From NCBI GenBank assembly GCA_019894975.1, contig JAGXNO010000028.1, positions 1 to 46,994 of the forward strand: a stretch of DNA of 46,994 nt, read 5' to 3'. Shown here in pieces: positions 1 through 46,994 of the stretch. Position numbers and translations under genes: made by a program. How positions within the stretch are numbered: position 1 is the first letter of the stretch; every line of letters starts with the position of its first letter. Origin of the DNA: Promethearchaeota archaeon (GTDB taxonomy: Archaea > Asgardarchaeota > Lokiarchaeia > Sigyniarchaeales > SOKP01). Under the pieces are notes generated by a model that ran no database searches, was not told the DNA's origin, and was given only the letters and a program-made list of their open reading frames with translations.

Positions 1-1029
1 TCTGAATGGTTAAAAGAAAAAGGCTATGATATGGATGATTATCGTAGCAATCCTGCTAGAGTTAACAATTTTTATCATGAAACAAAACTACCAGAAGAAT
101 TATACCCCACAAAATATATATCAGACCAAACAGTAAAATATCTCGAAAGAACTGTGAATGGAGAGTATGGGAACAAACCATTTTTTCTCCACTGTTCGTT
201 TCCTGATCCGCACCAACCTGTTTGTCCCCCAGGGAAATACAAAGATATGTATAAACCAGAGGATATCAACTTACCTTCGAATTTTAATGATGGTCAAAAA
301 TTACTTGAGCATGAGTTTTTGGGAAAGTATATAAAACTAAAATTTGAACCCGTTCTTCCTAGTTTAGTCAATGAGGAGGTAGCAAAAAAATTCACGGCTC
401 TAACTTACGGCTCTATTGCTATGATTGATGATGGTGTTGGAAAGATTCTTAACTACCTGGAAGATTCAGGCTTAGCAGAGAACACAATGGTGATTTTCAC
501 CAGTGACCATGGTGATTTTTGTGGTGATCACGGACTTATCGTGAAGGGTCCAGCTCATTTTCGAGGTGTGATAAATCCACCTTTGCTATGGAAAGTACCT
601 GGTTTAACTAAAACATCAGTTTCGAATTCATTAGTTAGTACAGTTGATTTACCAAAATCTCTTTTAAGTATGTTAGGTGTAGAGAAGAAGTATCACCCAG
701 AAATGTGTCAAGGATACGACATGTCACCAATATTAGAGAACCCAGACAATAAGGTAAGAGAACAACTTCTAATTGAACAAGATGAAGAACTTACACATAT
801 TAGTAGACAAGAATCTTTTAGACTTCGAACACTTATTACTGAAAGACATCGCTTGACAATCTACGATGGGTTCGAAAAGGGAGACATTTTTGATTATGAA
901 AGCGATCCTGGCGAAGTTGATAATTTATGGAGCAAGGACGAGGATTTAAAAAATATTCTCATAGAAAAACTCATGAGAGAAATGGTAAGTGTTCAGCTAA
1001 GAATACCTACGAGAAAATCTTCTCATTAA
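1..1029 (+). CDS. Sulfatase family protein, 5'-truncated (frame open from base 1)
   Basis: PFFLHCSFPDPH, IDDGVGKIL..L...GL.ENT.VIFTSDHGD, LVSTVDL and DPGEVDNLW motifs; frame 1 has no stop upstream of ATG 31; the catalytic CxPxR motif lies outside the window. Confidence 0.9.
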   Translation, partial: SEWLKEKGYDMDDYRSNPARVNNFYHETKLPEELYPTKYISDQTVKYLERTVNGEYGNKPFFLHCSFPDPHQPVCPPGKYKDMYKPEDINLPSNFNDGQKLLEHEFLGKYIKLKFEPVLPSLVNEEVAKKFTALTYGSIAMIDDGVGKILNYLEDSGLAENTMVIFTSDHGDFCGDHGLIVKGPAHFRGVINPPLLWKVPGLTKTSVSNSLVSTVDLPKSLLSMLGVEKKYHPEMCQGYDMSPILENPDNKVREQLLIEQDEELTHISRQESFRLRTLITERHRLTIYDGFEKGDIFDYESDPGEVDNLWSKDEDLKNILIEKLMREMVSVQLRIPTRKSSH

Positions 1030-1396
1030 TTTCTTTATAAAATACTACAGAAAAAAAATTAGAAAATTGAGAAGAACTATTTCTTATTCTGTAATAATAC
1101 ATTTGGAAAGAATAACTAAACAGTGTATATAAAATAACTAAAATATAGACAAACTTTGAAACCTCAAAATCAACCAAAAAGAAGTGCTTTGTTCATAAGG
1201 ATGTGATAATCCATGAAGGAAGCAACTATATAAGACAAGCTTAGATCATTATAAAGATGAGTTATGTATATAAAATAATTGCTTTCTAAATTTTTTAGTT
1301 GATTATAGGCAATAAATCTCTCTCCCGCTGTTGTTTGTACATAACTTGACGAATTTTCTCTTGCTATCGAAATTTTTTATCTTTTTGCAATTTAAA

Positions 1397-1903
1397 TTAA
1401 ATTTTTTGCCCGCATTCATCACAATGTTTAGCATCTTCATCGTTTAGGGTTCCACAAGCTTTACATCTAACCATTATTATTTGTTCTTTATTACTATCTA
1501 CATCTAATTTTATCCCACCAGCACTTTTAATCCCCCTTGCCACTGCTTCAGATCCCTTACCAATAATCCTTCCATATCCATCTACCGCTCTTTCCGATGC
1601 TGTCCCGAGAGCCATTCCCGTTTCCTCATATCCATATCTAAGAATTTCTCTATGATACGCTATACGTAATAACGAAATTGTAGCCATAATACAAATAACA
1701 CCAACAAAGAAACATCCAGCTGAAGCACCACCAAACAACATGAAATTATTATTTTCAAATTCACCCATTGAATTAAGTGAAGCTATAGAAAAGGATATTC
1801 CAGCAATTATCAAAGTAATTCCCATTATAAGCGTAATGAAGCCAATTCTTTTCATTTTTTTCTTTCTTTGAATATTAATATCTTGTTCATCATCTGTTTT
1901 CAT
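1397..1903 (-). CDS. Two-TM membrane protein with C-terminal zinc ribbon
   Basis: Two hydrophobic segments; C-terminal CKACG-x7-KHCDECG. Confidence 0.8.
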   Translation of the reverse strand: MKTDDEQDINIQRKKKMKRIGFITLIMGITLIIAGISFSIASLNSMGEFENNNFMLFGGASAGCFFVGVICIMATISLLRIAYHREILRYGYEETGMALGTASERAVDGYGRIIGKGSEAVARGIKSAGGIKLDVDSNKEQIIMVRCKACGTLNDEDAKHCDECGQKI

Positions 1904-1990
1904 TAAATATCATCTACAATTTTTTTTATATAAATTAATTTGATTGGATAATTATTAAATGTTACTTCGAGGACAGAAATAATATTAACA

Positions 1991-2086
1991 CTTTGAAAAG
2001 GATTAAATAATCAACTTGTCGATAAACTTTTAAGGGAAATAGTTAATCTTCGACAGCACCTACCTAAAAGAAGTGCATCTAATTAA
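1991..2086 (+). pseudogene. Remnant of the 3' end of a sulfatase paralogue
   Basis: Translates L*KGLNNQLVDKLLREIVNLRQHLPKRSASN*; aligns ungapped with the upstream sulfatase end LKNILIEKLMREMVSVQLRIPTRKSSH* (11/27 identical, same stop position). Confidence 0.6.
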
Positions 2087-2203
2087 CAGGAAAATTTATG
2101 CTTAAATGTTTACTTTTTACCTTTTTTTTACTTGATATATCTTTTGCATTAACTTAATAAGCTCAAAATCATTAATAGATTAAAAGTATTAATTAAAAAT
2201 ATT

Positions 2204-2432
2204 GGAGGTGTTTGTTTATATTATGGATGATCGAAAAGTAAAGGCTAATTTTTGGCAAATAAAACAAACACCCTCAGGTACTGAATAAGGAAATTAATAT
2301 CCTTCAAATTTGTTTTATTCGTTAGACATAAGTCTTTTCTTCTCAAAAATGAAGGCTCTACCTTCTACGAAGCAACTCAAGCCTGAACTCCAGAATATAA
2401 ACTTTCTTCAAATGTTTAGAGGCACCTCTCTA
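2204..2432 (+). promoter_or_regulatory. Candidate structured 5' leader with uORF upstream of the RIO kinase
   Basis: GGAGGTG at 2204 before a 21-aa ORF (2223-2288); inverted repeats 2205-2219/2259-2275, 2283-2320, 2351-2365, 2417-2432. Confidence 0.4.
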
Positions 2433-2462
2433 TTAAAAAAAATTATAAAGTGATATAAAAAA

Positions 2463-3422
2463 TTGGTGAAGAAAGAGTATAATCAGGATATTGGATTTAA
2501 ATTTTCAAAGAATGGACGTCAGTTTGATCAATATAGACAACAAAGGCATTCAAGTTCAAAGACTCAAATTAAAGAAATTACTCTCAATGAAGCTTGTCAA
2601 CAACTCCTTTCATTGAAAGAGATAGATAAGGTGTTTTTGGTAATTGGTGCTGGAAAAGAAGCAACTGTAATATTAGCTCGAGAAACAGATACAAAAGATC
2701 TAGTATGTGCTAAGGTTTTTAGATATTTTACAAGTACGATTCGTAAGCGTTTACAAGGCACTAAACATATTTCTAAAATGGGTATGGCATACATTGTAGC
2801 AAACCAAGAATATTGGAATCTAGTGGAATTATATAATGCACAAATTCCTGTTCCGAGACCAAGATACTTATTAAATAACATAGTTATTATGGATTTCATT
2901 AATTTACAGGATGAAGTTTATCAACCCGCACCATTACTTAGCGAGATAGACATAAATCTTTTTGATGATCCCGAAGAAATCTTATATGAATCCATAGAAA
3001 TTCTTGCAAAAATGTTTTTAGACGCTAAATTTATACATGGTGATTACAGCGATCATAATCTCATGGTAACTGAAAATGGATTAGTAACCATGGATGTCTC
3101 TCAATCTGTGCTCTATAACGAAAAAACCTTTATTAAAACGCCTAACCGGATTAAAATTGATAAAGCAGTAGAATTATTACAAATAGATTTGAATAATTTA
3201 ATAAATAGTTTTAAGAAATATCGAATATCTATAGATGCTGAATACGTTTGTAAAGAAATTGTAAAGGAACTTCCTGAGAAACTTCAGAATTTTCTAAAAG
3301 AATCAAGCAAGATAAATCCCTTTTCACATAATTCCATTGATAGCTATAATGCTAAAGAACTATATAGACAGCAATCAGTATTTGACCGATCTGGAAGAAT
3401 ATATCAGAAAAAGAAAAGATAG
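2463..3422 (+). CDS. RIO-family (Rio1-like) atypical Ser/Thr kinase
   Basis: IGAGKEATV P-loop, AKVFR, EYWNL..L.......P.P, IHGDYSDHNL catalytic loop, MDVSQSV metal loop. Confidence 0.88.
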   Translation: MVKKEYNQDIGFKFSKNGRQFDQYRQQRHSSSKTQIKEITLNEACQQLLSLKEIDKVFLVIGAGKEATVILARETDTKDLVCAKVFRYFTSTIRKRLQGTKHISKMGMAYIVANQEYWNLVELYNAQIPVPRPRYLLNNIVIMDFINLQDEVYQPAPLLSEIDINLFDDPEEILYESIEILAKMFLDAKFIHGDYSDHNLMVTENGLVTMDVSQSVLYNEKTFIKTPNRIKIDKAVELLQIDLNNLINSFKKYRISIDAEYVCKEIVKELPEKLQNFLKESSKINPFSHNSIDSYNAKELYRQQSVFDRSGRIYQKKKR

Positions 3423-3443
3423 CCAAAAATTTCTATAAATAAA

Positions 3444-4688
3444 ATGCGAGGTGATAATGTGAAAGAGCTCAAAAAAAAAGAATTTTCTATGATCTATCCT
3501 CTTATCAAAGAATTATTAAAATATAATTACATAATTAGATCAGTTATAGATGGAAGTGTAGCTGGTCGAATTTTTATTGATAACTTGGAAAATCCTAAAA
3601 CAGTATTATTATGGGACAAAACAGATTGTGCGGGAATCTATATAGAAGGTGAATATTCACCAGAAATTGCAAAAGCTATGAATAATATGATTAGAAAAAC
3701 AATAATCCCCGAAGCAAATACAATAGAAGATACAAAAGATATAGCATGCTGTTATTCTCCCACTGACATTTGGGAGGATAAAATTGAGAAAGAAGTTTTT
3801 GCTGACTTATTTGTAATGAAAACTTTTAGAAGATTCCTTACCTTCGATAAAGGAAAAAATCAAAGACTAAGATGGGAGAAAATGTTACCAAGTAACTTTG
3901 AAATGGTAATATTTTCTGAAGATTCCAAATTGATAAAGGATCAAGGTTTGAAGAATGCTGATCGATTATTACACCATATTAGATATTGTAAACCTGGTTT
4001 TGGTTGCTGTTTAATTGATAAAGAATTAAATGAAATAGTTACTCAGTGCTTTTCTGATTGGTCAAGTGATAAATATTTGGAGATAGGAATTGAAACGGAA
4101 GAAAAATATCGACGAAGAGGATTTGCAGCAGCTACTACAGCAGCAATGTTAGAATATGCCTTGGAGAGGGGATTTGAACATATAGGTTGGCACTTATGGG
4201 ATGATAACGTTGGATCGGAAAAAACAGCATTAAAAGCAGGTTTCACAAAAGAAAGAAGACATGTAGTTTATCACTTTTGGAATAATGAGTATGATAATCT
4301 ATTTGTCAATCTTAGATTTTATTTTTATAAACAAAAGGATTATAAAAAATCGTTATTCTTTATAAGAAAGATACGGGAGTGTGAAGAAAATAACACTGAA
4401 GCTTATAATACTGCTGACTTCATATCAGATGAATATTCAAAATGGGTTCTTTACGTCGAAGCTTCGTGTATGACAGGATTAGGAGACATAAATGCGATGT
4501 TTAGATGCCTTAATCAAATATTAGATATCGGTTTGAATAATACAACTGGATTTATTAAGTTTTTAAAAAGGGATGAAAATTTTTCTAAATTTGCTGGGAA
4601 TGAGAAATGGGAATCTTTTATTATGAAAATAGAAAAAACTGAAAACAATAAAAAAAGAGATAATATTAATCTATTTGTTTTTTTCTAA
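3444..4688 (+). CDS. GNAT-family acetyltransferase with C-terminal TPR-like helical tail (start may be GTG 3459)
   Basis: EIGIETEEKYRRRGFA acetyl-CoA motif, WDDNVGSEKTALKAGF; GAGGTGA upstream of GTG 3459. Confidence 0.82.
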   Translation: MRGDNVKELKKKEFSMIYPLIKELLKYNYIIRSVIDGSVAGRIFIDNLENPKTVLLWDKTDCAGIYIEGEYSPEIAKAMNNMIRKTIIPEANTIEDTKDIACCYSPTDIWEDKIEKEVFADLFVMKTFRRFLTFDKGKNQRLRWEKMLPSNFEMVIFSEDSKLIKDQGLKNADRLLHHIRYCKPGFGCCLIDKELNEIVTQCFSDWSSDKYLEIGIETEEKYRRRGFAAATTAAMLEYALERGFEHIGWHLWDDNVGSEKTALKAGFTKERRHVVYHFWNNEYDNLFVNLRFYFYKQKDYKKSLFFIRKIRECEENNTEAYNTADFISDEYSKWVLYVEASCMTGLGDINAMFRCLNQILDIGLNNTTGFIKFLKRDENFSKFAGNEKWESFIMKIEKTENNKKRDNINLFVFF

Positions 4689-4763
4689 ACTTATATACTA
4701 ATTTAAATTTTAGATGAATATAATGATAAAAATAGGCAGATTTTTTAACGGGAGGCGGAGAAA

Positions 4764-5846
4764 ATGCCTGCAGTAACTCCTTCAGATGGTCCAGTTGCGG
4801 TGACCGGGGCTTCGGGTTATGTCGGTTCTCATGTAGTAGTTGCTTTGGTAAAGCATGGATTTACGGTACACGCATGTGTAAGAGATCTGAACAATCCTGA
4901 TAAAACTAATCATTTACTAGATCTTAATAAAAACAATTATTCAGGTCATGTGGAGCTTTTTTCTGCAAACTTACTTGAAGCTGATAGTTATGACACACCA
5001 TTTACTGATTGTTATGCTGTGCTCCATGCAGGTACACCTATGGGATATGGTCGTGCTAATAATCCACGGCAAATCTACGATGGTGCAATAAATGGCACTA
5101 AGAACGTGCTTAATTCTGCTAAGAAAGTGGGCACAATAAAAAGGTTTATTTATACAAGTTCTTTTGCTGCTATCCATCATCCAATGAAGTCCGGGTATTT
5201 ATTTACTGAAAAGGATTGGGCTTCTGACAATCGTGAAAATGATCCAAATTGGAGTGTAGATAGAATTGATGAGGATGGTGTAATGGCATACGCGATGGCT
5301 AAAGTCGACTGTGAACATATAGTATATGATTTTGCTGAGAAGTCGGGACAATTTGATGCTGCTTCAGTATGCCCAATTGTAGTGTTAGGGCCCCTCCTTT
5401 CGAGGTTGCACGAACGGGTATACTCTTGGCAATGGTTCGTTGGTCAAATGTTAGCTGGGAAGACTTGTGAACGAGAATGGAAATCACTATGGAATATTGT
5501 TGATGTTCGCGATGTTGGTGAAGCTCAGGCATTAATGCTCGAAAGTACTGTCTGTAAGAATGGAAACCGTTATCAGTTGTGTGCGACGGATGAATTGGGT
5601 GAGATTAGTGTACTTCAAGTTCAAGCACATTTAAAGAAGTTATTTCCTAAGATCGATGTAGGGGGGCCTCCTGAAGAAATCCACAAAACCATCGAAAAAT
5701 ATGGTGCAGTATATCAAGCACCTCTAGCACATTGTGATCGGGCACGAAAGGAACTTGGTCTCAAGACTCATGCTATTGAAGATACGTTGTATGAAACAGG
5801 AAAAACTTTGATCGATTTGGGGCTAGTAGAACCTGCATTCAAATAG
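4764..5846 (+). CDS. Extended SDR, NAD(P)-dependent epimerase/dehydratase (dihydroflavonol/aldehyde reductase-like)
   Basis: VTGASGYVGS, YTSSFAA, YAMAK (YxxxK), VDVRDV; GGAGG RBS. Confidence 0.9.
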   Translation: MPAVTPSDGPVAVTGASGYVGSHVVVALVKHGFTVHACVRDLNNPDKTNHLLDLNKNNYSGHVELFSANLLEADSYDTPFTDCYAVLHAGTPMGYGRANNPRQIYDGAINGTKNVLNSAKKVGTIKRFIYTSSFAAIHHPMKSGYLFTEKDWASDNRENDPNWSVDRIDEDGVMAYAMAKVDCEHIVYDFAEKSGQFDAASVCPIVVLGPLLSRLHERVYSWQWFVGQMLAGKTCEREWKSLWNIVDVRDVGEAQALMLESTVCKNGNRYQLCATDELGEISVLQVQAHLKKLFPKIDVGGPPEEIHKTIEKYGAVYQAPLAHCDRARKELGLKTHAIEDTLYETGKTLIDLGLVEPAFK

Positions 5847-5875
5847 GTAGATATTAGAAAGAGCTTTAAAACATT

Positions 5876-6991
5876 TTATTTTTCATTTCTATTTTCTTTA
5901 TACACTTTCTGCATTAATTCAATCGGAGTTTTATAGAGATGTGAGCGTTCAACACGATGAAGTTTTATAGCTTCGGTTGGGCAGGTTACAGCACAAACTC
6001 CGCATCCATAACATTTATTAGTGTTTACAAAGGATTTTTCATCTTTCATTATAATTGCCTGGAAAGGACATCGCTCCTCACATAATCCACATCCTTTACA
6101 AAGATCTTGATTTACTTCTGAAATGTAATTTGATTTAGCAGTACAATTTTCATTTTTATCTTCAAAACGAGTGATACCTCTTAACAATGCACAGCAACAT
6201 TCACAACAGCAGCAAATTACTTGATGCATTTGACTTTCTGTGTTTTCAGTTGTAAAAACTAAGCCTAATTTTGCTAACTTATCTACTATTTCATGTGCTT
6301 CTTTTCGAGATACTTCTCTTCCCTCTCCTCTTCTTAAGAAATATTTCCCAAATAACCCGACTTGAAAGCACGATTCTTGGATAGGATATTTATCTTTACA
6401 CTCTCTGATTTCCAATAAATCAGTTCGATTTCTACAAGGGCAATCTGTTATTACAACTGGTCCCATACAACTCTCAATTAATCCGTGGATTTCCTCAGCA
6501 TTAGAGATAACAGATTGATGATCAATAGATTTATTGATTGGTACTATTCTTGTTATAGGGGTTCCCGCATCCGAAGATTCATAGCGTTTATAAAACTTCT
6601 CTTTGATAAAGAATTGCTGATATAACTCCGCACCCTTTTTACCAAGTCTACCAAATGTTTTTGAGTATTTGAATCCCATATTTAAAAGATGTGGCATAGC
6701 TATGAAATAAGAAAAACCTCCTATATCCTGTATTATACCATCTTCGGTCATTTTTTCTAGTACCTTCTGAGTTTCTTCACGACTCTTTTCCAACTTTTTT
6801 GAAATCATTCCAACCGATTGAGGTCTAACAGTTAGATGCTGAGCAACTTCTGCTTCTTCCGGAGTAAATAAAAGGGTAACAAATTCTTTAAATGCTTCAG
6901 AAATTTTACCATTTGTTATCGGAATATCATTAGGATATTCACGCATATTTTGTAGAATTTTCTCGTAGGGATCAGTTATTTCGTTTGACAT
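5876..6991 (-). CDS. Cys-rich 4Fe-4S dicluster (ferredoxin-domain) protein
   Basis: LFTPEEAE N-terminal motif, CPCR, ICCCCECCC, and two CxxCxxCxxxCP motifs. Confidence 0.88.
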   Translation of the reverse strand: MSNEITDPYEKILQNMREYPNDIPITNGKISEAFKEFVTLLFTPEEAEVAQHLTVRPQSVGMISKKLEKSREETQKVLEKMTEDGIIQDIGGFSYFIAMPHLLNMGFKYSKTFGRLGKKGAELYQQFFIKEKFYKRYESSDAGTPITRIVPINKSIDHQSVISNAEEIHGLIESCMGPVVITDCPCRNRTDLLEIRECKDKYPIQESCFQVGLFGKYFLRRGEGREVSRKEAHEIVDKLAKLGLVFTTENTESQMHQVICCCCECCCALLRGITRFEDKNENCTAKSNYISEVNQDLCKGCGLCEERCPFQAIIMKDEKSFVNTNKCYGCGVCAVTCPTEAIKLHRVERSHLYKTPIELMQKVYKENRNEK

Positions 6992-7065
6992 ATATATTCC
7001 TTAGTTATTTACATATAATATTATTTATGAAATACGTATATACAATTCTTGTCTAAATACTGGTA

Positions 7066-8052
7066 TCAGACAATTGTTAAAAAAGGTAGATTGTATGGAT
7101 TAATTACTAATGAAAAGAAAATCTCATACCAATAAAGTATTAGTATGCAAATAAAATAAAAAGCCGGAAAAAATATCTGTGGTTTGAAGAAGTTCTTATA
7201 AAATTTCCAGAGCATTATCAAAGAATAAATTATTATCCCAATAAAGAAAGGAAGTGTGATCCAGAAAACCGTAATTGGACTTATGTTCAAGATATTCGAA
7301 AGTGTCCGAGCATCACTGTGTGTGTCTAATACTGAATATATCGTAAAATACCCTACTCCATGTATGAAAAGCGTTGTCAAGACATTCAATACAGAAAAGG
7401 TCCAAAATCTATTTCTCCTTTTTATTAATAAAAAAATAGCAAAAAGAACTGATCCAACGATTACTTCAGCTAACAAACCTGATAAGTTACTTAGTATCAT
7501 ATATTGAGTTGTGTAAGAACCTCCAGCACTATATGCCCTCCCACCTAAGAAAAAATTAATTTCGATCTTTTCGTAATAACCTCCACATAAAACTCTCGCT
7601 ATGCTGTGTCCAAACTCATGGACTAAAGTTGTTAGAAATCCGAGTATATAAACGAAACATAATAACAAACCAATTGATATTACTTTTTGTAGTGTTGTTT
7701 TTGGTTTAAAAAAATTACTCGAAATCCTCTTTAATGAATTTTTTGCTTTTCTAATTATTTGGTTTTCATTAAACCGCTTGAAATTTAATATATATACAGT
7801 AATCATGAACATTAAACTAGCATTATACAATATAAAATATAAGAGATAATTAAGTAATGGAAATAAGTTAATGTCATAATTATAGTCTCGCCGATAAGCA
7901 TTAATACTACTTAAAATTGCACAACAATTATGAAGAACTACTAAACTAATTGTGATTAATAGAGCTTTTTTCTTTTTATCAATTAATATCATTGTTCCAA
8001 TAATTAAACCCATAAATAACAATGATATAGTAATTAACCAGTCAATTTTCAA
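7066..8052 (-). CDS. M50-family (site-2-protease-like) intramembrane metalloprotease
   Basis: HEFGH within a TM segment, GGRA, SGLLAE (AGP-like), SDA third ligand; multiple TMs. Confidence 0.75.
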   Translation of the reverse strand: MKIDWLITISLLFMGLIIGTMILIDKKKKALLITISLVVLHNCCAILSSINAYRRDYNYDINLFPLLNYLLYFILYNASLMFMITVYILNFKRFNENQIIRKAKNSLKRISSNFFKPKTTLQKVISIGLLLCFVYILGFLTTLVHEFGHSIARVLCGGYYEKIEINFFLGGRAYSAGGSYTTQYMILSNLSGLLAEVIVGSVLFAIFLLIKRRNRFWTFSVLNVLTTLFIHGVGYFTIYSVLDTHSDARTLSNILNISPITVFWITLPFFIGIIIYSLIMLWKFYKNFFKPQIFFPAFYFICILILYWYEIFFSLVINPYNLPFLTIV

Positions 8053-8362
8053 ACTTTTTTGATTCCATTTTATTATTTATAAAATTGTGGACTTTTGTGT
8101 TCTCCATCAGCTAAAAGGCGTCCGAAGTACGGGGTCTCTTTATCTCTTGAATTCTAGAAACTTACGGTTTTATTTAAATTTTGTTTCAATCTTATTTTTC
8201 CTTTAAATTAGTTGAAATGTCTTAATATCTTCCATTTATATGAAAATTCATATTTACTTGAAATCTATACAAACTGAGAAAAGTAATTGCTATAAATTAT
8301 TAAACATTAGAAAACTAGTCTTAAACACTACTTATTATGAAAAACTCATTATTGGTGGATAA

Positions 8363-9976
8363 GTGTTGAAATTACAGAATGAATTAGGGCCTAATATTCC
8401 TGTGAATAAACCTCTCGTTGTCCGCACGATTAAGGATGTCACTAAAGAGCAACGGGAGTATGCACTTGAGAAAACAGAGTATAACGTCTTTTCATTTCCC
8501 GCAGATTTGTTATTTGTAGATTTCTTATCGGATTCTGGATCAGGAACTATGACAGATTTACAATGGGCTTCTCTTTTTCACGGGGATGAATCATATGGTC
8601 GAAATAAAGGCTATTATGTCCTTTTAGATGCAATTCGAGATACTTTCGAGCGTGGTGATAAACCAAATCGAGCTATAAATCTGATTCTTTCTGGAGAAAC
8701 AAATGTGAAAAAATTAATGGATGAGCTTTATCTTACTTCTTTTGAAGGAGGTTTTGTTAATGGTGGAGTACACCAATTAATTCGTCCAAATGCTTTTATA
8801 GTTCCACAGGGTCGATGTGCAGAGTTCTTACTCTTTTCCACTATTGCTCCAATACTGAAAGAAAAGTATCCATCTAATGAGTTTTTTATCCCAAATAATG
8901 GTCATTTTGATACAACCGAAGCAAATATTACAGTTAATGGTATAACACCAGTTAATCTCTTTTCAGCTAATTTATTGGATGAGTTTCCTTATGATCAAAT
9001 GGATAACAGGAATCCTTTCAAGGGAAATATGGATATCAAGAGATTAGAAACTTTAATTCATGAAAAAGGAGTAGACTCTATTCCCTTAATTTATATAACA
9101 ATTACCAATAACACTGCAGCAGGACAACCAGTTGAAATGAATAATATTAGAGAGGTAAAAAAAGTAGCAAATAAATATGATATTCCTCTCTTTTTTGATG
9201 CCTGTAGATTTGCTGAAAATGCAAATTTTATCAAAGAATTTGAAAAAGGATATCAAAATCGCACTATCCTAAACATCGTTCAAGAAATGTTTTCACATGT
9301 AGATGGGTTTACTATAAGTTTCAAAAAAGATGGACTGGCAAATATTGGTGGAGGATTTTTCTTTCGAGATAATGGAAAGTTCCACGAAAAATTCTCCTTT
9401 AAAGAAGATATCGGGATTAAATTAAAAGAAAAACAAATCCTAACTTTTGGAAACGATAGTTACGGAGGGATGAGTGGTAGAGATATTATGGCGCTTGCTA
9501 CTGGATTATATGAAGTTGTACAGGAATCTTATTTGAATGAGCGAAAATTTCAAATAAGAACATTCGCTCGAAAACTTGCCGAAAATCACGTTCCAGTAAT
9601 CCTTCCAGCTGGAGGACATGCTATTTATCTTAATATGGATAAGTTCTTTGAAGGGTTAGATGCTAAAATTGATGAGTTTAGAGGAGTTGGTTTCACTATT
9701 GAATTGATTCGTCACTATGGTATTAGAGCATGTGAGTTAGGACCGTTTGCTTTTGAATGGGATAAGAAAAATCCTGAACAGCAAAAAGGAATTTTAAATT
9801 TAGTAAGATTTGCCGTACCTCGAAATGTATATGGTCCTTCTCATATTGATTATGCTGTAGCAGCTATTACTGAATTATATAATAACCGAGATAAAATTCC
9901 AAAAGTAGAGATTTCTCGTGGAGCCAATTTGCGATTACGGCATTTCCAAACAGGTCTACAACCTATCTATAAGTAA
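8363..9976 (+). CDS. tnaA: Tryptophanase (beta-eliminating lyase, PLP-dependent)
   Basis: DFLSDSG, GDESY, QGRCAE, HFDTT, TNNTAAGQP, DACRFAEN, SFKKDG (PLP Lys), YGGMSGRD, GGHA; C-terminal LRHF (tryptophanase) rather than LRFF (tyrosine phenol-lyase). Confidence 0.8.
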   Translation: MLKLQNELGPNIPVNKPLVVRTIKDVTKEQREYALEKTEYNVFSFPADLLFVDFLSDSGSGTMTDLQWASLFHGDESYGRNKGYYVLLDAIRDTFERGDKPNRAINLILSGETNVKKLMDELYLTSFEGGFVNGGVHQLIRPNAFIVPQGRCAEFLLFSTIAPILKEKYPSNEFFIPNNGHFDTTEANITVNGITPVNLFSANLLDEFPYDQMDNRNPFKGNMDIKRLETLIHEKGVDSIPLIYITITNNTAAGQPVEMNNIREVKKVANKYDIPLFFDACRFAENANFIKEFEKGYQNRTILNIVQEMFSHVDGFTISFKKDGLANIGGGFFFRDNGKFHEKFSFKEDIGIKLKEKQILTFGNDSYGGMSGRDIMALATGLYEVVQESYLNERKFQIRTFARKLAENHVPVILPAGGHAIYLNMDKFFEGLDAKIDEFRGVGFTIELIRHYGIRACELGPFAFEWDKKNPEQQKGILNLVRFAVPRNVYGPSHIDYAVAAITELYNNRDKIPKVEISRGANLRLRHFQTGLQPIYK

Positions 9977-10088
9977 CAATATAGAAATTTGACTTAGTCT
10001 GATAACCCAATATAACACTGATTTTTATCTATATAACTTAATATATTGTATTTAACTTATAAAGCGTATAAATAACATTTATAGGAGA

Positions 10089-11435
10089 ATGTTAAAAATG
10101 ACTGGGATTTTAGATGGAATTTTAGTATTAGATTTTTCAGAATATATTGCCGGTCCATATTGCGGGTTTTTGCTCGCAGATCTTGGCGCAGAAGTTATAA
10201 AAATCGAACCTCCTGACGGATCTGAAGAAAGACGATGGGGTAGATGGAGTCGATATAAAGGCAATACAAGAATGGCCCTGACGGTGAACAGAGGCAAGAA
10301 AAGTCTTTGTCTTGATGTTAGAAAGGAAGAGGCAAAGAAAATTATCTACCGTTTGGTTGAAAAGGCCGATATTGTAGTTCAAAATTACACACCTGGAGTC
10401 GCCAAAAGGCTAGGGATCGATTATGATACTCTATCAGCAATCAACAAGGGAATAATCTTCATCTCAAGTACCGCATTTGGTGAAGTAGGGCCTTACAAAA
10501 CGCGTAAAGGTTTTGATATTATCGCACACGCCGCTTCTGGTATGATGGCCGCCTACTCTGATGAAGATGGTAAACCACGTGGCCCTGGAGGAAGCCCTTT
10601 TATAGATATTGGCACAGGTATGCTCAATGCCTTCAGTGCTGTATCGGCTCTATTTGCCAGAACGAAGACCGGAGAGGGTCAAAAAATAGAAACATCACTC
10701 TTTTGTACTGGTATGGCTTTAAGAGCTGCAGGGTTCTCAAAGATCGAAAGCCTGGATAAAGAAAAACATCAAGAGGAATTGGAAATTTTAAGCAATGGTT
10801 TTCGGGAGGGAAAGACTCATACTGAGATTATTGACGAATTAGCCTATTTAAATCTTCGACATGAAATGCCTAAATCAACCCGGATACTCGAAGTTCCTGA
10901 TTGTAATCACAGGCCCGCAGACAGATATTCACTCCCGTATTATCGAATTTATGAAACCGCAAACGGATTTATGAGTGTTGCCGCACTCACAACTCGGCAG
11001 AGAGAGGATATGTGTGAAGTTATAGACATACACGAAAAAGGAGCTGGGGTTGAATTCAGCCAGATTAACGATGATGTTATATATAATAATCAATTGGCAA
11101 TGAAAGATCGGTTTGAAAAACGTTTTCGAGAAAAAACGAGTGAAGAATGGATCGAAGCTCTAGAGAAAGTCGGAGTTCCCTGTGGACCCGTAAATTACAG
11201 TGCGAATCTTTTCTATGATCCGCAGGTCAAGGCATTAAACATGATCTGGGATCTTGAAAACAGTAAACTAGGTCCTTATCAAATGATCGGTCACCCAATC
11301 AAGTTCACAAAAAATCCAGTAAAGCCCGGAAAAGGGGCTCCAACTTTAGGTGAAGATTCTGTTTCTATCTTAGAGCAGTTTGGATACAATAATGATGAGA
11401 TTGAGGAGTTTAAAAAACAGGCTGTTATAAAATAA
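10089..11435 (+). CDS. Class III CoA-transferase (CaiB/BaiF family)
   Basis: LDGILVLDFS.YIAGP, LADLGAEVIKIEPP.G, NRGKKS, ADIVVQNY.PG, GFD, APTLGE. Confidence 0.93.
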   Translation: MLKMTGILDGILVLDFSEYIAGPYCGFLLADLGAEVIKIEPPDGSEERRWGRWSRYKGNTRMALTVNRGKKSLCLDVRKEEAKKIIYRLVEKADIVVQNYTPGVAKRLGIDYDTLSAINKGIIFISSTAFGEVGPYKTRKGFDIIAHAASGMMAAYSDEDGKPRGPGGSPFIDIGTGMLNAFSAVSALFARTKTGEGQKIETSLFCTGMALRAAGFSKIESLDKEKHQEELEILSNGFREGKTHTEIIDELAYLNLRHEMPKSTRILEVPDCNHRPADRYSLPYYRIYETANGFMSVAALTTRQREDMCEVIDIHEKGAGVEFSQINDDVIYNNQLAMKDRFEKRFREKTSEEWIEALEKVGVPCGPVNYSANLFYDPQVKALNMIWDLENSKLGPYQMIGHPIKFTKNPVKPGKGAPTLGEDSVSILEQFGYNNDEIEEFKKQAVIK

Positions 11436-11521
11436 GCAGACTGAATTTTCAACCTATCTCTAAAAATTTTTTTCTATAAATAACTCTGAATAATTAAAGG
11501 AAAAATAAGATTAAAAAATCC

Positions 11522-11833
11522 TTATATTTCTAACATTCGCAATTTCTGGGATATATCTTTTCTTCTTAGTATCTTCATAAAATCATCCTTTCTCTGCTGA
11601 AGACGAGTTAAAAAGGAATCTAATTTATCAAAATTGTTAAAATAGTAATCCTTCCCTTCAACCATCATTTTTACTCCTTTTTTATCGTTTAAAATGATGG
11701 CATAAATTCCGCCTACCTCTGAATCATGTTTAATGAAGACTTTCTCTGAATTTGGCATCTTTTCATTTCCTTTTTTTGCCCAGAAGTTATTTTTTAGCAA
11801 ATAAGATCGATACATTGACATTTTTTCACACAC
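11522..11833 (-). CDS. Hypothetical small basic protein (start uncertain)
   Basis: 103-codon ORF with no competing gene; no recognisable motif. Confidence 0.5.
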   Translation of the reverse strand: MCEKMSMYRSYLLKNNFWAKKGNEKMPNSEKVFIKHDSEVGGIYAIILNDKKGVKMMVEGKDYYFNNFDKLDSFLTRLQQRKDDFMKILRRKDISQKLRMLEI

Positions 11834-12449
11834 AACCTTTTTTTTATTTTAATCATGGTGAGTCATCGAGATATGCTCATCAATATGCTCGATAATACCA
11901 TCGACATATAGCTCTGAGTAATATATAATAAGGTTAAATTATAACATCGTGTAATATGCAAGGAACACAATATTACTGTGATATTATAAAACTTTATTTC
12001 TACACTACACAAGAAACTAAGATTCTAAAATCATATATAAATCACAAAGTAAAAAGTCCAGAAGTATTTACTAAAATTTTTTTACTTGGGGTAGAACTAT
12101 AATTATTTCAAGTGGAAATTTACTCACAAGTACAAGATATCTGGGTATTATGAGATTTTTTAATTGAAAGACTATCATCTAACACATATCAATTAAAAAT
12201 TTTCCTCTAGGAAAATACTTAGAATTACAAAAATGTAGAAGATTCTATAAATTGCACCAAGAAAACAATTGATTTCGATAATTCGTCTCAAAAAAACAAT
12301 TAAATTCGTACAAATTGAAGCTTGTATCTTATGTGTGTTTGGTTATAACGAAAAACTTACAAAATGATTCGGATTAAAATATACTGAAAACTAATATTAA
12401 TTGGTTAATAAGGGGAAGATTTGATTTACTTAATAATTAAGGTTAGGGG

Positions 12450-12764
12450 TTGAAAAAACTAAATATGATTTCAGAAATAGAATTTTTTCATGATATTTTT
12501 GATGAATTTGTATGTTTAGAAGAAACCCTGCAAGATAACGAGATATGGAAGTCAAGTTCAATTATAAAATTAATGAACGTATCTCATGAATTTGAAGACA
12601 AACAGATGCTTGCTGAAGGATTAAAAATGATCCTCAATTTATGCAAGTTTAGAGAATGCGGTGAATTAATTGACTTTTATGACTCAGAAAGTTATCATGT
12701 AAACGATTTAACGGGACCAGATAAGGGTTTAGTAGATTCAATATTAAAAGCAGAATTTACTTGA
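12450..12764 (+). CDS. Hypothetical small acidic protein
   Basis: 104-codon ORF, purine-rich upstream sequence, protein-like composition. Confidence 0.6.
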   Translation: MKKLNMISEIEFFHDIFDEFVCLEETLQDNEIWKSSSIIKLMNVSHEFEDKQMLAEGLKMILNLCKFRECGELIDFYDSESYHVNDLTGPDKGLVDSILKAEFT

Positions 12765-13263
12765 ATTGTTTTTCAAACTGCCAAATAGAATCTTGAATAG
12801 TATGAAGATTCTTTATTACTTTTCCAGAACTTATAGATTCCATCTCTGAAGCATCATACATTGCTTTACCTACAGCTAACGCTCGATGTTTTGTTTCCTC
12901 TTCGATTTTTATAATATCTCCTTTTTTAATCGAGGGGTCAATCTTCGTGATCCCAGGTCTCATTACATCAGCACCGTTAGTAACAAACCTTACTGCCCCA
13001 AAATCTACTACAACCGTTTTTAAATCTACTCTATTGTTTAGTAGAAGTGTCAATACGGGGATATATCCTTCTTTGGACTTCCATAACTTTAATTCATTAT
13101 TAACGGCAAATAATGTATCCCCTGATTCTGTCTGTATTAGTTCTACATTACTCTTTTTAGGAAAAATCTGATCAATGAAGCTTTGGTCATAATGATTTAA
13201 AATTTCCTCCTTCAGAGTTGTTAACTCTGATTTTCGAATAAAGTGTCGTTGTTTTATTTTCAT
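12757..13263 (-). CDS. Archaeal pre-PUA/PUA RNA-binding protein (MCT-1/Tma20-like)
   Basis: RHFIRKSE N-terminus; VVVDFGAVRFVTNGADVMRPGI, GKVIKNLH PUA motifs. Confidence 0.9.
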   Translation of the reverse strand: MKIKQRHFIRKSELTTLKEEILNHYDQSFIDQIFPKKSNVELIQTESGDTLFAVNNELKLWKSKEGYIPVLTLLLNNRVDLKTVVVDFGAVRFVTNGADVMRPGITKIDPSIKKGDIIKIEEETKHRALAVGKAMYDASEMESISSGKVIKNLHTIQDSIWQFEKQFK

Positions 13264-13359
13264 AATTCAAATTACAATTAGACTTTTCTTAAATAAAAAT
13301 CTTTTAATTAATTTTCATTAAGTTAAAAAAATAATAAAGAAAATATATTATCCACATTC

Positions 13360-13905
13360 ATGAGTAAGGTTTATAATTCTGCTGTTGTGATTATACCTCC
13401 ACAAGAGAAGTGGGATTCAATACAAGAAATTCGTGAAACCTATGATAGAGGTTTTAATCGATGGATGCCCCATATAACTTTACTTTATCCTTTTAGACCA
13501 AAAACAGAATACATGAATCTTGAAAAGGAATTTTCCGAAATATGCAGAAATCTAAAACCGTTTGAAATTAATTTTAAATATTTTAAATTCTTTAGTCATG
13601 GACACCAGAATTTTACTCTTTGGCTCGATCCCGAACCCGCAGATTTAATAATTAATCTGCAAACAGAAATTTTGAAACTTGTTCCTGATTGTAATGATGT
13701 AAATAAATTTAAAAAAGGTTTTAAGCCTCATTTAAGCGTTGGTCAGATTAAAGGGAAACAAAATTTGACTGACAGTATTTCAAAACTACAGAAAAACTGG
13801 ATAGAGCTTACTTTTTTACTCGACAAAATTTACTTTATCTCTCGTGAAAACATAAAAACTGCTCAATTTGAAATCGCGAAACAAATTCAATTTAATACGG
13901 AATAA
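13360..13905 (+). CDS. 2H phosphoesterase (2'-5' RNA ligase superfamily)
   Basis: Two Hx(T/S) motifs: PHITLLYPF and PHLSVG. Confidence 0.88.
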   Translation: MSKVYNSAVVIIPPQEKWDSIQEIRETYDRGFNRWMPHITLLYPFRPKTEYMNLEKEFSEICRNLKPFEINFKYFKFFSHGHQNFTLWLDPEPADLIINLQTEILKLVPDCNDVNKFKKGFKPHLSVGQIKGKQNLTDSISKLQKNWIELTFLLDKIYFISRENIKTAQFEIAKQIQFNTE

Positions 13906-13980
13906 TTAACATTTTTATATCCGAATTTCATTAATTAATTAATTAAAAACCGAAAATAATCTACTAGAAAATTAAGCATT

Positions 13981-14562
13981 ATGAATGACAAGAAAAAATC
14001 TGATGAAGAACTAGTGTTTCATGAACGACAGGAGATGATTTACAAGATAATTGTGATTGGGGACCCTGCAGTTGGCAAAACAAGCCTTTTAACTAATTTC
14101 TGTGGTGACAAATTCAAATATGAGTACGAGCCAACTGTTGGAGTAAATATAACAAAGCAGAAAATCACTGTTAAGAATGATATGGGGAAGGATACAGATA
14201 TTTATTTAATGATATGGGACATCGCAGGACAACCCCAATTCTATATGCTCCATCGCCCGTACTTTAATGGTGCAGACGGGATGATTTTAGTATATGATGT
14301 TACTCGATCAAGTTCTTTCTCAAACGTAAATAATTGGTATTCAACAGCAGTAAAATACGGTCTTTCAGGAGTTCCACGGGTTTTAATAGGTAATAAAATA
14401 GATTTGAAAGATGAGAAAAAAATTATCTTACCTATGGCAGAACACTTATCTCAGAAATTAAATGCCCCATTTTTTGAAACCTCAGCATTGACGGGTGAGA
14501 GTGTCGCTGAAATGTTCTTTAAAATAGGAGAACTTACACTTCTTTCAAAATTGCAAGAATAA
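13981..14562 (+). CDS. Rab-like small GTPase
   Basis: GDPAVGKTS, YEPTVG, IWDIAGQ, YFNGADG, GNKID, ETSAL; no C-terminal Cys. Confidence 0.93.
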   Translation: MNDKKKSDEELVFHERQEMIYKIIVIGDPAVGKTSLLTNFCGDKFKYEYEPTVGVNITKQKITVKNDMGKDTDIYLMIWDIAGQPQFYMLHRPYFNGADGMILVYDVTRSSSFSNVNNWYSTAVKYGLSGVPRVLIGNKIDLKDEKKIILPMAEHLSQKLNAPFFETSALTGESVAEMFFKIGELTLLSKLQE

Positions 14563-14586
14563 CTACACTTTTTTCTCTACTACTTA

Positions 14587-15189
14587 TTATCCTTTTACTG
14601 ATAACTTATTGATCCAAAAATTGATTTTTTCCTTAAGATCTTGCTTTATCTCACCAGGAAGGGTCTCTAAACCATTAATTTTTTTATTAAACTGCCCTAT
14701 TTCGTAAAGGATCCTATGTCCTCCAGTAAAATCGAGGATGTCTCCTTTAATTTTCTCTAATTGGCTTATTACTGTTTGATGATCATCATTTTCATCCAAA
14801 TAGGTAGCTAAGTGATTAAATTCATCTATAATTGACTGCTTTCTATCTGTAGCCGACATATCACGTTCAACTGTTTCGGTTTCGGCTTCTCTTGCTCGGA
14901 ATGAAATATTAGACCGCTGAATCAACGTTCTAATTAAATCAAGCTCTGCTTCAAGAATTTTCTGATTTTCAATTACATTGGTGAGTTGTGGTAATAATGC
15001 TTTAACATCAATTGTGGCTTTACTTAATTCATCAACTTTATCAGTTAGCATCTTTATTTTTAAATTTGTTTGTCCCATCTTGGTTATAATATCAAGTCCA
15101 AATTTCTCGAGTATCGAAGCGAATGCAGTAAGTTTTTCATTTATTTCCTTGAAATTTTTTGGGTTATTTGGATCTTCCATTAGCACCAC
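14587..15189 (-). CDS. Hypothetical protein: N-terminal coiled coil plus C-terminal helical bundle
   Basis: Heptad periodicity over residues ~15-90, polar linker, amphipathic helices ending KINFWINKL. Confidence 0.75.
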   Translation of the reverse strand: MVLMEDPNNPKNFKEINEKLTAFASILEKFGLDIITKMGQTNLKIKMLTDKVDELSKATIDVKALLPQLTNVIENQKILEAELDLIRTLIQRSNISFRAREAETETVERDMSATDRKQSIIDEFNHLATYLDENDDHQTVISQLEKIKGDILDFTGGHRILYEIGQFNKKINGLETLPGEIKQDLKEKINFWINKLSVKG

Positions 15190-15307
15190 TCTCTTAGTTA
15201 TCGATCTAAAAAGTTATATTTAGTTGGTAAGTATAAGTATTACATAATTATTTTTTATTGAAATTTATTATTTAATTAATATAATGCTTTTATAAAAAAC
15301 TTCTCAA

Positions 15308-16198
15308 GTGATAAAGTTGATTCAGTACATAAACATTCTTACTAAGGACGGTAAATCGTTGTTATTCAGAAACTATGGCACTTCCGAAGTTGATAGAGAC
15401 TTATTGGCTGGATTCTTAAGCGCATTCTCAGGATTTATGAAGGAAATTAGCCAGAGTGACATTAAAAGTACACAGACAGAGGATTTCAAGTATTTCTATA
15501 CCATTATCGATACAATTATTATTGTCGTTTGTACAGATTTAATAGATGATGATTCTACTGTTAATTCAAAAATTCTAAGTATAAGAACAAGATTTATTGA
15601 GCAGTATGGGAAAATCCTTAAAGATGGAAGTTGGGCAGGAAATCGAACCATTTTTTATGATTTTGAAAAAGAATTGGATAATCTTATATTAGGAGCAATT
15701 AAGATTTCGATCCTTGGTTTTGGGGGCGTTGGGAAAACCACGTTAACACGACTAATTTGTGGACAAGATGTTGACCTTGAGTATGTACCTACAATTACAG
15801 CTGATATAGCTTCTTATGAAGGGGATGAGTTCGAAAGATCTATTACTCTTTGGGACTTTGCAGGGCAGGCTCAATTTAGGTCACTATGGAAAAGCCTATT
15901 GCAAGGCTCAGATATCTGCCTTTTAGTTACTGATTCAACATTTGAAAATATAAATGAATCTAAAGAAATTATACATGATATTTTAGATAAACATTTTCAA
16001 GAAAAACTCGTAATTGGTATTGCTAATAAACAAGATTTACCAAATCGGCTTACACCAAAGTTTTGTGAAAGGATTTTGGCTAGTGAAGAACGATTGATTA
16101 AAACCCATGGAATGAGCGCAATTAAACCAATGTATCGCGAGAAAATTTTGGCAATATTAAGAGAAGCCATAAAAGAAATTTCAAGGATAAGTGATTAA
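15308..16198 (+). CDS. Longin domain fused to an Arf/Rag-like small GTPase
   Basis: N-terminal INILTKDGKSLLFRNY...DLLAGFLSAF..F..E longin pattern; GFGGVGKTT, PTI, WDFAGQ.QFRSLW, NKQDL, SAI. Confidence 0.88.
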   Translation: MIKLIQYINILTKDGKSLLFRNYGTSEVDRDLLAGFLSAFSGFMKEISQSDIKSTQTEDFKYFYTIIDTIIIVVCTDLIDDDSTVNSKILSIRTRFIEQYGKILKDGSWAGNRTIFYDFEKELDNLILGAIKISILGFGGVGKTTLTRLICGQDVDLEYVPTITADIASYEGDEFERSITLWDFAGQAQFRSLWKSLLQGSDICLLVTDSTFENINESKEIIHDILDKHFQEKLVIGIANKQDLPNRLTPKFCERILASEERLIKTHGMSAIKPMYREKILAILREAIKEISRISD

Positions 16199-16274
16199 TC
16201 TAGATTTTAAATTCTGATTGAAATAAAAATAATTTTAAGATTTTCAATCCTTTTTCCTATCATCTTATTATTTT

Positions 16275-18032
16275 TTGGTGAATAAATTGATTGAACTAGA
16301 AGTAGAAGGTATTGAATTAGAGGATTTAAAGGGAGGAATTAAAATTCTCAGATTACCAGAGTTGACTGAACAAGAAAAAAGTATCATTGATCCAATTGTA
16401 GCTCCAACGTCAGGATTAAGAATCCAATTATGCGATACTCTTGAAGAAAATAAAAAATATTATATCCCAAATAGAAAGCTCTTTCTATTCTTAAGAGTAT
16501 TTAAAGCAATCAGTCAACACTATAGAGAACTAAAGGGTGATGAAAAATTAAATATATTAATCGTAACAGATAATCGACCAACTAAAGATTTATTATTACA
16601 ATACTGTTCAGAGATTTTTGCTTACGATGGTTTTCAAATTTACTATCAACAAGATTCTCAATTTGAATCCAAAGTATCTTCTCCTTATGGTGCTGCTTCT
16701 GTCGCTTTATATGAGGATATTGATCTTATTATCGTTCTTACCGCAAGTCATAATGATTTGTCTTGGAACGGAATTAAGTTCTATATAGAATACCCTATGC
16801 CAATGTCGGGAAAAAATTTTAAAGAAATTTCTAAAAAAGCTTTAACCTATAAAGAAATCTATCTTAAAACGGATTATCAAGCTATACAAATAGATGCTAT
16901 TAAAAAGAATAACGAGTATGTGAAGAAATTATTATCTGAAGTAATGGAAATTAAGAGCATTAAAGACAAAAATATTATAATTTGGCCATACTTAGGTAAG
17001 GCACGGGGGATAGTCGATTTATTCAGAGATTACGGTGCTAATGTTATATTAATCGAAGAAGAAATTAACCCTCCTAATCCTATAAAAGTCATTTATGAAG
17101 AAAAACTAAAAGAGATTATGGAAAAAAATGATTCTACCCTTGCTTTGCTACTTGACGCAGATAGGGATAGGATTGCATTATATGTGAAGCAAAATGGACA
17201 ATATTTCACCTACATTCCAAATGAGATTTATTCAGCAATGCATAATATTCTAGCTAAAAAATTTAGTAAAAAGATCATTAACGTTAGAACGATTCCAAGT
17301 GATTTACGTGGGGATCATACAAGTTATATTAACATTTTAACTGGTGTAGGATATAAACATTTAGGAGTTATTATGTATTATTTGTATGGAATTAGTGTTG
17401 AGCAATCTAAAGTTGATACCGCTATTCTCTATTTTGAAGATCAAAATAAGAAATTAGTCAAAATAAACAATCCAACACCCCTGAAACAGCAGATTTTAAC
17501 TTTAATGGATTTAAACAACACCAACAATGAATCTTTCTTGGTGGTATATTGGGAAGAATCAGGAGGGCATACTTTAAACATATTAAATGTATCTAAAAAT
17601 CCTGAAACTGGAAAGGCAGAATTCTCTACTGATTTACCTATTATAGCAGATAAATATCCCGTTCCGGCATTAGTATTAATAGCAGAATTAATCTGTCGTG
17701 GTTTTGTTATTTCAGAATCAATAGATTGGTCAATAAAAGGAATAAACAGGACCATATCCGCAACAGATATAGAGAAGGTTAAAATCATGAAGAATTTTAA
17801 AGAATACGATGGAAAAATTATTAAGATTGAGGATACAGATTATCTAATCAATGCATTATCTGATAATAGCAACATGGTAGATCTCTACCAACTTAGAAGC
17901 AGTGATTCAATCCTTTATTTTCGTCCAAGCGGAACGGGACCAGACGTGAGATTTTATATTTTTGGTAAAAGAGAAACTCATCTGGAAGAGATAAAAAAAG
18001 TAATGTATTATATCGAAAATAATTTTAAATGA
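16275..18032 (+). CDS. Alpha-D-phosphohexomutase (PGM/PMM-like), divergent
   Basis: TSGLR, TASHN (phospho-Ser), DADRDR metal loop, EESGG, FRPSGTGP..RFY. Confidence 0.85.
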   Translation: MVNKLIELEVEGIELEDLKGGIKILRLPELTEQEKSIIDPIVAPTSGLRIQLCDTLEENKKYYIPNRKLFLFLRVFKAISQHYRELKGDEKLNILIVTDNRPTKDLLLQYCSEIFAYDGFQIYYQQDSQFESKVSSPYGAASVALYEDIDLIIVLTASHNDLSWNGIKFYIEYPMPMSGKNFKEISKKALTYKEIYLKTDYQAIQIDAIKKNNEYVKKLLSEVMEIKSIKDKNIIIWPYLGKARGIVDLFRDYGANVILIEEEINPPNPIKVIYEEKLKEIMEKNDSTLALLLDADRDRIALYVKQNGQYFTYIPNEIYSAMHNILAKKFSKKIINVRTIPSDLRGDHTSYINILTGVGYKHLGVIMYYLYGISVEQSKVDTAILYFEDQNKKLVKINNPTPLKQQILTLMDLNNTNNESFLVVYWEESGGHTLNILNVSKNPETGKAEFSTDLPIIADKYPVPALVLIAELICRGFVISESIDWSIKGINRTISATDIEKVKIMKNFKEYDGKIIKIEDTDYLINALSDNSNMVDLYQLRSSDSILYFRPSGTGPDVRFYIFGKRETHLEEIKKVMYYIENNFK

Positions 18033-18166
18033 TTGTTTTTTATTTCCAAAATAATCTGAGCCTGGATTCGATTAATATTCTTCTATCCAAAAACATTTTT
18101 TAAAACAATATAAGGAATTCATACCTTTCATTAAGTTTAAATAATAAAAAAATTATATCTTATTTG

Positions 18167-18188
18167 GATATGTAAATATTTGACATGT
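18167..18188. promoter_or_regulatory. Putative PadR operator 1 (GATATGT-N9-ACATGT) upstream of padR
   Basis: gatatgt aaatatttg acatgt; same arms and spacing as the site at 18832. Confidence 0.6.
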
Positions 18189-18210
18189 CGATCGAATTAT
18201 CTGTAATAAC

Positions 18211-18777
18211 GTGGAAAAAATGAGTACAGAGAAAGATATTGAACATATAGAACAATCTATGAAGAGTGGCTATATAAGCATGTTAATATTATTAGCTCTT
18301 GAAAAAGAATCCGCAAATGGTTATAAACTAATGAAAATGATATCCGAGGATACTTTTGGCAAGTGGCGTCCCACTAATTCAACAATGTACCCATATCTTT
18401 CAAATCTTACAAAAAAAGGGTTGATCCAATATAAAACGAAGAAAACAGGACAAAGAGAAAGCAAAGAATATTCTCTAACATTGAAGGGTACTAAAAGCTT
18501 AAAAAAGTTAATAAAAAAGCAGCAAGAAATCACTTTATCCATATTCAGTATGATCTCAGCTGTTATAGATGAGCAATTCCTCCCTAGTCAAATTATTGAA
18601 TTTTTCAAACAACCCTTTCATGAAAATATCTTGAGGGGTAAAACAAATGAAGAAAAGATCAACTTAATCAACAAACGTCTTGAAATGTTTGATGTAATTT
18701 TAGATCTTGTAGGAAAAAATAAGATTGAAATGGAAAATGAACTGAAACTACTTAAGAGTAATAAAACTGAGAACTAG
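18211..18777 (+). CDS. PadR-family transcriptional regulator
   Basis: ILLALE.....GYKLM, TMYPYLSNL..KGLI, KEYSLTLKG winged helix. Confidence 0.9.
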   Translation: MEKMSTEKDIEHIEQSMKSGYISMLILLALEKESANGYKLMKMISEDTFGKWRPTNSTMYPYLSNLTKKGLIQYKTKKTGQRESKEYSLTLKGTKSLKKLIKKQQEITLSIFSMISAVIDEQFLPSQIIEFFKQPFHENILRGKTNEEKINLINKRLEMFDVILDLVGKNKIEMENELKLLKSNKTEN

Positions 18778-18831
18778 TCCATTTCCTCATTATGGGAAGT
18801 TATGATACAAAAAATCAATATATTCCTTTCC

Positions 18832-18860
18832 GATATGTCACTTATCGACATGTTTAAATA
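18832..18860 (+). promoter_or_regulatory. Putative PadR operator 2 abutting a TATA box (TTTAAATA) of the ABC operon
   Basis: gatatgt cacttatcg acatgt (18832-18853) running into tttaaata (18853-18860). Confidence 0.6.
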
Positions 18861-19022
18861 GTTACTATTACTCTATTTATAATATCAAATTTTGTGATTT
18901 AAAATAAGACTAATGTTTAAATAAAACAAATTTGATAACATTTGTATAAAAATGCATGATGAGAATTAATTACTCATTATTGCACAAAAATCTAAAAAAA
19001 ACAAAAAAGAGTAAAGAAAAAC

Positions 19023-22000
19023 ATGGGTGTAATACTAAAAATCTCGTTACGTAATATGAAGAGACGTAAAATTCGTTATATTCTAACAACAGTTACCCTT
19101 GTTATTAGCGTCGCGCTATTTGGAGGAGTAATGATCGTTTCCGATTCATTTAATAAAATGATGTTAGATACCTTTGATAAACAAATGGGTACAGCAGATA
19201 TTCTCATTAAACCTGCAAATAGTACTGATGGTTGGTTTGATCCTATTGAAATAAATAGTGAAATCGAAGATATAAAACATGTTGAATCGATAGCCTATAG
19301 AATTACTGGTTTCAATGTTTATGTTAGTGCAACAGATAGTGGAAATCAAGTAGATAATAGTACCAGAACAGGAATAAATGGTATCGATCATCAGGTTCCA
19401 GATGAGCAAGAATTGGGTTCGGAACCATATATATTAGATTCTGTAATTGATGGTGAATCAGTTGAAGATTTTCTCGAATATGTTGATCCAATAAACAATG
19501 ACAGCGTTTTAGTAATCTCAGAATCATTAAAAATAAAATTAGGAAAGGATTTTGAAGCAGGTGATAGTGTGTGGATTTTTCCGGTTAACGGATCACTACT
19601 TGGATACAATCCAATGAATACAGGAACATGGCTTGAATATACTGTTGTCGCAATAATTCGTGATATAGGGGAAGCACGTGATTTTGATCCTGAAAATCCC
19701 TCAGAAGCTTCAATGTTTGCAGAAGGACCAGGTATATATGCAAGTATAAATAACACACGACAAATGGTTGACGGTGTGGGAGAACATACTGGTGAATACA
19801 CTTTAGGAGTTGTAGGTGTTGATAGTATCTACAGTGTCTCATCTGTTGCGGAAGAAATATCCATTAATCTAGAGGCTCTTAATGATGATAAAGATTGGAG
19901 AGTCAATGACTTAAAATCAGACAGTTTAGAGATGATTGAAACATCAATGAGTACGATGCGTACTATGTTTATGATGTTTGCTGTCATAGCATTAGTACTT
20001 TCAGTTATATTGATGATGAACATCTTTAACATCATCAAAAAGGAGCAAGAATATGAAACAGGTATGTTTCAAGCAATAGGGGCATCTAAATCCGAAACGT
20101 TCAAGATGTTCTTGACTCAAGGTGTAGTAATGGGGGTAATTGGAGCATTGATAGGTACAGCTTTTTCCTACCTTATATCGTATGTAATATTTTCAGTTAC
20201 TTTACAAACCATTCAAAGTATTGCTTCTCAAATGGGAGGATTTACTGTTTCAGATTTCACAATTGTTGTATATCCAACAACATTGATAACCACATTCGTA
20301 ATAGGGCTAGTTTCTTGTATTGTAGCTTCGCTTTACCCCAGTTGGAAAGCAAGTAGAAAACCTATTATTGAATGTTTGAATCCTATCGAAGAAAAGTCTA
20401 AAAGAGAGAAAAAACATTATGTGAGAAGAATAATTTTCTTTATTTTGGGAGGTTTACTTATCATTGGTGGATTAATACTCACGTACTCCGGCTCTGAGGC
20501 TACAACCGATGTACAAGCAACTCCTGGACCTCCACAAGGAATGATTTTATCAATGTTTGCTCCTATATTGGTCTTGTTTGGGATCATCTGGTTATTAGCA
20601 CTTAGTATAAAACCTTTTAACAAAGCTTTTGTATACTTGTTTTCACCATATCTTCGAAAAACAAGATTATTAACTGAAAAGAATATCTTAAGACATCGAA
20701 GGAGGACAACTCTTACATTCACAATGATTGCGATAACGACAAGCTTTCTTATTGGGATGAGTGTTATGATGGATTCTATGAGAGCAGGTATTCATACTAC
20801 TGTTAATGACTTTATGGGTGCAGATATTAGAGTAATCACTTTTAATACACCAAGATCTTTTGAAGTCGGGCTTCTCAACCAATCTGGGGTAGATGATGTT
20901 ATGGGCGTGAGCCATCAGAATGCTCAAATTCAAATAGATGGTGAGTGGATTGGGCATAGTTCACTTGAAAGCGAATTTAATGCATCTATTACGGCAAATG
21001 TGGTGGATACAGAAAAAATCAAGGAGCATATGACGAGTACTCAAATTATATCCCCATCATCAATGACACTAAGTGAAATGATGGATGAGACTGCAGGTGG
21101 TAATAACATCATAATTGATGAAAATTTTGCAAAAGATTACGATGTAAATGTTGGTACAAGTATATCAGTTAAATTTTCACTTGGGACAACATTTGCAAAT
21201 TTAACTGCAATGCTCGATAGGGATACTACTAATGCTCAAGAAGATACATTGATAGTAAATATGACCGTGATAGCAATAGTTCGGACAATTCAAGGTTTTT
21301 CTACGGTAGATATAATGGGTTTCGCAAGTGAAGGAAAAACATATAACGTGTTTATTTCTTGGGAGACTTACGAAAATATTGCAAATAAAAACCTTCCCGG
21401 CGGTGGCACTGATTTAGCTTTTAGACAATTAACCCAAACTGGTAATCCTATGTTAGATATAGTGCAACCAAATTGGTTCAATTTTTCTAATGTTGAGACT
21501 ATCTTAAATAGCATCAGCGGAATTGAATATTATACAACCAGAATGGATTATTTTAGTCCAACAGCTTTCAACGGAATTCCCATAGATTTTATGAACCCAA
21601 TTACGGGGATTCATATAAACTCAAGTGGGAAACTAAGATCTGATTCTTATTTCGGGAATAACAGTCTTGTAGGCCAAAAAGTAGGATATTCAGGAGATAC
21701 CATGGAAGAACTTTTAAACACGACTGGGAATGTATGTGTTGTTGATGATCTCTTTATGATGCTCAATCCTACAATAGGAATAGGAGACAATATAACTATT
21801 TTTCCACAACAGTTTATATTAAATACTGTTAATGCGGGTATTTTTCCATATAGTTCGATAGCGATACCCTATATGAGTAACTATACATCAATAGCGGGGA
21901 GTACAGCGAATTTAACTCTCTCTGATGATGTGTACCTTTCATTTGAAAGTAATCAAGAGTGGCTCGCCTTTAACATAACGACAAGCTTATTTACACCGAA

Positions 22001-23186
22001 TTTTTATAAAGCAGTTAACGTTACAATCGAAACTTCAGTCAATTCTTCAGTAGAAATGCTTGAATTGGAAGCACTCAACATTTATACTAATTCATTTGAA
22101 AAACTTGGTTCCATTGATAATAGCATAGAGACAAACAACACCTTTTACTTTGATATGAATCATAACTATGTTGATCAGATGAACAATATTAATTTAAGAG
22201 TAGTTGGATATAATTCAACATATAATGGGAATTATAACTTAACCATAGACAGTCTGAAATTTGGACTCGCAACTTCAATTTATAACACAACCGCTACAAC
22301 CTGGCCAGAGTTTGAAATTATTGGAGTAATTGAGGCACCTACTCTATATAATAGCGAAAAGTATAATTGGTATGCTGGTTTTGAAACAGGTTATGATATA
22401 AGTGGAAATTCAATATACTTAAGTTATGAAAATGCAAGAAATATTGTCTTTCCTGCTTATAAGGGTGCTGACTATTCTAATGACTTGGTAACTTCTGTGT
22501 TAGTCCACGGTGATCAGCCAGAAAACATCTCAATTTATAGAAATCTATTGTTTCAAAATCTACATTTCATGGCAGGGGGATATTGGTCAATTATAGATCT
22601 CAAAAGTTTCACCCTTGCAATTAGAACGAATGTTTATGACTGGTTTGCCTGGGTGGAAGCAGGAGTGCATGATGAAGACGTTCTTGAAGAAATTGTCGGT
22701 TATATAGAAGATAGAGGTTATCTTATTATATTCGCTTTTACTAAATCTTTTGCAAGTTCGATATTCCGAACAATGATTAATCTCATTACTTTCATAACTA
22801 ATGGGTTACTTATTTTTTCCATAATAATCGCAATGATTGGGTTGACTCTTCATAGTCTTCTCACAACTATGGCACGTAGGAGAGAGATAGGAATGTTGAG
22901 GGCAATAGGATTAGATAAAAAAGGAGTAATTCATTCAATATCCGGAGAAACGTTAATACTAGCTCTTCTGGGCGTGTTTGCTGGAATTTTTGCTGGTATA
23001 GCTGAAGGATCTCTAATGGTTGATGCAATGCCTACAGGGGGTTTTCTAAGTGTTACTTGGACTATTCCTTGGCTAACTATTGTTATTTTAGTAGCTACTG
23101 TTTTAATCACAGTAATTCTAAGCTCACGATATCCAGCAAAATGGGCAGCAAACCTGAACATTATAGATGCGGTAAGAACTAGATAA
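19023..23186 (+). CDS. Giant MacB/FtsX/LolCE-type ABC permease (two FtsX TM modules, expanded extracellular domains)
   Basis: RNMKRRKIR..LT, EYETGMFQAIGAS, KNILRHRRRT.LT, RRREIGMLRAIG, YPAKWAANLNIIDAVR. Confidence 0.92.
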   Translation: MGVILKISLRNMKRRKIRYILTTVTLVISVALFGGVMIVSDSFNKMMLDTFDKQMGTADILIKPANSTDGWFDPIEINSEIEDIKHVESIAYRITGFNVYVSATDSGNQVDNSTRTGINGIDHQVPDEQELGSEPYILDSVIDGESVEDFLEYVDPINNDSVLVISESLKIKLGKDFEAGDSVWIFPVNGSLLGYNPMNTGTWLEYTVVAIIRDIGEARDFDPENPSEASMFAEGPGIYASINNTRQMVDGVGEHTGEYTLGVVGVDSIYSVSSVAEEISINLEALNDDKDWRVNDLKSDSLEMIETSMSTMRTMFMMFAVIALVLSVILMMNIFNIIKKEQEYETGMFQAIGASKSETFKMFLTQGVVMGVIGALIGTAFSYLISYVIFSVTLQTIQSIASQMGGFTVSDFTIVVYPTTLITTFVIGLVSCIVASLYPSWKASRKPIIECLNPIEEKSKREKKHYVRRIIFFILGGLLIIGGLILTYSGSEATTDVQATPGPPQGMILSMFAPILVLFGIIWLLALSIKPFNKAFVYLFSPYLRKTRLLTEKNILRHRRRTTLTFTMIAITTSFLIGMSVMMDSMRAGIHTTVNDFMGADIRVITFNTPRSFEVGLLNQSGVDDVMGVSHQNAQIQIDGEWIGHSSLESEFNASITANVVDTEKIKEHMTSTQIISPSSMTLSEMMDETAGGNNIIIDENFAKDYDVNVGTSISVKFSLGTTFANLTAMLDRDTTNAQEDTLIVNMTVIAIVRTIQGFSTVDIMGFASEGKTYNVFISWETYENIANKNLPGGGTDLAFRQLTQTGNPMLDIVQPNWFNFSNVETILNSISGIEYYTTRMDYFSPTAFNGIPIDFMNPITGIHINSSGKLRSDSYFGNNSLVGQKVGYSGDTMEELLNTTGNVCVVDDLFMMLNPTIGIGDNITIFPQQFILNTVNAGIFPYSSIAIPYMSNYTSIAGSTANLTLSDDVYLSFESNQEWLAFNITTSLFTPNFYKAVNVTIETSVNSSVEMLELEALNIYTNSFEKLGSIDNSIETNNTFYFDMNHNYVDQMNNINLRVVGYNSTYNGNYNLTIDSLKFGLATSIYNTTATTWPEFEIIGVIEAPTLYNSEKYNWYAGFETGYDISGNSIYLSYENARNIVFPAYKGADYSNDLVTSVLVHGDQPENISIYRNLLFQNLHFMAGGYWSIIDLKSFTLAIRTNVYDWFAWVEAGVHDEDVLEEIVGYIEDRGYLIIFAFTKSFASSIFRTMINLITFITNGLLIFSIIIAMIGLTLHSLLTTMARRREIGMLRAIGLDKKGVIHSISGETLILALLGVFAGIFAGIAEGSLMVDAMPTGGFLSVTWTIPWLTIVILVATVLITVILSSRYPAKWAANLNIIDAVRTR

Positions 23187-23217
23187 ATTTTATTTATAAA
23201 CAGAAATGGTGTAAAAA

Positions 23218-24018
23218 ATGTCAATCGAAAAGAAAAAAGGAAGGATGAATAAAGAACGAAGAGCTACAGCAAAATCAATTAGAATTGATCCAGATATAGT
23301 TCTTACTGTTCAAGATCTCACAAAAACTTACACTATAGGTAATTCAACAATTACAGCGCTGAATAAGGTTAATCTTACAATTAGAAAAGGAGAATTTATT
23401 GCAGTAGTAGGACCATCTGGTTCAGGAAAAACGACATTAATTAATTGTTTAGGAGCTCTAGATTTTCCAGATTCAGGTAAGATTATATATAATGTTGACT
23501 CTAAGGGAATGGGACTTGATATAATGTTTATGACCAATAAGCAACATAAAAAAATGCGATTGAGAAAGATTGGATTAATTTTTCAATTTTATAATCTTTT
23601 CCCAATTCTTACAGCTTTCGAAAACGTGGAACTTCCGATGGTAATTGATAAAATAGATCCTAAATTGAGAGAGGAAAGAGTTAAAAGTCTACTAAAAAGA
23701 ATTGGACTTGAAGAAAGAATGGAACATCTACCAACCCAGATGTCGGGTGGAGAACAACAAAGAGTCACAATAGCAAGGGCTTTAGTTAACGATCCTCTTA
23801 TCATTCTTGCAGATGAACCAACAGGTGAACTTGATACGGAAACAACTACAAACATTATGAAAATTTTTCTTGATTTAAAAAAAGCTGGCGAATCGATTTT
23901 AATGGTAACACATAATATCAGAATAGCGGAAGTAGCAGACAGGATTATCACTCTTACTGATGGAGAATTCATTGGAGAAAAAAAAGGGGGAAAATCAATT
24001 GAAGATATCTACAATTAG
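23218..24018 (+). CDS. ABC ATPase, LolD/MacB-like
   Basis: GPSGSGKT, IFQFYNL, MSGGEQQRV, ILADEPTGELD, VTH. Confidence 0.95.
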   Translation: MSIEKKKGRMNKERRATAKSIRIDPDIVLTVQDLTKTYTIGNSTITALNKVNLTIRKGEFIAVVGPSGSGKTTLINCLGALDFPDSGKIIYNVDSKGMGLDIMFMTNKQHKKMRLRKIGLIFQFYNLFPILTAFENVELPMVIDKIDPKLREERVKSLLKRIGLEERMEHLPTQMSGGEQQRVTIARALVNDPLIILADEPTGELDTETTTNIMKIFLDLKKAGESILMVTHNIRIAEVADRIITLTDGEFIGEKKGGKSIEDIYN

Positions 24019-24037
24019 TAAATTGGAGGAATAAAAG

Positions 24038-24802
24038 ATGAGAAAATCAAAAAAGGGTAATGAAGCGAGCCAAGTGATTCAAGAAGTAAAAGATTATGAA
24101 TTAGATCCTGAAGCAATGATCCAAACATTTGAATTAGCAAAAATCTATAATATTACTGAAGGCATTGAAATTAGAGCTTTAAATGGTGTTAGCATTGATG
24201 TTAAGAAAGGAGAATTTGTATCTGTTATGGGTCCATCAGGTTCTGGAAAAACTACGCTTCTAAACATGATTGGTGCTCTTGATAATCCAACAAGTGGCGC
24301 TGTATATATCAACCGAACAAATGTGGCTCATATGGATGATAAACAGCGTACAAATTTAAGACTTAAAGAAATAGGATTTATATTTCAATTCTATAACCTT
24401 GTACCGGTTCTCTCAGCTTATGAAAATGTGGAACTTCCAATGTTATTTGCAGGAAAACCTAAACAGGAAATAGAAAAAAATGTTAATAAATTTCTTGATG
24501 TTGTTGGTTTAAATGAGAAAAGGGATCATCTACCATCAGAACTATCAGGTGGGGAACAACAAAGAGTTGCTATTGCTCGTGCGTTATGTAATGAACCTTC
24601 TATTCTAATTGCTGATGAACCGACCGGTGAACTCGATACAAAAATGGGTATGGAGATAGTTAAATTATTGCGAGAACTAAATTTGGAACTTCATCAAACT
24701 ATTTTAATGGTGACACACGACCCATCGATTGGTGCACTTGCTGAAAGAATGCTAAAAATGCGAGACGGAAAGATTATTGATACTATAATCACAAATAATT
24801 AA
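24038..24802 (+). CDS. Second ABC ATPase, LolD/MacB-like
   Basis: GPSGSGKT, LSGGEQQRV, ADEPTGELD, VTHD; GGAGG RBS. Confidence 0.95.
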   Translation: MRKSKKGNEASQVIQEVKDYELDPEAMIQTFELAKIYNITEGIEIRALNGVSIDVKKGEFVSVMGPSGSGKTTLLNMIGALDNPTSGAVYINRTNVAHMDDKQRTNLRLKEIGFIFQFYNLVPVLSAYENVELPMLFAGKPKQEIEKNVNKFLDVVGLNEKRDHLPSELSGGEQQRVAIARALCNEPSILIADEPTGELDTKMGMEIVKLLRELNLELHQTILMVTHDPSIGALAERMLKMRDGKIIDTIITNN

Positions 24803-24830
24803 ATTTATTTTTTTAATATTTTTTTTTTAC
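24803..24830 (+). terminator. Archaeal oligo-T terminator after the ABC operon
   Basis: T7 and T10 runs immediately after the stop codon. Confidence 0.5.
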
Positions 24831-24987
24831 TATTTTTGGAATTTTAATATTAAGCTATATTTATTTGGTGGAAAGTGTTCCCATTTATTCTAATTTCATG
24901 TTAAAACTTTATTTTAAATAAAAAATATAACCTAATTAATTCTATATCTTTCAGTGTAAATAATTAGACAAGAAAATTGACGATATT

Positions 24988-26247
24988 ATGTTCCAAGAGA
25001 AAATTATAAATGATGAAATTCTTGAAAAAATGTCATTGGAAAATGTCTTTAAAATCTTCAATGATAATGTTTTTCCCATGTTGAATTCAGAAGAGCGTGA
25101 GTATTGTGCTAATCTTCAAGAAGTTTGTTTAGATATAAGCCCAAAAATTGATCGATCTAAAGATGTCTATGGATTACTCTCCGAACTGGGAAAATATGGT
25201 TATGTTCAGAGGATTAATCCTTGGAAAGACTTCAAACCTTTTGGGATGAAGAAAGAAATATTATTAGGGGCTCACATTTCAATGCTAGATCCCCAATTAG
25301 AATTAGCACGTGTTGCAAGTGGAATTCTATGTGGTAATCCTACTTTTCATTATTATGAACATGGGGGAGAATCTGAAGTACCAAAGAGAGTTCAAGATGA
25401 GTTATTGTCTGGGCAAAAAGTTGGTTGTATCGGAATTACTGAACCTGAAAGGGGCTCTGATGCAGTTAACATGACAACTATATGTACAAAAACCGATGAT
25501 GGAATCATATATAATGGCGAAAAAGTCTATACAACCAATGGTCCTAAAGCTGATTACTTCTGTTGCTATGGTGTCTATGATGATTCAAATCCAAGAGATA
25601 CAATGGTACAAAGCCTTATTGCTCGAGAATTTGGTGTCAAAACTAAGCGATTAAAAATAAATTCGGTGCCTCGTGTTCATATTTCACATACTATCTTAGA
25701 TAATGTGAAAGTACCCCTAGATTATGTGCTTGCTGATAATGGAATGGGGTATAAAAGACTTTTTGAAGGATTAGTTCCTGAACGACTTGCAATAATGGGA
25801 AGTGGGATAGGAATTTGTTGGGCAGGAATTATTTACGGTATCATATACACCAATTTAAGAAAACAATTTGGTAAACCTGTAATACGATATCAAGGAGTTG
25901 GGTATGGATTAGCGGATTTATTAACTAAATCTAATGCTGCGACTGCATTGGCTCTTCAAGCGGCAACTGTGTATGATGAAAAAATACTGTTTGCTGATCA
26001 ACCTTCGAAAGAAGCAGGAAAATGGACAGCTGCAATTTCTTCACAAGGTAAATATTATGTAGCAAAACTAACTCATGAAATCTGCTACGAAACACAGCAA
26101 CTTGTTGGTGGGATCAGTGTAACGGATAATACTCCTTTAGATGAGTTATCTGATGTAAGTAAAATTGAAGAAGTTATCGGTGGAGCAAGAAATATACAAC
26201 TCCTTTTAATTCAAGGGCAAATACAACGTTATATTGGATTATTATAA
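24988..26247 (+). CDS. Acyl-CoA dehydrogenase
   Basis: ITEPERGSDA, NGEKVYTTNG, ERL, RKQFGKPV..YQ, GGISV. Confidence 0.92.
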   Translation: MFQEKIINDEILEKMSLENVFKIFNDNVFPMLNSEEREYCANLQEVCLDISPKIDRSKDVYGLLSELGKYGYVQRINPWKDFKPFGMKKEILLGAHISMLDPQLELARVASGILCGNPTFHYYEHGGESEVPKRVQDELLSGQKVGCIGITEPERGSDAVNMTTICTKTDDGIIYNGEKVYTTNGPKADYFCCYGVYDDSNPRDTMVQSLIAREFGVKTKRLKINSVPRVHISHTILDNVKVPLDYVLADNGMGYKRLFEGLVPERLAIMGSGIGICWAGIIYGIIYTNLRKQFGKPVIRYQGVGYGLADLLTKSNAATALALQAATVYDEKILFADQPSKEAGKWTAAISSQGKYYVAKLTHEICYETQQLVGGISVTDNTPLDELSDVSKIEEVIGGARNIQLLLIQGQIQRYIGLL

Positions 26248-26306
26248 TTTTTTTTTATTTTCTTTTTATTCATTTAGAAACTCATTATTCTAGCTTTTTT
26301 TCTATT

Positions 26307-27122
26307 TTAAATAAAAAACAAACTTAGAATTGAAGTTATAATTGATTTTAAGCTAACTCCTAAAAGAAAACAAAATATAATAATCTGAAATTTTATTACG
26401 GGTATTTTCGGAGTAATCTTATGACCAAGTATAGTACCTAAGAATATTAAAGGTAATGCTAGTACAAACAAAAATAATAAATCATATGGGAATACTCCAC
26501 CTTCAATGAAATAAAAAGGGATTCTTGAAATAGATAATACTGTCCCAGTAGCAGCAAAGTTTCCAATGAAATTCTCTCTATAATGCCCTGTTTTTTCCAG
26601 CAATGCAACATTGAGAGGTCCTGCAGCACTGATTAAGCCTGTAAATAAACCATAAGAAAAACCTCCGAGATAAATAACTGGTGAAGATGAATTTATCTTA
26701 TTCTTTTTCTCAACTTCTATGAATTCGCTAATATTATTGAATTCAGGATTATTGCGATATTTAGTATATTGAATAAGTTTTAGGGAAGAATAGGTTAGAA
26801 CAAATATCCCAAAGATTAATTCTATCAATTCTAATCTAATGGTTATTACCAAATAAGTTGCAAAAATCGTAGCAGGAACACCTAATGCTATGAATCGATA
26901 AAAATATGCTCTATCTAAATGCTCATGATATTTAATGAAATTAAGCAAAGCAGGAAAAGTCCCCCAGATATTCGTTAATATCACAGCATTTCTTATCCCA
27001 ATGATTGGAGTTATTATAGGAATTAAAACTAAAGCGTTACCAAAACCAATAATACCTTGAACCATACTCGAGATAAAAATTGCTGTTAATGATAGAAAAA
27101 GAATCATAAGGTAATTGTGCAA
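26307..27122 (-). CDS. TauE/SafE (sulfite exporter / TSUP) membrane protein
   Basis: QGIIGFGNAL..IP, GLFTGLISAAGP, LGTILG; multiple TMs. Confidence 0.85.
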   Translation of the reverse strand: MHNYLMILFLSLTAIFISSMVQGIIGFGNALVLIPIITPIIGIRNAVILTNIWGTFPALLNFIKYHEHLDRAYFYRFIALGVPATIFATYLVITIRLELIELIFGIFVLTYSSLKLIQYTKYRNNPEFNNISEFIEVEKKNKINSSSPVIYLGGFSYGLFTGLISAAGPLNVALLEKTGHYRENFIGNFAATGTVLSISRIPFYFIEGGVFPYDLLFLFVLALPLIFLGTILGHKITPKIPVIKFQIIIFCFLLGVSLKSIITSILSLFFI

Positions 27123-27211
27123 ACTCTTCCTAACGTAAAATCTTTTAGATTGAACCTTCCTTTACATATTAGTCTGAAAAAAAGGAATAATTATTATATT
27201 TCCTGATAATA

Positions 27212-27952
27212 TCAATACATTTCATTAATTTTTTTCTGAGGACTTTTTTTCTTTTTTCCAAAAAGGAGTCTCTTATTCTTTTCTACAAATTTCCATCCAA
27301 ATCCCGTTAATTCCGCAAGGGGTCCTTCGAGGCCCTTTGGGTTTCCTGTCTTAGTATAAGTAATTTCTGTATTTTTTATTGCTTTAAATACTTGATAAGG
27401 ATTTTTATACTTATCGATTAAAGCTTTCGCTTTTTTTGGACCAATATCTACCAAACCCTCAATAATAAAAGATCGTCTATCCTTTTTTGACATTTCTTTG
27501 GGCGCCCTTCTTGATAGTAACGGCATACTATCTTTGATTTGCTCTCTGTATGCAATTCTTTCAATCACTATTACTGTATCCTCTAAGTTTCTAGTGGGAA
27601 TGACAGATATTCCTAACTTGTATGATATATATGAAAGAGCACCATAAATTGATGAGATTTTCATACCTGTGTTTTCGAAAACCTTATCATTTAAACCTTC
27701 CAATATTAAGATTGGGTAAGTATATGTATCTTTTAGCCGTAATAATTGTTCAAATAATCGATTATCCATTATCGAAGACACAAAATCAAAACCTTCTTTT
27801 CTCTCAATCGCAACTTCACTGGAAATAACAATATCTGCAATATCCAATTGTTTTGATTCATAAGCAATATTTTCTTTTTTTTTATCAAGTAGTGCTTTAA
27901 GTTTATTTTCTCTATAATCAATAATTATATGGATCTGTTGAACTTGTGTCAT
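27212..27952 (-). CDS. xpf: Short XPF/ERCC4 structure-specific endonuclease
   Basis: IIIDYRE, LDIADI, IERK...DFVSSI.D.RL..Q, LILEG, HhH (LVDIGPKKAKAL); no helicase domain. Confidence 0.88.
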   Translation of the reverse strand: MTQVQQIHIIIDYRENKLKALLDKKKENIAYESKQLDIADIVISSEVAIERKEGFDFVSSIMDNRLFEQLLRLKDTYTYPILILEGLNDKVFENTGMKISSIYGALSYISYKLGISVIPTRNLEDTVIVIERIAYREQIKDSMPLLSRRAPKEMSKKDRRSFIIEGLVDIGPKKAKALIDKYKNPYQVFKAIKNTEITYTKTGNPKGLEGPLAELTGFGWKFVEKNKRLLFGKKKKSPQKKINEMY

Positions 27953-28096
27953 AATGCTATTTAAAATTATACTAGTTGGATATTAAATATTTAGCATTTG
28001 AATTATTAAAGGAATGATGTCAGGCTTAATAAAAAAAATCGGATTAAAAACTTGATTTTTCAATTGCTAATAAATGTTATCTTCAAGCTTCAGATT

Positions 28097-28612
28097 TCAT
28101 TTTTCTACTTTTATAATTGGACTTAGATAATCCCCCTTTAAGTAACACTTAATCTCTCTTACATGATATAATTTATTTACTTTTATTATAAAAATTGAAC
28201 TTGCAACTCCAATGCTTTCAGTAATAATAACAATTGGGTTGATTAATAATTGATTAAACCAGTAAAAGAGTGGTTCTTCAAGGATTACAAAATCATATAA
28301 AATGAAAGGATATAACAATGGGATATCAGGGAAATCTAATATTAAATGAATACTCATCCCTACAAGAAATGGAATTGAAACCTTAAGGTTTCTTTTAGTA
28401 ATGAGAAAAAGAATTGCAAAATTTATTAGAACGAAAAATATATTATGAGAAAGAAATCTTCCATTTCCTAAACCTAATAGGAGTAATGGTTTATCAATTA
28501 TATCTGGAAATAAAGAACCAATTAATAATGCAAGTCTGTTAAATTCCCTTTTTTTAATAACTGGAATCTCCGAAATTAATAATGGTAAAGACGCATGAAA
28601 TATTAGAAAAAT
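28097..28612 (-). CDS. Membrane-bound metal-dependent hydrolase (YdjM-like); full ORF longer than the track, probable ATT start
   Basis: In-frame upstream extension IFLIFH...GSLFPDIIDKP...GRFLSH joins HLILD...LLYPF; purine-rich GAGGAAGAGGG just upstream of ATT 28612. Confidence 0.8.
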   Translation of the reverse strand: MFLIFHASLPLLISEIPVIKKREFNRLALLIGSLFPDIIDKPLLLLGLGNGRFLSHNIFFVLINFAILFLITKRNLKVSIPFLVGMSIHLILDFPDIPLLYPFILYDFVILEEPLFYWFNQLLINPIVIITESIGVASSIFIIKVNKLYHVREIKCYLKGDYLSPIIKVEK

Positions 28613-28643
28613 TTTTGTTCCCTCTTCCTCTAAATAAGAATCA

Positions 28644-29909
28644 TCAAACTCTAAAAAAGTTAAACATGTAAAATAGTACTATTAATATGACACTAAATCC
28701 AATAGAAATTTTAATTGATTTCTTAATTAGATAATTATATGGGATAATTCTCTCATGAATTAAATTAAATTCTTCAAATATTGCACTCACATTTGGCATT
28801 CCATTTCCTTGAGAATATTGATCTAATTCTAAATCTCGAGAAGATTTTTTTAATAACTCGAATATTTCATGAGGAGATAACTGAGGTTTATATTCCTTTA
28901 TTAAGGCAATTAAACCAGCCCCTATCGCTGCAGAAACACTTGATCCCGTAACATTCACTCTCAACTCATTAGATAAAGGGATAAGTATTTTTGAACCCGG
29001 TAAGCAGAAATCCGGTTTCATTCTCTTATCCGTTGTTGGACCTCTTCCACTGTATTGAGCAATAGTAAGTTTTTTCGTAACGGAACCAAAAGAAATTACT
29101 TTCTCAGCAGCAGCAGGACTACCAATTGTGGTAGAGTTAGGACCTAAATTTCCAGCAGGACACACAACTATTATTCCTTTATCCACTAACATTTCACATG
29201 CACATGATAAGATATCTTTACCATTAGAGGGACATTTTGTTGTTAAAGAGATTAACAGAATGTCCATTTTTATGCCCTCTTTTGCAATAGTATCAAATAC
29301 ACTAAGAATATCTGAAAAGTAATATTCCTCTTGTGAATTAGATATATCTAAATCTAGTATTTCTGCCTTTGGGGCAACACCGAGAGCAGTATAATAATTG
29401 TCCGTAAATTGATTGCTAATTATACTTGCCATTACTGTCCCATGAGTAATTTGACTTCCTTGGCTTTTTTTCACATAGTTACTATTGTTAATTCTGCGAA
29501 TAGTATTGGGAATTGAGAGGAAATTACTATTTACTCCATCATCAACAATGCCAATTGTAACATTCTTACCTGTGTGTGAGATTTGGGAATTTTTACTTCT
29601 GTTTAAATCCAATATCTCATTTATTTCTAAAATCGAAAGGAATAATTGTTGATCTTCTTCGATTGCTTTTATTAAATCTTCTTTCTCATATTCAAAAATT
29701 TGTTGTTTATTTAATTTTAGAGAAATAGAGGAGATTAAATTCAATTTATATAAAGTTTCTAAATTTTCATTTTTTAAAATAAAATTGTCTCGACTCTTAG
29801 CATCATCAAATGAAATAATTACTCTAAACTTCCTACTTTTCTCAGACGCTTTATTTCCTAGCTTTTCAAGCATTTCTTGAAAGAAAGGATCAATTTTTTT
29901 GAGTGTCAT
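28644..29909 (-). CDS. Subtilisin-like S8 protease with I9-like prodomain and C-terminal TM anchor
   Basis: IVDDG, HGTVMA, PAGN.G, GSPA, SGRGP, KPD...PG, TGSSVS, QGNG; hydrophobic last ~22 aa. Confidence 0.85.
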   Translation of the reverse strand: MTLKKIDPFFQEMLEKLGNKASEKSRKFRVIISFDDAKSRDNFILKNENLETLYKLNLISSISLKLNKQQIFEYEKEDLIKAIEEDQQLFLSILEINEILDLNRSKNSQISHTGKNVTIGIVDDGVNSNFLSIPNTIRRINNSNYVKKSQGSQITHGTVMASIISNQFTDNYYTALGVAPKAEILDLDISNSQEEYYFSDILSVFDTIAKEGIKMDILLISLTTKCPSNGKDILSCACEMLVDKGIIVVCPAGNLGPNSTTIGSPAAAEKVISFGSVTKKLTIAQYSGRGPTTDKRMKPDFCLPGSKILIPLSNELRVNVTGSSVSAAIGAGLIALIKEYKPQLSPHEIFELLKKSSRDLELDQYSQGNGMPNVSAIFEEFNLIHERIIPYNYLIKKSIKISIGFSVILIVLFYMFNFFRV

Positions 29910-29930
29910 TATGTTTCCAATAACTTAGTT

Positions 29931-30734
29931 TTATCCAAAATTGTATTCTTTTAACACTTCTTCTACAGTATAATTCTTATGTACGATTTTTGAAATAGCA
30001 CTTACCATTTTAGTAGGATCTTTAGATTGAAATACATTCCTCCCAAAAGCTACCCCAGATCCTCCTGCTTCGAGAGAATCATATACCATTTGTAATACAT
30101 TCGGGATTGTATCCATTTTTGGACCCCCCGCAATAATGACGGGAATATGTTTTACACCTTTAACAATATACTCAAATGATTCTATACTTCCCGTATAATT
30201 TGTTTTAACAATATCTGCCCCTAATTCTACACCCACTCTAACTGCAATATTCACAACTTCAGGATCATTTTCATCCTTTATTTTTTTTCCTCGAGGGTAC
30301 ATCATAGCGATTAAAGGAACACCCCATTCCCTTGATGCTTCTACAACTTTACTAGCATCCTCCAGCATTTCAGGTTCTTCATCTGCTCCAATATTTATAT
30401 GAATTGAAATTCCATCAGCACCCAATTTTAGAGCTCTCTCTACGGAACATACTAGAACTTTTCTGTCTGGATCTGGTGCTAAATCAGTAGCAGCAGAAAG
30501 ATGAATAATCAAACCGACATCCTTTCCATATTGTCTATGTCCTGCTCCCACCATACCAGAATGCATTAGAACAGCATTTGCCCCACCTAAAGCAACCTTA
30601 TCAATCATTTCTGCAATATCTTCTAGACCTTTAATTGTGCCTAAAGTTAATCCATGGTCCATAGGTATTATTATAGTTCTTTTAGTTTTTCTATCAATAA
30701 ACCTTTCCATTCTAATGCTTTTTCCAATATTCAA
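29931..30734 (-). CDS. Archaeal class I aldolase (DhnA family), most like 2-amino-3,7-dideoxy-D-threo-hept-6-ulosonate synthase
   Basis: [10 protein letters not shown]...[31 protein letters not shown] (Schiff-base Lys), AGGPK, GRNVFQ; start placed at TTG 30734 by family N-terminus. Confidence 0.85.
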
Positions 30735-30843
30735 GATAAAACTCACTCTGGTATTTAATTTTAAATTTAGACTGTATATTATCAAATAAAAATTTATTCT
30801 ATCTTTAATACTTCAACATTAAGTAAAATTTCGAATATCTAAA

Positions 30844-31737
30844 TTGGGATTGAATCAAATGAATAGAATGGTTCGGGAATTTCTTGTAGATTTATTCTCT
30901 AAAAGTGATCTTAATAGGCTTCCTGAGAGCTATGGGGGTGGTAGAATCTTTTCAAATCCCCTAATAGGGGTTGCTCGAGGTGATGATCTAATTTTTAATA
31001 AATATAAAGAGATTATTTCTCCAAAACATTTAACTCCAAAAGAAGTTTGGAACATAAGTAAGCTACCAGACATTGAAAATTCTAGCCTTCGCATCCTTTC
31101 AATAATATGTCCTTTCACAAATCAAATTCGCGAAGAAAGTATAAAAGCAAAGAGAATGCCCGCTGAGATATATAGTATAGGAAGAAATTATGCAAATGCA
31201 TTTAAGACTGATATTATGAAACAGACAATTGAATTCTTTCAAAATAAAGGATTCCAAGCTACAGCAGGCATGTTAAGTGAAGGTTTTAATATATATCGAG
31301 GTTTTTTTTCATCATGGTCAGAACGACATATTGCCTTTGCGGCAGGTCTTGGAACATTTAGTCTCCATGAAGGGTTAATATCAGAAGTTGGTTGCAATAT
31401 TCGAATATGTTCCATAATTTCTAATGCCCCTTTGGAAGTGACACCACGCAAAAGTGATGATCCATATACTAATTGTTTATACTATTCTAAAGGAATATGT
31501 AGAGAGTGTGAGAAAAAATGTCCCGCTGAAGCTATCAATGAAAACGGACATGATAAGAAGAAATGTAGAGCTTATGCTAGGAAAATTGAAGTAGAAATGA
31601 ATAAACGCCTAGGTTCAATTTTAAAACCTCATTGGAGACGTATTGAAGGGGAAGTTGTAACTCAAAAACCTCCTGTTGGTTGCGCCTTTTGCCAATATGG
31701 GGTACCATGCATGGACAAAAATCCAATGGCAATGTAA
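30844..31737 (+). CDS. QueG/reductive-dehalogenase-like 4Fe-4S protein
   Basis: WSERHIAFAAGLGTF, GCNIR, CLYY..G.C..C...CP..AI, CAFCQ..VPC. Confidence 0.8.
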   Translation: MGLNQMNRMVREFLVDLFSKSDLNRLPESYGGGRIFSNPLIGVARGDDLIFNKYKEIISPKHLTPKEVWNISKLPDIENSSLRILSIICPFTNQIREESIKAKRMPAEIYSIGRNYANAFKTDIMKQTIEFFQNKGFQATAGMLSEGFNIYRGFFSSWSERHIAFAAGLGTFSLHEGLISEVGCNIRICSIISNAPLEVTPRKSDDPYTNCLYYSKGICRECEKKCPAEAINENGHDKKKCRAYARKIEVEMNKRLGSILKPHWRRIEGEVVTQKPPVGCAFCQYGVPCMDKNPMAM

Positions 31738-31768
31738 AAATAGTTTGATCAGAAGGATTATAATTTCA

Positions 31769-33340
31769 CTACCACGGTCTTCTAATAACCGTTGGTCTAC
31801 TCATCTCAGATTTGTTTGGATAATCCAAGTTATAATGAATTCCACGGCTTTCTTTCCTTGAGATTGCACTTACGATTAAAATTTTAGCAACAGTCGCCAG
31901 GTTCCTTAACTCTACGAGGTTCTTCTCGATTTTAAAATCCCAATAATATTGATCTATTTCATCTAGCAATAAGTTAATCCTCTTTTTGGCTCTTTGCAAG
32001 CGTTTATCCGTTCGTACTATGCCAACATAGTTCCACATAAACCTTCTTATTTCATCCCAATTTTGACTCAATACAACAGCTTCAGTAGAAGGCACTGCAT
32101 TTCCCGGTTCCCATTCTGGAAATTCTTCTACACTTAATTTTTGAATTTCCCCTGCTAAAGAATTGGCACATTCATATGCTGTAACTACTCCTTCTAACAA
32201 TGAATTGGATGCTAATCTATTACTTCCGTGCAAACCCGTACAAGCAGATTCGCCTATAACAAATAAATTTTTTACTTCCGTAGATCCATCTATTTTTGTT
32301 TTAACTCCTCCACAACAATAGTGAGCTGCGGGAACCACTGGAATGGGTTGTTTAGTAATATCAATATTAAAATCCAAACAAGCATTGTAAATTCCGGGAA
32401 AGTGGCTTTTGATAAAATCAGAATCTTTATAAGAAGCAATATCTAAATAAACATGATCATCCCCAGATCGCTTTAATTCAGCATCAATAGCTCTTGAGAC
32501 TATATCACGAGGAGCGAGTTCCTTTTGTGGATGATATTTCTCCATAAAGTCATTTCCCCGAAGGTCTTTCAAAATAGCCCCTTCACCTCTCATCGCTTCG
32601 GTGATTAAAAAAGACTTTGCATAGGGATGAAATAAACAAGTAGGATGAAATTGATAGAATTCCATATTAGCAATTGTTGCTCCAGCACGATATGCCATAG
32701 CAATACCATCTCCAGATGCAATATCTGGATTTGTAGTATAAAGATAGATTTTACCAGCACCTCCGGTTGCTAATACAGTAGTTTTGGCCGCTATATTATG
32801 GATTTCCTGACTTTCTTGGTTTAAAGCATAGACACCATAACATCTGAAATTCTTCGCGAATAAATTTACAGCACACCATTTCTCTTTTATTTCAACATTA
32901 GATGCCTTTCTTACATTTTCAATTAGTGTTTGCTCAATCGATTGTCCTGTTTGATCATTTACATGAAGAACTCTTCTTACCGAATGTCCCCCTTCTTTAC
33001 CAAGATCATATTCTCCATTGGAATTACATGTAAATTCTATCCCTAATTCAATTAATTCATTTATCCTTTTAGGAGCTTGAGAAATAATCTTTCTGACAAC
33101 GGCTTCATCACATAAACCATCTCCAGCAATAAGCGTATCTTGTATATGTTTTTCAAAATTATCATTACTATTCCAAACAGAAGCAATACCACCTTGGGCA
33201 TAAAATGTACTGCTTTCATGAAGACCTTCTTTTGTAATTAGTAGAATCTTTTCATCTGGAATTAACTTGGAAAGGTAAAGAGCTAGTGAAAGTCCAGAGA
33301 TCCCACTTCCTATTATTAAGATATCCGTTTTAAGCTTCAA
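31769..33340 (-). CDS. nadB: L-aspartate oxidase
   Basis: IGSGISGL, YAQGGIA, EGGHS, QFHPT, LITEAMRGEG, ELAPRDIV, PAAHY, GLHGSNRLASNSLLE, ESRGIH. Confidence 0.93.
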   Translation of the reverse strand: MKLKTDILIIGSGISGLSLALYLSKLIPDEKILLITKEGLHESSTFYAQGGIASVWNSNDNFEKHIQDTLIAGDGLCDEAVVRKIISQAPKRINELIELGIEFTCNSNGEYDLGKEGGHSVRRVLHVNDQTGQSIEQTLIENVRKASNVEIKEKWCAVNLFAKNFRCYGVYALNQESQEIHNIAAKTTVLATGGAGKIYLYTTNPDIASGDGIAMAYRAGATIANMEFYQFHPTCLFHPYAKSFLITEAMRGEGAILKDLRGNDFMEKYHPQKELAPRDIVSRAIDAELKRSGDDHVYLDIASYKDSDFIKSHFPGIYNACLDFNIDITKQPIPVVPAAHYCCGGVKTKIDGSTEVKNLFVIGESACTGLHGSNRLASNSLLEGVVTAYECANSLAGEIQKLSVEEFPEWEPGNAVPSTEAVVLSQNWDEIRRFMWNYVGIVRTDKRLQRAKKRINLLLDEIDQYYWDFKIEKNLVELRNLATVAKILIVSAISRKESRGIHYNLDYPNKSEMSRPTVIRRPW

Positions 33341-33496
33341 TAGAATTTTTTTTTTTCAGAAATATAATTAAAAGATATTTTTAAATACCGATAATTGAAT
33401 TAAAATTTTATTGCTATAGGATGTAGAAAATCATATTATTTAGCAAGTTTTTACAAATACATAGCATAGAAAATTCTAATTTTTTTCAAGAAATTT

Positions 33497-33991
33497 ATGA
33501 CAGAAATAAAACATGTTCTTTATATATGTGCGGGGAACACATGTCGAAGCCCTTTTGCTGAAGGCTTCTCAAATCTACTCAAAGCTTCGATATATAAGGA
33601 AGAACTTAAAGATGTGCAGTTCGATTCGGCAGGTATATATCACTATTATAAATCTGCTCAACCCGAAACTGTTAATTATTTAAAAACTAAAGGCATTGAT
33701 ATAAGTAATTTTAAAACTAAGAGAATTGATAATGACCTCTTAGAACAACATGATCTTATTTTAGGATTTGAACAAAAGCATCATATCAATAAACTAAAAA
33801 GAAAATTTAAAACAATAAAAAATCTTGATAAAAAGCTATTTTTATTGTTAGATTTTGCTGGAGAGAAAGAAAACTTAGAAATATTTGATCCATTTAAGCT
33901 TAAACAAGAAGAGTATAATTTAGTGCTTAAGAGAATTGAAGATGGCATAATTAAAGTTGTTAAGAAAATTATTGAAATTAACAAATCTTAA
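33497..33991 (+). CDS. Low-molecular-weight protein tyrosine phosphatase / ArsC family
   Basis: ICAGNTCRSP P-loop, SAG, DLIL, IFDPF. Confidence 0.9.
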   Translation: MTEIKHVLYICAGNTCRSPFAEGFSNLLKASIYKEELKDVQFDSAGIYHYYKSAQPETVNYLKTKGIDISNFKTKRIDNDLLEQHDLILGFEQKHHINKLKRKFKTIKNLDKKLFLLLDFAGEKENLEIFDPFKLKQEEYNLVLKRIEDGIIKVVKKIIEINKS

Positions 33992-34008
33992 TATTTTATT
34001 GATTTAAT

Positions 34009-34491
34009 ATGGATAAAATTAAACGAATACTCTTTGTATGTTTAGGAAATACTGCTAGATCTCCCCCAGCGGAATATTTAGCTCGATATTACGCAGAAAT
34101 TGATAATGTTGATCTTATTTTTAGTAGTGCTGGATTCATCAATGCATTTTCATACATGCAAAGAGAATCACAAGACTATTTGAATTCAAAAAAGATTAAT
34201 CATTCAGATTTTCAACCTCAATTAATCACTCGGTCTTTATTAAAAAGCCAAGATTTAATTCTAACTATGGAAAAATCCCACTCTATTGATATTTTAAAAA
34301 TTTATAACAACATTCCTAACATTGAAAAGAAAACTTATACTTTGAAAGAATTCAATGGAGAAACTCAAGATCTTGATATTATAGATCCATATTATACAAC
34401 ATCTGATATGTATCGAGAAGTTCTTAAAATAATTGATGATAATGTTATGAAGGCTGTGGGAAAAATCCAAAAGCTTAACTCACAATTGTAA
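34009..34491 (+). CDS. Second LMW-PTP family phosphatase
   Basis: VCLGNTARSP P-loop, SSAG, DLILTME, IIDPYY. Confidence 0.9.
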   Translation: MDKIKRILFVCLGNTARSPPAEYLARYYAEIDNVDLIFSSAGFINAFSYMQRESQDYLNSKKINHSDFQPQLITRSLLKSQDLILTMEKSHSIDILKIYNNIPNIEKKTYTLKEFNGETQDLDIIDPYYTTSDMYREVLKIIDDNVMKAVGKIQKLNSQL

Positions 34492-34648
34492 TTTTTTATT
34501 AATTTTTTTATTTTTTATTCAAAACTATGTTCTTATCACACTCACAAGTAGTTGTTAAAATTAAGTTTTATATAGATCAAGAGCTAGATTATTTAATAAG
34601 AAACTATGAGTTTTTGATACTACTTTTAGAAATTAGGGGTATTATATA

Positions 34649-35176
34649 TTGGAGCAATATAAGAATGAATTAAATGAAAGAATACAGAATCCTGTTGAGA
34701 ATATAAATTCAGTAAAAGGATTTGAAATAATCACTGAATCATTAGTTTATAAGGTATATGATGTTTTTGGTCGTAATAGTCTGCTCTCGATTCTGTATCA
34801 AACGGGTGTCTTTCCCGGAACGATCATTGCAGATCGAATAAAGAAAGAACATCAGAAAGAAGAATTTGAAATAATGGAAGCTCTTGTAGTTCTAATGGAT
34901 GAACTAAAGGACTATTATTCGATACAGGTAAGGGATATTGAACAATATGAGGATCGATACCGAATTGTTATTGAAAATCACTGTTTTTTACGCGAACCAA
35001 TTAAACACAGAGAAAAATTGAAATTTGGTAAAGCTCTTTGCAGGATTAATAAAGCGTACTTTGAAACGGCATTCAAAATACTGTTAGGGAATAAGGTAAA
35101 GAAAATCGAGATAAACTACCTTGAAAACGATACTGAAAAAGATGTATGTGTTGAAGAACTCATTTTTTATACTTAA
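34649..35176 (+). CDS. V4R/Bet3-like domain protein
   Basis: ILYQTG...G..IA helix; ENHCF, LCRINKAYF, DVC..EL Cys pattern. Confidence 0.65.
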   Translation: MEQYKNELNERIQNPVENINSVKGFEIITESLVYKVYDVFGRNSLLSILYQTGVFPGTIIADRIKKEHQKEEFEIMEALVVLMDELKDYYSIQVRDIEQYEDRYRIVIENHCFLREPIKHREKLKFGKALCRINKAYFETAFKILLGNKVKKIEINYLENDTEKDVCVEELIFYT

Positions 35177-35423
35177 AAATATATTTTAGATAATCCTTAC
35201 ATTTAGGAAGACTTTTAACATTAATTTTTAGGATTATACCTAAGGTTTTTAGGTTTTTCATGATTTTATCTCAAGAAATTGATACAATTATTTATTCATT
35301 TTTACCATAAATTTTTGATTTTAAAATTGAATATGTCAAAAATTAAAAAAAATATAATATTAAAGAAGATAACTAAATCACAATAAAATTTAATTTAAAA
35401 CTCAAAAAAGTTGAGAAAATAAT

Positions 35424-36596
35424 ATGGTAGATATAAAAAATGTTGTAGTCGTTGGTGCAGGTCAAATGGGCCATGGTATTGCTCAAATGTCATTACTAGC
35501 TGGTTATAATGTCACACTTGTAGATATTAATGATGATTTCGTTAATAAAGGTTGGAGTAAAATAGACGAAGGGATGAAAAAGCTAGAAACTAAAGGAAGT
35601 TTACCTGAAGGCGCCACCGCAGCAGGATTGATGGCTAATTGTAAAAAATCATCAAATTTAGCCTCTGCTGTTAAAGATGCGGATATCATGATTGAAGCTG
35701 TAGTAGAAAAAATGGATGTTAAGAAACAAGTCTTTAAAACAGCAGGAGATAATGCTCCCGCTAATTGTATTCTGGCCTCAAACACATCAACCATGAGTAT
35801 TACTGACATTGGTAAAGATTCAGGAAGACCAGACAAATGTATCGGCATGCACTTCTTTAACCCTGTCCCACTTATGCGGTTGATAGAGGTAATACACAGT
35901 AATAATTCATCCGATGATAGCGTAAACAAAGGAATTGAATTTGCAGAAACTATTCCTTGTCTCAGAGGAAAGCGATATGTCCCAAAAGTTTTAAAAGATA
36001 GGCCTGGATTTATTTGCAATCGAGTGACTGCTCCTGCACAAATTTATCAAAACTATGTATTTGATAAAGCTGCTGCTGAAGGGTTATCCTGGGATCAATT
36101 AGACAATGATGGCTTAGGAGGTCCTATGTCAATGACAGTCTTAGCTGATTATGTAGGTATTGATGTACTATACCATGGACAGATGTATTACTCTCAAACT
36201 CTATCCCCCGATTTTGCTCCTGGCAAAGTTATAACTCAAATGTTTAATGAGGGGAATTTAGGTGCTAAAACTGGGCAAGGATTTCGAGATTGGACTAAAG
36301 GGAGACCTTCACCTGATAAATCCGCGGGTAAAGCTAAATTATATCAACTCAAATATCCTCTTGCCATTATGTTAAATGAAGCCTGTCGTGTTTTAGAAGA
36401 AGGAATCGCAACTAGCTGGAAAGTAATAGATGACACTTTAATGGCGGGAATGAATATGCCTGGACCTATGGCATCCAATCAAAAAACCTATCAGAGACAA
36501 GTTGACGTATTAGAAGAACTTGTAGAATTAACTGGTAAAGAATACTTTAAACCTTGCGAGATGCTGAAATCTGGCAAATGGGTTGAAATGAAATAA
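35424..36596 (+). CDS. 3-hydroxyacyl-CoA dehydrogenase (two C-terminal dimerisation domains)
   Basis: GAGQMGHGIA, IEAVVE, ASNTST, GMHFFNP, KDRPGFI.NR, GAKTGQGF, second NEA...LEEG..ID repeat. Confidence 0.93.
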   Translation: MVDIKNVVVVGAGQMGHGIAQMSLLAGYNVTLVDINDDFVNKGWSKIDEGMKKLETKGSLPEGATAAGLMANCKKSSNLASAVKDADIMIEAVVEKMDVKKQVFKTAGDNAPANCILASNTSTMSITDIGKDSGRPDKCIGMHFFNPVPLMRLIEVIHSNNSSDDSVNKGIEFAETIPCLRGKRYVPKVLKDRPGFICNRVTAPAQIYQNYVFDKAAAEGLSWDQLDNDGLGGPMSMTVLADYVGIDVLYHGQMYYSQTLSPDFAPGKVITQMFNEGNLGAKTGQGFRDWTKGRPSPDKSAGKAKLYQLKYPLAIMLNEACRVLEEGIATSWKVIDDTLMAGMNMPGPMASNQKTYQRQVDVLEELVELTGKEYFKPCEMLKSGKWVEMK

Positions 36597-36779
36597 ACAT
36601 TTAGTAATAAATTTCCAATTTTTTTTCTATTTTTTTTAAATGTTCAAACATGTTTCATCAAATTAATTTAGAAATCTCGATTTGAAAGTTTTTAATTATA
36701 AAAAAAATATTACATATTATCTTTCAATACATAGTTTAACATTGAATAATATAAAAAAAGAAAATTATACTAATAAGAG

Positions 36780-37619
36780 TTGAAAATAATGTCAGAAAAA
36801 AAATTTAATGATGTTTTAGTTGAAAAGATTGAAGATGGAAACTACGTAGTTATTTCGATAAATAGACCAGATAAATTAAATGCTCTTACTACTGATACTT
36901 TAAGAGAGATTTATGAAGCCATGGAACAATTCGAAGTCGACAGTAATGTAAGGTGTATAGTTCTTCGAGGAACTAAAAATATTACAAAGAAAGCCGCTTT
37001 TTCTGCTGGTGCTGATTTAGCCGCAGGAATGGGTAAAGGGTTGAAACCAAATATTCCTGTTCACATGGCTATGGCTATGCAACAGAAACATAAGTATTAT
37101 GACTTAATTGAATCATTTCCGAAACCAGTAATTGCTGCAGTTGATGGATATGCTTTTGGTGGAGGTTGTGAATTATCTCTTGTCTGTGATATAGTTATAG
37201 CTACAAGAAGATCATTTTTTGGTTTTCCTGAAATTGCTAGAGGTATTTTCCCCGGAAATGGGGGTACTCAACGAATGGTAAGACATATTGGTCTAGCAAG
37301 AGCTTTAAAAATGTGCTATTTTGGAGAGAGAGAATCTGCGGAAACCATGCATGATTGGGGTTATGTTGGATTTTTATGTGATGATGGAGATGAGTTTGAA
37401 AGCCTTATCCATGAGAAAGCTTCGGTACTTGGTAATTCAGCTACAACTAGTCTCTTTTGCATCAAGAAAGCTGTAAAATTTGGATCGCAAGTACCCTTAC
37501 AGATAGGTAATATATTCGAAATGTTAGGTTTTGGCGTAAATTCTGGTTCAAAGGATGTAAATGAGGGTATCATGGCTTTCTTACAGAAAAGAGACCCAAA
37601 ATTTACTGGTGGCATGTAA
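36780..37619 (+). CDS. Enoyl-CoA hydratase (crotonase family)
   Basis: NRPDKLNAL, FSAGADL, PKPVIAAVDGYAFGGGCE, PEI..G..PG.GGTQR, EG..AF..KR.PKF. Confidence 0.93.
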   Translation: MKIMSEKKFNDVLVEKIEDGNYVVISINRPDKLNALTTDTLREIYEAMEQFEVDSNVRCIVLRGTKNITKKAAFSAGADLAAGMGKGLKPNIPVHMAMAMQQKHKYYDLIESFPKPVIAAVDGYAFGGGCELSLVCDIVIATRRSFFGFPEIARGIFPGNGGTQRMVRHIGLARALKMCYFGERESAETMHDWGYVGFLCDDGDEFESLIHEKASVLGNSATTSLFCIKKAVKFGSQVPLQIGNIFEMLGFGVNSGSKDVNEGIMAFLQKRDPKFTGGM

Positions 37620-37645
37620 TTCCTTTTTTTTTTTATTTTTTTTTG
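37620..37645 (+). terminator. Archaeal oligo-T terminator after the crotonase gene
   Basis: Long T runs immediately after the stop codon. Confidence 0.5.
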
Positions 37646-37844
37646 TCCAAATTAATTGCTTCTTTCTTTTAGAATGTGGAAAAATACACCAATTTATGGC
37701 TATAACTTACTCTTTATTATGAGTATTGTTAGTATACTATCAATAATATTACTTAGAAGATCAAAGAAATTGAAGAAATTTTAGGTCAAAAATAACCTTT
37801 TTTGAAATTTTTTTTTCTACTTTCCTTTACGAACATATTTTTAT

Positions 37845-38447
37845 ATGAGATTTTTTATATATGAAATAATTGTTGGTTATCTTAGAACTATGATTTTTGA
37901 TATTGAAGTTATTGAAGAAATTAATGATAAATCCCTCTTTATCAGAAAAATAGCAAAAACTGATGCTAAATTTTTATTCAATAGTTTAGATGAAGAAAAG
38001 TTAAATGTATATCTATCTTTAGGGCCTTTAACAACTTTAGAGGATTCTAAAAGACTTATTAAGCGATATTTAAAATACTGGGAAAGATATGCCCAATATA
38101 ATTATATTATAGAAGTAAGAGATCCTGAGATTAGTAAGGTTGGTTCTATTAGTCTTTGGAACGTCAATTGGAGACATAAAAGAGCTGAAGTTGGAATATG
38201 GGTAAATCCTTCGAACTGGAAGTGTGGTTATGGTAAAAAATCCTTGAATTTAATAAAAATAATTGCATTCAATCACTTGAAATTAAATCGTCTTGAAGCC
38301 CACATTGCGACTGAGAATCTTAATTCCATTAGATTATTTAAGGGTTGTAATTTTAAAGAAGAGGGTAATCTTAGGCAATATTTAAATCAGCAAGAGACAT
38401 ATCATAATGCTCTTGTTTTATCTTGCTTGAAAGATGATTCACTATGA
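37845..38447 (+). CDS. RimJ/RimL-type GNAT N-acetyltransferase
   Basis: AEVGIWV...WKCGYG, LKLNRLEA....N..S..L....F..EG.LR. Confidence 0.88.
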   Translation: MRFFIYEIIVGYLRTMIFDIEVIEEINDKSLFIRKIAKTDAKFLFNSLDEEKLNVYLSLGPLTTLEDSKRLIKRYLKYWERYAQYNYIIEVRDPEISKVGSISLWNVNWRHKRAEVGIWVNPSNWKCGYGKKSLNLIKIIAFNHLKLNRLEAHIATENLNSIRLFKGCNFKEEGNLRQYLNQQETYHNALVLSCLKDDSL

Positions 38448-38448
38448 G

Positions 38449-40209
38449 TTAATTACTCTTATCCAATGAATCTGCAATAATTTTTTCTAATTCTTCTTTT
38501 TTCTCAATAGATTTCTTTATTAACTCCTCTGATTCTATTACAGGCTCTACAGCTTTAGGTTTTGCTTTTTGTTGTAATGGAGCACTCCCTGATTTTCCTT
38601 CATAGGTTTTAATACTGTCAGATACTTCATGTCTATAATGATTCCTAAAAGAATTTTCGCGACTCACTATTACTACATTAGGTATGTTACTTCTTCTTAA
38701 GGATTTTCTAAATTTTATTACTTTCCTCACTGGTCTCGGATATTTTAATATTTTCTGATAAGCATATAAATATCCTCCTACGATAACAGTAACCAAACTT
38801 GCGATTACTAAAAGGGCTGTAAATATCCATGGTTCTGTGATGAATTCTGAAAAAGTTTCGGTATATGAAATAATTAAGTACACATTTGTGATGGAAACAG
38901 TTATATTATTTATCAGTAAAAATTCATCTGCTAGATACACCTGAATCGATAGTGTTACATTTTCATAAGGAAGTGTTATTCCTGATAACTCAAATCCATC
39001 TTCTTTGGCATCTTGAAAAGTTGTTGTAGCTGAACTCAATCTGATAGTTTCGGCATGTTGTCTATTATTGATAAGGATTCTAATTTCTGAGTTAGGGGAC
39101 AATGAAGTTGGCCAGAGTTGATCAATTTTGTATTCAAATCTAAGGTTAGCTTCGGTAACTCTTACACTAGTACCATTCATACTGTTTCCAATTTGATTCC
39201 AAGACACTAAAGTACCTTGGTCGACGATTTTTTCATAAGTGAATGTTAAATTGCAGGATTTGATGAGCAATGAATACCATACGTCTAATTCATACCCCGG
39301 ATAGTTATCTTCGCAATCTACGTCTATTCCAAGAGTTATTGTGAAATTATGATTATCATGCCTTAAAACCTGTGATAATGCAAATTTTAAAACATCGTCA
39401 TCTGCAGCAATCATATTTGTATCGTTGAGAAAATTACGTGTTGCATAACTGTATACTCTCCTCCCTGCATATCCTTCTCCTAAATCAACAGTTTTGAAAT
39501 ATGCAATCTCATAGGGTTCTAAATTGTTCAGATCTGAAATTTGAATGTAAAATCGGGTAAAATCAAATAGCGAAGCGTATCCTCCATCAGCAAAAGGAGG
39601 GTGATCATTTGGAGTTTCAAGATCAGTATCCCCACTACCATTAACAATAGCACTTATTGAAGCGGAAGTTATCTGGTAATCAGACATATCTTCCGAAAGT
39701 GATATGTTTCTTTTCCACATTACCCCTGCAAGATTTGCGGTTTGATCTCCTGAATTTGGAAAATCTCCCGTATCATCTTCATCATATACATGCGAAACAT
39801 TCAAACCGTACTGATTTATTTCATGAGTCAAGGGTAATGGGCGGATTGAGTGATTAAATTCACTCCAGTCTGCTGCTTGAGGGATTCCTGAGACTTCTGA
39901 AAATGTTTTTGTATCACCTATTATGTCATAGTTAGCTTGGTTAGAATATATAGCAGCATTTACATCAGTATCATCTCCATCAGTGCTAGAAAACCATGGA
40001 ATTCCCGCACCTTCAAATGTTGGATTATCAATCCAAGAATTATTTGGATGATCAATCACCTCTGAGGGTTGAAGGTTTTCTAAATAACTCAGTTCAAAAG
40101 TTTTACTATTACTTGTAGAATCTACCATAAGTCCTGTGAAGAGTGGTGCTGAAATAAAGAAAATGGTAAGAACTAAAAGAATATCTCGAAATTTTTTCTT
40201 AGAGCTCAT
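38449..40209 (-). CDS. Type I membrane cell-surface protein, paralogue C
   Basis: Signal peptide, acidic beta-rich ectodomain with many NxS/T, TM, KYPRPVRKVIKFRKSL tail; start overlaps the stop of paralogue B (TAATG). Confidence 0.85.
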   Translation of the reverse strand: MSSKKKFRDILLVLTIFFISAPLFTGLMVDSTSNSKTFELSYLENLQPSEVIDHPNNSWIDNPTFEGAGIPWFSSTDGDDTDVNAAIYSNQANYDIIGDTKTFSEVSGIPQAADWSEFNHSIRPLPLTHEINQYGLNVSHVYDEDDTGDFPNSGDQTANLAGVMWKRNISLSEDMSDYQITSASISAIVNGSGDTDLETPNDHPPFADGGYASLFDFTRFYIQISDLNNLEPYEIAYFKTVDLGEGYAGRRVYSYATRNFLNDTNMIAADDDVLKFALSQVLRHDNHNFTITLGIDVDCEDNYPGYELDVWYSLLIKSCNLTFTYEKIVDQGTLVSWNQIGNSMNGTSVRVTEANLRFEYKIDQLWPTSLSPNSEIRILINNRQHAETIRLSSATTTFQDAKEDGFELSGITLPYENVTLSIQVYLADEFLLINNITVSITNVYLIISYTETFSEFITEPWIFTALLVIASLVTVIVGGYLYAYQKILKYPRPVRKVIKFRKSLRRSNIPNVVIVSRENSFRNHYRHEVSDSIKTYEGKSGSAPLQQKAKPKAVEPVIESEELIKKSIEKKEELEKIIADSLDKSN

Positions 40210-41924
40210 TATTGTGTTTTACCTCCTTCTTGATTTGTTGTATTTCCTTTTATTTCTCCTGATCCTTTATCCGAAGGAGTCTTAGCAATACCTTGTTCTT
40301 TTCCCGGATCTACGCTCGGCTTTCCTCGAGTATATTTAGAGGAAGCGCTAAGTTCTTTTTTGTAACTTTTATTAAATGCCTTTTCTCTACTGGTAATATC
40401 TGTTGATGGAGCTGATTTTTTTTTCAATGTTCGTTTGAACTTTCGTACTTTTCGAACAGCATGAGGATATTTTAACACTTTTTGATAAGCAACAAGATAT
40501 CCACCTAAACACCCTGCAATAATACTTGCGACGATGAGTAATATTCTAAAAATTAGTGGTTCGGAAACTGGTTGGGGATCCGAAATTGTTTCTTTATAGG
40601 AAACTACAAGATAAACATTATCAATTGAAACTGTAATAGTTCTATTTAATCCAAATTCATCCCCTAATATGACCTGAATTGAGAAGTTTATATTCACATA
40701 GGGGGGAGTTATATCTAAAAGATCATACCCCTCTACCTTTGCCTCTTGAAATGAGGTTGAAGCTGAACCCAATTTAATCGTTTCTATGTGAGGGATGTTA
40801 TTAATTAGAATTCGTATTTCTGAGTTGGGAGATAATATATCTGGCCAGCTTTCACTGATTTTATACTCGAAATTAAGATTAGATTTAGTAATTTCAATAT
40901 TACTTCCATTTATTGCCTCTCCTATTTGATTCCAAGATAAATAAGTTAACTGATTCATTTTTTTTTCATACGTAAATGATAAATTAACTGATTTTATTAA
41001 TAGTGAATAAAATGTATCTCGATCAGCTTGATCATAATTATCCTCACAGTAAATATCGATACCAAGCGTGATTCCAAAATGATAAGGATCATCTTCAAGG
41101 GCCTTGGTCAAATAAAAAATAAGTGTCGATTGATCTATTGTTGCCATTAATGTGTCATATAAATAACTAATTATTCCCGTAGCTTGTCGAGTTTGGTTTC
41201 CTTCTCCTAAATCTACAGTTTGGAAATAGGCGACCTCATAAAGATTTACATAATCTAAGTTTGAGAATTTAATATAAAACCTAGCGTAATCGTAATATGT
41301 TGCAAAATATCCCGCACCATCGTAACTCAAATCATCGTTAGGAGTTTCTACATTTGTATCGGCACTTCCATTAACCACAGCTGATAATGAAACTGAGGTT
41401 ATGATGAAATCTTCCATACTGACCGGCATTGTTATATTTCTTCTCCAGTGAACACTTGGTCTATTCCGAGATTGATCCGTATTTTCTTGAAATTCATGAG
41501 AAGCTTCACAGCCATCAACATTAATTTCATGAGTCCCATCAGGCAAAATAAAATAGGTGTTATTAAATTCTGACCAATCTGAATCACTAGGTGTGCCTGA
41601 TACATTAGAAAATTGTCCAGTACTCCCTAAGATATCAAAGTTAACTTGACCTGTGCTAGTTGATGGATTAATATCTGTAGGATCTCCTTTGATCTCTGAA
41701 AACCAAGTAGGTTGAATTGGATCAGCAAAAGTAGGATTTTCAAGCCATTGAATATTTGAGCGTGTAACTATTCCCGCAGTATTTAAACCTGCTCGTGATT
41801 CAAATTCATATTCATTTATTTTTGTATTTACATTAAATGAAGAGAAAATTGCGGTTAAACCCAACAAAACTATAAGTCCTAAAAAAATAAAACTTTTAAA
41901 ATTCCTACCACTCTTAGTAAGCAA
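40209..41924 (-). CDS. Type I membrane cell-surface protein, paralogue B
   Basis: Signal peptide, WLENPTF, ETPND, YCEDN, SWNQ, TM, KYPHAVRKVRKFKRTL. Confidence 0.85.
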   Translation of the reverse strand: MLTKSGRNFKSFIFLGLIVLLGLTAIFSSFNVNTKINEYEFESRAGLNTAGIVTRSNIQWLENPTFADPIQPTWFSEIKGDPTDINPSTSTGQVNFDILGSTGQFSNVSGTPSDSDWSEFNNTYFILPDGTHEINVDGCEASHEFQENTDQSRNRPSVHWRRNITMPVSMEDFIITSVSLSAVVNGSADTNVETPNDDLSYDGAGYFATYYDYARFYIKFSNLDYVNLYEVAYFQTVDLGEGNQTRQATGIISYLYDTLMATIDQSTLIFYLTKALEDDPYHFGITLGIDIYCEDNYDQADRDTFYSLLIKSVNLSFTYEKKMNQLTYLSWNQIGEAINGSNIEITKSNLNFEYKISESWPDILSPNSEIRILINNIPHIETIKLGSASTSFQEAKVEGYDLLDITPPYVNINFSIQVILGDEFGLNRTITVSIDNVYLVVSYKETISDPQPVSEPLIFRILLIVASIIAGCLGGYLVAYQKVLKYPHAVRKVRKFKRTLKKKSAPSTDITSREKAFNKSYKKELSASSKYTRGKPSVDPGKEQGIAKTPSDKGSGEIKGNTTNQEGGKTQ

Positions 41925-42098
41925 ATTTTTACACCTAATAATAGATTGAGTATGATTAATTTCTAAGCTAAAAAACCTTAAAAAAGTAACTTATTTGAAA
42001 GTTATATTCACCTTACATAAAGATATAATGATTAATAAGAATTGAGCCATGTTTACCTTAAAACTTTAATAAAAAGAAAGTATTAAAAAAAGAGGCAT

Positions 42099-43907
42099 TT
42101 ATCCTTTCTTATCTGCTTCTTTTACCAATTTATCGAGTTCTGATTTCTTTTCTAAAGATTTATCGATTAATTCATCAGTGCTTATATTTTCTTCTAAAGT
42201 ACTCTTCGGTTGTTTTGTAGATTCCCCATTTTCTAGACCTGTAGATGCTTTTGACTTGCTAGGTTTAACTAATACGGATTTAGGTGCAACCCCTAAATCT
42301 TTGTTATACGCTTTCCTAAATGCAACTTCTGAAGGCATTATTACTACATTCGGTGCATTACTTCTATTAAGAGTCCTCTTGAATTTTCTCACTTTTCTAA
42401 CTGGTTTTGGATATTTTAAAAACCTCTGATAAGCTATAAAATATCCCCCTAAACAAACTGTAGCGAGACTTACAAAAATTAATAATGCAGCAAATATCCA
42501 TGGTTCAGGATCTGAGGATGGCAAAACTCCGATCCATGATTCTATGTAAGAAATGCTTAAATAAACATCCGTTATTGATATAGTAATATTATTATCTAAC
42601 CCGAAATCTTCAGCTAAATACACTTGTATTGATAGAGTAAATTCTTCATATGGTAATATTTTCGAAACAATATCAAAACTACCATCCTCAGGAGCATCTT
42701 GCCACCCAGACGAATTATCATAATCTATTAAACTTATAGTTTGCTCAAATTTCCTATCATTAATGTATATTCTGATTTGGGAATTTTGGGAGGATTCGGT
42801 CCAATTTTGATCGATTTTATATTTAAAATTTAGACTAGCATTAGTAATTTGAATAGTTGAATTACCTACTGTACGATTAATTGCATTCAAATCTTGATTC
42901 CAAGATAAAGCTGTAAACTGATTAATTTTTTTTACATAGGAAAAAGTCAAATTCAAAGTTTTAAAGCGTACATCGTCAAAGTGATCTCTATCAAGACTAG
43001 AATTATTATCTTCGCAATACATATATATTCCTAAAACAATTGTAAAATTATTATGCCCTGGGTCAACTGCTAAAACGTTATTTATAGCATCAATTATAGC
43101 CTGTTTTCCATAAGCTCCTATTAATCCTTCTACATCATAAAACAGAAGACCCTCATTACCTAATAAACGTGTTTGATTAAACGCAATCCTGTAAGTATTC
43201 AATTCATCAACATCTAATGTAGTAATTTCAACATAAAATTGAATATAATCATATTTTTCGTATTGGTTTATCGACACCGTACCTGGATCCCACCTAGCAG
43301 TGGTATCACCTGGTGTATCAATATTTCGATCAACACTTGCGTTTATTATGGCATCGAAACTTGCATCAGTAATAATGTAATCTGTCATGTCAACAGGTAA
43401 ACTCACATTTGTTCTCCAATGCATACGAGGAGTATTTTTAGGTTGTCCACCAGTTTCTCCTTCCCACCACCAATGACTACACCAAACCCCATCATCATCA
43501 ATCCCATAATATGGAACAGATGCACGTTGGGGAACAACCACTAATTCAGATTTATTGAAAGCTTCCCAATTTGATTGTGTGGCGGCATTAAGGAGAACTT
43601 GTTCTTCATATGATTCTCCTATTATTAATGCGTTTGCTTGATTTGGACTAGTAGATGAAATTGCGTCAGAAACATCTCCTTCAATGGTTGGATACCATGG
43701 ATCAACTGGTTCTTGAAAATCAGAATTAATAATCCATGCCGCATCGTCTACTGTCACGTTTCCAGAAGTATAAAGATCTTGGAAAAATCTAGTATCCAAA
43801 GAGGTTTTACTAGTCTGATTTGTTCCAATAAAAAGATTTAAAGAAGAAATAATAAGAATAACGAATAAAAAGGAAAAAACTATCTTGAGATTACTTTTAG
43901 ATTTCAT
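42099..43907 (-). CDS. Type I membrane cell-surface protein, paralogue A
   Basis: Signal peptide, WIINSDF, DTPGD, YCEDN, SWNQ, TM, KYPKPVRKVRKFKRTL; GGTGA RBS. Confidence 0.85.
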   Translation of the reverse strand: MKSKSNLKIVFSFLFVILIISSLNLFIGTNQTSKTSLDTRFFQDLYTSGNVTVDDAAWIINSDFQEPVDPWYPTIEGDVSDAISSTSPNQANALIIGESYEEQVLLNAATQSNWEAFNKSELVVVPQRASVPYYGIDDDGVWCSHWWWEGETGGQPKNTPRMHWRTNVSLPVDMTDYIITDASFDAIINASVDRNIDTPGDTTARWDPGTVSINQYEKYDYIQFYVEITTLDVDELNTYRIAFNQTRLLGNEGLLFYDVEGLIGAYGKQAIIDAINNVLAVDPGHNNFTIVLGIYMYCEDNNSSLDRDHFDDVRFKTLNLTFSYVKKINQFTALSWNQDLNAINRTVGNSTIQITNASLNFKYKIDQNWTESSQNSQIRIYINDRKFEQTISLIDYDNSSGWQDAPEDGSFDIVSKILPYEEFTLSIQVYLAEDFGLDNNITISITDVYLSISYIESWIGVLPSSDPEPWIFAALLIFVSLATVCLGGYFIAYQRFLKYPKPVRKVRKFKRTLNRSNAPNVVIMPSEVAFRKAYNKDLGVAPKSVLVKPSKSKASTGLENGESTKQPKSTLEENISTDELIDKSLEKKSELDKLVKEADKKG

Positions 43908-44064
43908 TTAAATCATATCACCATTTATTTGGAATTTCTAACTATTTAAGTTATATTAATTTGAATAAACTTTAATTAAATAATAATAATAAATAATACT
44001 TAAGACATAATAATATTTATTTTATCTTAAAAAACTTATTTAACGAAATTCGAGGTATTGAAAT

Positions 44065-45318
44065 TTGATCCAAGGTATTTTGACATTTCAGTTTAAGATT
44101 AATCAGAAAGAGACAGGAGAAATAGAACCAGAATTCGCTCCAATCCAATTAATATTTCGAGAGGAACGATTTGATGAAGATAATTTTTCTGAATTACTTA
44201 ATGATAATGATCTATTTGCTATCTTTTACCAACACACTACTGGTTTGTTTGGAGTAAAATACAGCTATAGCAATTTTTATGCAGGAAGACTAAAAGAAAC
44301 ACCTTTTCAAGTAATATCCTATTTTAAACAAGTAGCTGATGGCACTCAATATTTAGCAATGTCTATTTTTGAATTAGATGATGAAATTGAAATTTTTGAA
44401 GATTTAATAAAAGACATGGGAAATCGATTAGATACAATCTTTGATAAATTAACAAGAGCCAAAAGTTCGAAACAAGTCTCTTTAATAGAAAATATAAACA
44501 TTAGGTTGAAAAATGAAATAAAATTTACAATATTTCAAGTGGATAGATTATCTAATTTAGATAAACTTCAAAAAGTGGCTTTAATCTACAATAGCGAAGA
44601 AAGAATGAAAATCTTAGAAATCTTGCGTGAACGTCCAATTGCGAAAAAAGAATTAAAAAGCATTATTGAAAAAATGTCTGCAACTGTCAACATAGACATA
44701 CTTCTTCAGCCTTTTCTGGAATTGAATTTAATTAGACGTGATTGGATAAAAGGAGAAAAAGACAAGAAAACTGGTGAAATTCAGCATCAAGGAGAATATT
44801 TGTTTTTAGTGAAGGATATTCTCATAGCCCGGATCCCAAATGAGAATTTATTGAATCATTTCAAGGAGACGAAAAATGAATTACTCCCATTCTATAGACA
44901 AAAAGTAGTAGATTATTTCTCAAATTATGATCCTTACACGCAATCTACAGAAGAAACCAAAAAAATAGCCTCAATCCTGTTAAGCCCTGATGCCTACGAT
45001 TTTTTCGTCCTGATGAGACACAACCATTACCCACTCGACAAAATCCCTAAAATCTTCTCGGAATTTGCTGTCACTGAAATACTATTAGATGATTTAAAGG
45101 ATATAAACATTATAACGGAAATAACAGACGAGAACGAGCGCAAGTGGATTTGTTTGCTTACAGAGATTAAACCTTTAATTATCTTCCCGGAGTATTTGCT
45201 ACCTAAAATTAGAGAAGCATATAAGAATGAAGATGATGATGGTAGGATCACTTTTGAAATTGCGAAAAAGGCTCTTAGCTTGTTAGAAATTACCTATCCC
45301 GAGAAAGTGAAATTTTAG
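44065..45318 (+). CDS. Putative longin/uDENN-like domain plus two winged-helix domains
   Basis: GAGGT RBS before TTG; b-b-a-b-b-b-a-a pattern in the first ~160 aa; two segments of the ERMKILEILRERP...LLQPFLELNLIRR type. Confidence 0.65.
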   Translation: MIQGILTFQFKINQKETGEIEPEFAPIQLIFREERFDEDNFSELLNDNDLFAIFYQHTTGLFGVKYSYSNFYAGRLKETPFQVISYFKQVADGTQYLAMSIFELDDEIEIFEDLIKDMGNRLDTIFDKLTRAKSSKQVSLIENINIRLKNEIKFTIFQVDRLSNLDKLQKVALIYNSEERMKILEILRERPIAKKELKSIIEKMSATVNIDILLQPFLELNLIRRDWIKGEKDKKTGEIQHQGEYLFLVKDILIARIPNENLLNHFKETKNELLPFYRQKVVDYFSNYDPYTQSTEETKKIASILLSPDAYDFFVLMRHNHYPLDKIPKIFSEFAVTEILLDDLKDINIITEITDENERKWICLLTEIKPLIIFPEYLLPKIREAYKNEDDDGRITFEIAKKALSLLEITYPEKVKF

Positions 45319-45348
45319 TATTTAATAAAAACGAGATGATATTACAAA

Positions 45349-46994
45349 ATGTATTTATTTAAAGATAAAGATGTAATTGAGGTACCAATTACCTGTAAAT
45401 TCTGTTTAAAGGAAATTAACTTTCCAATATCAAAAAAAGAATACCAAGATGTAAAGAAATTTCCATTAAAAAGAGAAAATATTCACGGAGATCCCGAACA
45501 CAAATTAACAGTTTTTATAAATATGAGTCTAGAGGTTGAAAATTTCGAAATACAAGACCTAACTGAAAAAGAGGAAGAAGTTGCCTATTCTGAAGAATTA
45601 ATTAAACAAGTATTAAGTGATATTGATTTAACAGATGAAGAAATTGAGTTGTATTTTCGATCAACCGGACGTGAAACTGTATCGCTTGGTGAGATCTCGA
45701 TTTTAATTGGCAAATCAAAGGAAGTCTGTAAGAAAATTGTTGATAAATTTATTGAAAAAGGATTGTTTAAAGAAATTATTGGAGCTACTCCTCATTATGC
45801 TGCGTTACCACCATATGCCGCTTTAGTAGCTCAATTGAAAAACTTTTATACCTATATTTCTGATATCAAATCGAAAATTCCAATCCAATTAGAGAGATCA
45901 TTTGCTCAACTTGAAACGCAAGCCAAGGGTATGGAAACTTTAAAAGACTCCAGTGAAGCGATGTTAGAATTAAAAGAAAAGATGATCGATCAAATCCAGG
46001 CTCAAAAAAAAGAGTTTAATCAAACAATAACAGCAATAGATCAGATTAAAAATATCACAAAAGATATTTCAGGTTTAGGAGATGTTACAAAAAATATTTC
46101 AGAGGATCAGATAGGAAGCTTAACTTCACAATTTGACACCCTTAATCAGAAAACTTCACAAATTATAAAGAACCAAGTCGATGGGCTAAGAACTCAATTA
46201 GGGGACGTCAAGCAAATTGTAACTGATAATCTACAAAAATTAAGGTTAGGTGTCATCCAACAAGCTGTAGGGGATATAATCGAAAAAGTTATTAATTCCA
46301 GATTAAAAGATATTACTGATAATCTTAATGTACAATTAAGCGTAAGTCAAACTGTGTTTGCTGATGAATTAAAAAAGGCGACACAAGGTATAGATTCTGA
46401 ATTTGTTTCTAAATTGAGAAGCTCTATTGAAGATGCTGTTAAAAATGTTGAAGGAATTGGTATAAAATCAGATGATGAGAAAGAGAGAGCATTTTCGGAT
46501 ATTATGGATAATTTTAATAAAGCTGCAAAGTTGGCTGAAGCAAAAATTGATGGACTTTCAGGAGATATTTTTCAATCATTTGGAAATATACGGGAGATCT
46601 TTTCTAAAGGAATTGTAGACACTTTAAATAATACTTTAAACGATATCTTGAATCGTTTGGAGCTTAGTGAAAAAACTACAAACCAATTCTGGGAACAATC
46701 AAAAAAAGCGAAGGGGGCAATTACCATGAAAGATATTTGGTTTGTTCGTTCGCCAGAAGCCGCTAAAGCTCATATTAATGATGAAATCTCAAAAGCAAAA
46801 ATGAGGGTACTAATTGTTGCTCCTGATCTTCTAGATATTGAAATAGATGCTATCAAAGCACGCCCTTCACGAATTAACTTTAGAATTTCTACTCATATTG
46901 ATCCAAATATTAAAGCGCATGAAGCTGTATTACAAGAGTTAGATCAAATGGATAACGTTGATTATAGAAATAGGACTCTACAGAACTTATGGGG
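45349..46994 (+). CDS. TrmB-like protein with N-terminal Zn-binding motif and long helical insertion, 3'-truncated (not in ORF track)
   Basis: Open from ATG 45349 to the window end (>548 aa): CKFC...HGDPEH; LTDEEIELY...SLGEIS...KGLFKEI.G.TPHYAALPP wHTH; ~300 aa amphipathic helices; IWFVRS....AHI...ISKAKMRVLIVAP effector-domain start. Confidence 0.82.
   Translation, partial: MYLFKDKDVIEVPITCKFCLKEINFPISKKEYQDVKKFPLKRENIHGDPEHKLTVFINMSLEVENFEIQDLTEKEEEVAYSEELIKQVLSDIDLTDEEIELYFRSTGRETVSLGEISILIGKSKEVCKKIVDKFIEKGLFKEIIGATPHYAALPPYAALVAQLKNFYTYISDIKSKIPIQLERSFAQLETQAKGMETLKDSSEAMLELKEKMIDQIQAQKKEFNQTITAIDQIKNITKDISGLGDVTKNISEDQIGSLTSQFDTLNQKTSQIIKNQVDGLRTQLGDVKQIVTDNLQKLRLGVIQQAVGDIIEKVINSRLKDITDNLNVQLSVSQTVFADELKKATQGIDSEFVSKLRSSIEDAVKNVEGIGIKSDDEKERAFSDIMDNFNKAAKLAEAKIDGLSGDIFQSFGNIREIFSKGIVDTLNNTLNDILNRLELSEKTTNQFWEQSKKAKGAITMKDIWFVRSPEAAKAHINDEISKAKMRVLIVAPDLLDIEIDAIKARPSRINFRISTHIDPNIKAHEAVLQELDQMDNVDYRNRTLQNLW

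Follow-up and report, generated by a model that had tools for sequence, protein, structure and literature searches.

A conserved Lokiarchaeial gene cassette of surface glycoproteins, a longin/winged-helix protein and a TrmB-like protein that may pass cell-surface events to the cell interior

Organisation of the Locus

The window analysed here is a stretch of 46,994 nucleotides from a Promethearchaeota archaeon, in which five open reading frames (ORFs) are arranged on the two sides of a single spacer. On the reverse strand lie three genes for single-pass surface glycoproteins: S3 (42099-43907, 602 aa), which adjoins the spacer, S2 (40209-41924, 571 aa) and S1 (38449-40209, 586 aa), the third gene of the array, whose start overlaps the S2 stop by 1 nt (TAATG). 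On the forward strand are found P4 (44065-45318, 417 aa, with a TTG start), a cytoplasmic protein predicted to consist of a longin domain, a helical hairpin and two winged helices, and P5 (45349-46992), represented by the first 548 of about 734 residues, its ORF being open at the contig end. The original prediction had the three surface-protein genes and the P4-P5 pair reading away from one spacer, with a gap of 30 nt between P4 and P5; both the layout, including the position of each of the five ORFs, and the gap were confirmed. The P4 orthologues have the same length as P4 of the window, and full-length P5 orthologues count about 734 aa; P5 is whole in the organism, since its last 155 residues are encoded at the end of another contig of the same assembly (G000:C103:42556-43023(-)).

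The divergent spacer (43908-44064) is 157 nt long and has a GC content of 14.6%, compared to 32% for the window; an equally low value occurs in only 0.4% of 157-nt segments. The part of the spacer proximal to the S genes is unalignable among loci, its length ranging from 112 to 466 nt in 16 loci of family f1 and reaching 1287 nt in G183. An alignment of 17 spacers revealed a block proximal to P4 (43971-44024 (+); TTTAATTAAA .. CTTAAG .. and an A/T-rich TATA-like stretch), which is common to most loci of genera g1 and g14 and probably corresponds to a BRE/TATA promoter region; a GAGGT is found downstream of it, 9 nt before the TTG start of P4. The palindromes TTTAATTAAA and CTTAAG are not claimed as P5 operators, because such palindromes are common in DNA of 15% GC and the block may simply be BRE/TATA.

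RNA-library contigs were available from four metatranscriptome runs of a single study; they stem from a close relative, such libraries can hold DNA, and the contig ends are not taken as transcript ends. The P4-P5 junction is bridged, in three of the four runs, by a single contig with about 95% identity to the window, and the S2/S1 junction is likewise bridged in 3/4 runs; among the pieces listed for the four runs, none joins P4 or P5 to S3. S3 and part of the spacer have little or no contig cover at a likeness of at least 90%, which is uninformative on expression, given the rapid evolution of S3 and the origin of the contigs from a relative.

The Surface Proteins and Their Tail

S1-S3 are paralogues sharing 40-47% identity (40% between S1 and S3). 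In each of them, a hydropathy scan identifies an N-terminal hydrophobic segment, a transmembrane (TM) segment at about residues 461-488 and a basic tail (the hydrophobic segments of S1 fall at residues 10-28 and 461-479), and N-x-S/T sequons number 9-16 outside versus 0-2 inside (11 and 0, respectively, in S1; 16 in the S3 ectodomain); by both measures, the three proteins are single-pass, type I-like surface glycoproteins. S3 matched no family of Pfam or NCBIfam, and the neighbours of its ectodomain in the protein Atlas are unnamed clusters from Promethearchaeota only.

The TM segment and the conserved juxtamembrane tail that follows it (..GGYFIAYQRFLKYPKPVRKVRKFKR..) lie at 42288-42521 (-) in S3, the equivalent stretches being 40344-40574 (-) in S2 and 38620-38850 (-) in S1. 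The motif of this tail, which is membrane-proximal and strongly basic, is Y-x(6-8)-P-x-x-[VI]-[RK]-[KE]-x-[RK]; its Y and P do not vary among 25 diverse tails, and the net charge of the first 50 tail residues is +11 to +14, complementary to the net charge of -14 of P4. An HMM of the TM segment plus tail, built from seven tails, matches exactly those seven among the 4557 ORFs of the genome, and all seven adjoin a P4-family gene. The advantage of the tail in terms of conservation is only moderate, the mean pairwise identity within the S family being 56% in the tail core versus 45% in the ectodomain. The Y-x-x-hydrophobic start of the tail was considered as an AP-type sorting signal, which is not claimed here, because the Tyr lies right at the edge of the membrane and AP2-type recognition requires a greater distance from it.

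The Longin/Winged-Helix Protein P4

The longin and winged-helix architecture originally proposed for P4 is borne out by its structure model (pLDDT 92.3), in which a longin domain, a helical hairpin and two winged helices are predicted with high confidence. The modelled head displays the beta-beta-alpha-beta-beta-beta-alpha core of the longin fold, and its top structural matches are FLCN, Lst4, SMCR8/C9orf72 and NPRL; the predicted order, a longin domain and then winged helices, is that of NPRL2/NPRL3, whose layout is described in the accessible text of one source as a longin domain followed by repeated wHTH (PMC3747258). Families of "NPRL2-like longin" proteins already appear, in the available portions of two reports, among the eukaryotic signature proteins of Asgard archaea (bioRxiv 10.1101/2020.10.19.343400; PMC9834061). 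As to sequence comparisons, hmmscan of P4 against Pfam-A (E <= 1) gave no NPR2/NPR3 match, the sole match being a weak one to the HVO_A0261_N wHTH; NCBIfam returned nothing, single-sequence searches of P4 and of P5 against PDB sequences gave nothing useful, and the protein Atlas places P4 in unnamed Promethearchaeota clusters only.

P4 is soluble and mildly acidic. The best-conserved residues of its family lie in the winged-helix half, the longin head being the least conserved part; a loop of the head reads T-G-E in the P4 subgroup of the window, whereas most paralogues have a Gly-containing loop. The longin domain of NPRL2/NPRL3 is described, in the part of PMC12290439 that was accessible, as carrying a catalytic arginine finger and a GP motif; in a 65-row alignment of the P4 family, no Arg is conserved family-wide within longin residues 1-165, R75 being present in 24/65 rows and R161 in 27/65.

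The TrmB-Like Protein P5

Judging from its sequence, P5 is predicted to comprise an N-terminal zinc knuckle (C-x2-C / H-x3-H), a TrmB-type wHTH, a heptad coiled coil, apolipoprotein-like helices and a C-terminal helical globular domain, of which the window contains the start, the coiled coil and the apolipoprotein-like helices together probably covering about 290 residues. The earlier description of P5 as a "TrmB rod" is supported in that a long helical rod comes after a wHTH of the TrmB type; the effector domain of TrmB was undetected. The wHTH (PF01978) is recognised at the level of the P5 family, P5 of the window falling below the Pfam cut-off: PF01978 matches 9 of the 25 family members (best E 1.4e-9), the paralogue P5b exceeds the cut-off of 25.6 bits with a score of 34.7, and the orthologue P0312 is aligned at E 0.045 over 67 of the 68 profile positions. 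TrmB itself, according to the accessible part of PMC4158304, has a wHTH and then an amphipathic dimerisation helix; hhalign aligns P5 with TrmB positions 1-116, corresponding to the wHTH and the following helix, with a probability of 95.5% and E 1.3e-8 (the TrmB set consisting of 23 sequences, mostly of this genus). The amphipathic coiled-coil helix after the wHTH is present in P5 and is covered by this alignment, and a period of 3.54 residues, marginally exceeding the 95% shuffle level, is seen in residues 160-300.

The metabolite-binding function attributed to P5 by the original prediction found no such backing: the TrmB effector domain (PF11495) matched none of the P5 orthologues across 41 genomes, its only match in this genome being the canonical 266-aa TrmB, and the hhalign comparison of P5 residues 440-620 with the effector part of TrmB is weak (E 0.21). 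The DNA-contacting residue of Pyrococcus TrmB is given as Tyr50 in the available text of PMC4158304; in the hhalign alignment with a TrmB of this genome, its equivalent, the position being taken as given in that paper, appears to be Lys in P5. Because of this apparent Lys, and because P5 of the window lies below the TrmB cut-off, DNA binding by P5 is regarded only as putative.

As to the helices that follow, the apolipoprotein model PF01442 matches 13/25 P5-family members at E <= 0.1 (best 1.4e-11), matches which may be compositional: the curated cut-off is 90 bits, and P0322, the one orthologue with a score available, reaches 17. Residues 300-450 have a 3.70-residue hydrophobic period (power 152 versus a 95% shuffle level of 80), and the P5 profile, when compared with PDB sequences, retrieves mostly helical or compositional matches (apolipoproteins, ZorA, spike stalks), with apolipoprotein A-IV at E 1e-6 and TrmB 3qph at E 0.014. 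These properties, together with the apparent Lys at the Tyr position of the recognition helix, are consistent with a role in scaffolding or biogenesis without signalling, in which P4 and P5 would build a scaffold beneath the membrane to position, cluster, sort or stabilise the surface proteins (on protrusions, for instance); the amphipathic helices of P5 would then lie against the inner leaflet, and the winged helix of P5 would contact proteins and not DNA. Such a role would suit Lokiarchaea, for which the accessible text of a cryo-tomography study reports numerous complex surface proteins and no ordered S-layer (PMC9834061); however, the possibly compositional nature of the apolipoprotein matches weakens the argument, and a dedicated TrmB-type wHTH with a zinc knuckle would be unusual for a pure scaffold, so that this role is considered unlikely.

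Conservation and Genomic Coupling of the Two Sides

The original prediction had only adjacency to link the two sides of the spacer, a position now superseded by synteny, a paralogous cassette, phyletic co-occurrence and fusions among paralogues. Two of the checks proposed beforehand bear on this coupling. The first concerned the divergent arrangement in relatives: at each of the 11 same-genus loci, P4-P5 and the S genes do read away from one spacer, and the same metabolic genes flank 9 of the 11 (the exceptions are G017 and G024; the G002 locus ends at a contig end); the number of S units per locus varies from 1 to about 5, and the identity to the window is 82-90% for P4, 68-88% for P5 and 33-63% for the best S match. 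The second concerned co-occurrence: of 176 genomes positive for the tail, 175 are positive for the P4 family, the full counts over 301 genomes of the phylum being 175 with both, 1 with the tail only, 45 with P4 only and 80 with neither, to which no formal test was applied, the genomes being related to one another.

In other genera of the family, the divergent form is found in 7 loci, and in families f2 and f3 the order is P4, P5, S, all co-directional (5 loci). Another cassette of the same genome, S-S-P4b-P5b (C33:60121-70798), is co-directional, the gaps between its genes measuring 12-34 nt. Moreover, in two proteins (P0188 and P0216) the ectodomain, the TM segment, the tail motif and a full P4-family module are joined in one chain, and in G240 the same fusion is encoded by two complete ORFs, one of 2663 aa and one of 2648 aa. 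All the reported fusions belong to a paralogous P4 subfamily, and a search for longer relatives of the window's own P4 subgroup found no fused form, which is weak evidence; since the tail motif is kept in the fused paralogues, it may serve topology, lipid contact or a third partner, or act in trans. Outside Lokiarchaeia, a large single-pass neighbour is present at only 5 of 18 P4-family loci.

Taken together, these data support the S genes, P4 and P5 as a real, conserved unit. The opposite view, that they are unrelated neighbours which merely share a spacer, could appeal to the flanking metabolic genes, which are unrelated to the cassette; this view is extremely improbable, being contradicted by a layout that is kept, or rearranged and yet linked, across two families, as well as by the paralogous cassette, the co-occurrence of tail and P4 and the fused paralogues.

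The GTPase Connection

A GATOR/Rag-like system had also been envisaged in the original prediction, together with nutrient sensing. The latter is not supported by the data; as to the former, no small GTPase belongs to this cassette, while P4 paralogues do lie beside roadblock- or N-domain-fused Arf/Ras-like GTPases. In the window, no small GTPase is found within 27 kb of P4, the nearest being 27.9 kb away; the 11 same-genus loci (about 20 kb each) contain none, and the nearest to the paralogous P4b-P5b cassette lies at 42.6 kb, in a genome whose 3.9 Mb include 56 GTPase loci. By contrast, P4-family paralogues, both in this genome and in those of other Asgard classes, directly adjoin such fused GTPases. 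Among 18 loci of other classes, homologues of the 296-aa N-domain-fused Arf-like GTPase of the window adjoin a P4-family gene at 8 and lie within about 2 kb of one at 3 more; in this genome an Arf-family GTPase is located between two S-P4fam pairs on C105, and a further one, on C33, is 1.2 kb away from the remnant of a P4-family gene; a roadblock+Ras protein (545-559 aa) is encoded between P4 and P5 in three loci of other genera. From these neighbours of the paralogues it follows that the P4 family as a whole has a GTPase connection, and their pairing suggests a switch rather than a static scaffold.

Control of the GATOR/Ragulator type might be imagined on this basis: P4 would be a longin-type GAP/GEF platform serving a roadblock-fused Arf/Ras-like GTPase whose gene lies at another place (such as 15308-16198 of the window), the tail acting as anchor and P5 as accessory. 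The NPRL2/3-like domain order of P4 and the GTPases near P4-family genes in other classes, on C105 and C33 and between P4 and P5 speak in its favour; it is nonetheless judged rather improbable, given the distances of the nearest GTPases from both cassettes and their absence from the same-genus loci, the lack of a family-wide Arg in the longin domain or of a Pfam NPR2/NPR3 match, and a longin head less conserved than any other part of the P4 family.

A Proposed Working of the Cassette

The reading preferred here, with a probability slightly above even, is that the cassette represents the Lokiarchaeial three-part form of an Asgard-wide module composed of a surface tail and a longin/winged-helix adaptor, with P5 as the output. 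The ectodomains of the single-pass glycosylated S proteins diversify rapidly and their copy number shifts between species, the tail being kept; according to this proposal, P4 would dock on the conserved tail beneath the membrane. P5, presumably expressed from the same transcription unit as P4, would be a dimerising winged-helix protein of the TrmB type, whose amphipathic helices could lie on the membrane, and would hold here the place that a roadblock-fused small GTPase takes beside P4 paralogues. Encounters of the variable ectodomains with partner cells, surfaces or ligands would alter the state or the clustering of the tails; P4 would read this state and hold or release P5, which could then act on DNA via its TrmB-type helix or on the membrane cortex. 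In this way, the cassette may pass cell-surface events to the interior in these relatives of eukaryotes.

A broader and rather doubtful extension is that the tail-P4 pair could be an archaeal forerunner of the membrane-anchored longin/roadblock platforms of eukaryotes (Ragulator-Rag-GATOR1, FLCN and C9orf72-SMCR8), with the receptor itself as anchor. The variable ectodomain would sense ligands or partner cells, the conserved tail would recruit the NPRL2-like adaptor, and the latter would drive interchangeable outputs (a roadblock-fused Arf/Ras-like GTPase in some cassettes, a membrane-associable TrmB-like DNA-binding protein here), the diversifying tandem arrays being used for cell-cell recognition with syntrophic partners; if true, it would provide Asgard archaea with a family of true outside-in receptors.

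The literature searched contained no link between the tails of Asgard surface proteins and longin/winged-helix or TrmB-like proteins, most subscription journals and supplementary files being outside the search. To our knowledge, the "eukaryote-like" longin, roadblock and small-GTPase genes of Asgard archaea number in the hundreds, hardly any of which can be assigned a partner or a function in the cell; the cassette offers one such family a set of testable candidate partners, namely, a tail peptide motif of abundant, fast-evolving surface proteins, a co-transcribed TrmB-like protein and, in paralogous cassettes, roadblock-fused GTPases. If these contacts hold, they would provide an experimental handle on how protrusion-forming cells devoid of an S-layer couple surface contact to an internal response, and would show whether the docking of eukaryotic longin/GTPase systems on a membrane anchor predates eukaryotes. 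Tests are feasible, since every component is small, soluble or of peptide size and Lokiarchaeia are available in culture.

Comparison with Known Systems

With NPRL2/NPRL3 of GATOR1 (Npr2/Npr3 in yeast), P4 shares the layout of an N-terminal longin domain and subsequent winged helices; the top structural matches of the P4 head are found among these proteins and the related longin GAP complexes FLCN-FNIP and C9orf72-SMCR8. NPRL2/NPRL3 have a Rag-family GTPase and DEPDC5 as partners, whereas this cassette contains no Rag-type GTPase and the conserved putative partners of P4 are a surface-protein tail and, here, a TrmB-like protein. With the TrmB family P5 shares the wHTH and the amphipathic helix; the sugar-binding effector domain is undetected in P5, which has in addition a zinc knuckle, a rod and a C-terminal helical domain and is encoded beside an array of surface proteins, not beside a sugar transporter. 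In the paralogous loci of the P4 superfamily, the logic resembles that of Ragulator-Rag, in which GTPases dock on membrane-anchored roadblock proteins, because these loci encode a membrane anchor together with a longin/roadblock protein and a small GTPase fused to roadblock, although the anchor is the lipidated LAMTOR1 in the latter and would be a surface-glycoprotein tail here, and the GTPase is absent from this cassette; the resemblance would be one of design, and descent is not implied.

Clustered protocadherins combine variable ectodomains with a constant cytoplasmic part, and are comparable to S1-S3 in their tandem genes, diversifying ectodomains, conserved cytoplasmic segment and shared intracellular partner, the last being putative in the present case. 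The two groups have no relation in sequence or fold; in the S proteins the constancy is due to purifying selection on the tail of each gene, and not to shared exons.

Organization of the locus

The three surface-glycoprotein genes S1 (38449-40209), S2 (40209-41924) and S3 (42099-43907) are arranged in tandem on the minus strand and diverge from P4 (44065-45318), which encodes a longin/winged-helix protein of 417 aa, and from P5 (45349-46992), whose TrmB-like product is encoded 30 nt further on, both on the plus strand. These open reading frames and their divergent layout agree exactly with those of the original prediction. The spacer between S3 and P4 (157 nt) has a GC content of 14.6% vs 32% window-wide, and the stop codon of S2 shares one base with the start of S1. 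In Pfam and NCBIfam searches none of the five proteins gave a match above threshold; their close homologues are labelled Promethearchaeota or Lokiarchaeia, one P5 orthologue being Lokiarch_07340.

The assembly (175 contigs, 95% complete) cuts P5, and its incompleteness is due to the assembly only: the last 155 residues are found at the extreme end of contig C103 of the same genome (G000:C103:42556-43023, minus strand), in a piece 95% identical to residues 580-734 of a 734-aa orthologue (P5 orthologues have about 734 aa), so that C96, the contig that the window spans from end to end, and C103 abut with a gap of some 30 codons. Both flanks of the cassette consist of ordinary metabolic genes, namely those for a GNAT acetyltransferase, an enoyl-CoA hydratase and a 3-hydroxyacyl-CoA dehydrogenase past the S array, and for a metallo-beta-lactamase-fold hydrolase, an FAD oxidoreductase and a URO-D-like protein past P5.

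On transcription, four metatranscriptome runs from one study contain contigs that are 90-99% like the stretch. The gap between P4 and P5 is spanned by a single contig in three of the four runs, the longest extending from 44026, within the spacer, to 540 nt past the end of the window; the S2/S1 junction is spanned in three runs, and among the listed pieces from the four runs no contig joins P4 to S3. This picture fits two divergent units with co-production of P4 and P5, although the contigs are those of a relative and RNA libraries may include DNA. A block at 43971-44024, reaching into the 60 nt 5' of P4, is conserved across genera g1 and g14 and probably represents the core promoter. Nearer to S3 the spacer differs in length between loci (112-466 nt in most of them) and is unalignable.

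Surface proteins and the tail motif

S1-S3 are paralogous (pairwise identity 40-47%), each with a hydrophobic N-terminal segment, about 430 aa of ectodomain carrying 9-16 N-x-S/T sequons, one transmembrane (TM) segment and a cytoplasmic tail (about 90-110 aa) that bears a net charge of +11 to +14 in its first 50 residues. No known family was found for the ectodomain in Pfam or the protein Atlas. The most conserved region is the end of the TM segment together with the motif ..AYQ(K/R)xLKYPxPVRKVRKF..; a profile (HMM) of TM and tail yields seven matches among the 4557 genome ORFs of at least 80 aa, three of them being S1, S2 and S3, two being proteins of about 1255 aa on contig C33 that have the S N-terminal domain, and the remaining two being unrelated giants of 1474 and 1283 aa on contig C105, in which the motif takes a divergent form (Y-R-x-[IV]-Q-Q-A-R-I-P-x-x-V-K-K-x-R-K). 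When 25 diverse tails are compared, the Tyr (Y493) and the Pro (P500) are the only residues that never vary.

In three genomes of the same genus (L051:11083-16545, L052:3804-9263 and L058:10792-16230) two full S units are encoded in a single unbroken frame of 1812-1820 aa, in the order signal, ectodomain, TM segment, tail, and then a repeat of all, a topology consistent with a four-TM protein bearing two ectodomains.

Genomic coupling of the tail to P4 and P5

The divergence of the S genes and the P4-P5 pair from one spacer, on which the original prediction was built, is kept in all 11 same-genus loci with enough flank, and in 9 of these 11 the flanking genes are identical in kind. Identity within the genus amounts to 82-90% for P4, 68-88% for P5 and 33-63% for the best S match, and the number of S units per locus varies from 1 to about 5, some being merged into a continuous frame of about 1815 aa. 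Among 18 loci of other genera and families, chosen by their P5 match, a P4-family gene (P4 or a paralogue) adjoins P5 or lies one gene off in 16, and a tail-bearing ORF falls within the stretch in 9, contig ends cutting most of the others. Seven loci, from genera g12, g13, g14, g16 and g17, show the divergent layout; in families f2 and f3 the order is P4, P5, S, all co-directional (five loci), and in family f4 P4 stands alone in two loci.

The same genome holds a paralogous cassette (C33:60121-70798), in which the genes for the two C33 surface proteins (each about 1255 aa, with repeats after the S N-terminal domain), P4b (375 aa) and P5b (650 aa) follow one another in this order on one strand, with gaps of 12-34 nt; at C105:23664-35766 each of the two giants is encoded directly 5' of a 370-aa P4-family gene. 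Ectodomain, TM segment, tail motif and a complete P4-family module are even fused in single chains, as in P0188, P0216 and two complete ORFs of genome G240 (2663 and 2648 aa), which has five fusion-type matches in tandem. The tandem giant genes at G240:C9:428000-447999, ending in TM segment, tail motif and full P4-family module, are accompanied by one roadblock-like/Ras GTPase gene.

A single draw of 301 genomes from the phylum, which are related to one another so that the counts are descriptive, includes 220 with the P4 superfamily and 176 with the tail. Of the 176 tail-positive genomes 175 carry P4, which is absent from 80 of the 125 tail-negative ones. In the same draw, families without P4 or tail are mostly without the other too (P4 and tail, respectively: 0/11 and 0/11 in f18, 0/5 and 0/5 in f20, 3/28 and 1/28 in f9, 1/21 and 2/21 in f26). 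The tail model is short and its sensitivity is lower in distant classes; in other classes a large single-pass neighbour is found in only 5 of 18 loci picked by the P4 family (three of f7, with genomes of 1.3-1.4 Mb, and two of f11), and the tails of these f7 and f11 neighbours carry recognisable variants of the motif. Taken together, synteny, the second cassette, the fusions and the phyletic pattern strongly support the coupling of the S genes to P4-P5.

The components of the cassette are of known kinds; their assembly (surface-protein tails, P4 and P5) was not found by a literature search of the searchable papers on Asgard surface proteins, longin and TrmB. Our preferred reading, at moderate confidence, is that the cassette is an adaptor module for receptor tails whose output would be P5, the physical contacts being putative; a scaffold or sorting role of a non-signalling nature appears rather improbable.

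P4, a longin and winged-helix protein

The structure of P4 modelled from an alignment of 65 family members (mean pLDDT 92.3, pTM 0.82) is predicted to comprise a longin core (residues 1-134, beta-beta-alpha-beta-beta-beta-alpha), a helical hairpin (108-163) and two winged helices (about 167-258 and 295-373). Its structural matches are, with their scores, FLCN (12.4), Lst4 (12.2), C9orf72-SMCR8 (12.0), a Lokiarchaeal longin (8yqg; 11.9), GATOR1 (11.6), VAMP7 (10.5), the SEA complex and TRAPP (both 10.2) and AP sigma (about 9). The domain order is that of NPRL2/NPRL3 as described in PMC3747258, and "NPRL2-like longin" families are already included among the Asgard signature proteins in bioRxiv 10.1101/2020.10.19.343400 and PMC9834061. 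Simple membership of the NPRL2/NPRL3 family is argued against by three observations: the Pfam NPR2 and NPR3 models do not match P4, an Arg of the longin head common to the whole family was not found in the family alignment, and the near-invariant residues (Q169, L248, D251, R256, P258, Y288, L364, P375 and L407) are all in the winged-helix half, to which the alignment of distant paralogues is limited (residues 160-411, approximately). The family is small and restricted to Asgard; in a set of 1.84 billion proteins it accounts for 141 representative clusters.

P5, a TrmB-like protein lacking a detectable effector domain

In a 25-member family alignment P5 shows first a C-x2-C ... H-x3-H knuckle, which distant paralogues lack, and then a winged helix. 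After these come a helical region that varies in length and a conserved globular domain (about 455-600), which a Pro-rich linker separates from a C-terminal helical domain. Judged by its sequence, the winged helix is of the TrmB type; the TrmB Pfam model matches P5b at 34.7 bits (cut-off 25.6) and 9 of the 25 family members, and a profile of 23 canonical TrmB sequences, most of them of this genus, aligns with that of P5 over the wHTH and the next helix at a probability of 95.5% (E 1.3e-8); against one TrmB sequence the value is 70%. No TrmB effector domain was detected in P5 by Pfam-model or profile-profile searches. The longin-winged-helix and TrmB folds originally proposed are largely right; the nutrient- or metabolite-sensing reading is left unsupported.

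The helical region is matched by the apolipoprotein A1/A4/E model in 13 of the 25 members; residues 160-300 show a heptad-like period of 3.54 residues, and residues 300-450 (window about 46246-46698) a strong hydrophobic period of 3.70 residues (11/3), far above shuffles. Such periodicities suggest that a coiled coil gives way to amphipathic helices, which could lie against a membrane.

Small GTPases and the P4 family

The genome has 56 small-GTPase loci. The nearest lies 27.9 kb from P4, for P4b the distance is 42.6 kb, and none of the 11 same-genus cassette loci contains a GTPase gene. P4-family genes that lack a P5 do have such neighbours: an Arf-family GTPase of 344 aa, extended at its N-terminus, is encoded on C105 on the opposite strand between the two pairs of giant and P4-family genes, 274 nt from one of them, and 1.2 kb separate a P4-family remnant on C33 from a GTPase. 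A 296-aa protein at window 15308-16198, 28 kb from the cassette, carries a domain of about 125 aa fused ahead of an Arf/Roc-like GTPase, and its homologues adjoin the P4-family gene in 8 of the 18 loci of other classes and lie within about 2 kb in 3 further ones. In three loci of genera g14 and g17 (L073:8873-10510, L074:4638-6275 and L080:10271-11950) P4 and P5 are separated by an oppositely oriented gene for a Ras-family GTPase-domain protein of 545-559 aa, one of the three proteins giving a weak Roadblock match.

Since GTPases neighbour P4-family genes that lack P5, P5 and the roadblock-fused GTPase look like alternative partners of the adaptor. The description of P4 as GTPase-regulator-like thus stays viable for the superfamily, but these neighbours do not turn the cassette itself into a GATOR/Rag circuit. 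Control of the cassette by a GTPase acting in trans is given a low probability. Two further sites of the window are recorded here: a Ras-family GTPase of 193 aa at 13981-14562, and, at 33497-34491, a tandem of two genes for low-molecular-weight phosphotyrosine phosphatases of 164 and 160 aa.
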